Part shown: positions 1-64,000 of the stretch, piece after piece | Layout of the letters: each line of letters begins with the position of its first letter | Position numbering within the stretch: position 1 is the stretch's first letter | Notes under the pieces: model-generated | What the model was told of the DNA's origin: nothing | Databases searched by the model: none | The model's input: only the letters and a program-made list of their open reading frames with translations | Translations under genes and position numbers: made by a program | From: Fimbriosthenelais zetlandica | Taxonomy: Eukaryota | Assembly (NCBI GenBank): GCA_977030845.1 | Contig: OZ365115.1 | Coordinates: forward strand, 1,922,001 to 1,986,000 | Reading direction: 5' to 3' | DNA length: 64,000 nucleotides

Positions 1-3000
1 GTTCACCCGAGTCTGACACAACTCAACCATCTCAAACACGGACACAGCTTCCTACTACCAGAAGGTGGGCTGTCATATCACAATAATGAAAAATCCCATA
101 ATTAATTAAGTCATAAGAGTACTTCTTTAACGAATAAGTATGTTTTTCCAAAACGTTTTTAGAAATGAAAAAATCACAGCTTCCTACTACCAGAAGGTGG
201 GCCCTTAATATGTCACATTTACCCACATTTACTACCATTTGTATATTTAAATATGAAGGAAAAGTCCAATAAATAATTAAGTAATAAGAGTATTTCAGTA
301 ATGAATAAGTATGTTTTTCCAAAATGCTATCAGAAATGAAAAAAATCACACTGGAAAAAATATAAATTTCTAGAAATATTTTCTGTGTCATTTCCCTGGT
401 ATTTCATTTATGACATATTACGAATTAATTTGGATATAAAACTTTGATTTGTTTAGGACTTTGCCTGCTGCGGCCCAGCACTAAGTTAGTGGAACTAGTG
501 GCACAGGCCATCAACGACAGCCCTGACGGTATGCTGCAAGTACAGCAAGTCTACATAGCTCTACAGTAAGTCATCCTGCTAACTGGAACAGTTATACAAC
601 GAGAGAGTGAATGGATGAGTGAGCGAGTGGGTGAGTGAATGAATGAATGAATGAATGAATGATCAAGCGAGGGATTGAGCGAGCGAGGGAGAAAGTAAAT
701 GATTGGAAGAATGAATGGATGAATGAATGAAGGAAGGAAGGAAGGAAGGGATGAATGAAAGAAGGGAGGAATGAATGAATGAATGAATGAACAATTGAAG
801 GAGTGAATAAATGTATGTTTTCAAGTAACTAGTCTACATTTAGATAGTTTTGGATGAATGGATTTTGAATCGTTCAGAATTGTTTTTCTCTCCTGACTTG
901 TCTTGTTAGATTGAGGGACAATTCATTCATGATTGAACCAACTGAATGTTGATCATTAAATGAAAGTTAAACGTAATGTTTTCAGAAATAAGTACCCGTA
1001 CTTTCAGTACATGGACCGGTGTTCTACGACCAGCTGGAGAGTGAGCTAACTAACATGACGTCTTTACATTTTACTGCCAAATTATTTATGTATTCCTTAA
1101 CAAATTTCATCAGTTGTTCAATGTTTTCTTCATTATCAAATGAACCGGAGATTTTCCACTCTTCACCCATCATTTTTTCTCTTTGAGATGGTTGGAATTT
1201 TGTCCCATACTTTCAGTTGAAAGTGAACGAGTTCTAGGTCAGAATAAATTCACCAAATTCAACATATGAATATGACTAACTGAAATATGAAATTTACGCA
1301 CACAAAACAGAATCCGAAACATATCTTTTTAAGTTCACTGTTCATATATTTAGAGTTGAGATTATAAATCTTATTGAGACTAGGCTTGGACCCAGCCAGC
1401 GTCAAGTAGATTGAAGTATTCTGGGTGTTAATTCAGTGTCGCGTGTTTTTCTTGCGTATTAATTGATGTATAATTTTTATAATATTTTTAATATTTTTAA
1501 CAAATAATTTTTCTGTCTTGTGTTATAATTTCTCTATCATTGATGTATAATTGTTTTTCTTGTCTTGTATTATAATGTCTCTATCATTGATGTATAATTG
1601 TTTTTCTTGTATTATAATGTCTCTATCATTGATGTATAATTGTTTTTCTTGTATTATAATGTCTCTATCATTGATGTATAATTGTTTTTCTTGTATTATA
1701 ATGTCTCTATCATTGATGTATAATTGTTTTTCTTGTATTATAATTTCTCTATCATTGAACACAGAGTTCCATCCGGCACGCGCTGTATCAGAAGTGGTTC
1801 AGGAAGATTCAGTTTGATACAGAGCTCATCAACTGTCGCGGCTGTTACTGGGCGATCAACCGGAGATTCCACCCCCGGGAATGGACCTTACCGCCCAACA
1901 GGTTCGGTCCCGACGAAGGTGAGAGCTTAACACTTCAAGTTCTTGAGTTTTTTTTATTTTTTTTTTTTAATAATTAATTTCAATAGCCTTATTATTTATA
2001 CCAATATCATTTATACAATATATTTCCAGGCGGCCATTCTATCCGTTTCTATATCACACAGACAATTATGTACAACTTAATTAAAATATTTTTCCAAATC
2101 ACTTTTCTTTTCACTTTTCTAGTTTCTGAAGGTTATGAAGAACAAGATGAACCAGAAGATCTGAGCATCGCCACGATGATCAGCGCGGCGGAGAACAACG
2201 ACAACGACAACGACGACGACACGGAGTATGCTGATACAGAGCCCATAGATTATCATAATCCTGTAAGATATTAATTTTGAAAAAATCAGGGAATTTCAAC
2301 ACTGACTCGGAACGATAATTTTTTCGGCGATTGACGCGTACTATCCCATACCCGCTACTGAAGTTAAAATATCTCCTGGAATTTAGGGGATTACTCAGGG
2401 AAAACTCAGGGAATTCTGGTTTCATTCAATTTACAATTTGTTGGACCTATTATGTAGAGTATTTAACATGAATGTTCCTGTATGTTTTAGAGCACCGCGG
2501 CCATACACCCACTAGATCTGTCACCAGTCAAGGAGTCAGTTAGTGAGTCGGTGAGTCAGGGCTTTATACCATGCCCCCGGGACTCGCTCAGTGAAGGGTT
2601 TCTGCCCCACCCCCAGGACCCGCTCAGTGAGGGGTTTATGTCGCACCCCCTGGAATCCTTGACGGAGGGGTACCTGCCCCGACCCCGGGATCCTGACCCC
2701 ATGCTCTCCCCGCAGGACGAGGTCGCCAGCTCTCAAGACGAGCTGGACAAGGCGCCAAAAACCACCAAAAACGGTACCTATACTAAAATATTATCCTTAA
2801 ATAATCTTAAAAACGGTACCTATATTCATATATTATCTCTAAATAATCTTAAAAACGGTACCTATATTCATATCATCTCTAAATATTGTCAATTATTATT
2901 CTAAATCATTCTTGTAGTCTCTGCCGAGATTGTACAAAATATAAAATTCTGATCTCTTCAGAAATTGCACAAAATTGAAATTTATAAATATTTTTAAACT

Positions 3001-4297
3001 TTCTGTCCTGTCTAGTACCTCCTGTCCCCTCTATTCTAGTTCCTCCTGTCCCCTCTAATCTCCTGTCTCTCTCTCTATCTAGAATCACCAGCCCTGTCGT
3101 CAGGCTATGTCAGTGACAGTAGTTCGTTTAAGCTGGTCTATGATGATGATCACAGCCCCGTACTGGTGTATGAACCTAAGGAGCTGTCAGACGTAGACTA
3201 CACGGAGTCGTTAGAGTGGATCTGTAAGGAGGATACGTGTCCTACATCAGGCGATGATCCCGCCTTCCCGCTCCTGGATTATCCCTCCCCGCTCTACGCG
3301 CCATTCTGTCTCTATCCTCCCGTTAATCCAGGCGACTCTAAGATCCTAGATGATCTCCCCTACTACATCCAGGCCTTCCACGGATCTCAGTGGTCAGTAA
3401 AGTTAGTTAATAAATAAAACTTTAATATTAATAAGATCCTAGATGATCTCCCCTACTACATCCAGGCCTTCCACGGCTCACAATGGTCAGTAAAGTTAGT
3501 TAATAAATAAAACTTTAATATTAATAAGATCCTAGATGATCTCCCCTACTACATCCAGGCCTTCCACGGCTCTCAGTGGTCAGTAAAGTTAGTTAATAAA
3601 TAAAACTTTAATATTAATAAGATCCTAGATGATCTCCCCTACTATATCCAGGCCTTCCACGGCTCTCAGTGGTCAGTAAAGTTAGTTAATAAATAAAACT
3701 TTAATATTAATAAGATCCTAGATGATCTCCCCTACTACATCCAAGCCTTCCACGGCTCTCAATGGTCAGTATGATTAATAATGATGGTTAATAAATAAAA
3801 CTTTAATATTAATAAGATCCTAGATGATCTCCCCTACTATATCCAGGCCTTCCACGGCTCTCAGTGGTCAGTAAAGTTAGTTAATAAATAAAACTTTAAT
3901 ATTACGAACTCAGTATTCTATAACTCAATATCTACATTCAACTCTTTGGATTATTAATTTAACGCAAAATCTAAATTTCAGTTTTTGATTATTTACTTTA
4001 ACTCAAACTGTATATTCCACTATTTGATAATTTTTTATTTTGTCTTTATTATTATGTCAGATTTCCCCGATTTTCTCTTCAATTAATTATCACTTAATGA
4101 ACATCTATTATAGAGATTTTTTGGTGTCTTTGAATCATCTAAGATTTGATGTCATTTTTTTAATAATCATTAATGATAAAACTATATTTAATATTTCACT
4201 TTTTTTCCTTTGTAGGATAAAGGAGGAAGGGGAGGGAGAGATGGACGAGGATGAAAAGCTACAGATAGAGAGGGCCTTCTCCCTGGCCCAGAAATAA
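1..4297 (+). CDS. Divergent forkhead-box (winged helix) transcription factor, 5'-partial
   Basis: GT-AG exons with consistent phases: <1-64, 457-565, 986-1040, 1765-1918, 2123-2262, 2491-2773, 3083-3392, 4216-4297 (TAA). Spliced domain: LLRPSTKLVELVAQAINDSPDGMLQVQQVYIALQNKYPYFQYMDRCSTTSWRSSIRHALYQKWFRKIQFDTELINCRGCYWAINR, matching the forkhead pattern (AI..SP..L....IY..I...FPYF......W.NSIRH.L....F.K......G.YW). Acidic, Pro/Ser-rich C-terminus. Subfamily not assignable by eye. Confidence 0.82.
640..790. repeat. (AATG)n/(AAGG)n microsatellite
   Basis: Runs of gaatgaat/gaaggaag in FOX intron; another (AATG)n tract lies at ~42724-42890. Confidence 0.9.
1515..1757. repeat. 42-bp minisatellite, ~5.5 copies, abutting FOX acceptor at 1765
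   Basis: Unit tctctatcattgatgtataattgtttttcttgtattataatg; explains ORFs 1523..1762 and 1551..1817. Confidence 0.9.
3340..3903 (+). repeat. 93-bp tandem array (6 copies) of FOX exon-7 3' end plus splice donor
   Basis: Unit starts at 3340, 3433, 3526, 3619, 3712, ~3814; 53 exon-derived nt (KILDDLPYYIQAFHGSQW) plus GTCAGT donor and 40 intronic nt. Confidence 0.95.
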
Positions 4298-6277
4298 AAT
4301 ATAAAATAAAAACAATTTTAGCTCACATTTAGGAGCCGTTTACCTCGTTCTGTAATTTAAATCTCGAAAATCGCCGGAGAAAAAGTAACTGGTTTGTCCA
4401 TGAATAATTTGACTAACATTGAATGCGGATATAAATACAAGTTTGAGGTTTTTAGGACTGCAGAGTTCTCCTGGTAGGAGAGATGAATGTATAGTGTGGA
4501 GAAGTGTGTAAGTTTAGTGTAAGGCATCAAGTTTAGTGTAAGGCATCATGTTTCGTGTAAAGTTTCTTGTGCATCCTATTTAAAGTTGAGAATGAACCCG
4601 TTTGTATCCAGCTCACTAAAATCTGAACTTATGTCAAATAGAACATGATTTATTTCAAAGATACGATCTCAAAATTGTGCCATTGATTTATTTTCGGATG
4701 GAAATTGTCTTTTGTGGTTTGAAACAATGTATGAGGAGCATGTCTGACCCCCGGGTCTGACCAGTAGCAGGTTTGTTTACAGCTGAATGAATATTTAGTT
4801 GATGTTGAAGCGTCCCCAGACACAGTTCAATTTTATATTTAAACACTCTCAATCAGGTTTGCCAAAATGTCTGAATAATTCAGAAACCATTTTAAAAATT
4901 GTTCGCTATTTGAAGATGTAAATAAATATTATTAAAAAAAGATATTAATAAAAAAAATATTATTTCTAGTACGTCAATCTTCATAGTTGTTATTTCAGCG
5001 GAAAATATACTAAGATTTAATAAATGAATGAACATCATGGTCAAGAACACAAGTCAATATTTGAGTAGTGGATGTGGGCAAAGTTTGGAGTCAAAGGTTA
5101 CAAAACGATGCCGTCTTGGTTTGTTCACTTTTGTACCATTTAATATCCCTAGACATATAAATAATTTAGACGTGTTTTAGAATATTAACATTTATTGAAA
5201 TTTAACCAATATTTACAGAGAAGTACCAAATATAATTCACACCGCGTACATAATAATTACATTAATACCATTGTTGGTCATTTCCCCAAAACAAATTACA
5301 TATTTTACACTAAATCTAATAATTGTATCGAAGGAATGCTCATTATTTATACAAGCTGAATTACGGTATAATTCTGTACAATTACGCCACATTGCTATAT
5401 ACAGCGTTCTGGCGTAACTTTATCGATTGTAATCATCGTTAATTTACTGACAATATCTGTAATCTACATTACAGATGTTTATATGCCATGATTCTTCACA
5501 AATTCAGAAGATTTCTACATTTTACAACATTAATTACAATCCATTTAATAATAAACTATCACATAAACTCCAGGACAGAACTTCCACCCTGGTATGGGAC
5601 AAAAGAATCTCAATATCGCTGACTGTACAACTACTTGTTCTCATACTCATAGGGTGCTTTCAACATTAATTTGGTAAATTAAAATTCCTCATGATTCAAC
5701 CAAAAGTTTGTAACATAACCTAAAGCCTACCCCTGATAACATTCTAGTTGAACTATCACCTAACGTCCAATCATTCATTCCTCATATAATTTAAACACAT
5801 TAGGAGACATTTCATAATAGTGGATTACAAGATGTGTCCCTGATTTAATTCACACTCAAAGATTATCTAGAATATCTGAGACACAGGTTTAATTCTAATC
5901 TTAGTATTCATTCATTGTAGTCTAAATCCTTTTAAGTTAATCTTTAAATCTGAACGTGTTTCACACTGCTGTCTGTTGGTGCTTGCATCGCGATGATAGT
6001 CTTATATTTCGATGATGTCAACTCGCTGGCAAATATTCATCTAAACCTCGTGAAATTTCTTCGGTATTTTCATCAAATTAAGTCCTAATAGTCATTCATT
6101 TCTGGGCAGGATCCGTGATGTTTTTCAAGGGGAGAGGGGGGAGTGGGGGTTGCAATAATGACTTTCATTCATTCTAGGGATTTCTAAGGGGGATCACATC
6201 CCCCACCTCACCCCGCCCCCTATGGATCCGGGCCTGTATTTTCCTGGGAATTAATTAATCTATAGTTTGAGTTAATT

Positions 6278-7108
6278 TTAAGACATGACGTAGTTAGCAC
6301 GGAGGTTGATTCTGTGTTGGATGAAGGAGAAGACGAAGACGAGGATGTAGATGGCTGAGGCTATCCAGCAGTTAATAGACGTCTGATCATACAACTCATA
6401 CACGAACTCGGGGTCAAACTTCCTCAGCCTCCACTCTGTCTCATTGAGGGGTAAATCCTCCACTAGGGCGGGGCTGTGGATCCGGAAGAAAACGCCCAGC
6501 ATCGCCTGAAATAATCATATATAAAAATTATTTAAAATACGGTAATAAAAATTAAAATATCTAGATGAGATGCTAGTGATTATACTTGGTCTACACCTAT
6601 ACCGGTGCTAGTTTACATATAGGCTCTCAATGAATTGATTTGCATTTTTGAACTAAAATTATAAGACCTAGAATTTAGATACTGGTAGTGGTACAGTCAG
6701 AGATGACGGATGTAAATTTTACAATGACTGCTACACTGCAGTCTACACTACAGTGAGTAGCCTCAGTGACATTGTCATTGACACTGACAGTAGGGAAGTA
6801 GGCCTATGTATGTAGTATGAGCAATCGCTATGAAGAATCTGCCACTTAGAAAGACAGCAATCAAATCTGTGAATCATTCTAAATCCCAATAGTTGATGAG
6901 TAATCACGGGTGCGTTTGTTTAACAACAGTAAGCTACAGTGACAGTACAGTCAGTAGGTGAGGGAGGGTCACAAGACTGGCTTGAGTCAAAACAACCACA
7001 CCTCCCGATACACAAAAACAAACAAAAACGCCAACTTACCAGCATTACTGTCCCCCAGACACCTAGAACCATGCCGCAGATGGATAACTTCGGTCCACAG
7101 ATCGCCAT
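6278..7108 (-). CDS. RNASEK: Ribonuclease kappa / V-ATPase subunit f
   Basis: Exons 7108-7040 (MAICGPKLSICGMVLGVWGTVML) and 6505-6278 (AMLGVFFRIHSPALVEDLP...YDQTSINCWIASAIYILVFVFSFIQHRINLRANYVMS*). 98 aa, two TM segments, CGPKL and NC(W/F)IA motifs of RNASEK. Confidence 0.95.
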
Positions 7109-7416
7109 TTCTGTCTTTTTCTACTGGAATCGGTCGTAAAACGGGAAAATCCGGCCGATTTCTGTTCCTAATCTTAGTGGATATGTCAAAATGGCGGCGC
7201 CCAGCAGTCACGTGACGGGCGGAAGTTACGTCATCACTTCAGGTAGTTCCGGTCCGGAAGTGAGTGAGGGGAGTAGGTTGTTAAAACCTCCGACAACCGA
7301 TTTTACATCAAAATCTCTAAAATTACAGCTTCTAGGGACAGGATCTAAACTTTCTGTGATCCGAGTGGAGTAAGAAAAGGTAGAGGAGTGGAGAAATCGA
7401 CAGGTGAACGGCTGTG
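7109..7416. promoter_or_regulatory. Bidirectional promoter shared by RNASEK and PLEKHF2
   Basis: About 310 bp between divergent ATGs (7108 minus, 7417 plus). Contains AAAATGGCGGC (YY1-like, 7188-7198), palindrome GTCACGTGAC (7207-7216), ETS-type CGGAAGT (7220-7226, 7255-7261) and a TACGTCA half-CRE. Confidence 0.75.
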
Positions 7417-10400
7417 ATGGCGGATCAACTAGGTGAGTGGAGAGATTTATGTGTAGGTGTAAAGTTTGAATCACTGTTACAGTGGGTGACCCCAGTCAGT
7501 ACGGGAGGTGTGTATCAACAACACTCCCACTGACAGTGACAGACAGTCTCTGACAGCAGGCCTGTCACTATGCTGTCACAGTCAGGCCTCATCACGGCCC
7601 ATCACATCCTACACATGTCACTTATTGTTAATCTCAAAATTGATTTTACTTCGTTTTGTTTCCAGTTGTTTAGTTCAGAAGTTTTGTTGACTGTGTTGTG
7701 TCAATTTGCAACTAGATATTGCATGTCTATTATTTATAGTAGATATTTAATCACAAATTATCCCCTGAAACACTGGAATTTATATCAAATTTTAGCTAAA
7801 ATCAGTTACATTTACAGTAACTATTTAGTTACAGTGTCATTGATTTTAGGGACAGGTGATAATTTGGATGTGTATTGAATAATATTTCTATAGATACTTA
7901 GTTGGATGTGTATTGAATATTTTGAGATTATTTGGAGGGAGGTATTGGCTTGAGTTGAGTGGTATGAAGGTGTTGAGTGAGGTATAGCTTGTACATGTGA
8001 ATGATGTAGTTAGCTGGGAGGTTAAACCTATAAATACAGGGAAGTTAATCTAACATTGATAGGTGTTTAATATGAGCGGGAGGGGGCGTCCACATGGCGT
8101 GCATGTATGAGGACAGACTGACAAGCTTTAAGCTAATTATAGCACAATGAAACAGTTCATTTATTATTGATACTTAAACACATGGCCGACTGGTGCACCT
8201 CAATACTGTATTATTATCATATCCTCATTATTTGTATGAAGAGTGCAAACATTTAAGTTTAATATTTAAATATTTCCTACATATTCTCATCCCTTCCTCT
8301 CGCTCCATCCCTCCTTCCATTCTCTCTGTCTTACTTTCTCTCGCTCCTTCTCCCTCCATTACCTCTCTTCCTAATTCCAATCCATTTCCAGTGTTACAAA
8401 TGAATCACATTCGAACTTCCAACCTTCACTCCCTCACATTAAACTAAGTGATTGGTTCCTCCGTTTTAAACTAAACTTTAATAACTTTACAATTGCTAAT
8501 ATATTTCACACGTCAGCCAAAATGGACAGACTAAGCGAAACTAAAATTGACGCGTCAAAAATAACCGTAGAATAAAATAATGTTTTCTTTTCCTTAATTG
8601 TCTGTAATACTGAATATCTAAAACCTAGATTAGGATTATTGTTTCGTAACGTTTTCTAGTAAAGTGTTCTCGTCTTGTGAGTTTTTTAATTTTAAAGATA
8701 AAATAATTATTTAAATGTAAAGATTGAGAAAAGTTTGGCAATTTTTGCAGAGAACAGAGAACAAGTAGAAGTCTGGGAGCCAATCGGTCAGTTTAACCCT
8801 TTATTGTTAAACACGCGCGCTTAACCCTCTCTTCACGCATGAGCTTCTAGATGCAGAAAATATCAAGTCTAAATCTTTATCACATTTTGTACATACTTTC
8901 CCGTGAAGTCCACTTGTGACCAGTGTTTTCTCTGTATTTACTACTTTAGGCCTACATCAGTAATTCATCTGATTATAATGTCATTCTGGTTCTGTATTTT
9001 ATAATGACGTCATTCTGGTGTCTATATTTGGCCTCAGCTCATGTCAGCTGTTTTCATGATGCGTGATGTGTTGACACCATTAGCCAACACTTGGCTTATC
9101 TCCTCTAATCCTGCTGATCCGGCTCTACTAAATACCGTATATAATCATGTCGCCTTATCTACCACTCTTGGCCCATGTACTAAATACCGTATATAATCAT
9201 GTCGCCTTATCTACCACTCTTGGCCCATGTACTAAATACCGTATATAATCATGTCGCCTTATCTACCACTCTTGGCCCATGTACTAAATACCGTATATAA
9301 TCATGTCGCCTTATCTTCCACTCTTGGCCCATGTACTAAATACCGTATATAATCATGTCGCCTTATCTACCACTCTTGGCCCATGTACTAAATACCGTAT
9401 ATAATCATGTCGCCTTATCTACCACTCTTGGCCCATGTACTCAGTTTTTCTTATAATAACAGCATGAAGTAAGCAGCCTATACAGTCTGTGATTAGACTA
9501 ACTTAGAATCGGTATATTAATATACAATGTACATGTTCGTTTCATGTTATGATATATTAATAACATAAGGTATGTGTATATCAAATAAGCGTCCTTGTAT
9601 CTCTTTCTCTCTGTCTACAATTTTGTCTATCTTATGTCTGTCCCTTTTAAATTTACCTATCCATCCAGATTCCTCCATCCATCCAATCATCCATCTATCC
9701 ATATCCCACCCTTCATTCCACCTATTGAATTCACCCATCCACCCATCCATCCAGATTCCATCAATCCATCCATCCATCTATCCCCCACCCTTCATTGCAC
9801 CTATCCATCCACCCATCCATCCCAACCTAAGTGAACCTCTATTCATTTTATCACAGTATGACCTGTAATAAAATGAAATAAATAAATTTAATCCTGTACT
9901 TCCAAAAATATACCAGTCACGTCTGGTGAACCAGGTCCTCTGTGTTTAGGTGTGTAGGTATGGGAGTGTGTTCGTGAGAGTGAGGGTGGGGGGGTCGTGA
10001 GAGTCAGGGTGAAGGAGGGGGTCGGGGTGGGGGGTTACTGTCTATAGTGTTAGTCATTGTACTATTTCTGGGTCATAGCGACCTAATCTAAATATATATT
10101 ATCAGATCTGATAAAAAGTCCCAATAGAAATTTCTCTAACAGGTGTAAAAGTCCAGGTATATTCCCCCATGACCTCTGGTTGCGTTCAGAAACCTCTAAT
10201 ATTATTATAATAATAAATTGATTTAAGATTTGTTCTTATCAGATTATAGTAGGATCATTAACCCTATCTTCCCAAATTAATGTGGGAAAAGTCGGTGAAT
10301 CGGGATTTACTTTGTACTGGATTCAGTAGGGTATATAGCACCTACATTGTTAGTTCACTTATCTTATCTAAAATTAATTAAAATTAGAAATATTAGTAAA

Positions 10401-13400
10401 TTGGCTTTGTGGGTGTCTTATCTTGTCGAGTTTTAGAAAGTTTAATATTAGTTGACAAGTTTACGAACACATCCAGGTAGCTAAGTGTGGAGGTGAAAGT
10501 TGTGTAAAGAATTTACCTTCAGAAAAATCCCCAACTTTCTAGCAACGCCTCGTGATTTACCCCAGCAGGATCAGGAAGCAAGGAGAGTTAACACAAACAG
10601 ATTTAATTTAAATTTACTGTGATTTTATGGGAAAATAGTAGCAATCTAAACGAAGGGATTATCTGTGGAAGCAGGAGGGCTATACCTCCGGATTAAGTTA
10701 GAATTTTGAAATGTAGAATACATTTATTACAGAAGAATTTAAAACAGCTGATACTGGAGTAAAACAGTTTTATCTAAGCCAGAAAATCGTTGATGTACGG
10801 ATTAAAACCTTTGGTAGGAGTAGGAGCTCTCATGAAGGGATTAACTGTAATGTATGGATTATGGACGCCGGATAATTAATCTATAAGTGAATTGTTTGTG
10901 GATCGTGGAAAAGAAACTCAAGGTGGAAGTTCAAAGATTAAAGATTAACATATATGAGTAATTAGTTAATGGCTAGTGACTAATGATCAGAGCTCTGAGA
11001 CGTGGAGCTGTTCAGTTATGACGTCACATGTACCACAAGTCATGACGTCACGGTTGTCAGGAGGAATGACGTCATGTAGTACGTCACGACCTACGTCATA
11101 CCACGCGCCGCCTCATGAGTGGGACGCTACATTGATGACGCCCGTGTCATGGGGTCACGCCTCCTTACACCTCTATTTCTCTACCACCGGTACGAGCCGA
11201 CATCAAATAATTATAATTAATTAATGTTATAACACTTCACAGTGTTTAGGAATGGGGAAAATATTGAACTACATTCTATATTTTTATTGAAAAGAGGATA
11301 CTTCATTTAGTTTAAGTAATCATGAAGTTCATTATGAGTCTGTCCCCCTGTCCCCTCTATCTGTTTCTAATTGTCTCTCCCCTGCTCTCCCCTTTCAGCT
11401 TCATGTGTTTCCTTCTCCCCCTCTTTTTCCCCTCTCCCCTTCCTCTTTCTCTCCTGTATCTCTCTTCTCTCAGACTGTATCAGTCTGTCTCTCCCTGCCT
11501 CCATCTCTCCCATCTCTCTCCCTGCCTTCTCTCTCAGTCCCCCATTTCTCTCCTCTCAGTCTCTCAGTCTCTCACTCTCCTATCAGTATAAGTGTATTAA
11601 GAGCCGCCCCATCATGTTACGTGACATAAATCGTAACATCGCTAATGACGGCTAAGTGAACGTCAATCAGTAAAAGGTCACGCGGCTAGTTGGTGGTTTT
11701 AGTCCACCGTACTTCAGCGCGTCTGCTAACGAGGCTAATTAACGCTGCCTAATTAACAGATGTTTATCAAACTCAAATATGTACATCTTTATTTATGTAC
11801 GTTAAACATTTAAAGACCATATTAGGGGCAGGCTTAGAGATGTGGACCCCCACCCCCTGAATCATACGGTCCCAATGGTCCACTCTCTAATAGGTCAATG
11901 TGGGGAAGAAACTATTTAATATTGTCCTCAGGTAGCAGAGATATTGCTGACTGGACGATAAACTTATATGCATATTTTGTATGTACCTATGTTAAAAATA
12001 CAGGTGTCTGTTGGACGTCCAAAATTAAGCCCCCAGACCGTGGAAAATCTTGGATATATGTCCCGGGATATATGTATCTCGGAAGAAAATGGAAATGAAA
12101 TAGAATGCTTTAATTTAATGGTGCCCGCCCCCTGCCCCAACCCTAACTTCTTGGTACAAACAGTGGGTGAAATAAATTGTATTGTTTGATTTTAGTTTAC
12201 TATTAAATATTTTGTCTTGTCGTTTCAGTGAACAGTGCCGCTAACGGGCGGAGGATTAACTTTGTAGAGCAATGTTTCGGCACCTCAGGCCAAGTAAGAT
12301 ATTCACAGTTTATATTCAATCACTGGTCAAAATTCGTGAAATCTAAATTACTTTTAATGCGGGAAGAATGGTTTGAAATAATATAATATATTGAATAAAA
12401 AGATCATGGATATATTATGAGGTACAGGGGTGGAAGAAAGGATCATAATTCATCTCATAATAATTAATATATTTCTCTGTGATATTAAGCTTTCATTTTG
12501 TCCTTCCAGCCGCTTGCCATGCCTCACCGAGTCCTGGTCGGGGAAGGCGTCCTCACCAAAATGTGTAGAAAGAAATCAAAACCTCGACAATTCTTCCTCT
12601 TTAACGACATTCTGGTTTACGGCAATATAGTAGTTAACAAGAAAAAGGTCAGTCAAGACTTCATCTTCTACGAGTTACACAACATTTATTTTTTAATTTA
12701 AAAGTTAAATTTTATAAAGATTTGTAAGGGAACATTACTTCTTTGAATGATTGGGTTTTCATGACATTAGGTCTGTCTAATATTATATAGATCTACTGTG
12801 TGAGTGATATATTAATATTTTATGTCATGTTTTACAGTATAATAAGCAGCATATTATTCCCCTGGAGAACGTTACTCTCCAGCCTGTAGCTGATACTGGA
12901 CGTAAGTTACAATTTACTGCCTTAATTTACTGAAATTTTGCAACTAAATTTACTGAAATTTTACATATATAATTGTCTAGTTATTTACAAACTATGGTTA
13001 GTAGAACTAGTGGTCACAAATGACTCCATACGTTATAAATTTACCAGAATATTTTGATCGTTTAGAAGATAATCTGGCTGTGAAATTGTAATATAATTTA
13101 TTATTTCAGATTTACGTAATGGGTGGCAAATAATCAGCCCGAGTAGGTCGTTTACAGTTTACGCGGCGACAGCGACAGAGAAGACTGAATGGATGGCGCA
13201 CATCAATAAATGTGTGCAAGATCTCCTCAAAAAACGTGAGTCTGTCTACTCCTAAATCCAAAACACTTCAGAGATAATTTAGGATACAGAAAAAAACATG
13301 CTAGTATCAAGCAAACTATATTGAATATATTCAAAATTTGATAAGGTAGACATGTTGTCCTTAATGGCAGAATGTTTTGGAGATTTTGAGACATCTCGCA

Positions 13401-15695
13401 TTCAATTTTGGGATCTCCCACATTCAATTTCATCTTATTTTAATTATTTTTTCAGAGGGTAAGAAGAAGTGTGAGGTTGACACGTCTCCTGTCTGGGTAC
13501 CTGACAGTGATGCCACCTTGTGTCAGGTCTGTAAGAAGTCAGAATTCACGCTCATCAACCGACGAGTGAGTACCACACATTTATCAACTATTTATTAATT
13601 AATCCATCTATAAATTATTAAACTAGTGAGTACTACTAATTTATCAACTATTCAGTAATAGATCGATCTACAAATTATTAAAATAAATAAAGGGATGCCA
13701 AACACTTGGTATAAAGTTATTTTCATAGGTAGTTCTGATATTTTAGATAGTTGATTTCACTACATATTACAGCTAAGGTCAGAACTACCTAGGAAAATAA
13801 CAGGAAATTCTACAGTGGCCAATTTTCTATATTCTGTAATATTGTTCCTTACAGCATCACTGTAGGAAGTGCGGTCGGGTGGTGTGCGGTCCTTGCTCTA
13901 CTAAGCGGTTCTTGCTGCCCCAGCAGTCATCTAAACCGCTGAGAGTGTGTAGTACATGCCACGACAAACTCGCCTCCACGTCACAAACCGGTCAGTATTA
14001 GAAACGTACCCGTTATTAACCGATACTTGATACGCCTGTAGTACTTGCTTAATTTTTGATTTTTTTTTTAATGTTTGATTTTAATTATAATATTTGATTT
14101 TAATTAATTAAAATAATATGTTAAGTAATTAGTTAAGTGTCGTGTTTTATTTTAAGTATAGTATTTTCATCTCGTTCACCCCCTTCCCTGAATTTTTGTT
14201 ACAATATTTTAAATGTGATGTTTGATTTTGTCAGCGAGTGGTAAGAGCGAGGCGGCGGGGTCGCAGGACTCGTCAGGCGAGGACAGCTCCGACGACGAGG
14301 ACAACGACATGGCGTCCTCCCAGCAAAACAACCAGGTAAATGAATGAATGAATTAATTAGTCAAAGTCACACAAGTATATATCAAAATCTAGGAAATTAT
14401 TTAGGCTTAACTTAATTTTAGAGGGGGTTTTTGGTGGGCCAAAACACAATGTGTAGATTCGGTCACCTAGTTGAATATATTTGATTCTTCTGGAACTAAT
14501 ACTGTTACTGGAATGAGTGGATGAATGAAGTAAAGCCTCACGCCAGTTAAAGTTAGTTGACCTGATTTTCGTGAGTTGATCAAGTGTTGTTGAAGGTGAT
14601 ATTATTTTCACATAGCGCCAACTACGGCCACCGTGGGCAAACAAAGAACAGCTGACACGACTATAGCAATGACTTCCCTTCCAGCGGTAAACTACTCTAT
14701 ACTCTACTCAAACGGTCTCCCCTTACTCCTACTCTCTATACTCTCATTCTCTCTCTCTCCCCTTCTTTCACTCTTCTTTCTCTCCTCTGTCTCTCTCCTC
14801 TCTTTTCTCTGTTCTCAATGCTTTCATTATCTCCCTCTATCTATCTCCCTTCTCTCTTTCTCTGTCTCTCTATTCCTCTGTACCTCAATGTCTCATCTCT
14901 CCTGCTCTCTCTTCTGTTCTCCCTCGATCTCTCTTCTCTTTGACCCTCTTCACTCATTACCTGTCCTATCCCCCCCCCCCTCCACCTTTATCTGCTCGTG
15001 TTACAGTTCACCCACTTTATAATTGTCTGTCTGTGCATGTATCTATAATGGAGGGCGGCTTCACCGCGGTGCCTCACTGGGTCGTGGATGCGGTCTGCTC
15101 CCTCCGGAGGGGCCCGCAGTCTGCTGGCCTGGGGCTCGGGGCCTCAGGGCCTCAGGGCCTCAGGGATGGAGGGCCTGGGGTATGGATGTGGGTGTCCCAA
15201 CCTGGCCTGAAACATGCCACTACTGACCACAGCTCAGAGAGTGGACATGGAGGGATAGGAGGACATGGTGGGACAGTAACTGTGTGAACATTATAGTTTT
15301 GTATGAGTGTCTGATCATGGAATGTCTGGGTCATTATGTGAGCATGGGTAATCATTGAGTATCTATACTCATTGATTTAATCGTCCGTGAATGTGTGGGT
15401 TATATTTCTGCATGGATGGACCTCCACTTTTCATAATGATTTCCTGCCGTGTATTTGTGATAATATTAGCCTTCACCTGAATGTACTGGATGTGTCTTGA
15501 TCCTTTTCCCCATTTTCTTTGATTTACTCTGTCTATTCTATCTCAGTATCATTGTTTATTGCTCATATATTTCAAATTCATTTTCTTTCTAGGTGACTCA
15601 TTAATTTCACTTCATTATCCAGTTGGTCATTAATTTAATTTTAATGTTAATTCTCTGCTATTTTTCAGCCTACATTTTATGGACAAGGCAAATAG
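7417..15695 (+). CDS. PLEKHF2: PH and FYVE domain protein (Phafin-2 / PLEKHF1-2 orthologue)
   Basis: Exons 7417-7432, 12229-12293, 12510-12647, 12838-12901, 13110-13235, 13456-13565, 13855-13990, 14235-14335, 15669-15695. Translation MADQLVNSAANGRRINFVEQCFG...[32 protein letters not shown] (PH); WVPDSDATLCQVC...RRHHCRKCGRVVCGPCS...RVCSTC (FYVE); acidic tail SSGEDSSDDED. Confidence 0.95.
9126..9440. repeat. 52-bp minisatellite, ~6 copies
   Basis: Unit tactaaataccgtatataatcatgtcgccttatctaccactcttggcccatg in PLEKHF2 intron 1. Confidence 0.9.
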
Positions 15696-16953
15696 AGTCG
15701 GGGCGCCACCTAGTGTGGCTTTCACACACCAGGTGTCGCCAGCCTGGAAGGGACGATTACCACCAAACGGCACCACCACGACCCGTGACGTCACGCTGAC
15801 ATTGTATATGTGACGTCATAGTGACGTCAGCAAAAGTGACATTGTATATAAGTCTTCAAAAAACGGATAACCTCAAAAAATGCACATATACACATCTATG
15901 TTTATTCCATTATCTGATCGTAGACTATTGTTATATAATTATTTTATTCATTTTTACTGTTGATACTGATATAAAGTATGATAGTTTCCTTGGATTTATT
16001 ATATAGGCCAAAAATGCCAATATCTACTTTCTCTTCACTTAAATTTCTAGATACTTTCATAATTTTCTTCCCTACTTTTCTGTTGATCATCTATTAAAAA
16101 CTCGAGTATTATTCACGAGACCACGAGTGTGATCTTCACTAAATATCACGCGGTAAAGCAGATAATCGAGGACAAAAATTGTTAAATTTACATGAATTTT
16201 TCAAAACTTAGCCAAAAATAATCGAAGAACAAAATTTGTTAAATTTTCATGAAATTCAATTCAAAACTTAGCCAAAAAATAGAGCCTGTATGTACATGAG
16301 TTGATCGTTCTACGCCAAGTGTATTTTAACCATTCCAAGATTACGGGAAATACGTTCATTACAATGACATATTCTATGTATATATATACACACAATTTAG
16401 GCGGTTTATTCTATAAGTATTTCCACGGTAAGAATGAATTGAATGCAGCTATTAAGATTAAAGTTGTTTAAGAATCAGAATGGTATATGTTATGAACTCC
16501 CTATAATATCGCACATGTTATAAAGTATGTAGGGATGTTATAAATTCCATGTAATTTAAACTTGCTACAGGCCTGTTAAATATTATTAATATCAAACTGC
16601 TGCCTTTACTTCTAGATCTCCAATATTGGTATTAAAAAAACTCCTGAAAAAACATCACAAAATGCTGATATTCGCCCTTGAAACGTTCTTAATATTCGCC
16701 CTTGTCCATAAAGAATTGCTTGAATACATAATAACACATAGACGTGTATCTATAGATAATACATGTATCTATAGATTAACACATAGACGTGTATCTATAG
16801 ATAATACATGTATCTATAGATTAACACATAGACGTGTATCTATAGATCTTAATCACGAATGCCAAACTTTTTTAATGAAGTGTTATTAATCTACAGAATG
16901 TAGATAAAATGTGATGAATTTTGAGGTTGTAAAGTTGTTGTTAGATTTGAAGT

Positions 16954-17369
16954 CAGGGTTCCCACAGGTCAAAAAAACTTAAATGGTCAGTCTAAACTTA
17001 TAGAATTGACAATGTGTCATGGAAAAATGAGAATTGTCAAGTAAAATTCAGATACTGGTATCTATCGCAAGTGTAACTGCACTAGCAGGGGCTTGCTATG
17101 TGTGAGGGGTGTCTATATTGAGCTCTATTTGTGAGTGGTTTGGGAGGTATGGCAGTTAAGGCCATAGAGGGACTGGCTGTAACAAAATCACAACACTCGT
17201 GAGGTACAAGAACCCCGATGGACCTACCCCGTTAGTAAATTGTGGCTGCAAAATTGACGGTCAATATGCAGTTCATATTCCGCTTCTGCTTAGGCTTTCT
17301 TCTACTGTCTTGGACTCACTCTTAGAAAGTCGTAAAAGTTCTGTAATTTTCCATCAGGTGGGAACCCTG
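16954..17369. mobile_element. Degenerate non-autonomous DNA transposon with CAGGGTT termini
   Basis: Left end CAGGGTTCCCAC, right end GTGGGAACCCTG (12-bp inverted repeat); no clear TSD. A similar CAGGGTTCATAGAC...GTCTACAAACCCTG pair spans 27409-27735. Confidence 0.45.
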
Positions 17370-18809
17370 TCACTGTAACCCTGTAACCCTGTATCAGTCT
17401 GGTTATGTCTCTACACCACTCCACCTTGTGTCGCTCAGTAGAACTGATCCTCCAAACTTTAAATTTCATCATTAAATTATATAATTAAATTGATTAATTA
17501 TATTCAATTATTTCCTTGATGTTATTTCGTATTTAATTGAAGGTAAAGTAAATAAAGTTATGACGTTATTTACTTAATGTCAGCTGTATATTTTATTAAT
17601 TAATTATTTGAAAAATTATACATTTACTGAATTAAATTAACTAGACAATTATATTTAAAAAAAAAATTTAAAAAATGTCTGGAGTTTGGAGGGGCAGGGC
17701 TTGTCATGACACGCGCCTTCTACTCGCGTTTAGAGCTATTTTTGTGCTAGCAGCTTCACTTTGACTGCACTCAGATATTTTAATAAAAAATAAGTGATCG
17801 GGGGCGGGGGCGGGGGGGGGGGGGGGTATGGTCTGTTTTAATATTCACCGAACATTCCCTTCTACGTATGGATAAAAAAATAATGGAGTTTAAAAAAAAC
17901 ACAGTTCATTGTAAAAACAACTTCATGAGCAAAGGTAACAAATATTAAAACATAATGCAATTTTGAACTGGAAATTTGGTCTCTGAATCCTAATAAAAAC
18001 TACTGATTATTTATAAATTGGTGGAGCAGATTTCCCCGTGGCTATATCTAACACTGCACCTCAATAATAGATCACATCCTCTGTCAGCTTCAACCAACCT
18101 AATACATAATAAAACGAATGAACATTATAACTTCTCTGTGTCTGAATTGTTAATTCTTAATTAACTTTTAATGGCAAAATCATTAGAGAATTCCTATTTG
18201 TATTGCTCAGTTTATTTTGACATCCAACTGAGAGCGTCTACAGGTAGGTGTTCCCAGACTAGTGTGGGGTACTAGGGTGCGGATTGTCCACTAAATTAAT
18301 TTCTCCATTATTGTACATTTTCAACCTAACTCTGGCCTTGTTTTTTTTTTATCTTGTTGGTTTATGGTCTTGTACCGAGGCCCCCTGTTCACTACATTAA
18401 TATCTCCATTATTGTACATTGTCAACCTAACTCTAGCCTTGTTTTGGTTTGTTTTTTTCTTGTTGGTTGATGTTCCTGCACCCAGCCCTGGTTACAGTTT
18501 CCTCCTACATCTGATGTACATTATATCAGCTCGGCTCCCACGACTCTCTCCTCTCATTTTTTCTTATTTTACTCAGAACTCTACAGTTTTTGATCTATAT
18601 AGATGTCCACACCCATGGAGCCCCCACCCCCTGGACTCGTGATCATAGCATTGGTTTTTACAGTGTACATGATGTCATCATTAATAGAGGGAATCTGGAA
18701 GCTCCATATGACCAAAGATATAAACGGTCCCGAATCAACAAAATACACACGCAAAATAGAAAGCTGACACACTGACACAGTGAGGAGAGAGACAGGGGGA
18801 GATATACAA

Positions 18810-18995
18810 AGAGTTTACTAATAGATGGAGGGAGATATACTAGGAGTTTACTAATAGATGGAGGGAGATATACTAGGAGTTTACTAATAGATGGAGGGAG
18901 ATATACAAGGAGTTTACTAATAGATGGAGGGAGATATACTAGGAGTTTACTAATAGATGGAGGGAGATATACTAGGAGTTTACTAAGAGATGGAT
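18810..18995. repeat. 33-bp minisatellite, ~5 copies
   Basis: Unit gagtttactaatagatggagggagatatactag. Confidence 0.9.
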
Positions 18996-19661
18996 TTTAT
19001 AATCTGAATATTCAGAAATACTCTAAAGAATTACATCACATGCGTGTGATAACTGATCATAACTCAACAGGATAGGAACCTAATACTGGAAGTGAAAGTG
19101 TGTGTGAAGGTGGGGGACCTCAATGCTATAAACTACTTCCACCAACCAGTGTATTTTCCGACTTTATTATAATAGTTTTGTATGTGTATGTGGTGGATTA
19201 TGTAGATATTATAGATGATACATGGAGAGTGAATCAATGTGTCACATATGGTCCACAGATAACATCTCTCTATACCACACATTGACTACATGCAAGTCAT
19301 ACCACAAACGCCAGGCTGTTAAACAAATTGCTTCTGACCATGTATTGGTCACATAGTGAGATGGTCGCTTTAGTGAGGTAGTTATTAAAAAAAAACCCTC
19401 TGTATATAAGTTATAAATTCACATCCTGTTTGAGTACTAAGTATTCTTGTCATGTCGTTTTAACATGGTTATTTTCTCAGCTTGTTTGTTCGTCCAGTAC
19501 CATGCTCGACAAAAACTTATGCAAACATCCACCACTCCTCCTTTCAGGAATTTTCGTTGAAAACAACTTTCTTTGGATCACAGATGTTGAGGGAGTTCTA
19601 GAGGCCTCAAAGATTGTGGACGGAGTGGGGACGTTTTGATATCAAACGAGGCAAAAGCTTC

Positions 19662-19927
19662 CAACGTGTTTGACACTTCAGAAGACGCCACTATTGGCAG
19701 TGGGGACGTTTTGCCACTTCTGAGGACGCCACTATTGGCAGTGAGGACGTTTTGCCACTTCTAAAGACGTCACTATTGGCAGTGAGGACGTTTTGCCACT
19801 TCTAAAGACGCCACTATTGGCAGTGAGGACGTTCTATCATTTCTGAAGACGCCACTATTGGCAGTGGGGACGTTTTGCCACTTCTGAGGACGCCACTATT
19901 GGCAGTGAGGCCGTTTTTGCCACTCCC
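19662..19927. repeat. 41-bp minisatellite (6 copies) just upstream of the SLC5 start codon
   Basis: Unit gacgccactattggcagtgaggacgttttgccacttctaaa at 19684, 19725, 19766, 19807, 19848, 19889; ATG at 19981. Confidence 0.9.
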
Positions 19928-19980
19928 AACTACAGGGACTGAGGACCGTATAAGTTGAGTACGTGTTATACGGCTGTAAG

Positions 19981-22900
19981 ATGGCCGTAGCGACGTTCTC
20001 TGTGTGGGATTACGTCGTCTTCGCGCTGGTCCTGCTCGTGTCCGCGTCTATTGGCGTCTATTTTGGATGTACAGGAGGCAAACAGAGCACGACCAGAGAG
20101 TTCCTCATGGCAGACAGATCCATGAAGGTAATCAATAGTTTATAAATATTAATAGGCCTAATATTTTGCCAAATTTTAATTATTAATTATAATTCATTTT
20201 TTTAATCTAAGAAATAGAGTATTATACCATATCAAATATTCTGAGAATTATTCTCAGATTATATAATAATGCATTAGAATTCATATTAGCCTATAGGCCT
20301 ATTGGTCTGATACCTCTTTCCTTCTTGTATGTCTAAAACGCCTCTGAAGCGACCACCTCCTATTCTATATCAAATCAAATCATTATTTTCAGTTATTGCC
20401 GGTGGCAGTGTCGATGCTGGCGTCATTTATGTCAGCTATCATGTTACTCGGCACCCCAGCTGAGATCTACATGTTCGGGTTGGAGTATACATGTATAGGG
20501 TTGGGTTATATCTTACTGGTACCCATCACCGCCTACCTCTACATCCCTGTATTCTACCGGCTTCAACTCACCAGCGCTTATGAGGTAAGATATGACCCCA
20601 GTATTACAGGGTATAATTTGTTTTTAAAAGATTGCATAGCAATTTTTGCTAGGCAAGTTCATTTTGCAATCAACTAAAAAATCTGCAAATTACGGCGCTG
20701 ATAAAAAAGTAGGCCTTTTAATGGTAAGACTGATAATATCTATGTGGTACAATTGTCAGTAATTTTAAACGATGCGTCTTCAGTTAAGTCAAAAATAGAA
20801 TGGGGATGGGTGTAGGGTCTGCATGGAGTAGGGCCTGTTCCATAACCATAGGGCAAAACATAGTTATGAAATAAATATTTTTTTCGACAAAACCTAACGA
20901 GACAAAAAAAATGTTTTATGCAATGCAATGCGACTATGAGTGCCTGCCATCTATTTACAATCCACCCCATAGACCCGTGTCTATGAATGAATCACTGTAG
21001 GCCTATGTAGGCTTATAGCTATGATATGACAACACGTTGGTCTGACAGTGGACGTAGGCCTACCCGTCAGTTCAGCCCTGACACTGTCACCGGGAGGCCA
21101 ATACTGAATACAAGTGTGAATGTTTTTCCGGGAGCGGCCGACTTCTAGCATCATTTAGAAGCGAAGTAAAGCATGACGTGCATATATTACACTCTAAAAG
21201 TGTTCTCACAGCTCTTCCCGAGTAGTAACCGCTCAGTCCAAAGAGTTTCTGTCGAATATAAGCGAGGAATCCACGTAAATCCATCTGCATCATTCCCTGA
21301 TTTCGAAAAATTACTTCCAAGTCGGCCATTTTGGCTTGTATGGAGTACTTCCGGTTCACTGGTGGAGTAGACTTCCGGGTCACTGAGATCCATCGTGACC
21401 CGCGGGATAGCTCCACCAGTCAGATGAACGGCGGATGAAGGAACTAAAGAACCTGAGTGCCGGTAGGGTGGCTCCCCTACCATAAACGGCGGAGGAAGGA
21501 ACTAAAGTGCGAAATCGTGACGTCATTACCGGAAGTTTAACCGTAAAAAGGGCAAAACATTCAAGCAAGATGGTGGACAAAAAGGCTAGAATGAAGCAAA
21601 TCAAGACTTTGACATTCGGAAAAAGTGGGATTACTTAGCCGCTAGGGTATTTTGAGCTCCCAAATTAAAGGAAATATTAGGAGAGGCCCAGATGGTCAGG
21701 TCTGTATGGTGGATGTAAATCTACTTTCATTTTGTTTTTAAATATCGTTCAATATCGTTCACCCTGACCATCTCATTCTCGGTGCCGGTGGCATAGGCAT
21801 AGCCATAGCCTAGGCCTACCGCCTAGTACAGGCGCCCGGTAGTTTGTACTAGTGACACGACAGGATTTAGATTTTAGAGTCTTCGATTGTTTTTGTCATT
21901 TCAGTACCTGGAGATACGGTTCAACAGTAAGCTGATACGCATGATTGGTTCAGCCACCTTCATCTTACAAATGGTAAGTCTAGTCAGCACTGTTATAAGC
22001 CTATATGAGGGAGTATGTAGGGTATAGGGGTTTTAGTGAACTGTATTTTAGGTTAAGGTTTTTAGACGCCTTCTTCGTGCTAAGAAACTATTTACAATTC
22101 CAGATTATGTACATGGCCATTGTGTTATATGCTCCATCACTGGCCCTCAATGCTGGTGAGTTATAATGGATACTTACTTAGAAAACAATCTATAAAACAA
22201 TTATAGTCAATCAGAATAGCAAAGCCTAGAATAGTCTCCTAACTGATTAGTTACACTTGTCTGTCTTGTAGTGACTGGGTTTAACCTGTGGGCCTCGGTC
22301 TTCTCAGTGGGAATCATCTGTACTTTCTACACCAGTCTGGTCAGTATTTTATCATATAACAACATTTAAAATAATATATACGGACCTAATGTCTAAATAA
22401 TACATTTTTAGAAGGCAGAGCATTTGGCATACGCTCAAATATGAGGGCATTATTTAATATTTATTTAATTAATATACCTAGATGAAGGTGCAATATAATA
22501 AATCAAAATAAAAGTAAAATAAAAATGTCGTATTTTTAGGGCGGGATGAAGGCAGTGATGTGGACTGACGTGTTCCAGGTGACCATGATGTTAGTGGGTC
22601 TACTGGCTGTGTTAGTACAGGGCTCTATAGACCACGGCGGCATGGGTGCAGTGTGGGAGACAGCACGACTACATGGCCGAGTTAACTTCCTAGAGTAAGA
22701 CCGTCATCTATTAGTATTAATGATAGAGTAAGACCGTCATCTATTAGTATTAATGATAGAGTAAGACCATCATCTATTAGTATTAATGATAGAGTAAGCC
22801 CATCATCTATTAGTATTAATGATAGAGTAAGACCGTCATCTATTAGTATTAATGATAGAGTAAGACCGTCATCTATTAGTATTAATGATAGAGTAAGACC

Positions 22901-25900
22901 ATCGTCTATTAGTATTAATGATAGAGTAAGGCCATCATCTATTATTAATGCTGGTCTACTGGTACTGGCTGTGCTAGTACAGGGCTATAGACCTTTATCT
23001 ATTAGTATTGTCGACTGAATATTATCCCAATAATAACTAATGTTACTTAATGAGAAATTATTAATACAAAAGGCATCTATCCAGACAGTGACTGTCCTTT
23101 TATAACCCATTTAGCAGCTTTTGGGAGGACAATGGCCAATTTGACCGCTGCTTGGGCGACCTCCCACCATCTCCTATCTTTTGACCAGTGCTGTTGTATG
23201 TTTTTTCTACCAGTTTTGTGTTTTTTTTTACCAGTTTTGACCCTGACCCCCGTCAGCGTCACACCTTCTGGTCGCTGGTGTTTGGTGTTTTTTTGACCAG
23301 TTTTGTGTTTTTTTGACCAGTTTTGTATGTTTTTTTGACCAGTTTTGTGTTTTTTTGACCAGTTTTGACCCTGACCCCCGTCAGCGTCACACCTTCTGGT
23401 CGCTGGTGTTTGGTGTTTTTTTGACCAGTTTTGTGTTTTTTTGACCAGTTTTGTATGTTTTTTTGACCAGTTTTGTGTTTTTTTGACCAGTTTTGACCCT
23501 GACCCCCGTCAGCGTCACACATTCTGGTCGCTGGTGTTTGGTGGTCTGTTTACGTGGCTCGCCATCTACGCCGTCAACCAATCACAGGTACAGAGAGCTC
23601 TCACGTGTCCCGACCTCCGTACAGCTCAGATGTAAGTCAAACTCATTATACTGTAAAACCCATTATACTGACAATTACTCCCTCATAATGTGAACTGAAT
23701 GAAGGCTCAATATAACATCACTTCATTCAGCACTTATTTTTTCAATGTCTTTCCTAAAGTGCTGTTCAGTTGATACTAAAAATCTAAAGCTGTTATATGC
23801 ACATTTGACATTCGTTAAGCTCCTTTGGCCTTAGGCTAAAAATAAATATTAGGCTTCTATTAAACGTATATTATTATATCTAACGTATTTATTATTATAT
23901 TTATTTGTGTTTATCAGAGCGATGTTGCTGAACGCCCCTGGTCTCATCATTCTCATGGTTCTCACCACTCTCTGTGGTCTGCTTATCTTCTCCCAGTATC
24001 AACACTGTGATCCTATACGAAACGGACAGATATTCGCCCGCGATCAGGTACGACACTCTATGACTCTCACTGACAGTCTATGAGTATGACACTCACTGAC
24101 AGTCTATGACACTCACTATCACTAATCTGACACTGACTAACACTAATATGACACTAACACACACACACACACACACTAATATTGACATCACAAACAGACA
24201 CGTTCCCGCTTAAAAAATACATGGAAATCTCGGTTGCGTTTTCATTTACAGTAAATGCTGTCATGTCCCAAATGAAATCTGATATAAATCAGATATAAAT
24301 GTAAGTATTTTAAAGGGAATTCATAAGGAAATTGTGGCTTATCCCCTTGATGAGTAACACATGGTCAAGAGTGGGCCATAACCAGCATAATAAAGTGTTC
24401 ATGTTTGTCTAGTTACTGCCGCTCTACGTGATAGAGACGTTACATCAGTATAAGGGAGTACCGGGTCTTTTCATCGCCTGTATATTCAGCGGATCACTCA
24501 GGTCAGTCACATTATTACATCATCCCATCTTTAACTGTGGGTATATTTAAATGTGAAGACAATGGGCTGAAGCCTTCAAGTCAGTGCTAGACTTTCATTA
24601 GTTGGGGTTAAAATTCTGGACCTTCTCTCCCATAATAGGGCAATGTGCCCTCATGTAGATAATTAGCCTGTGTGATGTTTCAGTACAGTGTCGTCAGGTC
24701 TGAACTCGTTGGCTGCCGTCACCATACAGGACTTTGTACGAGGTTACTGGTGTCCACACATCACAGAGAGTAAAGCTACCTTCCTCTCCAAGGTCATAGG
24801 TCAGCTGAAACCTCATCAAGGCTTGTCTCATTTGCTTCATTTCAATAGTTATTTTCTATGCTTTATCGTATTTTAATATTTGTCATTATGTTTACAGCCA
24901 TCGTCTATGGCGTGATCATGATGGGGCTGACGGTGGTAGCTGCACAGCTGGGAGGAGTGTTACAGGTAATATTGATTATATCTTATCTAAATTAACATAA
25001 AGTACCTGAGGGTTTGACCGAGTTGATAATTGGTATCCCCCGTATACTAGTAACTCGTCAATGACGAGGGTCAATCACATAGATCCCCTCGTCATTGCGT
25101 TGTATACAATCATGTTATGTTTCAGGCAGCTCTCGCCATGTTTGGCTTCCTTATCAACCCTCGCCCACCCTCGTCATTGACGAGGTTGTTTGTATAACCC
25201 TGTATATAATCATGTTATATTTCAGGCAGCTCTCGCCATGTTTGGTATTATAGGAGGCCCACTACTAGGACTCTTCACTCTCGCCATCTTATTCCCCTGC
25301 GCCAACTCTAAGGTAACATCTCCCTCTAATAAGTCCCTAATAATATAACATGGCGTTAAATCACCATTCATTCATTCATTCATTCTCCCTCTAATAATAT
25401 AGCATGGCTTTAAATCACCATTCATTCATTCATTCTCTTGACTTGTTCCTGTTTTAATGTGGTTTATTTCTGTCACCAGGGGGCGTTGGCGGGCGTGCTG
25501 GTAGGGTTCAGCTTCCAGCTGTGGGTGGGAGTTGGTGCTATGATCTATAAACCAGTCACTCCAACTCTACCTACCTCTATAGCTGGGTGTGGGAATATCA
25601 CACTGACAGGTGTGAATGTCAGTCTGACTGATGGTCAATATGACTTTACATCATCAGTGACTCACTACACCACACCCCTCCACCATACAGACAGTGGTGC
25701 TCATCCACAAGGGTAGGTACCAACTATATTTATTGGGTCTGGGAAGAAATACCATAGCTCTAATTCTGAATTTCAGTCATAGGACAAGGGCAAATCTAAG
25801 TTGGGAGGAGTGAGGGAATGAGGAAGGGAGCTGTGACTCCAGTCATGGGGACGAGGGCTAGTATATGGAATATTCTTGTGACTTGTGAAATCATTAATTT

Positions 25901-26521
25901 TCTGTTATTTTATTTTGTCAGTCAGGTGATGGGGGGCCTGTACTCACTATCCTATCTCTGGTATAGTTTAGTAGCTACACTCGTGGTGTGTTCAGTAGGC
26001 CTGCTAGTTAGCCTTATAACTGGTAGGTAACATTATATCATTATTGGACTATCATTATCATTATCATACTATATCAGTATTAGACAAATATCTGATAAGT
26101 ATCCAGTCTCAATGCGATATAAAAATTCAAACCCTTCAAAGTCTTATGTTCTACGATTGATCATTTCTTATTTAATATTAATAATTTCCTATTTAATCAG
26201 GAGGGAACAAGGACAGGGAAGTTGACCCGAGGACCGTGGTCTCTCTACCAAAATTCTGCTCCTTTTTCCAGCCTTCAACTCCAGAAAAATACAGAGAGGT
26301 GTGTAAAAAAATATACCTTAAATCATGAGAGAAACTGAAGTAACACTTCCCCCCTATTGTTATATTAGTGTCCCTTTAAAAGTTATATCAGTTCATTGAA
26401 GTAATTTTTGTTTCAGGAAAAGGTGGTTGATGTGGAGGAACAAGCTGTCAAACAACAATTATTATCGCCAGAGAAATGTGAACTACAAACGATGGTCAAC
26501 GGTGAAAAAACGGGCAGATAA
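19981..26521 (+). CDS. SLC5 sodium:solute symporter, SMCT1/SMVT/NIS (SLC5A5/6/8/12) clade
   Basis: 16 exons: 19981-20127, 20393-20584, 21905-21973, 22104-22155, 22272-22339, 22540-22694, 23491-23631, 23918-24047, 24413-24501, 24684-24799, 24898-24965, 25226-25312, 25480-25712, 25922-26022, 26201-26298, 26417-26521. Motifs WDYVVF...[87 protein letters not shown]. Confidence 0.93.
21087..21329 (-). CDS. Putative small 80-aa ORF nested in SLC5 intron 2 (CxxC motif; possible transposase-derived domain)
   Basis: Open frame [80 protein letters not shown] starting at aaaATGGCCG, directly downstream of an ETS/CRE motif cluster. Coding status unproven. Confidence 0.35.
   Translation of the reverse strand: MADLEVIFRNQGMMQMDLRGFLAYIRQKLFGLSGYYSGRAVRTLLECNICTSCFTSLLNDARSRPLPEKHSHLYSVLASR
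21330..21600. promoter_or_regulatory. Intronic housekeeping-type promoter/enhancer island
   Basis: CpG-richer patch with ACTTCCGG at 21347-21354 and 21371-21378, TGACGTCA at 21518-21525, CCGGAAGT at 21529-21536, a duplicated AACGGCGGA-x-GAAGGAACTAAAG, and YY1-like starts on both strands (AAAATGGCCG minus, AAGATGGTGG plus). Confidence 0.55.
22691..22945 (+). repeat. 33-bp tandem array containing SLC5 exon-6 donor
   Basis: Unit agagtaagaccgtcatctattagtattaatgat, 7-8 copies, each with AGA|GTAAG. Confidence 0.9.
23200..23545 (+). repeat. 128-bp triplication of SLC5 exon-7 acceptor and first ~17 codons
   Basis: AG|TTTTGACCCTGACCCCCGTCAGCGTCACAC at 23235, 23363 and 23491 (functional). Confidence 0.92.
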
Positions 26522-27769
26522 AAACGGCGAAAAAACGGCCAGATAAAAACGACGAAAAAACGGCCAGATAAAAACGGTGAAAAAACGGCCAGATAAAAAC
26601 GACGAAAAAACGGCCAGATAAAAACGGCGAGGCACGGTAAAAATACAGTAGATATTAAGTCGCCGTTATATACACAAAAACCTGGCCATAATGGACTATG
26701 TTCACTATATGGAGGTGTTCCCTAATCAGCAATCTGTAATAGATAGTCTATACTATACGAAGGTGTCCCCAACAAGGTGAGAACTAAGAAGAATCAGAGA
26801 GAGCCTCAAAACCTCAAGAACATGGGACAGGGACAGATTGGTCACAATATATGGAGGCATTCATGATGTGCAGCTATTTACATCTCATAACAGAGAATTG
26901 AAGTTGAAGTAATTTGTATATTTTATTGTTACTGGAGAAATGTTCACTGTGGGGTTGTACAATATGTATATAGTATGTATACACTGATTATGTAATAGAA
27001 AAATAAAATCTTTTTGTGTTTATCCAACATGTACAATACCTTGAAATTATTTGTTATTTTTAAGGCTGATTCTTGAATGAAATTATCAGCATATAACAAA
27101 AATAATTGTATATGTATTTGTACTATGTAAACTCTGAAAGTTCTACTAGAGAAAATGGTTTCTATGTTTTAAGGCTGAATAGAAATAGTTGAAAAAAACC
27201 CAGATAAGTCATGGATCTATGAAGCATTATGTTCATACACGTCTAGTCCTGTAGTATGGGATAAAATTAGTACAAACTCAGGTCGTAAACAACCAAGATA
27301 GCTTCACTTCCTATACGGTACATGTATACATCGCTTTACAAACTTAATCTAAGAACATAACTTATCTAAGTAACTTTTTTGAACATGACTTATCTGCTAT
27401 ATACTGTACAGGGTTCATAGACTTAGAGGAGGACAAAGTTCAAGGACTTTTACAGGAAAACAATTCAGTTTTCCAGGACCAAAATACTAGTTAATTTTTT
27501 ACCTAAAAAGCCTGACAATCAACTCAGATTTTTCGGAAAATCAATATATATTTTTTTCATATTACAGAATGGTTTTCCAAGACTTTACAGTACTGTAAAT
27601 CGTCCCTCCCAGGACTTTACAGTACTGGAAACAGGTTTCCCAAGGACTTTACAGTACTGGAAAATGCCTTTATTTTCCACGACCATCCAGTATTGGAAAG
27701 TTTTTGTTATTAAATTTAGGAGTCTACAAACCCTGGTACAGTATAAAGTTACCTGTGACTGAATGTAAT

Positions 27770-30700
27770 TTAGTTTTTAGCCGCTGTGAGCGTCTGTCTC
27801 GCCATCTTTAACACACCCTCGTACGTCTTGTTACCGCCGATAAAACCTGACGCGTGCACGAATATACAGCCTGGTATGCCACTTAACGTAGACAGCTCCT
27901 CATCACGAATACCACGCCACGCCTCCAACAACGACAACCTGAAAAATATATACAACAATCATGGTTAGAAGTCAAATTGATGATGGAACAGTGAGAACAA
28001 TACCTCTGGAAAGCTAGCGGGACGGAGAGCAGGAGACAATGAGAGTGAGGGATAGTTGAGAGAGATAGGGGGAGAGAGGGGAAGGGAGATGGAGACAGGG
28101 AGAGAGAAGAGACAGAGCGAGACGGAGAGAGACAGGGAGTGATAGAGAGAGAGACAGACAGATAGACAGAGATAAGGGGCAGAGACGGATCCACAGTCTT
28201 AGCTGGGGATTTAATGTGGTGAATAGACGATTTATTAGTGAGAAGAGGACAAGGTGAAATATGGGGAATATCCACAGCCTGAGTGGTACATTTAATAGGA
28301 TTAATAGACCAGAGAGAGAGGAGAGACAAAGGGGAGAAAGAGAGAGATGGGAGAGAGGAGAGAAAGAGAGATGGGAGAGGAGAGAAAGAGAGATGGGACA
28401 CAGCGAGTCAGAGAAAGAGAGCAGACAGTTAGAGATGGAGAGAGGAGACAGAGACTGAGAGGGACAGCAATAGAGGGAAAATAACTCTGACCTGTTGGTG
28501 AATGAGCCTAGAGCCTGTGGTACACATTGTACCCGCCAGTTGTCGCTCTGATCGGTAAAGAGGACAAACTTGATGGGCGTGGCTAATCCTAGCTCCTCCT
28601 CCAACGTCATGAGGTGGTCCTTCCACGGACATCCCCCCGACGTCAGCTTGATAATCTCTCCACTGTCATCTACCTGTAAATAATAACCAGACATTACATG
28701 ACAAATAGTACACCAACAATCAATTATGTAAAAACCAAATATGAATAATCTGCTTGATAACAAGTAACAAGGTACCAGATATACAATAAAAATGCAACTA
28801 AAACTAACTAAAGTAGGTCTCAGAACACCAGCTACTGTTTTAAAGGATTTAAATTTAGATTTTTTTTTGATTTTTGAGATGTTAATTGACTGACCTCCTT
28901 TCTCTGGTTGATGGCTGTGAGGACCAGCTCGCGTGCGGGCAGCCAGCCGTCCCGGTAATACTCCACTCTGTCTGTAAACTCTGATCCCACCAGCTTCATG
29001 GCCTGCTGAAACCGAGCCTAAATGAGACAAAATAATTATAACATTATATAACATCAATAAACGTAGATATAGTCTTGCAGCACGCACAAGTCTTTGATAC
29101 TTTCATTTTGTTAGAATTAACCCATACTAAAATCAACTAGCAATGTCTGACCCTTCCCATCTCGCCCGTCTATCTCCCAACTAAGAAATTACAGTGGATT
29201 GAGGAACAAAATCTAAAATAAAAAGTATAAATACTTACAAAGATGTCGACATCTTTAGTGTCGTTCCATCGAGGATTGAGGTGACCAACGCGTGCACTGA
29301 GGTTAGTGGTGATGGCGTACCTGAAAATTATAAAATAAAAGGTTAGCAATGATATACTTGTAACCGATAATAATAAAATAAATACATTTAATACATATTG
29401 CATTTAATGCAATATGTGTGTCACATAAGTTGTAATCTTAAAAAAACTTTAGGTGGCTCAAAAGGTCAGGTAAAAAGGGCCGTGATCTACTGGTGCTCAA
29501 TAAGGCATGTATTATCACTCTGATAATGTCTGCCTAGAAATAATCAAGTCACTATGAATATTGTAAACTTGATACTTCGCCTTTGTGTTTTATTTTTAGT
29601 TGTTGGCTCATAAATACCCTACAAGCAGAGTAGTATGTGGGTGAATTGTAACGCAAAATCAGATAAAATGTAATAAATGTTTCAGATACAAAAGGAAAAG
29701 ATTTACTGGTTGACAAGTTGGAACAATAAATATATATATGTCGGCCCCTACGCTCTATTAAAAAAGCGCTCAAGCGGGCTCACACCTGTATAATTATGTG
29801 CTTCATTGAGCTCAGCGCATTGTTAGGCCTGTATCTGATAATCTCTATCCTACTAATCCACTCCGGACATCTCAACCAGGGAAAGATCACTTTTTTACAG
29901 GACTAGTGAACGTGAAGAAGATGGGAGAGAAGTGGGAGCGGCGCGCGCTGCAGACTGCCTTGTTTGTGGCGGCTCTGGCTGTAGCTACGGCCAGCTACAT
30001 GTATAATGCCTGGTCAAGGAACGCCTCACTCACATGGTTCATCTCATGGGGTGAATACTACATTTATATAGGCATTCTCTAATGTTATAATAGATTATTT
30101 AATAATTCCATCTGAATCTGCAAGAGCACCACACTCACTAGCTGAGTGTCTTGTAATGTTTCACACTAGCTGAGTGTGTTGTAATGTTCACACTAGCTGA
30201 GTGTCTTGTAATGTTTCACACTAGCTGAGTGTCTTGTAATGTTTCACACTAGCTGAGTGTGTTGTAATATTCACACTAGCTGAGTGTCTTGTAATGTTTC
30301 ACACTAGCTGAGTGTCTTGTAATGTTTCACACTAGCTGAGTGTCTTGTAATGTTTCACACTAGCTGAGTGTCTTGTAATGTTTCACACTAGCTGAGTGTC
30401 TTGTAATGTTTCACACTAGCTGAGTGTCTTGTAATGTTTCACACTAGCTGAGTGTGTTGTAATATTCACACTAGCTGAGTGTCTTGTAATGTTTCAGGTG
30501 CTGTGTTGGTGGTACTCGTTCTTGCCTCTCTGGTTTGTCTGGATATTTGGCTACTGTCACCAGCTGACAGTCACACTATTGTCACTCTACTGTCACAATA
30601 TGTTTTCATTGTTAGCGTCAGGATAATGGTGGCTGTCAACCGTCCATTCTACACCCAGCTCACCAAAAAGCCAACAAAGGTAACATTATTTTACTTGGTT

Positions 30701-33700
30701 ATCCACTTTAGAAGAAAACCAGAAAAACGTCTATCAAGTACATGATTGTATATTTCAGTACAATATAGAAAGCCTGATGAGAATTCTACGTACTAACCAA
30801 GATACGGAGTATGGGAGAGAGTATAAATTCAGGGAGATTCACACTCAGGCTGACTTCAAGAGACGTCACCCCATCACAACAGAGACCCACTATAGAACGT
30901 ACATCCAAAAGATGATGGACGGAGAGAAAAATATACTATATAACGACGAGACTCTAGTGTATGCAAGTACTTCAGGCACAACAGGCCAGGCTAAAGTTTT
31001 CCCTCTCAGAAAAACACACATCAGGCAGTTAAGGAAAGCTTTGGGCCTCAGGCACATGAGACTGCTACCCATGCTGAATTTGAAGAGGAACTTCACATTC
31101 CATATGTTCTCACAAATGAGCAAAACAAATGGTGGAGAACCCTTGGGTGCTGGATCTCAAATCGTTCGTAGTTTCCCAAAACACAACCTCATTCCTGTAG
31201 AATACCAGAATCTAGTGGATGAACGATCATCTTTCTATACCATGGCTCTCTTCTCTCTCGCCGAACCAGAACTTGGCCATATCTCATCATTTTCATCGGA
31301 TCTTACTAATTCCTTCGTCAAGTTCATGATGATGAACTGGAGTGATCTGTGTGACGATATTGAGAGAGGGAGAGTGGGCAGTGTGGTGACAATGTCAGAG
31401 GACGTACGGATTGCTCTGTCCAGCAAACTGAAGTCTGACCCTGAGAGAGCGGATTACTTGAGGAAGGCCATGGAGGATGGACCAGTGGGGCTGTTCAGGA
31501 GGGTGTGGCCGACCATGGATTATATCTTGATGGGTAAATCAGCTAGCTTTAAGATGCTGGCCGATCAGCTGATGGAGAGACAGATGAAGGGAGTGAAGGT
31601 GGTAGGGTCTCAACATGGAGCTACAGAAGGTTTTACGGGTGTGAACATGGAAGAGGAGCCGTGGGTCGGGGAAACTTTCACCATGTATCCCGCCTTCTGC
31701 TTCATGGAGTTTATACGACTGGAGGATGTGGAGGAGGACGCCCCAGACACGGTCAACATTGACCAGGTACGTTATAATTAGGATAAAACTTTGGAAAAAC
31801 TTTTGCTTAGAGAGTAGGCGTACAATTTGCCATTTCCCTGCCAGAGCATCAAAAGCCAACGGAGAAACATAACCCTGTATTGACAAGCAAAATTGTGTGA
31901 ATTGTAATTGTCTCCTTGCTCATTTGCTGGGCAAAAATATGGTAATTCCAGCTAGAAGCAGGAATCATCCATGGAATCTGTCCTAGTATTTAGGGAAGGT
32001 AACAAATGATTGTGATCCATAGCATGTTATTATCGTAAGTTTGTCTGGAACTATTTTCAGCTGGAAGTGGGTCAGTTTTATGAAGTGGTTCATACCAACT
32101 TAAACGGTTTGTACCGGTGTAGGTATGGTGACGTCATCAAAATAGTCGGATTTGATAATCGCCTTCCAAAGTACCAATTCATGTACAGGTAAGCCTCAAT
32201 GTAGTTTGAAAATGTTCAACATAAAAATGGGCACATCGCGTCCTACCATTTAGTGGTCACATAGTGAGATGGTCGCTTTACTGAGTATGTCTTCGTGGTG
32301 TTAAAACATTTGGTTTTGACCATTGAATGGTCACATAATGAGATGGTCGCTTAAGTGACTGATCATGATGTTATATTTATTAAGCTGATATTATTATTGT
32401 CTGCACCTACAGGCTGGGTCAGAGGCTGAACATCGCCTATGAGAGAACACCTGATAAGTTTCTGTATGAAGCTTTAGACAAGGCAACTACTAAACTACAC
32501 CTGAAAGATGGCATGGCCAACTATACCACCACAGAGAGCACAGTCACCGACCAAATACTAGGTAAAAAAGTCAATGATATTTGTCCAAAGCCTAGATTAT
32601 TAGTAAATTATCCCACTGTTCCAACGTTTCTCAGGTGGCTAGTAATTATAGGTTCATAAAACTGAATCTAATTCTTCTTTTCACAATTCAACATAAATTA
32701 TGATTTACAGGGAAAGAGACCCAGGGACATTACGTCTTCTTTGTTGAGTTTAATGAAGAGAAGGACCCAGAACTCTTGTCTGACTTGGGCGAAAAGGTAA
32801 TTAAAATTTACAATTTTAAATAATATTTTTAAAATATAAGAACATTCCTCACGAGGTTTTCCCTGCTAGCAGGCTGTACCTAAATGAAATTCTATTTTGC
32901 TGGGAGATAACAGTTCTATGTATGAATCTATATGAAACTATTTGGTATTTCAGATTGACGGTCAGTTAGTGGAGATATACGCCCCCTATAAGCGGTTTAA
33001 GGACGTCGGTAACATCGCAGTGGTCGAGGTGATACAGGTCAGTAACCATGGTAACAGTATAGTCTAATTAAATGTTAAATGCCTCTCCTATTGTTTAAGT
33101 ACCAGGTATTAGTATTTCATAGGGGGACATATCTTTTGTTTTAGGGCCCTTATTATTATGAAACTAATTTATTTTATCTACTGGGAAGAGATATATAGTG
33201 AATAACTCATGTGCCGTATCAATATTTCCCTTGTGTCCAGGTGAAGCCCGGCACCATTGAGTCCATGGTACCTATTTTGATGGGAGCTCGTGTGAATCCA
33301 CAGTTCAAACTTCCCCGAGTTCTCCGTAAGAGACCAGCCATCAAACATCTACTGGACAACACCGTGCCTGCCACGAGTCACCTCAACAATGAACAATGAG
33401 GCGGACTTAACAATGAGGCAGACTCAACACTGAGGCGGACTTAACACTGAGGCAGACTCAACACTGAGGCAGACTCAACACTGAGGCAGACTAACCAATT
33501 TCCTCACTAAACCACACTGTAAAGTTCATTGTTACGTCCTGAATATAGTTCTATCATTCAAAGTCTATAGTTATAATTGTTTAGTATGCGTTACCATGGC
33601 TCGTTACCTTGGTTATAATTGTTTAGTATGCGTTACCATGGCTCGTTACCTTGGTTATAATTGTTTAGTATGCGTTACCATGGCTCGTTACCTTGGTTAT

Positions 33701-36700
33701 AATTGTTTAGTATGCGTTACCATGGCTCGTTACCTTGGTTATAATTACCTTGGTTTAGTGTTTAGTACACGTTATCTTGGTTATAAATCTTAGTTAGTGG
33801 TTAAGGCATACCTGACAATATACAAAATAAAGGTTAGTGGTAATGGCGTACCTGATAATTAGAAAATAAAAGGTTAGCAATGATATATTTGTAACTGATA
33901 ATAATAAAATAAATACATTATTTAATACAGGCATTTAATGCAATATGTGTGTCTCATAAGTTGTAATCTTGAAAAACTTTAAAAATGGTTGGCATCCTCT
34001 GTTTCTCTGTGTTATAAGTCTTTTTTGGCTGACATTGGTTGATAATTCGCTGTAAGTATAAGCCTACCTAATTTACATAGTGAACCTGTTACAGAACACC
34101 AAGGCTCTATAAAAAAAACACACAAAAACCATGGACATATATATTGTTACACGTACATGTGACATGTGTAGTAGATAGATAGTTAATGTTTACTGGCGTT
34201 TAATAATGTTTAATGATATTTAGTAATGATTAATAATGTTTCAAAAGGTTTAATAATGTTTTATAGTATTTTACACGGTCTAATGATTTGTAATAATGAT
34301 ATCGTGTATCATGCTTTGTGGTAATTATCATGTAATCTTTATTATCAGATGAATCAGCAGTCATACTATTCCCACCTTTCATATTCCTTTCTTCTCTACC
34401 TTCCATCTCTATGCTCCCCCTTTCAGAGCGCCGCCAGGTGGACCTCTTGACCTGGCGGGCTCCTCTACTATACATCTATTGTTAACAATATCACGGATTA
34501 CCTGACAACGCCTGTCTACTTCAACTATAGGTGGCCCTCAAAACGTCAGGTAAAAAAGGCCGTAATCGATACTGGTGCTCAATATGCCACTACAGATGCT
34601 TAAGATAAAGAATATAAGGCCACTCTGATCTACTTGAAATAATAAGGCCTTAAGATAAGGAATATATTATCACTCTGATAGTCTCCTTGAAATAATAAGG
34701 CCTTAAGATAAGGAATATATTATCACTCTGATAGTCTCCTTGAAATAATCAAGTCACTATGAATATTGTAAACCTGATACTTCGTCTTTGTGTTTTATTT
34801 TTAGTTGTTGGCTCATAAATACTCTACAAGCAGAGTAGTATGTGGGAGAATTGTAATATAAAATCAGATAAAATGTAATAAATGTTTCAGATACAAAAGG
34901 AAAAGACTTACTGGTTGACAAGCTGGAACAATATTATATCGGCCCCTACGCTCTATTAAAAAAAACGCTCAAGCGGGCTCAAACCCGTGTATGTTTCATT
35001 AGCGCATTGTTAGGCCTGTATCTGATAATCTCTATCCTACTAATCCACTAATCTTAACCAGACAAAGATCACTTTACAGGACTAGTGAACGTAAAGAAGA
35101 TGGGAGAGAAGTGGGAGCGGCGCGCGCTGCAGACTGCCTTGTTTGTGGCGGCTCTGGCTGTAGCTACGGCCAGCTACATGTTTAATGCCTGGTCAAGGAA
35201 CGCCCCACTCACATGGTTCATCTCATTTGGTAAATTATAGATTTACTTATAAATATACTTAAATTTCTGCATAATCATGATACTTTTGTTAATTTCAGCT
35301 AAAATCTCCGAAACAGACTTGAAATACTAGATATTTAGATAATATCAATACTTCTTAAAAAATATATTATATTGTTATGTGCACAAGCCAAAAGTTCACC
35401 GAAAATAAATGAAATCAAATCAATATACTTTTTATATTGATATCCCAAATCCGTGCCTGAACATGCCAGTTTAGACTGGATAATCTTTATAGACATTGAG
35501 TGATTCAAGAATAGGGAAAATATACATTATATTTCTAGAGAAATAAGGCTGTAGTATATAATACCAGATTAGAAGCGTATTGATTGAATCAAAGTCCATA
35601 GAAGGATACTTGGTATAATCTAATCAGGCTTAGCAATACTATAAAAACATAAAGTATAGAGCAAATATTTGTTACAGGTAGAAGATATGCCTACTTTAGT
35701 AAAGGCCTACATGCAAATATATAAGAAATGTCAAAATATCTAGATACATGTAATTGTATATTATGAAATGGTATCCGCCTATGGCATATTTAAATATGGC
35801 CACAATTGCGATTATGTAATCGCAAGTATATTGTAAGGGTTCTATCCAACAGAAGTATGATCAGAATAGACACATAAGGCCCTATACTTCCCATTGTATT
35901 TACATTCGGATTTGGGCGTTGTAGCCATGATTGAACCACACTATTCGGTTTTTATATAACAATTCTCTATTCTATGGTTGTGCAATGGCCTGCAACAGGC
36001 CACAACCACGATCGCTATTTATAGAAGTAGTTGTCCCAAGAAATGTAATAGAATGTAATGTTTCAGGTGCTGTGCTGGTGGTCCTGGTTCTCGCCTCTCT
36101 GGTTTGTCTGGATATCTGGCTACTGTCACCAGCTGACAGTCACACTATTGTCACTCTGCTGTCACAATATGCTGTCATTGTTACCATCAGGATCACTATG
36201 GCTGTCAACCGTCCTTTCTACACCCAGCTCACCAAGAACCCAGCAAAGGTAACATTATTTTACGTGGTTATCCACTTTATAACAAAACCAGAAAAATGTC
36301 TAATAGGGCTCATCCACTAGGTCGCAAGGGGCAAGAGATTGCTTGCGATCGTGTTATTAGCGATCAGAAGCGAGCACATGGATGTGGATGAAGAGCTTGT
36401 ACTTGGCGATCAGATCGCTTGTGTTCATTCACATAAGCGATTGGATCGCCAGGTGCAAGCGATCAGATCGCCCGTGTTCATCCATATAAGCGATCTGATC
36501 GCCAGGTACATTGGTGATCGCTTTTAATCGCACAAAATATTAAACATTCTAAATATTGAGCGATTTGATCGCTAGTGATCGCTGATCGCCAGTGATCGCT
36601 TCCCCCTTGCGATCTAGTGGATGAGGCCTATAACAAGTACAATGATTGTATATTTTCAGTACAATATAGAAAGCCTGATAAAAATTCTACGCCTCAACGA

Positions 36701-39700
36701 AGATACCGAGTATGGGAGAGAGTATAAATTCAGGGAGATTCACACTCTGGCTGACTTCAAGAGACGTCACCCCATCACAACAGAGACCCACTATAGAACG
36801 TACATCCAAAAGATGATGGACGGAGAGAAAAATATACTATACAATGACAAAACCATAGTGTATGCGAGTACTTCAGGCACGACAGGCCAGCCTAAAGTTT
36901 TCCCTCTCAGAAAAACATACATCAGGCAGTTAAGGAAAGCTTTGGGCCTCAGGCACATGAGACTGCTACCTATGCTGAATTTGAAGAGGAACTTCATTTT
37001 CCACATGTTCTCACAAATGAGCAAAACTAAAGGTGGAAAACCCTTGGGTGCTGGAGCTCAAACGGCTCGTGGTTTCCCAAAACACAACCTCATTCCTGTA
37101 GAGTACCAGAATCTAGTGGATGAACGATCATCTTTCTATGCCATGGCTCTCTTCTCTCTTGCTGAACCAGAACTTGGCTATATCTCTTCATTTTCAGCCG
37201 ATCTTACTAATTCCTTCGTCAAGTTCATGATGCTGAACTGGAGTGGTTTGTGTGACGATATTGAGAGAGGGAGAGTGGGGAATGTGGTGACAATGTCAGA
37301 GGACGTACGGATTGCTCTGTCCAGCAAACTGAAGTCTGACCGTGAGAGAGCGGATTACTTGAGGAAGGCCATGGAGGATGGACCAGTGGGGCTGTTCAGG
37401 AGGGTGTGGCCCACCATGGATTATATCTTGATGAGTAAATCAGCTGGCTTTAAGATGCTGGCCGATCAGCTGATGGAGAGACAGATGAAGGGAGTGAAGG
37501 TGGTAGGGTCTCTCCATGGAGCTACAGAAGGTTTTACGGGTGTGAACATGGAGGAGGAGCCGTGGGTCGGGGAAACTTTCACCCTGTATCCCGCCTTCTG
37601 CTTCATGGAGTTTATACGACTGGAGGATGTGGAGGAGGACGCCCCAGACACGGTCAACATTGACCAGGTAGGATATAATTAGGATAAAACTTTGGAAAAA
37701 CATTTGCTTAGAGAGTAGGCGTACAATTTTTCCATTTCCCTGCCAGAGCATCAAAAGCCAATGGAGAAACATAACCCTGTATTGACAAGCAAACGTGTGT
37801 GAATTGAAATTATCCCCTTGATCATTTGCTGGGCAAAAATATGGTAATTCCAGCTAGAAGCAGGAGCAAAAATCATCCATGGAATCTGTCCTAGTATTTG
37901 GGGAAAATATCAAATGATTGTGATCCATAGCATGTAATAAACATAAGTTTGTCTTGACCATATTTCAGCTGGAAGTGGGTCAGTTTTATGAAGTGGTTCA
38001 CACCAACTTAAACGGTTTGTACCGGTGTAGGTATGGTGACGTCATCAAAATAGTCGGATTTGATAATCGTCTTCCAAAGTACCAATTCATGTACAGGTAA
38101 GCCTAAATGTAGTTTGAGAACTTTCTCCATAAAAAATGGGCACATCGTGTCCTACCATTTAGTGGTCACATTGTGAGATGGTCGCTTTACTGAGTATGTC
38201 TTCGTGGCGTTAAAACATTTGGTTCTGACCATTGAATGGTCACATAATGAGATGGTCGCTTCAGTGACTAATCATGATCTTATATTAATTAAGCTGATAT
38301 TATTATTGTCTGCACCTACAGGCTGGGTCAGAGGCTTAACATCGCCTATGAGAGAACACCTGAGAAGTTTCTGTATGAAGCTTTAGACAAGGCAACTACT
38401 AAACTACACCTGAAAGATGACATGGCCAACTATACCACCACAGAGAGCACAGTCACCGACCAAATACTAGGTAAATATTACCACCACAGAGAGCACAGTC
38501 ACCGACCAAATACTAGGTCAATATTACCACCACAGAGAGCACAGTCACTGACCAAATACTAATTCATGTTTTCACATTTCAAAATTTAAAACATATTTTC
38601 TGACCTACAGGGAAAGAGACTCAGGGACATTACGTCTACTTTGTCGAGTTTAATGAAGTGAAGGATCAAGAACTCTTGTCTGACTTGGGCGAAAAGGTAA
38701 AAATAGAAATTTACTATTTTTAATAATAATTTTAAGTAATAATAGTAAATAAACCAACTAAAAAAAAAACATTCCTCAAGAAGTTATCCCTGCTAGCAGG
38801 CTGTACCTAAATGGAAGTCTCTTTTGCTGAAATCTAAATATGATAATGGTATTTCAGATTGACGGTCAGTTAGTGGAGATATACGCCCCCTATAAGCGGT
38901 TTAAGGACGTCGGTAACATCGCAGTTGTCGAGGTGATACAGGTCAGTAACCATGGTAACAATATAGTCTAATTAAATGTTAAATGCCTCTCCTATTGGTA
39001 CCAGGTATTAGTATTTCATAGGGGGACATGTCTAGGCCCTTTTTGGACAGTCACCTTGTTTCAGGGCCCAAATTATGATGCCACTAGTTATGTTAATATT
39101 TCTACCTGTGTTCAGGTGGAGCCCGGCACCTTTGAGTCCATGGTGCCTATATTGATGGGAGCTCGTGTGAATTCAAATTTCAAACTTCCCCGAGTTCTCC
39201 GTAAGATGCCAGCCATCAAACATCTACTGGACAACACCGTGCCTGCCACGAGTCACCTCAACAATCAACAATGAGGCGGACTCAACCCTGAGGCAGACTC
39301 AACACTGAGGCAGACTCAACACTGAGATAGACTCAACAATGAGGCAGACCCAAAAATTTCCTAACTTAACCTTCAGTTCGATAAGCACAGTCCACTCTAA
39401 AGTTGATTCTTACATCTGAATAAAGTTAAGTCATTAAAAAGTCTGCTGATACCGTTGCCTATAGTTATAATTGTTTAGTACACGTTACCTTGGTTATAAT
39501 TGTTTAGTACACATTACCTTGGTTATAATTGTTTAGTACACGTTACCTTGGTTATAATTGTTTAGTACACGTTACCTTGGTTATAATTGTTTAGTACACG
39601 TTACCTTGGTTATAATTGTTTAGTACACGTTACCTTGGTTATAATTGTTTAGTACACGTTACCTTGGTTATAATTGTTTAGTACACGTTACCTTGGTTAT

Positions 39701-40967
39701 AATTGTTTAGTACACGTTACCTTGGCTATAATTGTTTAGTACACGTTACCTTGGTTATAATTGTTTAGTACACGTTACCTTGGTTATAATTGTTTAGTAC
39801 ACGTTACCTTGGTTATAATTGTTTAGTATGTATTACCTTGGTTCGCCGTCGGCTGTGCTGATACCGTTGTCTATAGCGTCCACCTCCTCCACAAACAGCT
39901 CATACACCTTGTCATAGATGACGCCTGTGACGTCATCACCAGGTTTAGTTCCCAGAATACCCGCCAGGACGCGGCGACCGAAATGTAGGTAAACGAGACC
40001 AGCGCTGCTTAACTTAGTCACCCACTTCTTACCCGAGCAGAGCGTGCTCATAGACTCAGAGAACGACCTAAAAATACAAATCATTCATACAATATATACT
40101 AAAATCATATTAAACTTATTCTGGGTTTATGATATCCGTGGTTATTCACAGCATAGAATTTCCATTTTTGGCCATTTTTATTTGGCTCTAACTTAAATTA
40201 GAACAGGTTTGATAGACATGGGAGAGGGCGGTGATAGCTTATTATGTGATAGGACAATAGGCTACACTACTCTGTATACTGACCATGAAGGTATCATCAT
40301 TAATAACATTACTTATTTCCCCTGAATGCCTCAGTTATCAATATGGTGTATATAACTGACCTCTGGTGGTGATCGTATCTGTGAGTAGCTGGATCATACA
40401 GGCCGCCTACATCAACGACAATATCACACGTCTCCAGCACGGCCGGGTCACGGGTCCTGAAATAAAAATTCATTTCAAAATCATTTATTGGAGAGTATTA
40501 ATATTACTTATATAAGGAGTTTTAATATTATTGAAGAGGGATCATATCCCCAGCTACCTTGCTTTTCCAATTCTTTTCTAAAGTGGATAATTAACATTTT
40601 CGATAATACTTTACAAAACTCCTGACAATATCGGTAATAGTGTACGTTTTATGCTCTTTTCAAAAGGAAAATTATGCAGCAGAAAACTGGTTTAGATATT
40701 CATGAATACTGTTCCTGATTTCCCAAAATTCACTGACATAATTACTAAGTCTATAGAAGTTTTCCTATCTTTAAGGCTGAAATAAATGTTTTTTCATGAC
40801 GTTTTTTAGTTAGTTTAATACCTGAGGATCTCGGCGTCGTTGTATTCTGGTAGTTGTTTCAGCATGTAGCACGCGAACACCTCGTCACAGTGGAAGGTAC
40901 CATTATGTGTACCGATCTTCTTTACAGGACAAGCCTTCTTAGCTGCGTTACCCTCGACATCCGCCAT
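27770..40967 (-). CDS. MYG1: MYG1 exonuclease (UPF0160, DHH-like)
   Basis: Exons 40967-40822, 40456-40361, 40067-39837, 29320-29239, 29017-28895, 28673-28492, 27938-27770. Motifs [26 protein letters not shown]...[75 protein letters not shown]. Confidence 0.97.
29921..33399 (+). CDS. GH3-family (GHDC-like) acyl-adenylate/amido synthetase, copy 1, nested in MYG1 intron 3
   Basis: Exons 29921-30050, 30498-30679, 30759-31766, 32061-32188, 32413-32561, 32711-32796, 32954-33037, 33241-33399; 641 aa, no frameshift or internal stop. GH3 N-domain ([12 protein letters not shown]...FKRRHPITT), P-loop [22 protein letters not shown]-terminal QFKLPR; hydrophobic N-terminus. Confidence 0.9.
30135..30497. 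repeat. 28-bp minisatellite, ~13 copies, filling GH3 copy-1 intron 1 up to the acceptor
   Basis: Unit acactagctgagtgtcttgtaatgtttc; absent from copy-2 intron 1. Confidence 0.9.
33570..33795. repeat. 42-bp minisatellite related to the MYG1 exon-3 donor repeat
   Basis: Unit gttataattgtttagtatgcgttaccatggctcgttaccttg; paralogous to the 29-bp array at 39463-39836. Confidence 0.88.
34330..34500. repeat. Dispersed repeat family member (second copy at ~60020-60190)
   Basis: Shared core ttctctaccttc(c/t)at(c/a)tctatgctccccct(t/a)tcagagcgcc(g/a)ccagg(t/c)ggac...acctggc(g/a)ggctcctc, both preceded by taatgttt-rich tracts; absent upstream of GH3 copy 1. Confidence 0.7.
35100..39274 (+). CDS. GH3-family (GHDC-like) acyl-adenylate/amido synthetase, copy 2, nested in MYG1 intron 3
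   Basis: Exons 35100-35229, 36067-36248, 36660-37667, 37969-38096, 38322-38470, 38611-38696, 38858-38941, 39116-39274. Exon lengths identical to copy 1 (130,182,1008,128,149,86,84,159); intact frame; same GH3 motifs; 27 aa differences from copy 1 in the 336-codon exon 3. Confidence 0.9.
36306..36628. mobile_element. MITE inserted in GH3 copy-2 intron 2
   Basis: Termini GGGCTCATCCACTAGGTCGCAAGGGG ... CCCCTTGCGATCTAGTGGATGAGGCC (~26-bp imperfect TIR), flanked by TA on both sides; many internal GCGATC motifs; empty site visible in copy 1 (~30730). Confidence 0.85.
39463..39836 (-). repeat. 29-bp tandem array (~13 copies) containing MYG1 exon-3 donor motif
   Basis: Unit gttataattgtttagtacacgttaccttg; on the minus strand each copy reads CCAAG|GTAAC, mirroring the real CCAAG|GTAAT donor at 39837/39836. 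Confidence 0.9.
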
Positions 40968-41719
40968 CTTACTACACAAATATCTCAACCCTGAGGGAAA
41001 AATCATGTATTACTCGTCAATATTTCAGTAATGATTTGCCTACACCTCAGCCGTGGGTGGGGTGGTAGCCCCCACAACACCGGGTAACTAACCCCAAACA
41101 AGATTATTGAATGAGCACGAGGGCCCCCCTGCTTCCCAGGAAAGATGGGGATGTCATGGATTGTCATTGACACTCAATAAGAACTTAACTCACGAATTAC
41201 AGGGAATCTTATTCTATTTTAGCGGTACAAACTTTAGAAATACCCCGTTGGTTTCACTTGTAAACCAGGCCCCGGCTTTCGCTTTCCATGTGAACGTGAG
41301 CGATAATAAGGGAGACTCGATTCTTTTTACTTCTCTCATCAACAATGACGCATGAAACACGCCCCAAGTGTTAAATTAACAATTAAAGGGTTATTTTTGT
41401 TGTTACTGAGACTTATTGAATAAATTTAAAGCGTTAATTAAGACATATTCACCTGTTTTAATTACCGGTACACGCGTGAACCTGAGCATGTAGTTGATGA
41501 ATCAGCTGGTAGGTGGCAGCAGTAGCGCGGCCGCTTATATCAAATATAATAAATATTCAAAACTTCGCCAAAAGATGGTCATTCTCATTCGGATTAGGTA
41601 ATAAATAGATTTTATTAGATCATTAACACATTGAAAGGTGGGGGAAAGGCGCTGTGGGGGGATTTTCTATATAATTTCCCCAGAGTTATGATTGTTTTCA
41701 ACGTGTGGTGGGATCCAAG

Positions 41720-41758
41720 ATGGCGGCGCCCAAGGAGGAGTTTGTGTACATGCGGTGA
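41720..41758 (+). other. Upstream ORF / possible alternative first exon of JMJD7
   Basis: CAAGATGGCGGC (TISU/YY1-type) start, MAAPKEEFVYMR-TGA, ending 48 nt before the JMJD7 ATG; contains a CG|GTGAGA donor-like site at 41754/41755. Confidence 0.5.
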
Positions 41759-41806
41759 GAGGAGGAAAGGTGGAAACTTTTACTGTTATTGTGAAATCGA
41801 CGCAAC

Positions 41807-44905
<3,099 letters not shown>

Positions 44906-47893
44906 CACCTGCCAGACCACGTGACACCTGGCAGAACATGTGACATCTACTGGTCATCTCCATGGTAACCTCCTCTACAAGTCAGCGTCTGGTGCTTCAT
45001 GGTGTGGGCAGAACTTAAGACAATGTTAAGACTTTGAACGATCATTAAAGATCTTCTACTGATAGAGTGTGGGCCTAGCTTAAGAGCTAAATATATACAG
45101 TAATTGTTGGTGCTTATTACCAGTGTGGATCCAGTTTAAGACAATATATGTATTAATAAGACTTTGAAAGATCACCAATGATCGAATGTCTGATCGGGTG
45201 TGGGTCTCACTTAAGAGACATTGAGGCTAGTGTGGGCCCAGCTTAACAGTATTCAGACATGAAGACGTCTGCTACTCAATCCATACAATATAAAATTTAA
45301 AAAAGAGCTGAAATCAATATTTATCTTAATCATTTAAATTTTATTGCTTTTTACAGCTGCACAATCATACGTATATAAAACTTCATGAATGGAATGCCTA
45401 CTTTAATGAATGCCTACTTGACCTTTTAAAAAATATCAATTTCTCGTTTGTCGGCGTTTGTAAACCTTTCACGGGAATCAAGCATGTATTTTATATTTTT
45501 TTTGTCACACATAATCATCCTTTAAATAAAGATTTCTCACGGTTCTGCATGAAGAAGAGCTCAAGCAGGATTTGACAAGCCAAACAGTTGTTTCTTGAGA
45601 TAATATTCAATTGAGGTGAAGCAGGAGTTTAAATCAACAGAGATGAGTGTGGGTGGTTGACAGAGGCCAGGCTGATATTGACAAGTCATACCTGCTCCCA
45701 CCGCCGTGTAAATAATAAAAAACAACTATCATACTCAATGATGGTTTAGTAAAGAAAGGAGGTAGAAACAATTGTCTTTGGTACACAAAGTCTGCGTGTG
45801 AAGCTATAGCATTAAAGGGTTCATCCTGTACAAATAAATTGTATAAGAGATGAATAAAGTAAAAATTTAAATAAGTTTAAAGTGATATTTGAGAGAGTAA
45901 TTTGGTATGTTTATAGTAGGAACTACTAGGAAAGTAAGGCAGTAGACTGGAAATGCTGCCCAAGATGAGAATACAAGTAAACAACGATACAACTAAAGCC
46001 TCAGTCCTGGTAACTGAGCTTACTTGGAAGATTCTGGAAACATGTCAAGTAAAAAGTAACTAAACATTTATAAACGGTGAACGCAGACTAGCAGTCAGAG
46101 AATGGCACAGACAATACGGCAAGCAAAGCTGAAGATAAACAATTATAGAAAAATAAAATTAAACAGCAGAAAAATAGAAAAATCTACTTAATCTCAAAAG
46201 TATAGAAAAATAGATAAATAAGGAAAAATGACAACAAGTCAGATTCCTACAATCTCTTTGTGGCAAGCAGTTTTCTCATGAATATTTGATCAATAATCTT
46301 TCACATATCAATAAAGAGATTCTTAATATCCATTATTTTCACTCTAACCGATTAATTCTTAATGTCACTCTCAATTTTACTTTCTGACACATGTAATATA
46401 TTATATATTAAGCAAACATATTCCACTGTCTCTAACAATATGACTCTCAGCATATCAACAACCTTTCACAGTGATCACAAGCGTAATGCTAGAGGACAAC
46501 CTACAGCAATATCAGAGTAGAACTATTATATAAGCTTATTATTAAAGCAGCACTATCACCTTTAAATTTCCCACGTTGGATCAATGTCAGTTTGTCCTAT
46601 ATTCATGCTCTTTGACCTACATTCTAGGTTGGGTATTGGCTGGGAGAATCATGATAAGATCCAGCCATACTCTACAGTGCTGCCAAGGATATGAGCAGTG
46701 GTGGAGAGATGAACTATAAATCTGACTTTATCCAAGGAGTATGGTGATAGAGCCGCTTTAAATTTTAATGATCATTAACAATGCAATATCATAGACGCGG
46801 GAAATACATGATAATCAATAATGATCAACCACAGGTTCAATCAACCACAGGATCAATCAACCACAGGATCAATCAACCAGACATCACCCAGAAATAAACA
46901 TTCAGAAACAAAACGCTGAGTCATGGTGCAACCAGTGATATGTTATACGAGGCATGTTAACATGAGAAAAATAACCCAAATAGAAATGGGTTCACAATAA
47001 CAACCAGCTAGCTGCACATCTAGCTGGTGAAAATCCAATACAGACGTCTACAAGTTATGGTCAATTAATAAAAAATAGACAGAAAATTATCAACAAATCC
47101 CTGGAATTCACTCAACTGTGTAAGTCCCACTTGAAAAATCCCTGTACCGGCGACCGGTGCTTAAAATGAAACATATACCGGTACAAAAAACGACTGACGA
47201 GCCGCCAAGCATTCTTATACAACCTAAAATAACCAACATATCAACCACATAACTGTCTTATTCAATAACCACTTAATTAAAGCGACTCTATCACTGATCA
47301 ATGATGAACCTTAACCATCCACTTAACATGCATCTAGGTCAGCTCGACCCAGATTCAATAAACACTTAATTAAAGCGGCTCTATCACTGATCAATGATGA
47401 ACCTTAACAGTCCCACTTAATATGGATTTAGGTCACCTTGACCGAAATTCATTCACATTGAAATAAATTCATTTAAATATGAAACTCATTCATATAAAAC
47501 ACAATGAGAACTGGGAACGCTGATACACGTCATGAATGATACTGATCTATATATATCACAGATGATCTTCATAATAGTTACTTAATAATAATAATCATCC
47601 TATACTCACAAATAACGCCATATTTTACAAAAATTCTATTACAACAACTAGATATATTTACAACTGTTCATTTAAATTAAGCAGAGATTTAAATTATACC
47701 AGACTTTTTCAGACTCCTCTTTCAAATTCATATCAGGAAAGGCAAACTTTTCGACTTCGAATGTATGCTATCACCAAAATGACTTGTCCATTTGTGCCTA
47801 CATTCATGATTATGCTGTGACTAAGCTTGTTTGTTAGAGGCCGGGTAAATGACTGTCTGGGTACACGATATAAAGCCCTAAGTTGTGTATAGA

Positions 47894-50800
47894 TTATCTC
47901 AGATTGTTGGCGTGTTTTGTTGAGGAGTTGTGACTCGCTGTAAATCGCTCTAGTTGTTTTGTGATGATAGCATGTTGGTGACCACAGTTAGAAGCTTGTG
48001 AATCTTGACTCATTAAATTCTCCCTCAACCGATCTAACAAGTGTGTCTTTAAATCCTGCGAGAACTGGAACTGGAAAGATGGAAAGAAAAGGAAATATTA
48101 TTAATCTGGAGAAATGTTGCAAAATATCAAGTTTCCCTGTCTTCAGGGAAGCGCCAGCGAATAAGTTCAGTTAATATACCTAATCAGTCGTCCAGGGAAT
48201 GAGTTCATTAAGTTAGAGTACCAGTTCATTCAGAGCAATTAAATTGATTAAAGGGTTGACAGTTCAATCCCCGAAGCTGTCCAAGGCTTTTTCCCTGCTT
48301 CTCTCTCCAGTATTTGTTTCATATTTTACTATAGTATACTTCTGAAGTTCACGAGTTTGAAGGCTGTATATATAGTGTTGAGGGCCGTTAATTTAATATT
48401 TGACTATAATATTTATATATTTTTATGATATTTATGTAATCTATTCACCTGTTTGAAGGCTGTGTAGATAGCTTTGAATGCTGGTTGTTTCTCGTTGAAC
48501 CAGACTCGTCGGTTCCCGTGGACGATATTGACGCCTTTCTCATTTGCATATTTACATATACTCATATACATACAATGGTCGGGGCGGAAGTTCCAATGAC
48601 AGGGATAGATGTAGACCATATCTGAAATAAATTAATAAATCTGAATTATATCAACTACCTTAGTCAAAGTTAGGTTGCAATTTATTATTAGGCAGAAATT
48701 AGACTGCATTTTTTCATGATTTGTTTTACAAATTTTCTTTTCAGTGACAGCCTAATTTACGAGGCAGGTACAACATCTAGGGGCAGGCGGGTGAAGTAGG
48801 GAACATAATGAAGTCTTTGTCTGACGCCCATCCTAATACTTGATGTACAATAAAGATGACAAGATGAGAGATGAGTACCTCCCCACCCTTCACCAGCGTC
48901 GTGGGTGTGGTTCACAACATGTCATTTTTATATTATTCCTCAGAGATCCGTCTTTCAGACATCAGTAGATGTTCATGCACCATTAGACTATAGTTGATCA
49001 GTTAATAAAGTATACACCTGTCATTATAGGTTAATACCATCAAGGTGAGTTAATACATGAAGGTGAGTAAAACACACCTATACAGGTACCACAGGTGAGC
49101 TCAGGTGATAAACCTCCTCATCTCATGAGACCTTGTGATGGTATTGTAACTCACTGAGTACACAATGATCTCATCTTTATAATGAGGAAAGAAAAGTTCA
49201 TGCCTCCCACTGTAGGCATTGGGAGGTGGGACAGTGGGAGGTATGGCTGGCCTTTTACATGCCTCTCACCACAGACAGTGGGAGGAATGGCTGGCCTTTT
49301 ACATGCCTCTCACCACAGACAGGGGGAGACATGACTGAGTGGAGAAGGACAAATGCGGAAAATGCTTGGGGAATTGAACAGGTAATGAACTCACCTGGTA
49401 GGTCATTAACTCACCTGGTAGGTCATTAACTCACCTGGCAGGTAATGAACTCACCTGGCAGGTAATGAACTCACCTGGCAGGTAATGAACTCACCTGGCA
49501 GGTAATGAACTCACCTGGCAGGTAATTTACTCACCTGTCAGGTCATGAACTCACCTGGCAGGTCATGAACTCACCTGGCAGGTCATGAACTCACCTAGCA
49601 GGTGATGAACTCACCTGGCAGGTAATTAACTCACCTGGCAGGTAATGAACTCACCTGGCAGGTCAATAACTCACCTGGATGGAAGTGGAAGAAGATGTTG
49701 ATGAGATCCTGGTCACCCCACGTGATGCGGTACTTGTACTCGGCGTGGTACGGTATCATGGTACTCACCCAGTCTACTCGCCTCATGCGGGTCAGATTCA
49801 TTAACATGACGCCCGAGTTTACACCTGTAATTAATATACAGATTCATTAACATGACGCCAGAGTTTACACCTGTAATTAATATACAGGTGATTAATACAG
49901 GTAAATACAGGTGATTAATACAGGTACAGCAACATAACGCCAGAGTTTACACCTGTAATTAATATACAGGTGATTAATACAGGTAATTATAGGTGATTAA
50001 TACACATACAGCAACATGACGCCCGAGTTTACACCTGTAATTAATATACAGATTCATTAACATGACGCCCGAGTTTACACCTGTAATTAATATACAGATT
50101 CATTAACATGACGCCCGAGTTTACACCTGTAATTAATATACAGATTCATTAACATGACGCCCGAGTTTACACCTGTAATTAATATACAGATTCATTAACA
50201 TGACGCCCGAGTTTACACCTGTAATTAATATACAGATTCATTAACATGACGCCAGAGTTTACACCTGTAATTAATATACAGATTCATTAACATGACGCCC
50301 GAGTTTACACCTGTATTTAATATACAGATTCATTAACATGACGCCAGAGTTTACACCTGTAATTAATATACAGATTCATTAACATGACGCCCGAGTTTAC
50401 ACCTGTAATTAATATACAGATTCATTAACATGACGCCCGAGTTTACACCTGTAATTAATATACAGATTCATTAACATGACGCCCGAGTTTACACCTGTAA
50501 TTAATATACAGATTCATTAACATGACGCCAGAGTTTACACCTGTAATTAATATACAGATTCATTAACATGACGCCCGAGTTTACACCTGTATTTAATATA
50601 CAGATTCATTAACATGACGCCAGAGTTTACACCTGTAATTAATATACAGATTCATCAACATGACGCCCGAGTTTACACCTGTAATTAATATACAGATTCA
50701 TCAACATGACGCCCGAGTTTACACCTGTAATTAATATACAGATTCATTAACATGACGCCCGAGTTTACACCTGTAATTAATATACAGATTCATTAACATG

Positions 50801-53800
50801 ACGCCCGAGTTTACACCTGTAATTAATATACAGATTCATTAACATGACGCCAGAGTTTACACCTGTAATTAATATACAGATTCATTAACATGACGCCCGA
50901 GTTTACACCTGTAATTAATATACAGATTCATTAACATGACGCCCGAGTTTACACCTGTAATTAATATACAGATTCATTAACATGACGCCCGAGTTTACAC
51001 CTGTAATTAATATACAGATTCATTAACATGACGCCCGAGTTTACACCTGTAATTAATATACAGATTCATTAACATGACGCCCGAGTTTACACCTGTAATT
51101 AATATACAGATTCATTAACATGACGCCAGAGTTTACACCTGTAATTAATATACAGATTCATTAACATGACGCCCGAGTTTACACCTGTAATTAATATACA
51201 GATTCATTAACATGACGCCCGAGTTTACACCTGTAATTAATATACAGATTCATTAACATGACGCCCGAGTTTACACCTGTAATTAATATACAGATTCATC
51301 AACATGACGCCCGAGTTTACACCTGTAATTAATATACAGATTCATTAACATGACGCCCGAGTTTACACCTGTAATTAATATACAGATTCATTAACATGAC
51401 GCCAGAGTTTACACCTGTAATTAATATACAGATTCATTAACATGACGCCCGAGTTTACACCTGTAATTAATATACAGATTCATTAACATGACGCCCGAGT
51501 TTACACCTGTAATTAATATACAGATTCATTAACATGACGCCCGAGTTTACACCTGTAATTAATATACAGATTCATTAACATGACGCCCGAGTTTACACCT
51601 GTAATTAATATACAGATTCATTAACATGACGCCCGAGTTTACACCTGTAATTAATATACAGATTCATCAACATGACGCCCGAGTTTACACCTGTAATTAA
51701 TATACAGATTCATTAACATGACGCCCGAGTTTACACCTGTAATTAATATACAGATTCATTAACATGACGCCCGAGTTTACACCTGTAATTAATATACAGA
51801 TTCATTAACATGACGCCAGAGTTTACACCTGTAATTAATATACAGATTCATTAACATGACGCCCGAGTTTACACCTGTAATTAATATACAGATTCATTAA
51901 CATGACGCCCGAGTTTACACCTGTAATTAATATACAGATTCATTAACATGACGCCCGAGTTTACACCTGTAATTAATATACAGATTCATTAACATGACGC
52001 CCGAGTTTACACCTGTAATTAATATACAGATTCATTAACATGACGCCCGAGTTTACACCTGTAATTAATATACAGATTCATTAACATGACGCCAGAGTTT
52101 ACACCTGTAATTAATATACAGATTCATTAACATGACGCCCGAGTTTACACCTGTATTTAATATACAGATTCATTAACATGACGCCAGAGTTTACACCTGT
52201 AATTAATATACAGATTCATCAACATGACGCCCGAGTTTACACCTGTAATTAATATACAGATTCATTAACATGACGCCCGAGTTTACACCTGTAATTAATA
52301 TACAGATTCATTAACATGACGCCAGAGTTTACACCTGTAATTAATATACAGATTCATTAACATGACGCCAGAGTTTACACCTGTAATTAATATACAGATT
52401 CATTAACATGACGCCCGAGTTTACACCTGTATTTAATATACAGATTCATCAACATGACGCCCGAGTTTACACCTGTAATGAATATACAGGTGATTAATAC
52501 AGGTAAATACAGGTGATTAATACAGGTACCGCAACATCACACCTGAGTTCACACCTGTAATTAATACAGGTAAATGAAGATAGGTTAATCTGATTGTATG
52601 TAGATTATAGACCTGTCTATATCATGTATTCAGGGTAGATGTATGATACATGGGACCAGGCTGATGGTTTATGTATAGACCATGTTCCTACATATAAACC
52701 TCTCACAGTATGTTAATACAGCTGTACATGTTACCTGGCTCTATGAGACAACTATATGTATACATATATATACACCTATCTATATGGATATGGCAATAAC
52801 AGTAGTGGTGGGGTTGGTGGTCCTATAACACCTCAATACACACCCCCACTCTTACTGCTCACATTCCTCAAGGCCATGTTTTGTCCACAGAGAATGTCAG
52901 CAACTTTCATGAAAAACTGACAGCATTCTGAGAAGAAAGGATAGAATTTCGAAAAGATAAATACTGGGGACATAAACCTGGCAATTTGTTGGACCTTTCA
53001 AGATGTGTCTCAATGATTAATCATTAAAAGCAATGAACCCCACTTTAAGGTGGACTGCAGAATATTTTAAATTAAATTAAATAACTTATTAATTAATTAC
53101 TTTAAATAAATTAACTGACTGACCTAGCGGTGGGTAGTAGGGATCAATAATTAATTAAATGACTGACCTAGCGGTGGGTAGTAGGGGTTAATAATTAATT
53201 AAATGACTGACCTAGCGGTGGGTAGTAGGGGTTAATAATTAATTAAATGACTGACCTAGCGGTGGGTAGTAGGGGTTAATAATTAATTAAATGACTGACC
53301 TAGCGGTGGGTAGTAGGGGTTAATAATTAAGTCATTAATTAGGTAAATGACTGACCTAGCGGTGGGTAGTAGGGGTGGCGGGCGAACCTGTTGTACCAGC
53401 CTATGTTACCGTCCTCGTGTTCCGGCGTTAGGGCGGCGATCTGTGAGCTGTTAAACAAGGTGAAGAACATCCAGATGTCTTCAGGTGGAGTCAGGAACAG
53501 GATGTCCGTATCCAGGTACAGGACGGCGTCCTCGTCAGGCAGGATCTCCTGATAAAATTAATATTTTTTCAATTTTAATTGCTGAGCATAAAAAAGGTTG
53601 ATTTTCAAGAAAAATTATAAACGATGTCATTAACACAAAAAGGCAGACACTCCTGAGAGAACCAGGGATATTTTTGTTCAAATTTTAATCCCTGATCATA
53701 ATTAAAATGTTAATATTCAATTTACCAATGATCTCTGACCCCATGGTTAAATTATGGTAGAGTATATTAGCATAACAAGGTGAATGAATGAATTCTGTTC

Positions 53801-54110
53801 AATGTCCTATATGATGGAATAAAAGGTAAAGATTGCTGCTTCTGTTTTTAACAACTAATCAGTCACTCACCCTCATCCCCCCACCTCACTCACTCACCCC
53901 CCACCCCTCAGCACCCCCCCCCCCTCACTCACCCCCCCCCCCTCACCCCCTCATTGTGGTTTTCATGACGGTACTTACTGGTAGGAAGAGTCTCTGGGAG
54001 GCGCATGGTTTGAAGAGCGTCTTCCACTCTCCACTGTTGTGTTTAGGGAAGGAGAGCGGGCGGACTTTATACGTGGTGTACTGTAATGCTTCAGGTGGCC
54101 AGGCTGAGAG
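47894..54110 (-). CDS. GXYLT: Glucoside xylosyltransferase (GT8 family, GXYLT1/2 orthologue), 3' five exons
   Basis: Exons 54110-53979, 53548-53356, 49824-49675, 48621-48449, 48070-47894 (TAA). Motifs [22 protein letters not shown] (DxD), [52 protein letters not shown]...KQPAFKAIY. Upstream exons not recognised within 54111-64000. Confidence 0.93.
49378..49674 (-). repeat. 20-bp tandem array (~15 copies) of GXYLT donor site
   Basis: Unit aactcacctggcaggtaatg; minus strand CCAG|GTGAGTT in every copy. Confidence 0.92.
49791..52570 (-). repeat. 46-bp tandem array (~55 copies) of GXYLT acceptor plus first 10 codons of the exon
   Basis: Unit gattcattaacatgacgcccgagtttacacctgtaattaatataca; minus strand TGTATATTAATTACAG|GTGTAAACTCGGGCGTCATGTTAATGAATC ([10 protein letters not shown]). 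Confidence 0.97.
53110..53380 (-). repeat. 44-bp tandem array (~6 copies) of GXYLT exon 3' end plus donor
   Basis: Unit aaatgactgacctagcggtgggtagtaggggttaataattaatt; minus strand CCCTACTACCCACCGCTAG|GTCAGT (PYYPPL). Confidence 0.92.
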
Positions 54111-54756
54111 CTGGAAAACATAACGTGAATAACGCATTAATAACAGATTAATAACAGGCTGAGAGCTGGAAAACATAACGTGAATAACGCATAAATAAGA
54201 TAAATAACAGATTAATAACGCATAAATAACAGATTAATAAATTAAGACATGAATAACGTATATGTCAGGATTAGGAAGAAACAAGCTATCAACACACAAA
54301 GCTCTGCTCTTATAGAATGGCAACGATATTCTTTTACATATATACTCAGCACTGAGAGAGAGAGAGACATGGCTGGCCCTTTACATGCCTCTCACAACAA
54401 ATTATGAGAGACATGGCTGGCCTTTGATATCAGTTAGCAGCACTGAGCAAAGAAGGGTAATGGCAAATTTGAAGAATAACATAACGTCATTTTATAGTCT
54501 ATCCGCATAGCTTACACAAAGTGGGGTAGCAGTAATCGTTTTTTTCTACCCACAATGTCTGTGAGGAGAAATGAATGTTTTCTGTGCTTCTGTGGCCGCC
54601 CGCCCATTTATTTTTATGAGAGGAAGAATGGCTGAGTGCATTAAGGAGTTTTGTGTTGGTAATTAAATAGCACGACCTGACCGTACTACTGGCTACAACT
54701 ACAGGCATTTCATAACAGATATTATAACCATATGAAACGTGACGCCCAGGTATTAA

Positions 54757-54960
54757 AGCCGGGACTCCACTGCTGCGATTTTGCTTGCGACACGACTGCG
54801 ACAAAGGTGATGCTTGTGAAGTTGTGTAAGAATAAAATTTATAAATTATGGTTCAAGTATCTAAGGCCTTAAGGCCAATGGTACATTTATCATTGAAACA
54901 CAAGCATCACCTTTGTCGCGGACGTGTCGCAAGCAAAATCGCATCAGTGGAGTCCCGGCT
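54757..54960. mobile_element. Foldback MITE with ~60-bp terminal inverted repeats
   Basis: AGCCGGGACTCCACTG...GATGCTTGTG (54757-54820) is mirrored at ~54899-54960; flanks TTAA / TTAT. Confidence 0.75.
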
Positions 54961-56959
54961 TTATTCTTGCATCAAAATATTTACATCACATTTGTGTTGT
55001 TTCACATCAATATATCTAAATCAAAGCATAATGCCCTGAATGCCTGGAGGCATCAAAGACCAACACAGAGCTTCATAGTGAAGGCTGCCGCGTCTCAGAT
55101 GTAAACCACTGCTTCTACCCTTATAAAGGCAGGCCCACACTGAGGCGATTAAACCACTGCTTCTACCTCTATAAAGACAGGCCCACTACAAAATCTTTGT
55201 TGGTCTATGGAACATTTTGTTGCGGCTAAGCTGGAAGGATTTGCCATAGATCTCCAAAAGATATATTTCAAACACTGGCACAGAATTAGACTGGCACAAG
55301 CCTTTGATTCTTTTATTATGGTAAAATTAACCAATAATAAAACTTAGCATTTTGATACCATTCCTGAGGACTATGCCTCAGGAGGAGGCACGATTAAGTC
55401 ACAAGGACGAGCGCTCGTCTAGCAATGTATGAAGACCAAATATACGTTGATATTTGTCGTTGGCATTCCATGGACACTTGTATGTGTGGGCCATGCTTTA
55501 CACGTACACTCTGGCTCATAGAATTTAAGTATTTATGGAGTGAGAGTGGAGCCTGGGGACATGGGAAAGTGTGATGGGGTGAGGTAGGTGGAGGTGGGGG
55601 GCGGGGAGGTGGGAGGGGGGGGGGGGAGGGTGTTGTAGTGTGTACAAGATACATTTTTATATTCGCATACACAGGGTTCTGACTATTTCAATGGAGGTAG
55701 GCTTCCCTGATGGTTTGCCAAAATTCCAGGATGATTACCTGGACCTAATTCTATTTTAGGCATCTTCAATTTAGTCCACTAGTTAAACTAACATGGACCA
55801 GGTTCCCTGATTTAAGGCATTTTTATACATCAAAATCCGTGATTTTTTCACTGGAATATGAGAAGACTTTCCCCCTGATTTTGCCGGATTGCTGGGAAGG
55901 TATAGGGGAAGGGGGGGGGGGGGGAGGTAGGGGAGAGGGTGGGAAAGGTAGGGGAAGGGATGGTTAAGTATATACATGGTATAAGTGTTGATAATATTGC
56001 CCCCCTCTCTACCTTCCCCACTCCTCCTCCTCCTCCTCCAGCCCCTCCAGCTAAACCATACAACACAAAGATGACGTTATGAATAATTAAAACGAGAAAA
56101 AGCGGCGGGAGTAGGGATTAACTTCCCATAGACGCGTCCTCATATTAGCTCTATATAATGTATACAGTAAACTCACATAATATAGGCGGTAATGGACCGT
56201 AAACTCATAGAATAAAATGGCAAGTAATTGATCGTAAACTCTCTTATAAATAATACAGCATTATTTACCGTAAATTCTCATAATAATATATACACTAATA
56301 TATACTGGAAATTCATGTAAAATAGCCACACAAATATAGCCTCTATCAAAATCAACAAGGTGAACTTTTAAGTCCAAGTTGTAACAGTGCTCAACGAAAT
56401 TGCCAGTTTATTTTGGGTGAATTAAGGTAATATTTTGGGATGTGAGATGTAAATATTTGATACCATATTTCCAGTGTAATGTGATACAATATGGGTTTGT
56501 GTACCTGATGTTTGGATCGTTTAGACCTAACAAAGTTAAGACAGGATCAGATCTAACAGCATTAAGACAGGATCAGATTGATCCAGCTCAGGTGCTACTC
56601 AGTACACCTCATTTAGACGCTAGAAAGAAAAACTCATTAATTTAATAATATACACCGACATTCCATCAATATGTACATTCCATCAAGGCCGCATGAGCGG
56701 AGGATGGAATAAGACATCAATGTTATATGATCTTAACAGCTGAGCTTCATCAAGACACCAAACAATAACATGTAGACATCAGTCAGCAATACAAAACACT
56801 GAGATGTCAAACAACACCTCATATTACCGTAAAGTCTATAATAACACCTCATATTACCGTAAAGTCCATAATAACATCACACATCAACTCTCTCCCCCAG
56901 TGCTGTTAGCTGACAAGCCATGTATCTACTATACCATCTGCACTGAGTAAAGTGAGAGG

Positions 56960-57640
56960 TATTGAGTGACATGCAAAAGGCCAGCCATGTCTCCTACTGT
57001 CTGTGGTGAGAGGCAAGTAAAAGGCCAGCCATGTCTCCCACTGTCTATGGTGAGAGGCATGTAAAAGGCCAGCCATGTCTCCCACTGTCTATAGTGAGAG
57101 GCATGTAAAAGGCCAGCCATGTCTCCTACTGTCTGTGGTGAGAGGCAAGTAAAAGGCCAGCCATGTCTCCCACTGTCTATGGTGAGAGGCATGTAAAAGG
57201 CCAGCCATGTCTCCCACTGTCTATAGTGAGAGGCATGTAAAAGGCCAGCCATGTCTCCCACTGTCTGTGGTGAGAGGTATGTAAAGGCCAGCCATGTCTC
57301 CCACTGTCTGTGGTGAGAGGTATGTAAAGGCCAGCCATGTCTCCCACTGTCTGTGGTGAGAGGCATGTAAAGGCCAGCCATGTCTCCCACTGTCTGTGGG
57401 GAGAGGCATGTAAAAGGCCAGCCATGTCTCCCAATGTATGTGGTGAGAGGCATGTAAAAGGCCAGCCATGTCTCCCACTGTCTGTGGTGAGAGGCATGTA
57501 AAAGGTCAGCCATGTCTTCCACTGTCTGTGGTGAGAGGTAATATAAAAGCCTAGCCATGTCTCCCACTGTCTGTGGTGAGAGGCATGTAAAAGGCCAGCC
57601 ATGTCTCCCACTGTCTGTGGTGAGAGGCATGTAAGAGAAC
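56960..57640. repeat. 44-45-bp minisatellite (~15 copies) expanded within a dispersed repeat family
   Basis: Unit aaggccagccatgtctcccactgtctgtggtgagaggcatgtaa(a); same family, opposite orientation, at ~49228-49375, ~54360-54480, ~60900-61100, ~63190-63300. Explains ORFs 56929..57630, 57177..57611, 57221..57478. Confidence 0.9.
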
Positions 57641-60600
57641 CATTGCCATGTGAGAAGAGTGGGCTATTGGACCAATACTGGCTGTTTTGGCAAAAGTAAA
57701 CTCAAATCAACCAACTACTAAGTGTGTGAGTAGAGACTTTACGGCGGACTATAAGAAGCTCAGAGCTTGTATTGTCCTCTCACTACTAACGTTAAGGTAT
57801 TGAGTAACGATCGTTAAGACACAGATCAAACAGAAGGAGGACAGAGCAGGTGTTGAAGACCCGGATCGAAAGGTTCTTAACAAAAAAAACACATCACAAC
57901 ATAACTTTACTGTTAGTAGAGGTGGGGGCGCCTCCCGCTAGGCGGCAGCCAGCTCTGATCATGAGGGGTTTACTGTAGTTATATGTTATACATTTATTCT
58001 CTGTTAACAAAGACAAGGGGGGTTAGATGGGGGCTAGACCCTGATCTGAGGTTTAGCCTGGCTCTTGTGACTACTCCACTTTGATCTAGATGTAAAGTTT
58101 TAGTTTATATTCCTCACACATAAAGGTTCTCCTAACAAAGCTGATCTGGGGTCAAAAGTCACAAACATACAGTCAACATAAATACACGTGATCTTTTGAA
58201 ATCATTAACTTCATTTAAAATGCAGCACTGTATCCATGGGAAATACTTAATAATATTTGTTTTGGCTCTAAATTCACTTCTCTATAGTGGGAACGCAACA
58301 TAAGAAATATAGTTCTATATGTCTACATTGGGATTAAAAATCCCAGATAAATGTCCAATGAAATCAACTTCACTTAAATTATAATATTTTGTATTTAGTT
58401 CGAATCTTTATAGATAATAAAAGCTATATATTTTGCATGGGTCCTCAGAATTTTAAATTCCATTTTCAGATAAAAGTTCTTTAATGAGAATCAAGACGAA
58501 TCCCAGTAAGAATGTCTCCACACTGGACCTATAAATGAATTTATAATATGCCAGCAGGGAGATTCAGTTTTAGTTTTAGTTTTAAGTTTTATTATGAAGC
58601 ATGATTTAATGGAGGGCTGCAGGTAGCGAGATGACAAGAGGGGATAAAAAGGTACATCCCCAGGGAGGAGAGAGGAGGAGGGGAGGGAAAAACAGGGGGA
58701 GATGGATGATCCATCCTGAAGCTAGGTGGGGGAGGGGGAGGAGGGGAGGAGGGGAGGAGGAGGGGGAATTATAATGCTCGTACTAATAAAGGTGGAGTGG
58801 ATGGAAAGAAGGAAAGAAGCAGGGAAGGGAGGGCAAAGAGACAGGGAAGAGAATGGCTTGGAAGGAGGAACAATTTGGTATTTGTTTAATATCCATTCAG
58901 CTTCTTCAGTTGTCTCAAGACGAGAAGGAAACACGCTATCGACACACAATATACTGCTCTTCTATATGATCGACTATTCTTTCTCTCACGGGAATAAATG
59001 TTATTCTGTTTATAAAGTTAAACACATCGACCTTGTGTACACATTTACACGACTATAGACCTGAACCCTGGCTATACCATCAACCCTCAACACACCCGAA
59101 CCCACGAGTTGTCATGGCAACCAAACAATCCCTGCCACTATGGTTACCCAGACAACGGTGTGTAAAGTAGGGGGTCAATATAGCAGGGATTAGCGGCACG
59201 GGAGTTACCTTGGATACAGAGATTAACTCTGTATGTTACCATGGGTACAGAGATTAACTCTGTATGACTTAGTCAGGGGATCAGGCCTGGGGGATGAGTG
59301 GGTTTTCTTGTAACAGGATCTACTCATCTCACAACATATTTATTTTCATATTTGAGCTCAATATGAGACCTACTACTTTCTATCTACTTTCTATAAGGAA
59401 CACCTCCATATATAGAGAACATTTCTTCTCAATACTAAGTTCCTGGAGAGTCTTACACAGTTCCCTCTGATTATCATTAAGGATAGAGAACTTATTTTAT
59501 CAATTCCAAGTTCTTGAGGTGTCTTTAAATATGTACAGCTCCCTCTGATTAAGGAACACTTACTTTATAGTGAACACTGTTCACAGTCCACCAAGTGTTC
59601 ACTATATTAATGAGGTTTGATTGTAGCTGTGTAAATGACTGGCATAAGTAATCAGCCTTAATTAGCCAGATCTTAATTAACACTTTGAGGAAGGTAGAAA
59701 GTGAAAAGCTGTGCACAGATAATTACCTGCAGAGAAAAGTACAAGATACAGAGAGTTGTATTTAAGTGTTATATCATTAGAACGAGGAGGATGTCAACTA
59801 TACAGTATAGTCTCCCACTAAACAACTATGGGACAGAAAATATTGTGCCAGTATAGTAGGACTGTCACTTAACTGAATATTTATGTGAAATGTGTTGGTG
59901 TATATATGCAGGTAGTGTTACGCCTAGCCGTAACACTCTCTAATATAATGTTTAATGATGTTTCATAATGTTCTATAATGATTATTAATGTTTAATAATA
60001 ATAATGTTCCCCAATATCATATTTGTAAGATCAAGGAGTCATCAGCCATACTATACTTTATCCTTCATATATATATATATTCCTTTGTTCTCTACCTTCT
60101 ATATCTATGCTCCCCCTATCAGAGCGCCACCAGGCGGACATCTTTACCTGGCAGGCTCCTCCTCTATATCTATTACGTAATAGTCTCTATCGCCCCTCTC
60201 CTATACCTAACACACCCCTACCTGTCATTAATCATTCTGTCATAATCTTGGGTCCAGTGACCATTGGACATCAATGGGCCTGGACCCGCCTCTTTCTCCT
60301 CATTGGCTGTTGACCTCTGACCCTAACTTTATAAGCCCGTGTAATACCCAAGCTCACTCTTTTTGGACGCTACTTTGTAACCTAGACATCCTTCAGCCAG
60401 AGATTAAACATTACGTACATACAAAGGATCTTCTCTCATCATTCACCATCATCATACATTACCATCATCATAATATATTGTTAACTATTGTTAACAGTAG
60501 GACTAAATGAATGTTAAAATAACAGGCCTACACTGTGTGAGTTAGGTAACATGATTATAGGGGACGGTTACTTGTTGTAACAGGATTGTGTGAAGTTAAA

Positions 60601-61364
60601 CAAGGAAACATTTAACCTGGCCTGGCACACAAACTCACTCAACCATAACACCCACAGGATCCACCTCTCACTCTCTCTCTCCTCACTTCTCAATCTCACA
60701 CTCTCCCATCTACCTTCTCCTCCTCCCCTCACTCGCCCCTATCTTCTTGCTATAGCTTCTACCGTGCCTGCACTTTCTATTTCCTGGAGCTCTCTCTCCT
60801 TTAAATATCCGTGTCTCTCCCCATTTCCACCCTCTCTCTATCTCCCTATCTCTTTCAGATTCCTCGATCCCCTTTGAGTCTCTCGTATTTCCTACCTCCG
60901 TCTTTTACATGCCTCTCAATACAGTGAGAGAAATGGCAAGTCCTTTGCATGCCTCTCAATACAGATAGAGAAGTGGCTGGTCTTTTACATGCCTCTCACC
61001 ACAGACAGTGGGAGACATGGCTGGCATTTGGTATTGCAGTTAGCAGCACTGGGTAGAGAAGGTCAATGGCAAATATGGAGAATGCTTTGGGAATTGCACT
61101 AGCGACCTCCCACATTCGAGTTGAGTCGAACAAACTAAGCGTAAAATACTGAGTGTAAGGGCTTGCAGTGCACAGCCCATTGGTGATTACCTGCATGCCC
61201 GTTACCTGCATGCTTTCTACTCTAGCCAGGCAGACGGTTTCCATGGTTACCATGTCAGTAATTAACCTGGTTGATTAATGATCACGTGGTAGGAGGGTAA
61301 AATGTCTGGTAGCGGAGGTCGATTAACTGACCTTTAACTGAGAGCGTCCTCAATTATGTATGAC

Positions 61365-61480
61365 CTTCATTTACTACAGATATGACCTTCATTCACTACA
61401 GATATGACCTTCATTTACTACAGATATGACCTTCATTTACTACAGATATGACCTTCATTCACTACAGTTATGACCTTCAT
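61365..61480. repeat. 22-bp minisatellite, ~5 copies
   Basis: Unit tatgaccttcatttactacaga. Confidence 0.85.
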
Positions 61481-62009
61481 TCCCAGGTCAAGGTCACCCC
61501 CCCCCCCCCATTCCTGCCCCCCACCATACGCAATCATGGTGTCGTAAGCATCTAAGGTGTTATGGTGGGAGGACATTCTCTTTCAGATATTTCTTTATTT
61601 TTCTTTCTACTGTAATTGGCATGGTGAAGGATCAGGTTACCAATTTGGAAAGGGTAAGGCGGTAAGGTTACATGATTCATAATTCAAATAAAATTCCCAA
61701 TTCAAAAACGGAATCAAAGTAACGCCAATTTGGCAAAGGTTCAGGTTCCGTTTGAGCTTAAATTAAAGATCAGATCGAGCACAGAATTGTTTTACAATTT
61801 AAAGTGAATTCCTAAAATGGACAGAAAATGAAATAATACCAATTCCATTGAAATTCTAGGAGGGTAGCGGTAGCATCTTTAACGAAACATACTCCAGATA
61901 TTTAAAAATGTAGTAGAACCTTTATTAATTTTCATGGATTTTTCCCCCTAATTGTCGCGGCTGTATTCATGATTGTAGTAACTGATATATTCCCCCCGTG
62001 TATCAGGGA

Positions 62010-62100
62010 GACTGGCAGCTTCAGGTAAGGCAGTCACACGTGACTGAACCAGATCAATCACGTGTGAAGCGTTGCTAGGCAACACAAGGTAAGAGGAAAT
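62010..62100 (+). promoter_or_regulatory. RFX X-box with adjacent E-box-like sites and splice donor (candidate promoter/non-coding first exon)
   Basis: GTTGCTAGGCAAC at 62071-62083, CACGTG at two nearby sites, strong donor CAAG|GTAAGA at 62088/62089. Confidence 0.45.
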
Positions 62101-64000
62101 AATTGGCGTGTGAACTCAGCGTTCAGGGAGGCAGGAGCAGAGCCAGGATTCTAGAGGGGGCGGGGTGGGTCGGGGGGGGGGCGGGGTGGGTCGGGGGGTA
62201 AAATCTCTGAAAAAGTAGCCGTGGGTCCAGCCTTGTAGCCCCAAAAATGTACTATTAGAGTAACAAACATAATCTCCGAAAGGGGGGCTGACCCCCTGCC
62301 TGATCTGCCTATGGGTGAAACTTGAGTTTCCCCTGCGCGCCCCCCCCCCCCACCCCTTGCTTCATCTGTCTCTGGGAGTTGTGTTTCCGCTGATTCAGGT
62401 ATCGACCTATCTGCTATTTACCCAGCATTGCCTGCACATGTAGCACTTATAGTAAACAAAGCCAGTGAACACATGAGTGGATGCAGATCTCTGGTTCTCA
62501 CAGTGAGCAATAGTGAGAGATCTCTGATTCTCACAGTGAGCAATAGTGAGCACTTAATCTAAACCCAGTGCATTTAGAGGACATGAGCCTCGGAAATGAA
62601 GGAACTAATTTAAAAATGTAATTTCCTTTGAAGTGGGTTTCACTAATTAAAAAGATTAGTTTCATTTTCATTCTGTGTTTGGCCCTGGGATAAAAGGCCA
62701 GGAGAATTTCAAATTAAAAGTTTAAATTGAATATTTAAAAAATTTGTTTTTAATTAGTTTCTTTGATCCTCCCCTCCCTGGGCAGTCCCTGTATGTCTGG
62801 CTGCTGTATTTTTCACTTTTTATTTTGTTTACATGCCTATGACTGGAGTTTTTGTTTTGTATTAGTGGGCTTGGTTTTATAAACACAGTATTTTAACCTT
62901 GGTTTTGTTGAGGTTTGTGATCAGTGTGGGAGACGTGTATCTGTAGCTGGTATTGATTGTATGATCTACAGCTGAGCTTAAACCACTACACAACATACCA
63001 CAGACAGATAGAGCGACAGGGAAATAGAGGACAGAGAGGTGGTGAAATAGAGGACAGAGTCGTGGGGAAGTAGAGGACAGGGACGTGGGGAAACCATACG
63101 AATGAGAAGTGGGATATGGAGAAATTGGGGGAATGAGAGAGAGGATATGGATAAGGACAGGACAGGGGGATAGAGATGGGAGCAATGGATTATTTACAGG
63201 CCTCTCATCACAGACAGCTGGGAGACATGGCCGGCCTTTGATCCCAGTTAGCAGCACTGGGTGGAGAAGAACAATGAGATATTTGGAGAAATGCGGGAGG
63301 TGGGAAGGGGAGGTAGGGGGGAGAGGGTGGGAGGGAGGGAGGAGCAGAGCGGTATCAAGATATTATCTTTGTTTAATCCTCGCTCCCATGTTATTAACTG
63401 CTCTAACACACGCAACACAAAGACCAGCAATGTACATGAACCTCGCTTAATTAATCAAATTTATGACCTCTATTACTAATTATAATTAAATGACAACTCT
63501 TGATCTCATTCCGCGGGAATTCATAATTCATCAACTGTTTGAAGTGAGTGAGAGTAGAGAGAGAAGGGGGGGGGGAGAATAGAGAGAGGAGGGGGGAGAG
63601 TAGAGAGAGGGAGAGAGAGGAGGGGGGGGGGAGAGAGTAGAGAGAGGGAGAGAGAGGAGGGGGGGGGGAGAGAGTAGAGAGAGAGAGGAGGGGGGATGAT
63701 AGGCTCTCAGTGTTAGTGAAGCCTTGTTAACGGTAGATAATACGGGTATAAGTTGAGCTGGGGTGAGAGACCAGCATGGTAAACCATCATACTGGTACTA
63801 TAAGAGACGCGAAACATTGCTTCATATCTCCAGGAATTCATGCCTTCAATTCATGGGAAGATTGAAGTTCCCATGCTATCCCAAAATTATAAATTTCTCA
63901 AGTCCACTGTTCCTGTGACTCAGGTTTTCAACTTATAAAATCGTAAACAATGATAAATCTTGGAAGAATATACAAAGAAGGTTCAAGGAAATACTCTGAA

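What the first reader, a model, noticed from the sequence alone, without database searches (positions are those of the whole stretch)
29900..39300. Two intact membrane-anchored GH3-family amido synthetase genes nested antisense inside one MYG1 intron
Seen: two complete 8-exon genes (641 aa; identical exon lengths) on the + strand fill MYG1 intron 3 (29321-39836). Each has a hydrophobic N-terminus ([13 protein letters not shown]; FIS(W/F)[20 protein letters not shown]; IVTLLSQY(V/A)(F/V)IV) followed by a GH3 domain with STSGTTG, HGATEG and YRCRYGDV. Established: plant GH3 enzymes (JAR1, IAA-amido synthetases, PBS3) adenylate carboxylic acids and conjugate them to amino acids, while the animal GHDC protein has no established substrate. 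Inference: a lineage-specific expansion of membrane-tethered acyl-amino acid synthetases could make N-acyl amino acid signals or defence/detoxification conjugates in an invertebrate.
Basis: partly seen in the sequence, partly recalled or inferred. Interest (0 to 1): 0.78.

Follow-up and report, generated by a model that had tools for sequence, protein, structure and literature searches.

The report
Two nested animal GH3 enzyme genes
Two intact, recently duplicated genes for membrane-anchored GH3-type (plant-hormone-conjugating-like) enzymes really do sit backwards inside one intron of the MYG1 gene, but such genes are common and multi-copy in many invertebrates, so this is an ordinary new member of a known, still uncharacterised animal enzyme family.

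Summary
Two 8-exon, 641-aa genes lie on the + strand (29921-33399 and 35100-39274). All splice sites are GT-AG, exon lengths are identical, and the proteins are 92.4% identical. Together they fill intron 3 (29321-39835) of a minus-strand MYG1 gene. Both carry the GH3 N-terminal and middle domains, the three nucleotide-binding motifs, the C-terminal QxKxPR lysine and two N-terminal hydrophobic helices. Both have evolved under purifying selection since the duplication (omega 0.33 and 0.43).

They are not GHDC orthologues. They fall in a separate spiralian GH3 clade, and forcing them into the GHDC clade is rejected (AU p 6e-12). The exon-3 model matches plant GH3 enzymes (TM 0.8-0.87) better than human or mouse GHDC (0.53-0.61).

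The locus is not exceptional. This genome has at least 10 GH3 loci, including a young clade of six (a seventh, exon-3-only fragment was not placed on the tree). Multi-copy, N-terminally hydrophobic non-GHDC GH3 genes are annotated in brachiopods, echinoderms, hemichordates, tardigrades, nemerteans and molluscs.

Expression is untested because no RNA run was listed. The substrate is unknown. One near-invariant hinge lysine is arginine here. The scan's first readers also noted the sister tandem pair on the same contig.

Verdict: a real new member of a known kind, of modest interest.

The parts
29921..30050 (+). GH3a exon 1 (start codon, first hydrophobic segment)
   Evidence: donor GT
30498..30679 (+). 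GH3a exon 2 (strong transmembrane-like helix, conserved SHT motif, first helix of the GH3 fold)
30759..31766 (+). GH3a exon 3 (336 aa; GH3 N-terminal domain with P-loop TSGTTGQAK and the HGATEG motif)
   Evidence: Pfam PF03321 E 9e-51; AF2 pLDDT 90.6; plant GH3 TM 0.8-0.87
32061..32188 (+). GH3a exon 4 (GH3 middle domain, YRCRYGD motif)
   Evidence: Pfam PF23571 E 9e-13
32413..32561 (+). GH3a exon 5 (hinge; E493-R494 where the family has E-K)
32711..32796 (+). GH3a exon 6 (C-terminal domain)
32954..33037 (+). GH3a exon 7 (C-terminal domain)
33241..33399 (+). GH3a exon 8 (C-terminal QFKLPR lysine motif; stop codon included)
35100..35229 (+). GH3b exon 1
36067..36248 (+). GH3b exon 2
36660..37667 (+). 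GH3b exon 3 (P-loop TSGTTGQPK)
   Evidence: Pfam PF03321 E 3e-51
37969..38096 (+). GH3b exon 4
38322..38470 (+). GH3b exon 5
38611..38696 (+). GH3b exon 6
38858..38941 (+). GH3b exon 7
39116..39274 (+). GH3b exon 8 (stop codon included)
39836..40066 (-). MYG1 exon 3 (host gene), whose donor opens the intron that holds both GH3 genes
   Evidence: PF03690 positions 66-139; donor CAAG|GTAA
29237..29320 (-). MYG1 exon 4 (host gene), whose acceptor closes the intron
   Evidence: translation [27 protein letters not shown], with AG acceptor and GTAAGT donor
29300..33830 (.). Tandem duplication unit A (GH3a plus flanks, starting 21 nt inside MYG1 exon 4)
   Evidence: self-BLAST
33831..39835 (.). Tandem duplication unit B (GH3b plus flanks). 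It is 85-91% identical to unit A, with insertions
   Evidence: self-BLAST

Best explanation
GH3a and GH3b are two functional, tandemly duplicated paralogues. They belong to a non-GHDC animal branch of the GH3 family, which is part of the ANL superfamily of adenylate-forming enzymes.

Shown here: each gene encodes a 641-aa protein. Two N-terminal hydrophobic helices (about residues 9-27 and 38-63) precede a complete GH3 catalytic region (about residues 72-630) with N-terminal, middle and C-terminal domains. The region contains the P-loop TSGTTGxxK, the ATE motif, the YRxRxGD motif and the C-terminal QxKxPR lysine. An ancestral single GH3 gene already filled MYG1 intron 3. A duplication of about 4.5 kb, running from just after the exon-3 donor to 21 nt inside exon 4, then produced the pair. 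Both copies have stayed under purifying selection.

Inferred: the two helices form a signal-anchor or hairpin that tethers the catalytic domain to the cytosolic face of an internal membrane. The basis is the positive-inside rule, because the stretch after helix 2 carries about five net positive charges, together with the enzyme's need for ATP. By analogy with plant GH3 enzymes, the enzyme would first adenylate a carboxylic acid (acid + ATP -> acyl-AMP + PPi). The C-terminal domain would then rotate and an amine, probably an amino acid, would displace AMP to give an amide conjugate. The acid is unknown. The membrane tether makes a lipophilic acid a reasonable guess.
For: Gene models, GT-AG splice sites, equal exon lengths and intact ORFs.
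Pfam PF03321 (E 1e-51) and PF23571 (E 9e-13).
Both full-length proteins match a profile built without them end to end (residues 14-631, E 2e-163). They also align over residues 72-628 with a 560-aa bacterial GH3 that carries PF03321+PF23571+PF23572 (E 4e-83).
A profile of the animal relatives aligns colinearly with solved plant GH3 structures (4b2g, E 5e-102).
The AF2 model of exon 3 has pLDDT 90.6. It matches 26 plant GH3 enzymes at TM 0.78-0.87.
67 of 80 family-conserved positions are kept in both copies, including the P-loop, E394, R459/R461/G463/D464 and K612/P614.
Branch-wise omega is 0.33 (p 3e-4) for GH3a and 0.43 (p 0.007) for GH3b, with the C25:14.53 Mb paralogue as outgroup.
Hydropathy. 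The same N-terminal hydrophobic extension occurs in most animal homologues and is absent from bacterial ones.
The reaction mechanism is taken from plant GH3 work (PMC11253546).
Duplication anatomy.
A degenerate copy on contig C38 still carries a MYG1 exon-3 fragment downstream of its GH3 gene. This shows that the nested arrangement is older than that copy.
Against: No expression evidence exists for either copy. No RNA run was listed, so no reads could be laid.
The near-invariant hinge lysine is arginine in both copies, and in the whole young clade plus the C11 paralogue. This residue is K in all 6 bacterial, 26 of 27 GHDC and all 18 echinoderm sequences examined. By position I take it to be the conserved active-site lysine of plant GH3, but I could not confirm the residue numbering. 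The change could alter or weaken the second half-reaction.
Other family-conserved positions also differ: Y146E, F283S, P424R and Y460C.
Membrane topology rests on hydropathy and charge counting only.
No animal GH3 has ever had a demonstrated activity, so the chemistry is extrapolated from proteins that are only 20-24% identical.
Confidence: 0.78

Rival explanations
1. The proteins are expressed and adenylate a substrate, but they are not amino-acid conjugating enzymes. The acyl-AMP would be passed to a different acceptor (a thiol, a hydroxyl or a protein side chain), or the protein would act as a non-catalytic membrane scaffold, as may be true of vertebrate GHDC.
For: The hinge lysine is arginine in this clade. 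In plant GH3 this conserved active-site lysine has been linked to amino-acid substrate handling (PMC4294127). Identity to characterised plant enzymes is only 20-24%. No substrate is known for any animal GH3.
Against: All adenylation motifs and the full two-domain architecture with its hinge are retained. K to R is a conservative change. Purifying selection acts along the whole protein.
Confidence: 0.14
2. One or both copies are transcriptionally silent young duplicates that have not yet acquired disabling mutations.
For: Sister copies in the same young clade have already decayed. The C38 copy has a frameshift in exon 3 and an insertion of about 6 kb in exon 5. The C39:1.595 Mb copy is an exon-3 fragment only, and no exons 1-2 were found for C39:1.524 Mb. 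No RNA data are available. The genes lie antisense inside a housekeeping-type host gene, so transcriptional interference is possible.
Against: Both ORFs and all 14 splice-site pairs are intact at dS of about 0.1. Non-synonymous changes are significantly depleted on each branch separately (omega 0.33 and 0.43). About 400 bp of 5' flank is conserved at 89% between the copies.
Confidence: 0.06
3. The tandem pair is an assembly artefact, that is, two haplotypes placed in series.
For: Marine invertebrate genomes are often highly heterozygous. I could not check read depth.
Against: The units differ by about 15% in their introns, by unit length (4.5 against 6.0 kb) and by a 28-nt minisatellite present only in intron 1 of GH3a. 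The junction is a clean breakpoint inside MYG1 exon 4. A second, independent tandem pair exists at C25:14.53 Mb, and a related species also has a tandem pair.
Confidence: 0.02

Closest known systems
Plant GH3 acyl acid amido synthetases (JAR1/AtGH3.11, PBS3/AtGH3.12, AtGH3.5, VvGH3-1; PDB 4epl, 4epm, 5kod, 4b2g)
   Same: Same Pfam domains and the same two-domain fold. The exon-3 model matches at TM 0.8-0.87, and the animal-relative profile aligns colinearly at E 5e-102. The P-loop (T/S)SGT(T/S)xGxxK, the (S/T)E motif, the YRxGD motif and the C-terminal QYKxPR lysine are shared.
   Different: Identity is only 20-24%. The plant enzymes are soluble and lack the roughly 70-residue N-terminal extension with two hydrophobic helices. 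The hinge D-K of plants is E-R here. Substrates are known for the plant enzymes (IAA, JA, chorismate or benzoates) and unknown here.
Vertebrate/metazoan GHDC (GH3 domain-containing protein) orthologue group
   Same: An animal GH3 family member, usually with a hydrophobic N-terminal extension (16 of 25 GHDC-clade proteins). Full-length identity is about 31%. Its function is also unknown.
   Different: It forms a separate clade (SH-aLRT 98 for GHDC and 99 for the spiralian clade holding the window genes). Forcing them together costs 280 lnL units, AU p 6e-12. GHDC is roughly single-copy and tracks the species tree, whereas this clade is multi-copy. Most GHDC sequences inspected lack the P-loop lysine (for example TSGTSGSSRMLL), which the window genes keep. 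Human and mouse GHDC models match the exon-3 model only at TM 0.53-0.61. PF25146 scores below its cut-off (25.8 against 34.1 bits).
Non-GHDC 'GH3.x-like / JAR-like' proteins of other invertebrates (for example Lingula anatina XP_013413038, Haliotis asinina XP_067676689, Tubulanus polymorphus XP_074645783, Lytechinus XP_041453434)
   Same: Same length class (about 630-660 aa) and the same architecture: two N-terminal hydrophobic segments, an SHT-type motif, then the GH3 domains. They are multi-copy and often tandem within a species. The spiralian members share a clade with the window genes (99).
   Different: Identity is only about 30%. The window genes belong to a species- or lineage-specific sub-clade whose nearest outside relatives are unnamed ENA contigs at 42-49% identity. 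The hinge K to R change and the nesting inside MYG1 were not seen elsewhere.
Bacterial 'GH3 auxin-responsive promoter family' proteins
   Same: Full-length colinear alignment (residues 72-628 against 1-554 of a Clostridium protein, 30% identity, E 4e-83). The P-loop TSGTTGxxK is identical in form.
   Different: The bacterial proteins have no N-terminal hydrophobic extension (0 of 6). The window genes have seven spliceosomal introns and animal-wide relatives, so they are not a recent transfer.

Membership tests
GH3 family (Pfam PF03321 / PF23571 / PF23572; ANL-type adenylating enzymes) | GH3 N-terminal domain HMM above the gathering score | tested here: met
   173.3 and 175 bits against a 23.6-bit cut-off for exon 3 of both copies
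GH3 family (Pfam PF03321 / PF23571 / PF23572; ANL-type adenylating enzymes) | GH3 middle domain (PF23571) with the YRxGD-type motif | tested here: met
   48.6 bits against 23.6 for GH3a exon 4. [10 protein letters not shown] is present in both copies
GH3 family (Pfam PF03321 / PF23571 / PF23572; ANL-type adenylating enzymes) | C-terminal domain (PF23572), colinear with the rest of the protein | tested here: met
   Tested indirectly, because the spliced protein could not be passed to hmmscan. Full-length GH3a and GH3b align to residue 628-631 with proteins annotated PF23572 and with a profile built from them. Conserved C-domain positions E524, Y540, E545, D563, Y573, G593, K612 and P614 are kept
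GH3 family (Pfam PF03321 / PF23571 / PF23572; ANL-type adenylating enzymes) | Three nucleotide-binding motifs (P-loop, S/T-E, YRxGD) plus the C-terminal lysine QxKxPR | tested here: met
   TSGTTGQ(A/P)K, GATEG, YRCRYGD and (Q/N)FKLPR are present
GH3 family (Pfam PF03321 / PF23571 / PF23572; ANL-type adenylating enzymes) | Conserved hinge-region lysine (E/D-K-T) | tested here: not met
   The residue is Arg494 in GH3a, GH3b, the other young copies and C11. It is Lys in nearly all other family members examined. The change is conservative and its consequence is unknown
GH3 family (Pfam PF03321 / PF23571 / PF23572; ANL-type adenylating enzymes) | GH3 N-domain fold | tested here: met
   AF2 pLDDT 90.6 and pTM 0.86. 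Foldseek probability is 1.00 and TM 0.78-0.87 to 26 plant GH3 entries
GH3 family (Pfam PF03321 / PF23571 / PF23572; ANL-type adenylating enzymes) | ATP-dependent adenylation of a carboxylic acid and transfer to an amino acid | not testable with these tools
   Requires a biochemical assay
GHDC orthologue group | Phylogenetic placement inside the clade that holds vertebrate, amphioxus and invertebrate GHDC | tested here: not met
   Separate clades with SH-aLRT 98 and 99. The constrained tree is rejected, delta lnL 280, AU p 6e-12 (the group was named after the tree had been seen)
GHDC orthologue group | PF25146 (vertebrate GH3 N-terminal domain) above the gathering score | tested here: not met
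   25.8 and 23.3 bits against a 34.1-bit cut-off
Nested (intronic, antisense) gene | The whole gene lies within one intron of a host gene, on the opposite strand | tested here: met
   MYG1 exon 3 ends at 39836 and exon 4 starts at 29320, both on the minus strand. Both GH3 genes lie between them on the plus strand
Membrane-anchored protein | At least one transmembrane helix | tested here: inconclusive
   Kyte-Doolittle 19-residue mean reaches 2.8 across residues about 38-63 and about 1.6 across 9-27. The pattern is conserved in homologues. No TM predictor, full-length fold or experiment was available

The most novel reading that the evidence does not exclude
The non-GHDC animal GH3 clade, to which these two genes belong, consists of active, membrane-tethered acyl-acid amido synthetases. 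Unlike most GHDC orthologues, the clade keeps the canonical ANL P-loop lysine. On this reading the enzymes make lipophilic acyl-amino acid conjugates used as signals, defence compounds or detoxification products in marine invertebrates. The repeated lineage-specific tandem expansions, including this pair, would reflect diversification of substrate range.
Probability: 0.22. Interest if true: 0.65.

Novelty: new member of a known kind. Interest (0 to 1): 0.33.

Why it matters
GH3 enzymes are central to plant hormone control, yet no animal GH3 protein has a known substrate. This locus adds two clean, full-length gene models. They show that invertebrates hold a second GH3 branch distinct from GHDC. 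That branch keeps the full adenylation motif set, is closer in predicted fold to the plant enzymes than human GHDC is, carries a membrane anchor, and duplicates readily. These genes are therefore better candidates than GHDC for finding out what animal GH3 enzymes do. The nesting inside MYG1 is a tidy example of an intronic gene being duplicated in place, but it has no demonstrated functional meaning. Nothing here changes current understanding. It is a usable lead for an enzyme-deorphanisation project.

Tried and rejected
1. Expression. Two sequencing-run searches (kind rna), one with exon 3 of each copy, listed no run. Read laying therefore could not be used, and expression stays untested. This is not evidence of silence.

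2. Literature. Four full-text searches found no paper on the function of GHDC or of any invertebrate GH3-like protein.

3. Own protein in public sets. No database protein is more than 49% identical to exon 3. The spliced 641-aa proteins have no single reference, so they could not be passed to Pfam hmmscan, structure prediction or the listing of cluster members as whole proteins. I used exon 3 by reference and did the full-length comparisons inside scripts.

4. Short-exon PDB searches with exon 5 and exon 8 found nothing. A profile search replaced them.

5. Conservation of the nest. Loci of the nearest relatives in another species (ENA ERZ25767047; L021, L028) show no MYG1 exon within 10 kb on either side. 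These genes are not clear orthologues of GH3a/GH3b, so this does not date the nest. DNA for a third relative was unavailable.

6. GHDC orthologue in this genome. Six-frame searches with a mollusc (P0238) and an annelid (P0327) GHDC-clade protein hit only the same clade-II loci, at 35% identity or less. No GHDC orthologue was detected. Short exons could have been missed, so I do not claim that it is absent.

7. Rejected reading, 'ordinary GHDC orthologues'.

8. Rejected reading, recent horizontal transfer from bacteria: the genes have seven introns and the clades are animal-wide.

9. Plant sequences could not be added to the tree because no tool returned them as usable protein ids. The relation of the animal clades to plant GH3 is therefore not resolved here.

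10. The idea that paralogue differences cluster in the acyl pocket (the scan's separate note s1-196228) was only glanced at. Differences are dense at residues 79-118 and 217-242, but I could not map them onto a pocket.

Full report
**1. Observation**

The region 29900-39300 contains two complete genes on the + strand. I read GH3a exon by exon from the sequence. I then located GH3b by aligning the GH3a exons to the downstream DNA.

- Both genes have eight exons of identical length: 130, 182, 1008, 128, 149, 86, 84 and 159 nt.
- Every intron has GT-AG ends.
- Both translate to 641 aa without internal stops.
- The proteins differ at 49 residues (92.4% identity) and the coding sequences at 96 of 1926 nt. 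The pairwise estimates are dN 0.037, dS 0.105 and dN/dS 0.35.

Pfam confirms the family. PF03321 (GH3 N-terminal domain) scores E 9e-51 and 3e-51 on the two exon 3 translations. PF23571 (GH3 middle domain) scores E 9e-13 on exon 4.

**2. The host gene**

PF03690 (MYG1) matches minus-strand exons at 40800-40919, 40357-40479, 39836-40066, 28886-29017, 28476-28679 and 27788-27943. A short fourth exon lies at 29237-29320 and encodes [28 protein letters not shown] found it by eye, with a proper acceptor and a GTAAGT donor.

**3. How the pair arose**

A self-comparison shows two tandem units, A (about 29300-33830) and B (about 33831-39835). They are 85-91% identical, with insertions in B.

- The left breakpoint lies 21 nt inside MYG1 exon 4. 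The junction between the units therefore carries a copy of the exon-4 acceptor plus 21 nt of exon (33831-33851), and a second partial copy next to it.
- The ancestral intron was thus about 4.5 kb and almost entirely occupied by a single GH3 gene. The duplication copied nearly the whole intron.
- A decayed GH3 copy on contig C38 has a frameshift in exon 3 and an insertion of about 6 kb in exon 5. It still has a MYG1 exon-3 fragment downstream of it in the same relative orientation.
- This shows that the GH3-in-MYG1 arrangement is older than that dispersed copy.

**4. The family in this genome**

A six-frame search of the 447-Mb assembly with PF03321 finds 13 matches at about 10 loci. Exon-level comparison and trees give the following picture.

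- A young clade of six on the trees: GH3a and GH3b; a second intact tandem pair at C25:14.53 Mb (641 and 642 aa); a copy at C39:1.524 Mb for which only exons 3-8 were found; and the C38 pseudogene.
- A further exon-3 fragment at C39:1.595 Mb, 83% identical to GH3a exon 3, which was not included in the trees.
- Three older paralogues on C11, C1 and C27, at 46%, 34% and 31% identity in exon 3.
- GH3a and GH3b are each other's closest relatives (SH-aLRT 97-98).

With the C25:14.53 Mb copy as outgroup, substitutions can be assigned to each branch. GH3a has 20 synonymous and 23 non-synonymous changes (omega about 0.33, p 3e-4 against neutrality). GH3b has 17 and 26 (omega about 0.43, p 0.007). Both copies have therefore been under purifying selection since the duplication. 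This is the best evidence available here that both are functional.

**5. What the proteins are**

- *Full-length match.* The full-length proteins match a profile built from 16 homologues from residue 14 to 631 (E 2e-163). The profile did not include the two window proteins themselves. They also align over residues 72-628 with a 560-aa Clostridium GH3 protein that carries all three Pfam GH3 domains (30% identity, E 4e-83).
- *Match to solved structures.* A profile of the animal relatives aligns colinearly with solved plant GH3 structures (4b2g, E 5e-102; also GH3.12, JAR1, GH3.5, GH3.6, GH3.8 and GH3.15). Exon 3 alone hits the same structures at E of about 1e-16.
- *Predicted fold.* An AlphaFold2 model of exon 3, built with a 48-sequence alignment, has mean pLDDT 90.6. 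Against Swiss-Prot models it matches 26 plant GH3 enzymes at TM 0.78-0.87 and 20-24% identity. Human and mouse GHDC match only at TM 0.53-0.61 and 16-19% identity.
- *Conserved positions.* Of 80 positions that are at least 80% conserved among 59 homologues, 67 are kept in both copies. The kept motifs include:
  - the P-loop TSGTTGQ(A/P)K, which is the canonical ANL form;
  - E394 in the GATEG motif;
  - Y458-R-x-R-x-G-D464;
  - the C-terminal (Q/N)FKLPR lysine.
- *The one notable departure.* This is the hinge residue after E493. It is Lys in all bacterial, echinoderm, hemichordate and nearly all GHDC sequences examined. It is Arg in GH3a, GH3b, the other young copies and C11, while the older paralogues C1 and C27 keep Lys. 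The plant literature describes a conserved active-site lysine in this part of the protein (PMC4294127). I could not confirm the residue numbering, so the functional meaning of K to R here is open.

**6. Membrane anchor**

Hydropathy shows a strong segment at about residues 38-63 (19-residue mean up to 2.8) and a weaker one at about 9-27. It is therefore more likely the first helix of the GH3 fold than a third membrane span.

The N-terminus has K4, R7 and R8. The stretch after helix 2 has R85, R92, K100, K101 and K104. By the positive-inside rule, both ends of the helix pair face the cytosol, which places the ATP-using domain in the cytosol. This is an inference.

The extension is not peculiar to this lineage. 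An N-terminal extension with at least one hydrophobic segment is present in 17 of 18 echinoderm, 6 of 6 tardigrade, 17 of 22 spiralian/unassigned and 16 of 25 GHDC-clade proteins. It is absent from all 6 bacterial proteins.

**7. Relation to known groups**

A profile search returned named relatives from many phyla. A second search seeded with GHDC-like invertebrate proteins returned fish, lamprey, shark and amphioxus GHDC. In a 96-sequence maximum-likelihood tree rooted on bacteria:

- The GHDC proteins form one clade (SH-aLRT 98). It runs from a coral through arthropods, molluscs, annelids and echinoderms to vertebrates, and it roughly follows the species tree.
- The window genes fall in a different clade (99) with Tubulanus, Haliotis, Macrostomum, five Lingula paralogues and unnamed sequences.
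- Echinoderms, hemichordates and tardigrades have their own multi-copy non-GHDC clades.
- The order of these clades is unresolved.

Forcing this genome's genes into the GHDC clade costs 280 log-likelihood units (AU p 6e-12) (the group was defined after the tree had been seen). Most GHDC sequences have lost the P-loop lysine, which the window genes keep. Species such as Lingula, Tubulanus, Lytechinus, Acanthaster and Paramacrobiotus have both a GHDC orthologue and several non-GHDC copies. In this genome I detected only the non-GHDC type. Short exons could have escaped the search.

**8. Mechanism proposed**

*Shown:* two intact, selected genes that encode a complete GH3 two-domain adenylating enzyme behind a hydrophobic N-terminus.

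*Inferred from plant GH3 enzymology (PMC11253546):*

- ATP, Mg2+ and a carboxylic acid bind the open form.
- An acyl-AMP forms and PPi leaves.
- The C-terminal domain pivots about the hinge.

The membrane tether suggests a lipophilic acid. The acid, the amine and even the second half-reaction are unknown for any animal member.

**9. Novelty and verdict**

The features presented as special are widespread, however. RefSeq already annotates dozens of such genes as 'IAA-amido synthetase GH3.x-like', 'JAR4-like' or 'GH3.12-like' in brachiopods, echinoderms, hemichordates and others, often as tandem arrays.

The genes are not GHDC orthologues. That is a useful clarification and makes this branch a better target than GHDC for finding an animal GH3 activity. 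The nesting in MYG1 is real, but there is no sign that it is more than an accident of insertion followed by local duplication. The scan's first readers also flagged the sister tandem pair on the same contig (s1-203955, s1-204001).

I rate this a new member of a known kind, with modest interest.

**10. Limits**

- There are no expression data.
- There is no read-depth check of the duplication.
- Topology comes from hydropathy only.
- No plant sequences are in the tree.
- The species is unidentified. The tree indicates a spiralian. Another agent's note (s1-203907) suggests an annelid, which I did not test.

Noticed in passing
window 39464-39843 (minus strand, directly after the MYG1 exon 3 donor at 39836/39835): A 29-nt minisatellite of 13 copies. 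Read on the MYG1 strand, each unit repeats the exon-3 donor region (ACCAAG|GTAACGTGTACTAAACAATTATA against the true ACCAAG|GTAATACATACTAAACAATTATA). Thirteen look-alike 5' splice sites therefore follow the real one. A diverged version of the same repeat lies at 33570-33786 in duplication unit A.
   Followed up: partly
window 33793-33877 (minus strand): The tandem-duplication junction carries two copies of the MYG1 exon-4 acceptor plus up to 21 nt of exon 4 (TTATCAG|GTACGCCATTACCACTAACC and TTGTCAG|GTATGCCTTAACCACTAAC). Donor-like CAAG|GTAA repeats follow within about 100 nt. This could act as a cryptic frame-shifting cassette exon in MYG1 intron 3. RNA data are needed to test it.
   Followed up: partly
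window 38433-38561 (GH3b exon 5 / intron 5); also L014:3650-3873 and L015:3420-3661: The last 37 nt or so of exon 5, together with its donor, are repeated 2.8 times at a 46-nt period just inside intron 5. Use of the second donor would shift the frame. The same multiplication occurs in the C25:14.53 Mb pair and in C39, but not in GH3a. The scan's note s1-204001 reports it for the other pair.
   Followed up: partly
window 30136-30496 (GH3a intron 1): A 28-nt minisatellite of 13 copies (95% matches) fills most of GH3a intron 1. Its last unit supplies the acceptor of exon 2 (TGTTTCAG|GT). No matching array was detected in GH3b intron 1 (35230-36066).
   Followed up: no
G000:C39:1562329-1562574, C39:2566704-2566940, C38:1156281-1156442: Three extra copies of MYG1 exon 3 alone. 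Two are 89-92% identical at protein level to the window exon and contain a stop codon. These are pseudo-exons left by segmental duplications of the MYG1/GH3 locus. The C38 fragment lies downstream of the decayed GH3 copy there.
   Followed up: partly
L028 (ENA ERZ25767047 ctg37809, locus coordinates 957-2186 and 10001-11062): The nearest other species in the databases also has two GH3 exon-3 ORFs in tandem about 9 kb apart on the same strand. Tandem GH3 pairs therefore recur in this lineage. No MYG1 exon lies within the 21-kb locus.
   Followed up: partly
whole genome G000: Searches with mollusc and annelid GHDC-clade proteins found only the non-GHDC GH3 loci. This genome may lack a canonical GHDC orthologue, although related phyla have one.
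   Followed up: partly
window 28014-28480 (minus-strand ORF 28014-29087): Composition is unusual at 28000-28499 (GC skew +0.6, AT skew +0.5). A long low-complexity Ser/Leu/Pro-rich ORF overlaps the region between MYG1 exons 6 and 7. It is probably a simple repeat in an intron.
   Followed up: no
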